Under the pieces are notes generated by a model. The model did not search any database and had not been told where the DNA came from. It saw nothing but the letters and a program-made list of their open reading frames with translations. A DNA stretch of 10,625 nucleotides, from the IMG/VR virus record IMGVR_UViG_2737471862_000005, positions 1-10,625 of that record. One strand, written 5' to 3'. Positions within the stretch are counted from its first letter, which is position 1. Each line of letters opens with the position of its first letter. Positions 1 to 10,625 of this stretch are shown here, one piece after another. A program made the position numbers and the translations under genes. Origin of the DNA: a virus. Taxonomy: Duplodnaviria; Heunggongvirae; Uroviricota; Caudoviricetes.

Positions 1-8
1 TCACTCTG

Positions 9-31
9 CCAGATGGCGCAATGCCATCTGG
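9..31 (+). terminator. Candidate hairpin/intrinsic terminator in host flank, probably 3' of the upstream host gene (ybhB side)
   Basis: Perfect 9-bp inverted repeat CCAGATGGC (9-17) / GCCATCTGG (23-31) with 5-nt loop; downstream sequence only moderately T-rich. Confidence 0.3.
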
Positions 32-90
32 TATCACTTAAAGGTATTAAAAACAACTTTTTGTCTTTTTACCTTCCCGTTTCGCTCAAG

Positions 91-105
91 TTAGTATAAA
101 AAAGC
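91..105 (-). repeat. attR core (15-bp common core, reverse complement of GCTTTTTTATACTAA), flanked on the left by the attB B' arm
   Basis: ttagtataaaaaagc at 91-105; reverse complement of 75-90 reads CTTGAGCGAAACGGG, matching the B' arm of attB as I recall it. Confidence 0.9.
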
Positions 106-250
106 TGAACGAGAAACATAAAATGTTATAAATATCAATATATTACATTTTATTTCGTATAAAAAACAGACTAGATAATACTGTAAAACACAACATATGC
201 AGTCACTATGAATCAACTACTTAGATGGTATTAGTGACCTGTAACAGAGC
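106..250 (-). promoter_or_regulatory. Lambda attP P arm with arm-type Int binding sites
   Basis: CAGTCACTAT at 200-209 and inverted AGGTCACTAAT (reverse complement of 230-240) match the arm-site consensus C/AAGTCACTAT; the surrounding AT-rich sequence matches my recollection of the P arm. Confidence 0.8.
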
Positions 251-292
251 ATTAGCGCAAGGTGATTTTTGTCTTCTTGCGCTAATTTTTTG
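251..292 (+). terminator. sib / tI hairpin (int retroregulation site and terminator), here separated from int by the prophage arrangement
   Basis: 11-bp perfect stem ATTAGCGCAAG (251-261) / CTTGCGCTAAT (276-286), 14-nt loop, followed by TTTTTT (287-292). Confidence 0.6.
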
Positions 293-627
293 TCGTAAAA
301 TCGGTAACGTCTGGAAATCATTCAATATTCGCACTATCGGAAGTTCACCAGCCAACCGCAGCACGTTATTGCATACAACGTACTGCGGCATAAAACCAAT
401 GATTATTCCTTCCCGCACATGACATACCGCGACTTTATTTATCCCCAGCAGGAAATTTTTCATACAACTTCGCCCCACCAACATCACAGGTAATTGTTCC
501 GCCTGTGTATTCTCGCGCCAACATCTACCACAATTTGTTTTCATAGGATTGTAGTCACTCTTCTGGTTGTTTCACATAATAACTTGTATACTTCAGATAG
601 TATTCATAACCTCAAACTATTTAATGT

Positions 628-634
628 ATAAATT
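628..634 (+). promoter_or_regulatory. Candidate extended -10 element upstream of the 239-aa gene
   Basis: TGTATAAAT at 626-634, about 30 bp upstream of the ATG at 663; AGGA Shine-Dalgarno at 651-654; no convincing -35. Confidence 0.25.
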
Positions 635-662
635 AGATCTGAAAGTTTAGGAAAGATTTTCT

Positions 663-1382
663 ATGTTGATCGTTTCTGTACTACGCTGCGGCAAGGATTT
701 TACGCCGAAACATGCACAATGGCTTCATAAACAATTTGGTTCAATGCCCTCAATCTGCTTGACTGATGCTGGAAGTATTGATGGTGTGAATACTGCACCT
801 TTGTTATTTGATTGGCCTGGTTGGTGGTCAAAAATGGAGTTATTTAACCCAAACCATCCAGTAATCGGGAATCATGACATTTTATATTTTGACATAGATG
901 TTGTCATTACTGGAAAATTGGATATTTTTACAAAAGCTAAAAATTTCACCATGCTCAGGGAGTTTAATCATCATGACCGTGTTAACTCCTCAATTATGAT
1001 GATTCCCGTTTCTGCAAAGACAAAAATATGGGAGGAATTTACTGCCAATCCTGAACAAATAATGCAAGAATGCAAAACTGAAGATAAATGGGGTGATCAA
1101 GGTTTTATCGGTAGTGTTACTAAGCCAGACTTATGGCAGGACATTATTCCAGATGCAATTAAAAGTTATAAATGCGATATAGCAACAAAATCAATGATTG
1201 GATACAATCCAGACCTGGCATCAAAATCAGCAACTGGGAAAGTACCTGACAGTGTTTCAGTTGTGTGTTTTCACGGTAGTCCACGCCCCTGGCGCACTGG
1301 TTTTAACTGGGTTCCATCTTTTTCTTTAAAAGATACGCTTTATGGCAAAGTAAAAAATCTCAAATTAAAGGTTAAAGGTTAA
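663..1382 (+). CDS. Hypothetical 239-aa protein, non-lambda b-region cargo; has a DxD-like stretch (LYFDIDVVITG) reminiscent of GT-A nucleotide-sugar transferases
   Basis: Long ORF with upstream SD; sits where lambda carries ea59 but is unrelated to it in size; partly AT-rich; function not recognisable. Confidence 0.6.
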   Translation: MLIVSVLRCGKDFTPKHAQWLHKQFGSMPSICLTDAGSIDGVNTAPLLFDWPGWWSKMELFNPNHPVIGNHDILYFDIDVVITGKLDIFTKAKNFTMLREFNHHDRVNSSIMMIPVSAKTKIWEEFTANPEQIMQECKTEDKWGDQGFIGSVTKPDLWQDIIPDAIKSYKCDIATKSMIGYNPDLASKSATGKVPDSVSVVCFHGSPRPWRTGFNWVPSFSLKDTLYGKVKNLKLKVKG

Positions 1383-1397
1383 AGGTTAAAGGTTAAA
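1365..1397. repeat. Heptamer tandem repeat (TTAAAGG) x4 plus a partial fifth copy, overlapping the stop codon of the 239-aa ORF
   Basis: Perfect copies at 1365-1371, 1372-1378, 1379-1385, 1386-1392, then TTAAAAT. Confidence 0.9.
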
Positions 1398-1402
1398 ATC
1401 AT

Positions 1403-1425
1403 AACCACTCGCATAGCGGGTGGTT
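1403..1425 (-). terminator. Candidate terminator hairpin between the convergent 239-aa gene and tfa
   Basis: AACCACTCGC (1403-1412) / GCGGGTGGTT (1416-1425), 9 of 10 pairs, 3-nt loop; on the minus strand it is followed by AUGAUUUUAA, about 70 nt past the tfa stop. Confidence 0.35.
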
Positions 1426-1495
1426 ATCTGTCTCAGCCACGATACGCCTGAAACTGGCTTTAAGTCAGCAATAATAAAAGGAGTAAATCCTTCCG

Positions 1496-2065
1496 TTATT
1501 GTGGTTGCACAGGCCAAACTGGCTCAAGAATATCAACACGGTTCAGCAATACCCGATACTTCTTCCAGGCTGTCAGCAACGATATTTCTTCCTCCGTTGC
1601 AATCTCCAGATCTACCGCATCCTGAAGTGGCGAAATATGCTCACTGGCTACCTGCATCAGGCTGTTTTTTGTTTCTTCCGCCTCCCGGATCCGGAACAGT
1701 TTTTCTGCTTCTGCATCTTTCACCCAGGCTGTGCCGTTCCACTTCTGAAACTCCCCTTCCGGCGATAACCAGGTAACATTTTCCGGTAACGGACCGAGTT
1801 CAGAAATAAATAAAGCATCACCGGAAGTTACGTCATATACAGTTTTACCTCGGTGGTCTTCAACAATATTCCAAGATTTATTCTCACTGTTAAAAACAGC
1901 CACAAATCCAGCCTCCACATCTGGTGGTGCTATATCTGTAGTATTAGCTGGTAGACCTGTATACGGTGGGATATATGCGTCACTTTCCCCAATAAATTCA
2001 TTGGTTCCATCAAGTAAATTAAATACGCGGATAGTTTGTGCTTCTGCACTCATTCTGAAAGTCAT
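1496..2065 (-). CDS. tfa: Tail fiber assembly protein Tfa
   Basis: 189-aa translation ([27 protein letters not shown]...[28 protein letters not shown]...) is near-identical over most of its length to lambda Tfa as I recall it; start ATG overlaps the stf stop as TAATG. Confidence 0.9.
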
Positions 2066-3570
2066 TATGCAAGCCTCACAATATAGTTAAATGCGATGTT
2101 TTTGACGGTGTTTTCGGTATTACCAGTAGCATTTACGGTAATGGAATGCCCGTGTGAGCCAATGGCAACAGTGTGTGAATGTGCACCAATACCAACAGTA
2201 TGGTTATGTGCTCCAATGTCGACTGTATGTGCATGATTGCCTGATGAACTAGTAGTCGTAGCACCTTTATCACTTCGCGGAACACCATAATTTGCACCGC
2301 CTGATTGCACGCTCACAGCAAAACCGACGGTATGTGTATGATTGCCTGAAGTATTGGTTGATTTTGTGCCGTGGTTAAACGTACTGACTGTCTTCGTGCC
2401 GTAATCAAATGAACTGGTCGTTTTCGTCCCTAAATCCGTATTTGACGCACTGGCGCTGTGAGTATGCGATTTAATCCCGTCCTGTTCCTGTGATAATACA
2501 GCACGCCCACTGGCGGGTTTGCCCTTGATTGTCCAGCCGCGCATATCCGGAATAACACCAGAAGGATAGGCTATAGCCAGTTTCGGATATGCAGATTTGT
2601 CAAAAGTCTGCCCCTGCATCAGGGCATAGCCAGACGGAACGGTATCTGATGGCCACGGGATTGGTGCGCCGACTGGATAAAACTCTGCAGGAGGATGAGC
2701 CGAGGTGTAAAGCTGCGCCCACGGCGACCAGTTTGCGTCGGTCGTATCCCGTCGTGAACGAATAAATGCCGGAGCATGAGCACCGCTTGTACCACTCCAG
2801 CCGATGAGTAACTCACCTTCGCCAACGGCTGTCATCCCTTTCAGGTGAATGATATTTCCATACGCTGTTGGATATCCGTTGTTATACACCTCGTATAACT
2901 CAAGACCTGCTGCCCCCTGCGTATTGTCTGTCAGCGCGGCTACCCGACCTTTTGAAGCCAGATTAACTGATGATACTGCTGTTCCACCTGACGGTAGCGC
3001 CCCGATCTCTGATGCCGTTGGCTTATTTCTGGAGTTATAGTCCCTTCGCCAACCAGGTGAATAATCTGTTCCGTGATTAATATAGGTAAACTGGGCGTTG
3101 GTTGTTCCGCCACCGCTGGATGTGGTCGGAGTGGTAATGCGGATCGTCATCGCTGACTTTATCCCCATTACTTCAATGACAGCTCCGGCGAGATGAATAT
3201 TACCGCAGCCAGTATCAGTAATGATTTTATTATTGCCATAAGACCAGGAACCCTTGCACATCCAGTATGGATGGTTAAATGCTCCCTGAGAATCCAGCCA
3301 CTCGATAAACTGTGCAGTCGTCCAGTTTCCTGTTGTTGTGCTTACTGACCCACCGAAGGCACGGCAGGCACCAATATTTTTCGTAAAGGTATCTTTGCCA
3401 GGGATATCCGCACCGTTCTGATCTTTCTGCAGACGTTTCTCAGCATTGTCATTGGCTGCTTTTACTGCCTTTGGTGTCGCGGCAAGCGTTTCAGACGTGC
3501 TGTTGGTCGCGCTGCTTAGCTGGATTATCCCTTTCTGTGCTGTCGTTGCATCCTGTGCGGTGTATTTCCC
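2065..3570 (-). pseudogene. stf: Side tail fiber gene stf, 5'-truncated: C-terminal ~500 codons retained with no in-frame start at the truncation point
   Basis: Frame is open from the junction to the TAA at 2065-2067; contains the tail-fiber motif [38 protein letters not shown], repeated HxH motifs and the C-terminus ...[13 protein letters not shown]; first in-frame ATG is internal at 3261. Confidence 0.85.
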
Positions 3571-3768
3571 GTTAACGATGAAACCATGCAGGAGATTAAC
3601 ACTCTGCTGATCGCCCTGGATAAAACATGGGATGACGACTTATTGCCGCTCTGTTCCCAGATATTTCGCCGCGACATTCGCGCATCGTCAGAACTGACAC
3701 AGGCCGAAGCAGTGAAAGCTCTTGGATTCCTGAAACAGAAAGCCACTGAGCAGAAGGTGGCAGCATGA
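3568..3768 (+). pseudogene. bet: bet (Red-beta) 3' fragment, last ~66 codons only
   Basis: Translation ...[66 protein letters not shown] matches the lambda Bet C-terminus; upstream sequence is tail-fiber antisense, not bet. Confidence 0.85.
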
Positions 3769-4445
3769 CACCGGACATTATCCTGCAGCGTACCGGGATC
3801 GACGTGAGAGCTGTCGAACAGGGGGATGATGCATGGCACAAATTACGGCTCGGCGTCATCACCGCTTCAGAAGTTCACAACGTGATAGCAAAGCCCCGCT
3901 CCGGAAAAAAGTGGCCTGACATGAAAATGTCCTACTTCCACACCCTGCTGGCTGAGGTTTGCACCGGTGTGGCTCCGGAAGTTAATGCTAAGGCGCTGGC
4001 ATGGGGAAAACAGTACGAGAACGACGCCAGAACTCTGTTTGAATTCACTTCCGGCGTGAATGTTACTGAATCCCCGATCATCTATCGCGACGAAAGTATG
4101 CGTACCGCCTGCTCTCCCGATGGTTTATGCAGTGACGGCAATGGCCTTGAGCTGAAATGCCCGTTTACCTCCCGGGATTTCATGAAGTTCCGGCTCGGTG
4201 GTTTCGAGGCCATAAAGTCGGCTTACATGGCCCAGGTGCAGTACAGCATGTGGGTGACGCGAAAAGATGCCTGGTACTTTGCCAACTATGACCCGCGTAT
4301 GAAGCGTGAAGGCCTGCATTATGTCGTGGTTGAGCGGGATGAAAAGTACATGGCGAGTTTTGACGAGATGGTGCCGGAGTTCATCGAAAAAATGGACGAG
4401 GCACTGGCTGAAATTGGTTTTGTATTTGGGGAGCAATGGCGATGA
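3765..4445 (+). CDS. exo: Lambda exonuclease (Red-alpha)
   Basis: 226-aa translation matches lambda Exo almost residue for residue; ATG overlaps the bet stop (ATGA); SD AAGGTGG upstream. Confidence 0.95.
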
Positions 4446-4624
4446 AGCATCCTCACGATAATATCCGGGTAGGTGCGATCATTTTCGTCTACTCCGTTAC
4501 AAAGCGAGGCTGGGTATTTCCCGGCCTTTCTGTTATCAGAAATCCCCTGAAAGCACAGCGGCTGGCTGAGGAGATAAATAATAAACGGGGAGCTGTATGC
4601 ACAAAGCATCTCCCGTTGAGTTAA
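4442..4624 (+). CDS. orf60a: Exo-xis region protein Orf60a
   Basis: 60-codon ORF whose ATG (4442) overlaps the exo stop as ATGA; the ORF track start at 4436 is an upstream in-frame ATG. Confidence 0.75.
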
Positions 4625-4788
4625 GAACGAGTATCGAGATGGCACATAGCCTCGCTCAAATTGGAGTCAGGTTTGTGCCAATACCAGTAGAAACAGACGA
4701 AGAATTTCATACGTTAGCCGCATCCCTTTCACAAAAGCTGGAAATGATGGTGGCGAAAGCAGAAGCAGATGAGAGAGACCAGGTATGA
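4597..4788 (+). CDS. orf63: Exo-xis region protein Orf63
   Basis: 63-aa ORF in the expected position and order after orf60a. Confidence 0.75.
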   Translation: MHKASPVELRTSIEMAHSLAQIGVRFVPIPVETDEEFHTLAASLSQKLEMMVAKAEADERDQV

Positions 4789-4868
4789 CAACCACTGAAT
4801 GCATTTTTCTGGCAGCGGGCTTCATATTCTGTGTGCTTATGCTTGCCGACATGGGGCTTGTTCAATGA
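4785..4868 (+). CDS. Candidate 27-aa hydrophobic micro-ORF (MTTTECIFLAAGFIFCVLMLADMGLVQ)
   Basis: ATG overlaps the orf63 stop (ATGA, 4785-4788) and its TGA overlaps the next ATG (ATGA, 4865-4868); almost entirely hydrophobic, consistent with a single membrane helix. Confidence 0.3.
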   Translation: MTTTECIFLAAGFIFCVLMLADMGLVQ

Positions 4869-5080
4869 CACCTCAGCAAGAAAACGCCCTTCGCAGCATT
4901 GCCCGTCAGGCTAATTCTGAAATCAAAAAAGCCAGACAGCAGTTTCCGGATAAAAACGTCGATGACATTTGCCGTAGCGTACTGAAGAAGCACCGCGAAA
5001 CGGTAACGCTGATGGGATTCACACCGACTCATTTAAGCCTGGCAATCGGCATGTTAAACGGCGTCTTTAAGGAACGATGA
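4865..5080 (+). CDS. Exo-xis region small protein (orf61-like position), 71 aa from the ATG at 4865
   Basis: Same frame as ORF-track 4799..5080; the ATG at 4865 is coupled to the upstream micro-ORF stop; exact start uncertain. Confidence 0.55.
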   Translation: MTPQQENALRSIARQANSEIKKARQQFPDKNVDDICRSVLKKHRETVTLMGFTPTHLSLAIGMLNGVFKER

Positions 5081-5102
5081 ACATGAAAAGCAAAATTATC
5101 AG

Positions 5103-5124
5103 GGAGCTACAGGCTCCTTTTTTA
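5103..5124 (+). terminator. Candidate intrinsic terminator in the exo-xis region
   Basis: GGAGC (5103-5107) / GCTCC (5113-5117) stem, 5-nt loop, followed by TTTTTTAT (5118-5125). Confidence 0.4.
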
Positions 5125-5178
5125 TTGCTCGCATTTACCCCCAAGCGTATTAACCAACAATTCAGGGATTAATGGAAG

Positions 5179-5400
5179 ATGGCAGACATCATTGATTCAG
5201 CATCAGAAATTGAAGAATTACAGCGCAACACAGCAATAAAAATGCGCCGCCTGAACCACCAGGCTGTATCTGCCACTCATTGTTGTGAGTGTGGCGATCC
5301 CATAGATGAGCTAAGACGCCTGGCCGTTCAGGGTTGTCGGACTTGTGCAAGTTGCCAGGAAGATCTGGAGCTTATCAGTAAACAGAGAGGTTCGAAGTGA
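5179..5400 (+). CDS. orf73: TraR/DksA-family C4 zinc-finger protein (lambda Orf73-like)
   Basis: 73 aa with CxxC-N17-CxxC (CCECGDP...CRTCASC) typical of TraR/DksA zinc fingers; position matches orf73 in the exo-xis region. Confidence 0.75.
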   Translation: MADIIDSASEIEELQRNTAIKMRRLNHQAVSATHCCECGDPIDELRRLAVQGCRTCASCQEDLELISKQRGSK

Positions 5401-5648
5401 GCGTAATTCACTCTCAGGCACTGCGTGAAGCGGCAGAGCAGGCAATGCCTGACAACTGGGGATTTGACGCGGACCTTTTCCATGAGCTGGTAACACCATC
5501 GATTGTGCTGACACTGCTGGATGAACGGGAAAGAAACCAGCAATACATCAAACGCCGCGACCAGGAGAACGAGGATATTGCGCTAACGGTGGGGAAACTG
5601 CGTGTTGAGCTGGAGACAGCAAAAATCAAAACTCAACGAGCAGCGTGA
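5397..5648 (+). CDS. ea22: Ea22-like protein, N-terminal 83 codons, ending at an in-frame TGA (see findings)
   Basis: GTG start overlapping the orf73 stop (GTGA); called from its position after orf73 in the expected exo-xis gene order; the same frame stays open for 53 more codons after the TGA. Confidence 0.55.
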   Translation: MSVIHSQALREAAEQAMPDNWGFDADLFHELVTPSIVLTLLDERERNQQYIKRRDQENEDIALTVGKLRVELETAKIKTQRAA

Positions 5649-5946
5649 GTAGAAGGTGTTATCTCGGATGGAAGTAAGCGTATTGCTGAACTGGAGGCCT
5701 GGGTTGAATACACAAGAGCTGCATACGTAAGAGCAAAAGACAAGGGAGATTTGATCAGAGTTATTACCCGCCAACCAACGGGATTTTACGCTTACGTACC
5801 ATGTAATTAGGAATCCTTGAAGTGGCAGCCTAACTGCGGATACACTGAAATGGCGATTTGGTAACATGTTTCGCACAAGGCTGTTACTACACTTAGAGAT
5901 AATCAGCCATGATTAAACGCTTTGTAAAAAGTAAAAGGAAATTACA

Positions 5947-6561
5947 ATGAAAAAATCAATACTAATTTTAGGGCTTACGTTAATTGTCTCATCTCAAATA
6001 CCATCGGCAATGGCAAAAAATGAATCAAAACTATGGGTTGTTGTTGATCGAACGGAAAGACATACCTGCCCTTCAAGTAAATGTGGAGTGGCTGGGAAAC
6101 TATTTTTCAGGGAAGGCGTAGATTTTCTAGAAAAAAAAGGTGAATGGGTTCGTATAACTGAGCCATATTCAGCCTCATGTGTTGGAGGGGAAAGCGAATA
6201 TATTAAAGAAGGTAATAAATCCTGCACAAGAAAAAATGGAATCGTTAATGGCAAGTTTTCAGAATGGGTTAAACTTAGTGATCTTAGCAGTGAAAGGCCA
6301 TCAGATCCTGCTGAAAATGCGAGCGGAGATGATACTTTAATCAAAGGATCTGATGACTACCGTATATACAAAAAAGAGTTTTCTTCGGCAGCTAGGAAGT
6401 TAATAAATGAAGGGGTCTGCACGGAAAGCGATTTTAAGGAAATCGGAGGGTGGATGGCATCAAGCAATAAGGGTGAAAACATCTATTTCACATATTGCGG
6501 AGGAATGACGTTGTCGAACAGAATATACCTAGATGTTAAAAGTGGAAAGACTTTTAGATAA
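5947..6561 (+). CDS. Secreted (Sec signal peptide) Cys-rich 204-aa protein of unknown function; AT-rich cargo gene
   Basis: N-terminus MKKSILILGLTLIVSSQIPSAMA/KNESK with AxA cleavage motif; six Cys in the mature part; SD AAGGA 7 nt upstream; a sampled 60-nt stretch is ~30% GC. Confidence 0.75.
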   Translation: MKKSILILGLTLIVSSQIPSAMAKNESKLWVVVDRTERHTCPSSKCGVAGKLFFREGVDFLEKKGEWVRITEPYSASCVGGESEYIKEGNKSCTRKNGIVNGKFSEWVKLSDLSSERPSDPAENASGDDTLIKGSDDYRIYKKEFSSAARKLINEGVCTESDFKEIGGWMASSNKGENIYFTYCGGMTLSNRIYLDVKSGKTFR

Positions 6562-6630
6562 TATGATATTACCAATGACAGTATTGATTTAATGCCTCCA
6601 TAGAATTATCTCTAGGAAGTAGGTATAAGA

Positions 6631-6668
6631 AAAGCCCGCACAATGAGCTGCTGCGGGCTTTGTGTTAT
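6631..6668 (+). terminator. Intrinsic terminator (possibly bidirectional) downstream of the 204-aa gene
   Basis: 10-bp stem AAAGCCCGCA (6631-6640) / TGCGGGCTTT (6652-6661), 11-nt loop, followed by GTGTTATT; A-tract upstream and T-tract downstream. Confidence 0.55.
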
Positions 6669-6711
6669 TCGCCATATTTTATGAAGCAAATACGACACTA
6701 TAGATAATTAA

Positions 6712-6812
6712 GCGTTGCTGGTTGTCGATTCCTCAATCACTCCTGTTGATGGCTCTCTTCTTGTATGTGCCATTGAAGGGGAATATCGCGTAAAAAGATA
6801 CCGGAAGTATCC
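6712..6812 (+). pseudogene. Fragment of an S24 peptidase (LexA/UmuD/CI-type) C-terminal domain
   Basis: Frame opens right after a TAA and reads LLVVDSSITPVDGSLLVCAIEGEYRVKRYRKYP, resembling UmuD [34 protein letters not shown] and LexA VVVARIDDEVTVKRLKK; no N-terminal part and no continuation in any frame. Confidence 0.5.
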
Positions 6813-6854
6813 GCGCCGCCATGATTGTCTTTCTCCTGATGCAGGAAAAGCAGA

Positions 6855-7193
6855 ATGGCTAAATCAGCAACAGAGCACAAAGCCGATCAGAGAGCCAAGC
6901 AAGCATCATCCGGTATGCGTAAGCTGGAGCTTGTACTTGATGCTCAGGAAATTGAAATGCTGGAGCGTAACTGTGCCACGCGTCGCTTCAGGCGTGCGCC
7001 TTGCGAGTTTGGTGAGTACATCGCGTTACTGAGCCGCCAGGATGATGCACGTGTGCGCTGGCGTATAAAATCGATCAGCAGAAAACGGTGCGGTAAGTGC
7101 GGCGAGAGAGTTCCTGTTAATTCATGCCCGTGTAATGGTGACTCACAATGCTGGGTGACCAAAGGCTGGCACGAAACAAAATTAATGATATAA
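6855..7193 (+). CDS. Small DNA-binding-type protein: ribbon-helix-helix-like N-terminal region plus C-terminal zinc ribbon; possibly the Ea8.5 counterpart
   Basis: 112-aa ORF with SD AGGA 8 nt upstream; RKLELVLDAQEIEMLERNCATRRFRRAPCEFGEYIALL fits a beta-alphaA-alphaB RHH pattern; C-terminus CGKCG...CPC...C...H is a zinc-ribbon motif. Confidence 0.6.
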   Translation: MAKSATEHKADQRAKQASSGMRKLELVLDAQEIEMLERNCATRRFRRAPCEFGEYIALLSRQDDARVRWRIKSISRKRCGKCGERVPVNSCPCNGDSQCWVTKGWHETKLMI

Positions 7194-7199
7194 ATCTCT

Positions 7200-7211
7200 G
7201 TGACATGTCAC
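7200..7211. promoter_or_regulatory. Perfect 12-bp palindrome GTGACATGTCAC in the 28-bp spacer between the 112-aa and 142-aa genes; candidate operator
   Basis: Exact dyad symmetry read directly from the sequence; lies just 5' of the GGAGG SD (7213-7217) of the 142-aa ORF. Confidence 0.4.
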
Positions 7212-7221
7212 GGAGGCGGCA

Positions 7222-7650
7222 ATGAAATTAGACCAGCAATATCTAAAAGATCTACTTATCGCATTCGAAAAAACTCGTGGCCCTGACACGATGCTTAGTG
7301 AACTAGAGGATAATGGCTTTAATAGATATGACCAAGATTTTATTTTCCATATGCGATTATTATGTGACTACGAATTAATAGTCAGGGTTGATGGAAAACC
7401 TGGGTTCGGTCATATATTGTCCAAAGCGTTAGGGGAAGGTGTTGGATATAGTTGGATCGAAGTACCACTGAGGTTGACAGCAAGAGGGCATGATTTTATT
7501 GCTGACTTACGTCAAAAGGATGTCTGGCAAGCTATAAAAACAAACTTTAAGGATGAGGGAATTAGTACACTTATGAGTGTTTCAAAATCACTAGCAAAAG
7601 GCTTTGCAAGGAAAAAGATAAAAGATATTACAGGAATAGATATTGAATAA
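7222..7650 (+). CDS. Hypothetical 142-aa cytoplasmic protein; AT-rich cargo gene
   Basis: Strong SD GGAGG 5 nt upstream of the ATG; no signal peptide; visibly AT-rich; followed by a terminator. Confidence 0.7.
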   Translation: MKLDQQYLKDLLIAFEKTRGPDTMLSELEDNGFNRYDQDFIFHMRLLCDYELIVRVDGKPGFGHILSKALGEGVGYSWIEVPLRLTARGHDFIADLRQKDVWQAIKTNFKDEGISTLMSVSKSLAKGFARKKIKDITGIDIE

Positions 7651-7695
7651 TTCTTAGCATCAAGCAACTACTGCCTTTGGTGGAAATTATATCTG

Positions 7696-7720
7696 AACTC
7701 GCTACGGCGAGTTTTGTTTT
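7696..7720 (+). terminator. Intrinsic terminator downstream of the 142-aa gene
   Basis: AACTCGC (7696-7702) / GCGAGTT (7707-7713), 4-nt loop TACG, followed by TTGTTTT (7714-7720). Confidence 0.55.
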
Positions 7721-7733
7721 ATGGAGATGATAA

Positions 7734-7901
7734 ATGCACTTCCGAGTCACAGGTAAATGGAATGGAGAGCCATTCAACAGGGTTATCGAAGCAGAGAACA
7801 TCAACGACTGTTATAACCACTGGATGATATGGGCGCAGATAGCACATGCAGACGTAACCAATATTCGAATTGAAGAACTGAAAGAACACCAAGCCGCCTG
7901 A
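7734..7901 (+). CDS. orf55: Exo-xis region protein Orf55
   Basis: 55-codon ORF (MHFRVTGKWNGEPFNRVIEAENINDCYNHWMIWAQIAHADVTNIRIEELKEHQAA) with SD GGAG 8 nt upstream; below the ORF-track size cutoff; lies immediately upstream of xis. Confidence 0.65.
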   Translation: MHFRVTGKWNGEPFNRVIEAENINDCYNHWMIWAQIAHADVTNIRIEELKEHQAA

Positions 7902-7914
7902 TGGCGGTTTTTTC
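7893..7914 (+). terminator. Weak candidate terminator overlapping the orf55 stop
   Basis: GCCGCC (7893-7898) / GGCGG (7903-7907) with loop TGAT, followed by TTTTTTC. Confidence 0.3.
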
Positions 7915-7955
7915 TTGCGTGTAATTGCGGAGACTTTGCGATGTACTTGACACTT
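7915..7955 (+). promoter_or_regulatory. pI (int promoter) region with cII-type TTGC-N6-TTGC recognition motif
   Basis: TTGC at 7915-7918 and 7925-7928 separated by 6 nt, just upstream of and overlapping the xis 5' end, as in lambda pI. Confidence 0.55.
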
Positions 7956-8159
7956 CAGGAGTGGAACGCACGCCAGCGACGCCCAAGAAGCCTTGAAACA
8001 GTTCGTCGATGGGTACGCGAGTGCAGGATATTCCCTCCTCCGGTTAAGGATGGAAGAGAGTATCTGTTCCACGAATCAGCGGTAAAGGTTGACTTAAATC
8101 GACCAGTAACAGGTAGCCTTTTGAAGAGGATCAGAAATGGGAAGAAGGCGAAGTCATGA
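7941..8159 (+). CDS. xis: Excisionase Xis
   Basis: 72-aa translation MYLTLQEWNARQRRPRSLETVRRWVRECRIFPPPVKDGREYLFHESAVKVDLNRPVTGSLLKRIRNGKKAKS matches lambda Xis; 3' end overlaps int by 23 nt. Confidence 0.95.
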   Translation: MYLTLQEWNARQRRPRSLETVRRWVRECRIFPPPVKDGREYLFHESAVKVDLNRPVTGSLLKRIRNGKKAKS

Positions 8160-9207
8160 GCGCCGGGATTTACCCCCTAACCTTTATATAAGAAACAATG
8201 GATATTACTGCTACAGGGACCCAAGGACGGGTAAAGAGTTTGGATTAGGCAGAGACAGGCGAATCGCAATCACTGAAGCTATACAGGCCAACATTGAGTT
8301 ATTTTCAGGACACAAACACAAGCCTCTGACAGCGAGAATCAACAGTGATAATTCCGTTACGTTACATTCATGGCTTGATCGCTACGAAAAAATCCTGGCC
8401 AGCAGAGGAATCAAGCAGAAGACACTCATAAATTACATGAGCAAAATTAAAGCAATAAGGAGGGGTCTGCCTGATGCTCCACTTGAAGACATCACCACAA
8501 AAGAAATTGCGGCAATGCTCAATGGATACATAGACGAGGGCAAGGCGGCGTCAGCCAAGTTAATCAGATCAACACTGAGCGATGCATTCCGAGAGGCAAT
8601 AGCTGAAGGCCATATAACAACAAACCCTGTCGCTGCCACTCGCGCAGCAAAATCAGAGGTAAGGAGATCAAGACTTACGGCTGACGAATACCTGAAAATT
8701 TATCAAGCAGCAGAATCATCACCATGTTGGCTCAGACTTGCAATGGAACTGGCTGTTGTTACCGGGCAACGAGTTGGTGATTTATGCGAAATGAAGTGGT
8801 CTGATATCGTAGATGGATATCTTTATGTCGAGCAAAGCAAAACAGGCGTAAAAATTGCCATCCCAACAACATTGCATGTTGATGCTCTCGGGATATCAAT
8901 GAAGGAAACACTTGATAAATGCAAAGAGATTCTTGGCGGAGAAACCATAATTGCATCTACTCGTCGTGAACCGCTTTCATCCGGCACAGTATCAAGGTAT
9001 TTTATGCGCGCACGAAAAGCATCAGGTCTTTCCTTCGAAGGGGATCCGCCTACCTTTCACGAGTTGCGCAGTTTGTCTGCAAGACTCTATGAGAAGCAGA
9101 TAAGCGATAAGTTTGCTCAACATCTTCTCGGGCATAAGTCGGACACCATGGCATCACAGTATCGTGATGACAGAGGCAGGGAGTGGGACAAAATTGAAAT
9201 CAAATAA
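8137..9207 (+). CDS. int: Tyrosine integrase Int
   Basis: 356-aa translation MGRRRSHERRDLPPNLYIRNNGYYCYRDPRTGKEFGLGRDRRIAITEAIQ... matches lambda Int at full length; stop codon abuts the P' arm. Confidence 0.97.
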   Translation: MGRRRSHERRDLPPNLYIRNNGYYCYRDPRTGKEFGLGRDRRIAITEAIQANIELFSGHKHKPLTARINSDNSVTLHSWLDRYEKILASRGIKQKTLINYMSKIKAIRRGLPDAPLEDITTKEIAAMLNGYIDEGKAASAKLIRSTLSDAFREAIAEGHITTNPVAATRAAKSEVRRSRLTADEYLKIYQAAESSPCWLRLAMELAVVTGQRVGDLCEMKWSDIVDGYLYVEQSKTGVKIAIPTTLHVDALGISMKETLDKCKEILGGETIIASTRREPLSSGTVSRYFMRARKASGLSFEGDPPTFHELRSLSARLYEKQISDKFAQHLLGHKSDTMASQYRDDRGREWDKIEIK

Positions 9208-9282
9208 TGATTTTATTTTGACTGATAGTGACCTGTTCGTTGCAACAAATTGATAAGCAATGCTTTTTTATAATGCCAACTT
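9208..9282 (-). promoter_or_regulatory. Lambda attP P' arm with arm-type Int sites
   Basis: Reverse complement of 9210-9229 gives AGGTCACTAT and CAGTCAAAAT; reverse complement of the whole segment matches the P' arm as I recall it (TTGGCATTATAAAAAAGCATTGCTTATCAATTTGTTGCAACGAACAGGTCACTATCAGTCAAAATAAAATCATT). Confidence 0.85.
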
Positions 9283-9297
9283 AGTATAAAAAAGCAG
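9283..9297 (-). repeat. attL core (15-bp common core), followed by the attB B arm
   Basis: ttagtataaaaaagc at 9283-9297, identical to 91-105; the next bases caggcttca are the reverse complement of the B arm TGAAGCCTG. Confidence 0.9.
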
Positions 9298-9341
9298 GCT
9301 TCAACGGATTCATTTTTCTATTTCATAGCCCGGAGCAACCT

Positions 9342-10625
9342 GTGAACACATTTTCAGTTTCCCGTCTGGCGCTGGCATTGGCTTTTGGCGTGACGCTGAC
9401 CGCCTGTAGCTCAACCCCGCCCGATCAACGTCCTTCTGATCAAACCGCGCCTGGTACCTCTTCTCGCCCGATTCTGTCGGCAAAAGAAGCGCAGAATTTC
9501 GATGCTCAACACTATTTTGCATCCCTGACACCAGGTGCTGCAGCGTGGAATCCTTCCCCGATTACCCTGCCTGCGCAACCTGACTTTGTTGTCGGCCCGG
9601 CGGGCACTCAAGGTGTAACGCATACCACGATTCAGGCGGCGGTAGATGCGGCAATTATCAAGCGTACCAACAAGCGCCAGTATATTGCCGTGATGCCTGG
9701 TGAGTATCAGGGAACGGTATATGTCCCTGCCGCTCCGGGTGGAATTACTCTGTACGGTACAGGTGAAAAACCGATTGATGTGAAGATTGGGCTTTCCCTT
9801 GATGGTGGCATGAGCCCTGCCGACTGGCGTCACGACGTCAACCCGCGCGGCAAATATATGCCAGGTAAACCAGCGTGGTATATGTACGATAGCTGCCAGA
9901 GCAAACGCAGCGACAGTATCGGTGTTCTCTGCTCTGCGGTCTTCTGGTCACAAAACAATGGCCTGCAACTGCAAAATCTGACCATCGAAAACACGCTGGG
10001 CGATAGCGTAGATGCAGGTAACCATCCGGCGGTGGCACTGCGTACTGATGGTGACCAGGTACAGATTAACAACGTTAACATTCTCGGTCGTCAGAACACC
10101 TTCTTTGTCACCAACAGCGGTGTGCAGAACCGTCTGGAAACGAATCGTCAGCCGCGTACGCTGGTGACCAACAGCTACATTGAAGGGGATGTGGATATCG
10201 TTTCTGGTCGCGGCGCAGTGGTGTTCGATAACACCGAATTCCGCGTGGTGAACTCACGTACTCAGCAAGAAGCGTATGTGTTTGCACCGGCTACGCTGTC
10301 CAACATTTACTACGGTTTCCTCGCCGTAAACAGCCGTTTCAATGCTTTCGGTGATGGTGTGGCGCAACTGGGCCGCTCGCTGGATGTTGATGCCAATACC
10401 AACGGTCAGGTGGTGATCCGTGATAGCGCCATCAACGAAGGTTTTAACACGGCTAAACCGTGGGCCGATGCGGTGATCTCTAATCGTCCGTTTGCGGGTA
10501 ATACCGGCAGCGTAGATGATAACGACGAAATACAGCGCAATCTGAATGACACTAACTACAACCGCATGTGGGAATACAATAACCGCGGCGTGGGTAGTAA
10601 AGTGGTTGCAGAGGCGAAGAAGTAA
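9342..10625 (+). CDS. ybhC: Host outer-membrane lipoprotein YbhC (pectinesterase-family acyl-CoA thioesterase)
   Basis: 427-aa ORF with GTG start, SD GGAG 8 nt upstream, signal peptide with lipobox LTAC; recognised as E. coli YbhC, the gene adjacent to attB. Confidence 0.9.
   Translation: MNTFSVSRLALALAFGVTLTACSSTPPDQRPSDQTAPGTSSRPILSAKEAQNFDAQHYFASLTPGAAAWNPSPITLPAQPDFVVGPAGTQGVTHTTIQAAVDAAIIKRTNKRQYIAVMPGEYQGTVYVPAAPGGITLYGTGEKPIDVKIGLSLDGGMSPADWRHDVNPRGKYMPGKPAWYMYDSCQSKRSDSIGVLCSAVFWSQNNGLQLQNLTIENTLGDSVDAGNHPAVALRTDGDQVQINNVNILGRQNTFFVTNSGVQNRLETNRQPRTLVTNSYIEGDVDIVSGRGAVVFDNTEFRVVNSRTQQEAYVFAPATLSNIYYGFLAVNSRFNAFGDGVAQLGRSLDVDANTNGQVVIRDSAINEGFNTAKPWADAVISNRPFAGNTGSVDDNDEIQRNLNDTNYNRMWEYNNRGVGSKVVAEAKK

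Follow-up and report, generated by a model that had tools for sequence, protein, structure and literature searches.

The cryptic prophages of E. coli K-12 are defective lambdoid remnants, several of which keep their integrase and tail-fibre/tfa ends. Rac, Qin, e14 and DLP12 of this strain have been given as λ-type elements (PMC3032704, Table 2). At the phage lambda attachment site itself, between ybhC and ybhB, known remnants are λB in E. coli B and λCr in strain Crooks/ATCC 8739 (PMC4395058, PMC3032704). Defective prophages have also been documented as DNA donors to infecting temperate phages (PMC3945230).

Here we analysed a window of 10,625 nt, which in E. coli strain ES5 spans the interval from ybhB to ybhC, the lambda attB locus. 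An earlier note on this DNA had described an att-flanked lambda remnant and suspected that similar remnants were already known, a suspicion borne out by λB and λCr at the same site. In our view the element is, with high probability, an ordinary dead lambda-family prophage at lambda attB, the middle of which was lost in one accidental deletion of ~37 kb.

Attachment junctions and occupancy of the site

In the RefSeq annotation the ES5 locus is flanked by bio on one side and by ybhJ...gal on the other, and window position 1 directly follows the ybhB stop codon. The element, of 9,205 bp, lies in attB, with ybhB on its bio side and ybhC on its gal side, and is flanked by two identical 15-bp lambda cores in direct repeat, both reading TTAGTATAAAAAAGC, the reverse complement of the lambda core GCTTTTTTATACTAA. 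The features of the junctions are the following:

1–90, no strand: host sequence lying downstream of ybhB, with the attB B' arm at its end; identical to empty-site genomes
91–105, minus strand: 15-bp lambda core of attR (POB', reverse complement)
106–300, minus strand: P arm of attR; 94.9% identical to lambda 27529–27742, also aligned base by base
9208–9280, minus strand: P' arm of attL, with three arm-type Int sites (reverse complement of CAGGTCACTATCAGTCAAAATAAAAT, about 9210–9236); 100% identical to lambda
9281–9295, minus strand: 15-bp lambda core of attL (BOP', reverse complement), by sequence match
9296–10625, plus strand: host DNA with the B arm and ybhC (9342–10625), from ORFs, annotation and comparison with empty sites

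The four bases after the core are CAAG (B') on the left and CAAC (P') on the right, as expected, and the left and right junctions are therefore attR and attL, respectively. The P arm is identical to lambda 27535–27654 and carries 8 substitutions between lambda 27655 and 27711, presumably within the Xis/Fis-binding stretch of the attP map. Since the same substitutions are found in the isolated phage Chlobot, their presence there suggests that they are tolerated. From the lambda attP map, we take CAGTCACTAT at 201–210 to be the P2 arm-type Int site and the reverse complement of AGGTCACTAA, at about 231–240, to be P1. An inverted repeat at 244–293, within the attR P-arm segment, forms a tI/sib-type hairpin with a T-run. 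On the other side, identity to lambda (27739–27880) extends over the P' arm and as far as the int stop codon.

When attP was rebuilt from both junctions, it differed from the Chlobot attP at 2 of 790 positions. Similarly, rejoining window 1–105 to 9296–9490 gave a 300-bp sequence matching, at 100% identity, the empty attB found in many E. coli genomes. Cores, arms and rebuilt attB thus agree with the claim of the earlier note that both prophage–host junctions are intact, with 15-bp cores as direct repeats and both arm sets. That claim had been made dependent on an alignment of the arms with those of lambda attP, and we observed an identical P' arm at attL and a lambda-like P arm at attR, both with arm-type Int sites. 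The element had been placed at 91–9297, of which the start holds, whereas the end lies 2 nt past the core.

Among 5,426 complete E. coli genomes, about 35% (1,920) carry an occupied lambda attachment site, and 3,489 empty sites were counted. The λB form is present in 43 of these genomes, compared to a single one for the exact deletion and architecture of ES5. Counting small remnants was tried with a 25-kb empty-site query, for which flanks could be joined across inserts of up to 13 kb. The count by subtraction was unusable: at least 3,473 places at ≥80% coverage were obtained, a lower bound that falls short of the 3,489 empty sites, and short repeats within the query may also have interfered. 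In an evenly spaced sample examined with this query, 20 rows were split at attB, indicating inserts of >13 kb, and H177, the sole candidate for a small insert, was rejected as its insert lies between yvcK and uvrB and not at attB. attB(λ) in natural E. coli is often not 'empty', which is relevant to lambda integration and to the use of lambda-based tools in wild strains.

Retained and missing functions

The whole window is accounted for by aligned segments. Between the junctions described above, these carry:

221–544, minus strand: b-region ORF of 107 aa; its Chlobot counterpart is annotated as hypothetical, and Pfam, PHROG and PADLOC gave no match
663–1382, plus strand: 239-aa accessory gene of the b region, GC 0.38; phrog_1962 (E = 4e-76, labelled 'glycosyltransferase', moron category), no Pfam match
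1496–2065, minus strand: tail-fibre assembly gene tfa, 189 aa, intact; annotation and Pfam Caudo_TAP (E = 1e-37)
2065–3574, minus strand: side tail-fibre gene, 3' half only, with the 503 C-terminal codons; matches Pfam Phage_fiber_2 and Collar, and phrog_295 over positions 393–794 of 794
3567–3574, no strand: deletion junction with microhomology GTTA (TCCnGTTA), from a three-way alignment
3571–3768, plus strand: 3' end of bet, last 66 codons, pseudogene; aligns with Chlobot bet, RefSeq 'Bet, missing N-terminus'
3765–4445, plus strand: exo (Red exonuclease), 226 aa, intact; 3 amino-acid differences from lambda Exo
4442–7901, plus strand: non-essential early-left accessory region, from annotation and family scans; includes DUF1317, DUF1382, a TraR/DksA zinc-finger gene, a frameshifted Ea22-like gene, a UmuD-like fragment and a 55-aa ORF
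5947–6561, plus strand: 204-aa ORF of this accessory region
6855–7193, plus strand: 112-aa ORF of this accessory region, PHROG labelled 'transcriptional regulator'
7222–7650, plus strand: DUF2513 gene of this accessory region
7941–8159, plus strand: xis, 72 aa, intact; 1 substitution relative to lambda, none relative to Chlobot
8137–9207, plus strand: int, 356 aa, intact; 3 substitutions relative to lambda

Int is a tyrosine recombinase in which the catalytic residues R212, K235, H308, R311, H333 and Y342 are all present, and it adjoins attL together with Xis. Both genes are full length, as had been proposed. A recombination module had also been described as kept; this is correct for int, xis and exo, but not for Red as a whole, of which gam is gone and bet is reduced to its end. 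Retention of the tail-fibre tip was confirmed by the C-terminal codons of the fibre gene and the intact tfa. The N-terminus, start codon and promoter of this fibre gene are deleted, and RefSeq lists it as a pseudogene missing its N-terminus. Its frame stays open across the deletion junction, with no start codon before 3261.

The early-left genes and their pseudogene annotations are the same as in the intact prophage of strain 8GC. Decay of early-left genes is therefore older than the deletion, and no decay after the deletion is visible in the retained part. Every gene retained in ES5 that has an intact copy in live relatives has remained intact.

Neither the RefSeq annotation of the source record nor family scans revealed cI, cro, N, O, P, Q or any lysis, head or tail-shaft gene, and the lambda cohesive-end sequence GGGCGGCGACCT had no match in the window, even with 2 mismatches allowed. 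The element thus lacks the essentials of the lytic cycle (immunity and regulation, replication, lysis, packaging site and virion genes), the very set whose loss the earlier note had reported. Without repressor, origin, lysis genes and cos, neither immunity, replication, lysis nor packaging is possible, and we agree that the prophage is defective in the last three. Since pL and N are deleted, as is cII, which is needed by the pI promoter, int and xis are probably intact genes deprived of their expression signals. No fortuitous promoter upstream of bet'/exo was seen in a scan for promoter-like sites, and such sites are not enriched in the window (15 compared to a shuffle mean of 18.8).

The deletion junction and its interpretation

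A single internal junction, at 3570/3571–3574, joins the truncated tail-fibre gene to the end of bet. The side tail-fibre sequence is 99% identical to full-length fibres of other prophages and matches this parent through 3574, while the bet parent matches exactly from 3571 and at 7 of 8 positions from 3567. At position 3570 the window has the tail-fibre allele and not the base found in bet of Chlobot and of strain 8GC. Alignment revealed no IS or repeat at the junction, and no transposase is annotated by RefSeq in the window. IS-mediated deletion, suggested by the IS1 at the equivalent place in ATCC 8739, was consequently rejected, the GTTA join being direct and without IS. A junction with 4-bp microhomology and no IS element argues for one illegitimate deletion of about 37 kb. 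A recent and lineage-specific event fits an architecture seen in one of the 5,426 genomes.

What was deleted can be judged from relatives of the parent phage. Chlobot matches window 87–2711 and 3567–9295 at 99.4–99.5%, with only 2 real mismatches in 87–2676, and is collinear over a contiguous stretch running from the tail fibre through the b region, attP and int to bet. Full prophages with the same early-left region adjoin ybhC in strains 8GC and EP91B and continue with gam, cIII, N, repressor, O/P, Q, lysis and terminase genes. Among the complete genomes and phages in the collections searched, none covered ≥80% of window 1–3574, with the same b region and the same tail-fibre mosaic, so that the parent is reconstructed from two partial matches. 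As judged by these alignments, it is a lambda-family phage nearly identical to Chlobot and to full prophages occupying the same site in many E. coli, and not lambda itself. The description as a lambda remnant is accordingly right in that the element is lambda-type and att-flanked and wrong as to its parent, lambda aligning to only 44% of the window. Likewise, the retained genes were expected to align with lambda, which is the case for int, xis, the exo region and, in diverged form, the tail fibre and tfa, but not for the b region and the ea8.5 stretch. The parental type still circulates as free phage and as full prophages.

The order of events that we infer is as follows. A complete Chlobot-like temperate phage of the lambda family would have integrated between ybhB and ybhC by Int-mediated recombination of attP with attB. 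One RecA-independent illegitimate recombination would then have joined the inside of bet to the middle of the side tail-fibre gene at the 4-bp microhomology. Lost with it would have been gam, the immunity, replication, Q and lysis regions, cos, every head gene and every tail gene as far as the first half of the tail-fibre gene, which left a 9.2-kb cryptic prophage. We likewise infer transcriptional silence, and the element is most likely a stable, silent passenger. Excision in trans may nevertheless occur: a phage of lambda specificity supplying Int and Xis would be expected to excise a non-replicating circle and restore attB. Homologous recombination with such a phage could also exchange markers, either in the early-left DNA (5.7 kb) or in the b-region and tail-fibre DNA (3.5 kb). 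The intact sites and the donor role documented for defective prophages (PMC3945230) are consistent with a candidate substrate for Int/Xis in trans and a candidate sequence donor.

One could alternatively expect a domesticated element maintained by selection, either for its accessory genes (the 239-aa moron, the 204-aa and DUF2513 proteins, exo) or for an occupied attB hindering lysogenisation by phages of lambda specificity. The intactness of every retained gene that is intact in live relatives agrees with this, but is equally expected soon after a recent deletion, given 99.5–99.9% identity to intact prophages. Several accessory ORFs have a low GC content (0.36–0.38), which is typical of morons. 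However, PADLOC, used to scan the accessory ORFs for defence systems, gave no convincing match (one weak hit, to the TraR/DksA zinc-finger ORF, E = 0.0019), and there is no promoter evidence. Small att-flanked remnants arose at least three times independently at this site (ES5 and λCr, the latter by IS1-bounded deletions, and λB), yet the single occurrence of the ES5 architecture shows neither spread nor persistence. We consider such selection unlikely. In its site-occupying form, the element would alter infection by lambda-specificity phages through the conversion of attB to attL/attR, exo, the tail-fibre tip with tfa, and the low-GC genes, a proposal to which we give little credence. If true, normal lysogeny could be blocked, the element swapped out, or host-range cassettes donated, and the repeated independent appearance of 9–12-kb att-flanked remnants at one site would reflect selection.

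The junction could also be an assembly artefact, a full-length ES5 prophage having been collapsed or mis-joined. The chromosome is indeed a whole-genome-shotgun record and the junction is unique among the 5,426 genomes. Nevertheless, the joined sequences have only 4 to 8 bp in common, far too little for repeat-driven collapse, their orientation and order are those of a simple internal deletion in an integrated prophage, and genuine remnants of a similar kind are present in the finished genomes of B and Crooks strains. An artefact is thus very improbable. Finally, a phage satellite or PICI-like mobilisable island, using a helper lambdoid phage for excision and transfer, was rejected as hardly credible: its own int and xis, intact att sites and a size of 9.2 kb, within the satellite range, would suit it, but neither a cos match nor replication module, primase, repressor, helper-interference or capsid-redirecting or -remodelling genes were found, and segments that are all collinear with an ordinary lambdoid genome, with two truncated genes meeting at a microhomology junction, point to deletion instead of an evolved satellite.

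An ordinary prophage inactivated by deletion hence remains our preferred reading. It provides a clean, datable case of prophage death, by a single 37-kb deletion at a microhomology, after which no further decay is visible. With its intact attL/attR, int and xis, the element could conveniently serve as a natural substrate in excision assays, which implies no new biology; beyond good annotation its importance is small.

Comparison with related phages and known remnants

Compared to phage lambda (NC_001416), the ES5 element shows no change in the att core and P' arm, differences of 1–3 residues in Int, Xis and Exo, and 96.6% identity in the DNA from the bet 3' end through exo towards ea22. In contrast, other genes take the place of the lambda b region (ea47, ea31, ea59) and of the ea8.5 stretch in ES5, and tail fibre and tfa are only 82–84% identical. 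Chlobot (PP925838) and the full ybhC prophages of 8GC and EP91B are closer, with 99.4–99.9% identity over the retained segments and the same accessory genes. They are complete, at 46.5 kb, whereas ES5 lacks about 37 kb, and its tail-fibre gene contains a mosaic block (2677–3566) unlike theirs. Rac, Qin, e14 and DLP12 use other attachment sites and integrases, and are older and more decayed than the ES5 element.

λB (E. coli B strains REL606 and BL21; 12.1 kb) occupies the same ybhC–ybhB site with lambda-type attL/attR, as in ES5. The two elements share identical RefSeq Int (WP_000533643.1, the protein annotated in the REL606 remnant) and Xis (WP_001303849.1), and both are small remnants without immunity and replication genes. 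The interior of λB differs, with ASCH, DUF4752 and DUF551 genes and fragments of lysis and terminase genes; it also has a tail-fibre assembly gene and two acyltransferases and, unlike ES5, no exo. λB was apparently swapped out when DE3 was installed in BL21.

λCr (Crooks/ATCC 8739), at the same site and of nearly the same size, is 98% identical to ES5 from exo through int and attL, and 91% at the attR junction. Its deletion is IS1-bounded and extends from a b-region acetyltransferase fragment to cIII; λCr keeps cIII, kil, gam, bet and exo, carries no tail-fibre DNA and has a second IS1 in the accessory region. The ES5 deletion, in contrast, is free of IS elements and has its endpoints within bet and the tail-fibre gene. 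With λB and λCr known before it, the ES5 element brings the independent small remnants at the lambda attachment site to three, and it is of a kind already documented.

Chromosomal site and attachment junctions

The window is found at 100% identity in E. coli ES5, an isolate from the sediment of a frog farm in China (NZ_CM184343.1, 1478609-1489233), where its left end directly follows the stop codon of ybhB and its right end coincides with that of ybhC. With bioA-bioBFCD on its left and ybhJ, ybhI and onward to gal on its right, the insertion lies at the classical attachment locus of lambda. Compared with how the lambda prophage is usually drawn, the window is reversed, with attR and the right end of the phage on the left and int and attL on the right.

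In a repeat search, 87-105 and 9277-9295 came out as direct repeats matching at 18 of 19 nt. Positions 91-105 and 9281-9295 agree at all 15 bases and read as the lambda core GCTTTTTTATACTAA on the opposite strand, in agreement with the earlier note, which had read identical 15-bp cores at both junctions. The sole mismatch, at 90/9280, corresponds exactly to what distinguishes B′ from P′, which identifies the left junction as attR (POB′) and the right one as attL (BOP′). Window 1-105 joined to 9296-9490 is 100% identical to the unoccupied site in many E. coli genomes. By this comparison, insertion of the ES5 element (the 9,205-bp att-flanked prophage remnant, 91-9295) was precise, and precise excision would recreate a natural attB.

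We reconstructed attP from both junctions and aligned it with lambda 27480-27880. The core, P′ arm and int 3′ end were all identical to lambda. The P arm showed no difference across 27535-27654, which we take to hold the arm-type sites P1 and P2 and the first IHF site, and eight substitutions, all within 27655-27711, presumably the Xis/Fis stretch and the edges of the second IHF site. Both arms thus align with lambda, as had been proposed. The WATCAANNNNTTR match of the putative second IHF site was kept despite the neighbouring substitutions, and P-arm homology stops left of lambda 27529. Since Chlobot, an isolated lambda-family phage (PP925838), has the same attP (788/790 positions agree), the P-arm variants are naturally occurring alleles that a functional phage carries.

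The lambda tI/sib position is taken by a hairpin with a T-run (ACAGAGCATTAGCGCAAG ... CTTGCGCTAATTTTTTGT), which in the prophage state is at the far end of the element from int. Immediately past the P arm, RefSeq places a 'capsid protein' pseudogene fragment (293-391); this label looks like annotation noise, the DNA at 295-389 being 87.5% identical to the lambda b-region stretch 24161-24256.

Retained and missing functions

Features of the ES5 element, from left to right
244-293, + strand (hairpin): P arm with tI/sib-type hairpin
Right of the P arm: 107-aa ORF, function not assigned
663-1382: 239-aa b-region gene, low GC, phrog_1962, labelled 'glycosyltransferase'
Next: tfa, intact
Right of tfa: side tail-fibre gene, C-terminal 503 codons only
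Right of the tail-fibre fragment: bet, last 66 codons only
Right of bet: exo, intact
Right of exo: small non-essential early-left genes, the first being DUF1317, DUF1382 and a TraR/DksA zinc-finger gene
Early-left run: Ea22-like gene, frameshifted
5947-6561: 204-aa ORF, phrog_8310
Early-left run: UmuD-like fragment
Early-left run: 112-aa ORF, PHROG labelled 'transcriptional regulator'
7222-7650: DUF2513 gene
Last of the early-left run: 55-aa ORF
Right end: xis, int, P′ arm and core, in that order

As read earlier, int and xis are full length. Int (356 aa) differs from lambda Int by H164P, A245T and I248V and retains R212, K235, H308, R311, H333 and Y342; Xis carries a single change (G59S) and Exo three residue differences. 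Three low-GC ORFs (GC 0.36-0.38) with no assigned function, at 663-1382, 5947-6561 and 7222-7650, gave no match to PADLOC defence models, and the first gave no Pfam match. Across the stop codon of this first ORF, TTAAAGG (7 bp) is repeated four times in tandem (1365-1392), the same number as in Chlobot.

Nothing similar to cI, cro, N, cII, O, P, Q, lysis, terminase, head or tail-shaft genes was detected in the window by annotation and family scans, nor any match to the lambda cohesive-end sequence with two mismatches allowed, so that the losses called from sequence inspection stand. The recombination module, described as kept, is only partly so: exo is intact, but gam is gone and bet truncated, and the Red system is incomplete. 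Without a repressor the element confers no immunity, without an origin its excised circle would be lost, and without cos it cannot be packaged. Transcription of lambda int/xis needs pL with N, or pI with cII; these routes are deleted here. A consensus scan gave no promoter-like site 5′ of bet′/exo and no overall enrichment. On these grounds, we consider the ES5 element a probable silent, stable passenger.

Probable origin by internal deletion

Pairwise BLAST resolved the window into two blocks contiguous in a lambda-family phage genome, 87-2711 (b region, tfa and fibre tip) and 3567-9295 (bet 3′ end through int to attP). Chlobot matches each block at 99.4-99.5% identity and has the two as one unbroken tail fibre, b region, attP, int ... 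bet stretch; 87-2676 has two real mismatches only. The proposed 'lambda remnant' is thus a lambda-family prophage remnant, but its parent was not lambda itself. The tail-fibre sequence 2677-3566 is a different mosaic block, 99% identical to fibres of other E. coli prophages, including prophages at other sites, e.g. one adjoining ssrA. Its boundary inside the tail-fibre gene is sharp, Chlobot identity falling from >99.9% to none, or to 84% over a short stretch.

In a three-way alignment, the tail-fibre parent agrees through 3574. The exact match of the bet parent begins at 3571 and extends back to 3567 if a mismatch at 3570 is allowed; at that position the window has the tail-fibre base. The two matches therefore share GTTA (TCCnGTTA). 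No IS, repeat or recombinase site was found at the junction in this alignment. The truncated tail-fibre and bet genes point away from it; given the prophage gene order (attL, int ... exo, bet ... cI ... A ... J, stf, tfa, attR), this is exactly the arrangement left when an integrated prophage simply loses an internal segment. The missing part is ~36.8 kb, as gauged on Chlobot (46,491 bp). The view that everything in between was deleted can hence be refined to a single deletion with a defined GTTA junction, which bears the signature of an illegitimate, microhomology-mediated event.

E. coli strains 8GC and EP91B carry full prophages beside ybhC with the same early-left region, which go on with gam, kil, cIII, N, repressor, cro, cII, O, P, Q and lysis genes, that of 8GC extending further into terminase and portal genes. 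The Ea22-like frameshift and DNA-repair fragment pseudogene annotations are already in the 8GC prophage, so no post-deletion decay is visible in the ES5 element; the deletion looks recent.

Frequency and relation to known remnants

Among 5,426 complete E. coli genomes, attB was empty in 3,489, and the lambda-type attL (P′ arm, core, ybhC) and attR (ybhB, core, P arm) junctions were present in 1,920 and 1,921, respectively; a lambda-specificity element therefore occupies the site in ~35% of genomes. In an evenly spaced sample, the insert exceeded 13 kb at 20/20 occupied sites. Small att-flanked remnants occupy at least 49 of about 1,920 sites: the exact ES5 architecture was found in 1 genome, the λCr type in 5 (ATCC 8739/Crooks and four related genomes) and the 12.1-kb λB type of E. 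coli B in 43. This represents at least three independent formation events.

Judging from the intact sites and known lambda biology, the likely fates of the ES5 element are further decay, Int/Xis-mediated excision upon infection by a lambda-specificity phage, or homologous exchange with such a phage. PMC3945230 deals with how temperate phages use Rad52-like recombinases to acquire DNA from defective prophages.

Window 1-3574 also has matches of ~60% coverage in E. coli 55989, O104:H4 strains and many others. Among the features there, a gene for a sensor diguanylate cyclase (GGDEF) stands between the genes for tail-fibre assembly and the tail fibre; it looks to be a b-region moron belonging to another lambdoid prophage. 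E. coli E400634 has a 4.5-kb insertion between yvcK and uvrB (4221-8615 of the examined locus), unrelated to attB, encoding a pentapeptide-repeat protein and several hypothetical proteins.

With the refinements given above, the earlier note's observation and its reading both hold. Similar remnants are indeed known, as it had supposed: 'ybhC-ybhB' is listed as the site of λB and λCr (PMC3032704, Table 2), and PMC4395058 describes the λB prophage, which BL21 and REL606 have at attB, as common to the B lineage. BL21 carries λB where BL21(DE3) carries DE3 (PMC4395058), which suggests to us that installing a lambda derivative can displace a remnant of this type. The λB remnant of REL606 encodes Int (WP_000533643.1) and Xis (WP_001303849.1) identical to the ES5 proteins, whereas its interior differs. 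λCr is nearly the same size as the ES5 element; unlike the latter, its deletion is bounded by IS1 and cIII through exo are kept. This kind of element is well known and documented specifically at the same site in laboratory strains, and the ES5 variant is a new yet unremarkable case of it.

Follow-up and report, generated by a model that had tools for sequence, protein, structure and literature searches.

The gtr and oac modules of temperate phages typically lie between the tail-spike or tail-fibre genes and the att site, and the gene described here occupies the same position in a prophage remnant. Like it, the gtrABC and oac genes of P22 and SfV are prophage cargo; they alter LPS and block superinfection, an effect that is well established for P22 gtrABC (PMC7380047). 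Gtr systems comprise three integral-membrane proteins (the GtrA flippase, the bactoprenol glucosyltransferase GtrB and the membrane transferase GtrC) that act in the periplasm on the O-antigen by way of a sugar carried on bactoprenol, whereas the enzyme analyzed here is a single soluble cytoplasmic GT-A protein. A Gtr-type system was rejected, as there is only one gene, its product has no transmembrane segment and no gtr-like ORF is found in its neighbourhood. In lambda, the slot between tfa and attP carries ea47, ea31 and ea59 on the strand that follows the direction of int; the gene under study has the same slot and the same strand but no sequence similarity to them, and it stands alone, with 0.7 kb, where lambda has three genes covering about 4 kb. 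The closest phage relatives that have been named are PmgQ of P1 and HdmD of P7, which belong to the same protein family (PHROG 1962). P1 pmgQ differs by its location, in a late "putative morphogenetic" block beside ppp and not near att or tail-fibre genes, and by the lack of a polybasic tail in its product.

Organization of the locus

The window, i.e. the whole stretch of 10,625 nucleotides that was analyzed, contains the following features around the gene.

91..300, no strand: attR, with the att core, a lambda-type P arm and sib/tI (core repeat, 95% identity to lambda 27529-27738)
545..662, + strand: AT-rich intergenic region (28% GC), candidate autonomous promoter (promoter scan 9/12)
663..1382, + strand: GT8-like (GT-A fold) glycosyltransferase gene, 239 aa, soluble product, ATG start, TAA stop
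891-899, 1092-1100 and 1272-1292, + strand: motif codons for DxD (D77-I-D79), GDQ (residues 144-146) and H-G-S-P-R-P-W (residues 204-210), respectively
1365..1397, + strand: perfect heptanucleotide tandem repeat TTAAAGG x4.7 (TRF)
1405..1419, no strand: short GC-rich hairpin, terminator-like on the - strand (terminator scan), between the convergent glycosyltransferase and tfa genes
1496..2065, - strand: tfa, tail-fibre assembly protein (RefSeq annotation), convergent with the glycosyltransferase gene and part of the tip-tfa-glycosyltransferase module
2065..3552 (ORF 2065-3261), - strand: 3′ part of stf, 5′-truncated, annotated "phage tail protein, missing N-terminus"

The prophage around the gene is a 9.2-kb remnant, a point that the original prediction did not raise; about 37 kb are missing, among them every regulatory gene and most of the structural ones. 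The exact lambda att core, TTAGTATAAAAAAGC, is found at 91-105 and a second copy at 9281-9295. Since ybhB ends just left of the window, the start of the window is the attR (bio-side) end, and the attR segment stands between the glycosyltransferase gene and the host ybhB. Starting at the core, P-arm and sib DNA of the lambda type covers about 210 bp (95% identity, megablast), and similarity to HK97 covers about 298 bp, including an annotated "sib retroregulation site", after which it ends. The original prediction placed a 239-aa ORF between the sib region and tfa, and the ORF is present exactly there, in the same orientation as int (8137-9207, + strand). It also set a b region of about 1.4 kb against one of about 6 kb in lambda: the first value agrees with the interval of about 1.39 kb between the att core and the tfa stop, but the tfa-to-att distance of lambda is nearer 5.2 kb. 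The statement that the gene is foreign to lambda stood, since a tblastn search of 50,697 phage records with the protein gave matches in 32 records, none of them from lambda, and the megablast match to lambda was confined to 210 bp beside the core; an overlooked lambda ea gene was thus rejected.

The region is very close to that of a viable phage, Chlobot, on which our literature search found no paper. Positions 87-2676 of the window are 99.9% identical to Chlobot, whereas positions 2677-3566 are not, and the identity of the remnant to the live phage is 99.5-99.9%. The ORF is intact, and its product is 100% identical to that of the Chlobot copy over the aligned part, which comprises 227 residues (95% of the protein). 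It is a real gene and not a chance ORF, since its family profile retrieves 3,615 cluster representatives at E ≤ 1e-10 and its structure is modelled with a pLDDT of 96.8.

The GC content of the gene is 38%, compared to 46% for the window. In its upstream region, hexamers weakly resembling sigma-70 sites occur at 552-580 (TAGTCA-17-CATAAT) and 587-592 (TATACT), and an AGGA of Shine-Dalgarno type occupies 649-652; the P2-like copy of E. coli AH19B041 shares a conserved block of 105 bp (558-662) with this region. The promoter-like -10 element that had been attributed to the gene was not confirmed, as a promoter scan of positions 1-1600 gave eight sites against 5.0 ± 2.3 in shuffled sequences, which is not above chance. 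Expression in the remnant is therefore unproven, because of this result and because tI/sib lie upstream. The gene could even be a passenger, i.e. leftover DNA of the remnant that contributes nothing to strain ES5 and is silent because it is AT-rich, stands behind tI and has lost pL/N. The extent of the deletion and the promoter scan agree with such a situation, as does the near identity to the live phage, which would have left no time for selection. This explanation nevertheless seems very unlikely to us, given the integrity of the ORF and its identity to the Chlobot copy over the aligned residues, the large size of the family, the strong conservation of its motifs and the conservation of the upstream block in a different type of phage. 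Moreover, it concerns only expression in strain ES5 and not the action of the protein.

The heptamer array encodes the last residues of the protein (KVKG) and the stop codon, and extends beyond the latter. In the three other E. coli genomes matching at ≥99% (all at 99.1%), the corresponding span is 869 bp compared to 876 bp, a difference of 7 bp. Because the stop codon lies inside the array, the copy number of the heptamer cannot shift the frame of the catalytic domain; phase variation through this repeat was ruled out.

Fold, motifs and enzyme class

The GT8 family groups retaining alpha-hexosyltransferases such as LgtC, WaaJ/WaaO, glycogenin and Gat1; WaaJ, WaaO and LgtC are LPS/LOS outer-core enzymes. 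The original prediction of a GT-A type nucleotide-sugar transferase, made from a motif-level resemblance, is now strongly supported by profile matches to solved GT8 enzymes and by a structural model with a GT-A fold. The protein matches PHROG 1962 "glycosyltransferase" with an E-value of 4e-76 (residues 1-225 on profile positions 1-226 of 230). A family profile, from which the conservation figures also derive, was built from 102 homologue sequences; it retrieves solved GT8 enzymes with E-values of 3.6e-7 to 1e-3, including Gat1 (3.6e-7), glycogenin (2.5e-5) and GlyE, and its DxD, GDQG and HxGxxKPW motifs match theirs column by column. With hhalign, the same motifs align to those of WaaJ (1.2e-5) and WaaO (4e-4) from E. 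coli. The AF2 model (pTM 0.93) is a single Rossmann-like alpha/beta/alpha domain of the GT-A type, whose best Foldseek matches are LgtC (5.9e-8), Gat1 and glycogenin; a search of BFVD found a viral "Glycosyl transferase, family 8" at a TM-score of 0.70. Thus, the profile and structure searches proposed at the outset as a check on the prediction did find a nucleotide-binding GT-A fold.

Nine residues are invariant in the 102 homologues (K57, D77, D79, G144, D145, H204, G205, P207 and P209) and three others are conserved in at least 90% of them (Q146, R208 and W210). The DxD-like stretch noticed beforehand, LYFDIDVVITG, corresponds to residues 74-84 and contains D77 and D79; the motif follows a hydrophobic strand (L74-Y-F-D77-I-D79-V-V) and aligns to FMDADT of glycogenin and YLDADV of WaaJ. 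Beyond DxD, the protein possesses the other motifs of the GT8 set, i.e. the (G)DQ catalytic loop and the C-terminal H-x2-G-x2-K-P-W, whose histidine is the third metal ligand; these align to GGDQG and HFLGQTKPW of glycogenin and to PDQD and GATKPW of WaaJ. Despite this profile homology, these motifs and their position as nearest structural neighbours, the GT8 enzymes share only 10-16% identity with the protein, which is phage-borne and about 100 residues shorter than WaaJ/WaaO. The profile alignments to GT8 begin at residues 27-57, and the family consensus of the N-terminal segment (IVxVLRxGxEY) gave no alignment to the GT8 uridine-binding motif. The donor nucleotide is therefore uncertain, as the N-terminal nucleotide-binding segment lies outside the aligned part.

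Some methods did not detect this relationship. Pfam gave no match for the protein even at E ≤ 10; the GT8 model PF01501 matched 19 of the 102 members, all below threshold (best E-value 0.0023). Single-sequence searches with NCBIfam, and with phmmer against PDB, returned nothing useful, whereas PHROGs, profile and structure methods did. No PADLOC model of defence systems matched at E ≤ 0.01.

The hydrophobic N-terminus described in the original prediction is strand beta-1 (residues 2-7) of the predicted fold, and an N-terminal signal peptide was rejected on this basis. The maximum hydropathy over 19 residues (0.98) indicates that there is no transmembrane segment. The protein ends with a polybasic tail (residues 222-239) that is conserved only in the prophage clade of the family (net charge +5 to +11). 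An amphipathic C-terminal helix anchoring the protein to the membrane was also considered, but its hydrophobic moment (0.27) does not exceed that of shuffled sequences (0.26 ± 0.13, p = 0.42) and the idea of an anchor was dropped.

Distribution of the family and mobility of the gene

Within the family, the NCBI names are all "hypothetical protein"; for the PHROG 1962 relatives P1 PmgQ and P7 HdmD, RefSeq and pharokka-style annotations already say "glycosyltransferase". P1 PmgQ is 36% identical to the protein over 92% of its length. Literature on PmgQ was found only as essentiality and expression tables: P1 pmgQ is non-essential in CRISPRi and knockout screens, and its knock-down causes no plating defect (PMC10695390).

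Chromosomal relatives with about 40% identity and the same motifs were found in Klebsiella, Raoultella, Morganella, Erwinia and Rosenbergiella. They are 213-217 aa long, lack the basic tail and, together with P1 PmgQ, appear in the tree as the sister clade of the clade that includes the gene of the window. Nine of the 78 genome loci have a gene for a Wzy_C/O-antigen-ligase-like (WaaL-like) protein immediately downstream, after a gap of about 7-13 bp. The pair of Klebsiella sp. R390 adjoins hldD, two GT9 heptosyltransferase genes and GT4 and GT2 genes; that of Morganella lies between coaBC-radC and mutM...waaA, i.e. in the waa locus, and that of Rosenbergiella is outside any waa locus. These WaaL-paired relatives thus differ from the gene of the window by their chromosomal location, partly inside waa loci; the latter belongs to a prophage b region and not to an LPS core cluster, and linkage to waa is known only for relatives with about 40% identity.

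The gene is rare in E. coli (24 of 5,426 complete genomes) and occupies various sites: (i) the b region of lambdoid phages, (ii) the vicinity of tfa in a P2-like prophage, (iii) the interval between ogr and A in another P2-like prophage, (iv) a prophage edge after fibre and chaperone genes, (v) a degraded prophage and (vi) the P1 genome, as pmgQ. Its low GC content and its differing positions in lambdoid, P2-like and P1 genomes designate it as a cargo gene, in line with what had been anticipated. Among the usual attributes of morons, atypical composition and variable presence and position are observed, together with a downstream hairpin and a conserved upstream block, while the promoter scan stayed at chance. 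The gene is best explained as a mobile cargo unit ("moron") accompanied by its AT-rich upstream region.

The last 200 residues of the truncated Stf are of the T4 gp37/lambda Stf tip type (62-65% identity to T4 gp37 and lambda orf-314). The glycosyltransferase, tip and Tfa genes remain neighbours, in both orientations, across lambdoid and P2-like phages. The identities of the glycosyltransferase, Tfa and fibre tip to those of the window are 91/87/97% in locus L086, 75/54/74% in L094, 75/63/60% in L006 and 55/44/62% in L097. These comparisons suggest that the gene of the enterobacterial clade usually moves together with a tip of the T4 gp37/lambda Stf type and the Tfa chaperone of this tip. In a search for Tfa homologues in 80 genome loci, adjacency was seen only in close relatives, so this linkage is a property of the enterobacterial prophage clade and not of the whole family.

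Candidate acceptors and biological significance

Our tentative reading is that the gene encodes a metal-dependent, retaining, GT-A/GT8-like glycosyltransferase that modifies the LPS core and is mobile with the fibre module. In this reading, the integrity of the gene, its fold, the conservation of its motifs, its mobility and its linkage to the fibre module are demonstrated, whereas the donor sugar, the retention of configuration, the LPS acceptor, expression in the lysogen and any phenotype are inferred. D77 and D79, with H204, would hold a divalent cation to which the diphosphate of the donor binds; this donor would be a nucleotide sugar, probably a UDP-hexose, with phosphates contacted by K57 and R208. 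The G144-D145-Q146 loop would cover the sugar, at the place of Q189 of LgtC and of the D-Q catalytic loop of glycogenin, and the sugar would be passed to the acceptor with retention of configuration. The most likely acceptor would be the core oligosaccharide of LPS on the cytoplasmic side of the inner membrane; as the enzyme is soluble and cytoplasmic, any action on LPS would concern the core before export. The core exposed by the lysogen or infected cell would then be altered, changing the adsorption of phages with such fibres, and the outcome would be lysogenic conversion or receptor masking by one soluble enzyme. LPS is favoured as acceptor because of the pairing of relatives with WaaL-like genes, their presence in waa loci and in the sister clade, the existence of GT8 enzymes acting on LPS, the linked fibre tip and the precedent of P22 gtrABC. 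Tips of the T4 gp37/lambda Stf type bind OmpC and/or glucose of the LPS core.

Several observations weaken the assignment to the LPS core: (i) identity to the waaL-linked relatives is only about 40%, and the acceptor specificity of GT-A enzymes changes easily, (ii) PF01501 is not significant for any of the 102 members, (iii) P1 pmgQ belongs to late "morphogenetic" genes and 47 phage contigs show structural neighbours, and (iv) the linkage to tail-fibre genes could merely reflect a hot spot of recombination for cargo genes.

The third of these points suggests that the enzyme could act on virions. In the 47 environmental phage contigs, neighbours within two genes include head-tail adaptors (n = 21), head closure proteins (n = 8), virion structural proteins (n = 8), a second glycosyltransferase-like protein (phrog_4603, n = 8) and a methyltransferase (n = 8). 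The structural neighbours point to virion glycosylation for these members of the family, and P1 pmgQ itself stands within the pmg block beside a PmgS-like head-morphogenesis gene. Applied to the gene of the window, this would mean that its cytoplasmic target during lytic growth is one of the structural proteins of the phage, most plausibly the Stf/tip; glycosylation of this protein could alter receptor binding, stability or immune recognition. The co-divergence of the gene with tip and Tfa across lambdoid and P2-like phages is compatible with this, and GT8 enzymes that act on proteins are known (glycogenin, Gat1 on Skp1 and GlyE on serine-rich adhesins). In the free phage, the gene is downstream of int on the same strand, where, if the lambda ea genes are a guide, antiterminated pL transcripts could read it in the lytic cycle. 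The glycosylation of mycobacteriophage capsids and tail tubes provides a precedent (Freeman et al. 2023, as cited in PMC11256854). The enzymes of these phages (Che8 and relatives), which are likened here by description only, are also soluble phage glycosyltransferases, and distant members of the present family belong to head/connector modules that include a second transferase and a methyltransferase; the gene of the window is outside the structural operon and found in phages of Gram-negative hosts. Being convergent with tfa/stf, it is also outside the late operon. Furthermore, some copies are far from fibre genes (between ogr and A; in the degraded prophage), the closest relatives outside phages lie in waa loci in pairs with WaaL-like genes, and the knock-down of P1 pmgQ does not affect plating. 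We know of no glycosylated virion protein in coliphages, and our literature searches found none. Modification of the virion by this enzyme appears unlikely.

The co-divergence with the fibre tip could also indicate a functional coupling of the enzyme to this tip, either by a one-protein, cytoplasmic conversion of the LPS core or by glycosylation of the fibre, but we consider such a coupling doubtful.

Another acceptor could be an undecaprenyl-linked intermediate of O-antigen, ECA or capsule, a host protein, or a small molecule or nucleotide signal. Not only WaaL but also polymerases and protein O-oligosaccharyltransferases are Wzy_C proteins, and the partners of the chromosomal relatives may be other than WaaL; the Rosenbergiella pair outside any waa locus and the polybasic tail of the prophage clade, which is otherwise unaccounted for, would also fit. 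We regard this as a rather improbable alternative, since the signals from genomic context point to LPS or virions and PADLOC gave no match.

Phages do encode DNA glycosyltransferases (bioRxiv 10.1101/2023.12.21.572611), and the enzyme might add a sugar to modified bases of phage DNA and thereby allow restriction evasion. Neither the window nor the 16.7 kb of Chlobot that were examined contains a gene of a hydroxymethyl-pyrimidine pathway, and the chromosomal relatives are paired with WaaL-like genes. To our knowledge, lambda-like, P2-like and P1 phages have no hypermodified bases. Identity as a DNA glycosyltransferase was rejected for want of base-modification genes nearby, and this reading is extremely unlikely.

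To return to the LPS core, no paper on its conversion by a prophage GT8 enzyme was found. If masking of LPS is true, it would be mechanistically distinct from Gtr and Oac and would mask the receptor or co-receptor of the linked fibre type. If the core is remodelled, the gene would act as a small and portable determinant of susceptibility to phages, moving among lambdoid, P2-like and P1-like phages with a receptor-binding module, which would bear on host-range prediction and on the design of phage-therapy cocktails. If it is instead the fibre that is glycosylated, classical coliphages would gain their first example of a glycosylated virion protein, reaching P1 through PmgQ; with decorated virions, phage glycosylation would reach beyond actinobacteriophages into the classical coliphage models.

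At present, a cargo glycosyltransferase in a prophage remnant is a sound and unsurprising annotation. Either outcome would give a function (i) to a family of about 3,600 clusters without any Pfam or NCBIfam match, (ii) to P1 pmgQ, for which this question has been open since the annotation of the P1 genome, and (iii) to several thousand "hypothetical" proteins, including the conserved partner of the WaaL-like protein in Klebsiella, Raoultella and Morganella.

A lambdoid prophage remnant and its b-region gene

The window matches the chromosome of E. coli ES5 (NZ_CM184343.1) at 100% over the 3.4 kb compared, and the exact lambda att core TTAGTATAAAAAAGC is found at 91-105 and again at 9281-9295.

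Gene order around and between the two att cores
Left of the left core: host ybhB
Right of the left core: P arm/sib
663-1382, + strand: ORF under study
1496-2065, - strand: tfa
Next after tfa, - strand: stf, truncated at its 5′ end
Next: 3′ fragment of bet
Next, + strand: exo through xis, then int
9342 onward, right of the right core: host ybhC

For the left end, the original prediction was correct in every positional detail: the region lies next to attR, with sib, a single ORF in the int orientation and tfa in that order, and the b region measures about 1.4 kb. Identity to the viable lambdoid phage Chlobot (PP925838.1) reaches 99.9% over 87-2676 and 99.5% over 3567-9295, and about 37 kb of the latter phage is absent, with the genes for head, tail, lysis, replication and immunity. 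At the junction (around 3553-3566), the 5′-truncated stf runs straight into the last 69 or so codons of bet. The element at 91-9295 is therefore a remnant of 9.2 kb, bounded by the two att cores, and a single large deletion inside the prophage fused stf to bet. Since the retained parts are almost identical to a viable phage, this deletion is recent. Positions 2677-3566, within the stf fragment, have no match in Chlobot while their flanks are >99% identical; the fibre shaft is mosaic, whereas the cassette made of the fibre tip, tfa and ORF 663-1382 is common to both elements. Similarity to lambda ends about 210 bp from the att core and that to HK97 about 298 bp from it.

Two other ORFs deserve mention. 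A 107-aa ORF (221-544, - strand) overlaps P arm/sib on the opposite strand; it is annotated as a hypothetical CDS in Chlobot, contains a 99-bp "capsid protein" pseudogene in RefSeq (293-391), was negative in a PADLOC scan and is probably not a real gene. A 204-aa ORF (5947-6561, + strand), located in the early-left region between an ea22-like fragment and xis, has a signal-peptide-like N-terminus (MKKSILILGLTLIVSSQIPSAMA) and a counterpart labelled "hypothetical" in Chlobot; no PADLOC match was found, and it may be a second cargo gene with an exported product.

ORF 663-1382 is a genuine gene, as indicated by four observations: (i) the Chlobot "glycosyltransferase" is 100% identical to its product over 227 aligned residues (95% of the length), (ii) the exact protein is present on 499 contigs from several Escherichia species, (iii) a profile of 102 homologues retrieves 3,615 representatives of 50% identity clusters from 1.84 billion proteins (E<=1e-10), and (iv) the AlphaFold model is very confident (pLDDT 96.8, pTM 0.93). 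A perfect heptanucleotide tandem repeat (TTAAAGG x4.7, 1365-1397) covers the last four codons of the gene and its stop codon and extends into the 3′ spacer. This span is exactly 7 bp shorter in the three other E. coli genomes with matches at least 99% identical, which suggests slippage; as the stop codon is inside the array, a change in copy number leaves the catalytic domain unaffected.

Enzyme class of the encoded protein

With the protein sequence alone as query, Pfam, NCBIfam, PDB and PADLOC gave no match. In PHROGs, it corresponds end to end to phrog_1962, "glycosyltransferase" (E 4e-76), and the phage homologues P1 PmgQ and P7 HdmD share 36% identity with it over 92% of its length. Compared with solved GT8 enzymes, the family profile matches Gat1, the Skp1 alpha-galactosyltransferase (3.6e-7), glycogenin-1/-2 (2.5e-5 to 1e-3) and GlyE (0.008). 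In this profile search, K57, D77-x-D79, G144-D-Q and H204-G-x-P-R-P-W align to the K, DxD, GGDQG and HFLGxxKPW of glycogenin. K57, D77, D79, G144, D145, H204, G205, P207 and P209 are invariant in all 102 sequences, and Q146, R208 and W210 are conserved in at least 90% of them. An hhalign comparison with WaaJ (E 1.2e-5) and WaaO (4e-4) of E. coli K-12, two GT8 glucosyltransferases of the LPS outer core, keeps these motifs in register. Foldseek ranks LgtC, Gat1 and glycogenin first (E 6e-8 to 2e-7), and the best named match in a viral structure library is a phage "Glycosyl transferase, family 8" (TM 0.70). The initial, weak impression of a GT-A enzyme, drawn at motif level, was therefore right and can be sharpened: the protein is very probably a GT8-like glycosyltransferase. 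Plain GT8 membership is withheld because the curated Pfam GT8 model reaches significance for none of the 102 members (best E 0.0023) and because the N-terminal nucleotide-binding segment lies outside all profile alignments, which also leaves the donor nucleotide unsettled.

In the modelled fold, the hydrophobic N-terminus forms strand beta-1, and no 19-residue stretch of the protein is hydrophobic enough for a membrane span. The C-terminus is a polybasic tail (residues 222-239, window 1326-1379; net charge +5 to +11), kept only in the enterobacterial prophage clade; the waaL-linked, P1 and environmental clades lack it. A helix is predicted for this tail, with an amphipathicity no higher than that of shuffled controls.

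Mobility of the gene and linkage to the fibre tip

The gene is rare in E. coli: at the DNA level, 24 of 5,426 complete genomes carry it, with one copy each. Its GC content is 38%, compared to 28% for the upstream spacer and 46% for the window.

Positions of the copies
Window and Chlobot: b region of lambdoid phages
L086: P2-like prophage, in convergent orientation to tfa (84.6% identical at the nucleotide level)
L085: a second P2-like prophage, flanked by ogr and replication gene A
L087: degraded prophage near mntS
L003: outer edge of a P2/Mu-type prophage, directly after tail-fibre and chaperone genes
Prophages of Salmonella and other enterobacteria: next to tail-fibre genes

The low GC, the rarity and these varied positions bear out the proposal of a cargo gene, and the distribution is that of a cargo unit ("moron"). 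The L086 match starts 105 bp upstream of the ATG, indicating that an upstream block moves with the gene; an AT-rich spacer precedes it in other contexts too, and in L085 follows the ogr terminator. The lambda tI/sib terminator lies upstream of the gene and, since pL and N are gone, expression in the remnant would need a promoter of its own. The proposed promoter is only a candidate: the best sigma-70-like site (552-580) scores 9/12, but such sites are no more numerous in the region than in shuffled sequences. Overall, the observation is confirmed and its interpretation supported, except for the detail of an own promoter.

In the enterobacterial clade, divergence of the glycosyltransferase goes along with that of the neighbouring chaperone and of the fibre's last 200 residues.

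Identity to the window copy (glycosyltransferase / Tfa / fibre tip)
L086: 91 / 87 / 97%
L094: 75 / 54 / 74%
L006: 75 / 63 / 60%
L097: 55 / 44 / 62%

Adjacency to the fibre module is retained whatever the orientation (convergent in four loci, co-directional in two). With 62-65% identity to T4 gp37 and to lambda Stf, the tip belongs to their type, which recognizes OmpC and/or LPS core glucose. The three components thus form a cassette that moves as one between siphovirus and myovirus backbones, a cohesion that may have a functional reason or result simply from long-standing linkage on the DNA. In L006 (Salmonella enterica s1, 4496-8786), the homologue has a divergent tail-fibre gene (469 aa) on one side and a second fibre/tfa pair on the other, an arrangement reminiscent of the invertible fibre segments of Mu and P1.

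Acceptor and significance for the family

Two groups of relatives suggest different acceptors. In nine of 78 genome loci (Klebsiella, Raoultella, Erwinia, Rosenbergiella, Morganella and Martelella), a homologue about 40% identical to the window protein and annotated as "hypothetical" directly precedes a Wzy_C/O-antigen-ligase-like gene. In this conserved two-gene unit (L017, L018, L019, L021, L022, L023, L026, L057 and L067; about 6000-7900 in each), a 213-217-aa homologue is separated by about 7-13 bp from the gene for a WaaL-like (Wzy_C) protein of about 408 aa. Two of the pairs are found in waa loci: the one from Klebsiella sp. R390 adjoins hldD, two GT9 heptosyltransferase genes and GT4 and GT2 genes, and that from Morganella is flanked by coaBC-radC on one side and mutM...waaA on the other, in the classical waa locus. 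The unit may represent an unrecognised step of LPS-core synthesis or ligation. In a distance tree devoid of support values, these relatives group with P1 PmgQ in a clade that is sister to the prophage clade of the window.

Other homologues, 33-39% identical to the window protein, occur on 47 environmental phage contigs, where the neighbours within two genes include head-tail adaptors (21), head-closure proteins (8), virion structural proteins (8), a second, MptE/Maf-type transferase-like protein (8) and methyltransferases (8). Distant homologues (environmental viral contigs L099-L161, proteins P0092-P0100) lie in head-tail connector modules beside an MptE/Maf-like "sialyltransferase" (phrog_4603) and a methyltransferase, and fusions of both transferase domains (400-700 aa) occur. 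This arrangement is similar to that of mycobacteriophage virion-glycosylation cassettes (Freeman et al. 2023, as cited in PMC11256854) and looks like a cassette for virion-glycan synthesis in phages of Gram-negative hosts. For the window enzyme, we consider virion (fibre) glycosylation unlikely, and some other acceptor about equally so.

Our tentative preference goes to the LPS core, because the waaL-linked proteins are closer relatives, GT8 includes enzymes of the LPS/LOS outer core, the gene lies outside the late operon in convergent orientation, and LPS alteration by prophages is a well-established strategy against superinfection. LPS-altering prophage genes are typically placed between the tail genes and att. 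Some of them, such as gtrABC of P22, block superinfection (PMC7380047). Unlike Gtr, the window enzyme is a single soluble protein, which would modify the core before export.

The P1 gene pmgQ owes its name, for a "putative morphogenetic function", to where it lies, and it is non-essential according to CRISPRi and earlier knockouts (PMC10695390). Our literature search found no functional study of any family member. The fold assignment is not new, since the genes of Chlobot and of P1 in RefSeq are already called "glycosyltransferase" by automated annotation; this work narrows it to GT8-like on the basis of conserved catalytic motifs and adds how large the unclaimed family is, its waaL-linked chromosomal branch and the co-inheritance with fibre tip and chaperone. 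As a piece of phage cargo, the window protein adds a new, so far uncharacterised example to a known kind of enzyme, and its function, once found, could extend to P1 PmgQ and thousands of relatives.

Follow-up and report, generated by a model that had tools for sequence, protein, structure and literature searches.

The junction described here, at which the 3′ half of the tail-fibre gene stf meets the 3′ end of bet, was very probably produced by a spontaneous internal deletion of ∼38 kb in a lambda-like prophage integrated at att-lambda, the two ends having been joined by illegitimate recombination. The window (the whole 10,625-nt stretch of DNA that was analyzed) is 100% identical to positions 1478609–1489233 of the chromosome of E. 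coli ES5, an isolate from frog-farm sediment in China, and lies in the ybhB–ybhC interval, with ybhB ending just upstream of the window start. Between two 15-bp att cores at this classical lambda attachment site is a 9.2-kb prophage remnant, in which attR is followed by a short b-region, tfa, the 3′ half of stf, a bet stub, exo, a group of accessory genes, xis, int, and attL (Table 1). The ybhB and ybhC flanks, the duplicated core, the position of int and xis beside attL and the presence of exo and bet upstream of them in the same orientation (all on the plus strand) are those of a lambdoid prophage at att-lambda. None of the repressor, replication, lysis, terminase, head, and tail genes of a functional prophage was found between the att cores.

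Table 1. Features of the window, numbered from its first letter.
Feature	Position	Strand	Basis or remark
lambda att core, attR side, adjoining ybhB (bio side)	91–105	-	exact GCTTTTTTATACTAA; 0.01 chance matches expected
'capsid protein' pseudogene fragment, in b-region beside attR	293–391	-	
ORF, 239 aa	663–1382	+	no Pfam or PADLOC match
tfa, tail fibre assembly gene	1496–2065	-	Pfam Caudo_TAP, E=1e-37; annotated tail fiber assembly protein
stf 3′ half, pseudogene	2065–3574	-	96–99% identity to full-length prophage stf up to 3571–3574
crossover interval	3571–3574	.	three-way ungapped alignments; GTTA common to bet and the commonest stf allele
bet 3′ end, pseudogene fragment	3571–3768	+	Red-beta residues 197–261 and stop; 99–100% identity to relatives
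exo, lambda exonuclease	3765–4445	+	annotation; 226-aa ORF
ea22-like gene, frameshifted	5445–5696	+	RefSeq pseudogene
ORF, 204 aa	5947–6561	+	no family match
'DNA repair protein' fragment, small	6712–6822	+	RefSeq pseudogene
ORF, 112 aa	6855–7193	+	no family match
ORF, 142 aa	7222–7650	+	matches DUF2513
xis	7941–8159	+	annotated excisionase; 72-aa ORF, intact
int	8137–9207	+	annotated tyrosine recombinase; 356-aa ORF, intact
lambda att core, attL side, adjoining ybhC (gal side)	9281–9295	-	exact core match
ybhC	9342–10625		

The accessory region downstream of exo contains orf60a/orf63/orf61-like genes, a TraR-like gene, several unknown ORFs and the ea22-like pseudogene. The slot between the ea22-like gene and xis, a frequent site of moron or defence genes in lambdoid phages, is occupied in the window by the ORFs of 204, 112, and 142 aa listed in Table 1, none of which has a PADLOC match; Pfam and PADLOC searches returned nothing that would assign a defence or other function to the unannotated ORFs. 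The lesions in the ea22-like gene and in the 'DNA repair protein' fragment are also found in the more complete prophage of strain WP8-S18-CRE-02, and hence predate the large deletion. At the other end of the remnant, the capsid fragment and the neighbouring 239-aa ORF occur as a pair in strains AJ1 and GDSC2227PM as well.

The position of the junction was determined with a megablast query spanning window positions 3100–4000 (901 bp), which was searched against phage records and 5,426 complete E. coli genomes and yielded two sets of hits, one to stf genes over 3100–3574 (97–99% identity) and the other to bet/exo over 3567–4000 (∼99% identity). Homology to stf, on the minus strand, stops at 3570–3574, and homology to lambda bet, on the plus strand, begins at 3571. 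In ungapped three-way alignments with the full-length stf genes of PhiR68_2, RM14723, DH5alpha, 4/1-1, and MEI7BO1-21 and with the bet gene of mEp332, the window matches the stf relatives perfectly up to 3571 and bet perfectly from 3571 on, with no foreign bases between the two homologies. C3570 is specific to stf (bet has G) and A3575 is specific to bet (stf has G), such that the crossover is bracketed between them. The direct fusion of stf to the 3′ end of bet that had been proposed in the initial annotation is thus borne out, the alignments placing the breakpoint at 3571–3574 with no unrelated sequence between the stf-like and bet-like segments. The two homologies had also been said to meet at the hexamer GTTAAC (3571–3576), and the place is right, but the complete hexamer, which corresponds to an HpaI site inside bet (lambda 32217–32222), belongs to bet only and stf supplies GTTA at most; around the crossover the two parents show an imperfect 8/10 match (TCCcGTTAgC in stf and TCCgGTTAaC in bet). 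The Val-Asn pair noted in both opposite-strand frames is likewise present, but is trivial, because the palindromic GTTAAC sits in codon phase on each strand.

At the equivalent position, stf reads GTTAGC in RM14723, DH5alpha, 4/1-1, and MEI7BO1-21, the last of which carries the closest allele (99.2% identity), and GCTAGC in PhiR68_2. Three 86-nt stf probes differing in the hexamer alone were searched against the 5,426 complete E. coli genomes, with a count threshold of at least 99% identity. Exact 86-mers were found for both natural alleles, GTTAGC being the commoner (276 records) and GCTAGC the rarer (68 records). The hypothetical GTTAAC probe returned 7 records, and none of the matches listed for it was exact over the full length, the full-length ones among them being 98.8% identical with one mismatch each. 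Depending on the parental allele, which we infer from the relatives, the bases shared at the breakpoint are therefore either the four of GTTA (3571–3574, with GTTAGC) or the single G3571 (with GCTAGC). When 200,000 random deletion junctions were simulated on the genome of a related phage, 1.7% of them had microhomology of at least 4 bp; the 4-bp case thus departs modestly from randomness, whereas the 1-bp case is no better than chance. The earlier suggestion of a microhomology-mediated deletion on a 6-bp palindrome accordingly holds for the deletion and for the absence of filler, but what the two parents have in common at the breakpoint is 4 bp or 1 bp and not the hexamer.

Fuller relatives integrated at the same site (AJ1 and WP8-S18-CRE-02) have the order ybhB-attR-b-tfa-stf-J...lysis-Q-nin-P-cII-cro-cI-N-...-kil-gam-bet-exo-...-xis-int-attL-ybhC, and given this integrated order a single internal deletion from the middle of stf to late bet would generate exactly the observed junction in the observed orientation. 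The record of phage PhiR68_2 follows the prophage order, and in it 38,242 bp separate the stf and bet hexamers that correspond to the junction. On the virion map no deletion could join these ends of stf and bet in this orientation, and the deletion spans cos; the deletion proposed in the initial annotation was correct, but it can be understood only from the gene order of the integrated prophage and not from the lambda virion map. The deleted segment would have extended from about codon 496 of stf through lom, J, all of the tail and head genes, cos, lysis, Q, and nin, and then through the replication and immunity genes, N, kil, and gam into bet as far as codon 196. It is proposed that the ends were joined by RecA-independent illegitimate recombination at the very short shared sequence (GTTA or G), either through replication slippage (slipped-strand mispairing) or through microhomology-assisted end joining. 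RecA-independent slippage and end joining are well established in E. coli. Such an event would have removed all of the genes able to kill the host upon induction (kil, N-dependent functions and lysis) together with immunity, and would have left a 9.2-kb cryptic prophage that is locked in and expected to be harmless; xis and int are intact, but pL, the normal source of xis expression, is gone.

The stf remnant keeps 501 codons. The missing ∼496 N-terminal codons (1,487 nt relative to the 1,008-codon stf of RM14723) include the N-terminal tail-attachment domain, whereas the Phage_fiber_2 (PF03406) and Collar (PF07484) domains are detected by Pfam in what remains. Homology, with 96–99% nucleotide identity over 2393–3574, and these fibre repeat and collar domains place the remnant among Stf proteins, although it has neither the attachment domain nor an in-frame start codon. 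The minus-strand stf frame lacks any ATG, GTG, or TTG from the stop at 3640–3642 as far as the ATG at 3261, and upstream of that ATG (...CCATCCATACTGG-ATG) no Shine-Dalgarno match was found. Reading of the frame thus agrees with the initial annotation that stf has no start codon before the internal ATG and runs on antisense through bet to the stop at 3640–3642. Its description of the gene as a pseudogene is also upheld, as stf is 5′-truncated and is annotated as 'missing N-terminus', and both stf and bet are incomplete pseudogenes in RefSeq. The reading frame of tfa is intact and its upstream late promoter is lost. The stf/tfa remnant (1531–3574, minus strand) is itself mosaic: 2393–3574 shows ∼96% identity to the stf that is common in E. 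coli prophages, 2203–2392 is unmatched in the common-stf relatives, and identity over 1531–2202 is 84–86%. Its 3′ end (1–2684) is closely matched in two other genomes only.

On the other side of the junction, the bet stub corresponds to lambda sequence from 32222 downward and is 99–100% identical from 3571 on to the bet genes of mEp332, SfI, 434, and WP8-S18-CRE-02. Residues 1–196 of Bet are deleted and the last 65 codons are left, the plus-strand frame ending in KATEQKVAA with a stop at 3766–3768 that overlaps the exo start. Near its C-terminus, the stub carries a single substitution relative to lambda Bet (KATEQKVAA in place of KAAEQKVAA; 3739–3741). The exo gene in the window does not contain the second lambda HpaI site (lambda 31807). 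In Red-beta, the N-terminal DNA-binding and annealing domain comprises residues 1–177 and the ordered C-terminal domain (CTD) starts at Thr-195 (PMC6393309). The annealase domain is thus absent, and residues 197–261, all that remains, correspond nearly exactly to the ordered domain through which Red-beta binds lambda Exo and SSB (PDB 6m9k; PMC6393309); the stub matches the Red-beta CTD chains 6m9k and 8tfu in the PDB. An intact exo lies directly downstream with the native overlapping stop and start, but no start codon marks the domain boundary in the stub. Its first in-frame ATG (3586) is Met-202, for which no recognizable Shine-Dalgarno sequence or promoter was found, and a crude consensus scan of 3000–4200, which low-level read-through could escape, detected no sigma-70-like promoter. 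The exo frame is intact and pL is lost. Both junction fragments are dead, their 5′ ends and their promoters (pR′ for stf/tfa and pL for bet/exo) being gone, and the coincidence of the stub end with the CTD boundary is most likely due to chance. It is highly improbable that the boundary was instead selected so as to leave a minimal Exo-interaction module, with a 60–65-aa Red-beta CTD peptide made from Met-202, translationally coupled to the intact exo and expressed by read-through transcription entering antisense via the stf remnant. If all of this were true, the host would have gained a domesticated exonuclease/SSB-binding pair, and the 3′ half of stf together with tfa would represent a reservoir of receptor-binding domains for recombination with superinfecting lambdoid phages.

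The junction was detected in one of the 5,426 complete E. coli genomes, that of ES5, and an exact 38-mer across it found nothing in metagenome contigs or among GTDB species representatives. This rarity points to a recent, strain-specific event. Occurrence in a single assembly, the record of which is labelled whole genome shotgun, could also reflect an error of the ES5 assembly, either a chimeric join or the omission of a 38-kb segment, but such an artefact is very unlikely: there is no collapse-prone repeat at the junction (1–4 bp shared), the 901-bp query matches one place in ES5 and hence there is no second copy of these stf or bet segments to mis-join, both flanks are collinear with the chromosome, and other complete genomes, assembled independently, have comparable deletion remnants at this locus. 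Less plausible still, to the point of being barely credible, is a laboratory-made lambda derivative in which the segment was excised in vitro with HpaI (GTT^AAC) and the blunt ends were joined, an origin that the initial annotation had left open and that is now rejected. HpaI recognizes the junction hexamer, which is the counterpart of the site at lambda 32217–32222; however, a palindromic restriction site would speak for engineering only if it were present in both parental sequences, and GTTAAC is present in bet whereas the stf alleles examined read GTTAGC or GCTAGC, the synthetic GTTAAC probe having no exact full-length counterpart among its listed matches. Moreover, ES5 was isolated from the environment, its prophage is a mosaic distinct from lambda with arms that are also present in wild strains, sister remnants carry other, natural deletions, and no vector or marker sequences were seen nearby. 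The cos-spanning deletion would have been possible only in the integrated gene order, and lambda vectors are not built by cos-spanning deletions in that order.

An origin in more than one step, either by nested deletions or by deletion between two lambdoid prophages in tandem at att-lambda that contributed stf and bet separately, is improbable but deserves somewhat more weight than the explanations above. The two arms differ in distribution: 111 genomes contain the right arm, at 99.7% identity, whereas the left arm (b-region, tfa, and the stf 3′ end) occurs in only two other genomes. No parent prophage with both arms intact was identified among the genomes examined. The best relative of the right arm is WP8-S18-CRE-02 (99.7%), and those of the left arm are AJ1 and GDSC2227PM, each with its own stf truncation. 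In GDSC2227PM a J fragment is fused to the orf61/TraR region (22058–22961 of the extracted locus) and tfa has an internal stop, in AJ1 stf is cut further 3′ (window-equivalent 2684), J is frameshifted and the head genes are lost (22058–27830 of the extracted locus), and in WP8-S18-CRE-02 an IS1 truncates the tape-measure gene (20240–22349 of the extracted locus) and the prophage's own tail-fibre end has been lost to IS1. These lesions differ, showing that decay events build up independently at the att-lambda locus, and several deletions at one locus would be compatible with a stepwise history. However, lambdoid phages are mosaic, so unequal distributions of the arms do not require a tandem lysogen, nothing in the sequence demands more than one event, and the final joining at 3571–3574 would have occurred by the same mechanism either way; a single deletion is therefore the preferred reading. 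An event of the Gin/Pin invertase type was also considered. A Pin-like recombinase gene adjoins tfa in some relatives, such as PhiR68_2, and TTCCCGTTA bears what we take to be a loose resemblance to a gix half-site. The window contains no invertase gene, a site of this kind is missing on the bet side, and an invertase would yield inversions, not 38-kb deletions; this candidate was rejected without a formal test.

The ES5 remnant matters little beyond its correct annotation, adding one more base-resolved case of lambdoid prophage inactivation and chromosomal lock-in, although it does hold a lesson for genome scans, in that an adjacency of stf and bet that appears odd on the virion map is a plain deletion in prophage order. 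The proposed event resembles other instances of illegitimate recombination at short homologies, whether by slippage, by alternative end joining or in the aberrant excisions from which lambda gal and bio transducing phages arise, in which the join is likewise clean, without filler and with 1–4 bp shared. Unlike in the excision of gal and bio transducing phages, both endpoints in ES5 are inside the prophage and neither is in host DNA. The product can be compared with the established cryptic lambdoid prophages of E. coli, Rac, Qin, DLP12, and e14, which are likewise integrated remnants that have lost immunity, replication, lysis and morphogenesis genes by deletion and have kept an integrase, fragments of recombination genes and a tail-fibre/tfa cassette, with truncated genes annotated as pseudogenes. 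In contrast to these, the ES5 remnant is located at att-lambda itself, is only 9.2 kb in size, has a strain-specific junction (1 of 5,426 genomes) and retains both att cores, int, and xis intact. It represents ordinary prophage decay.
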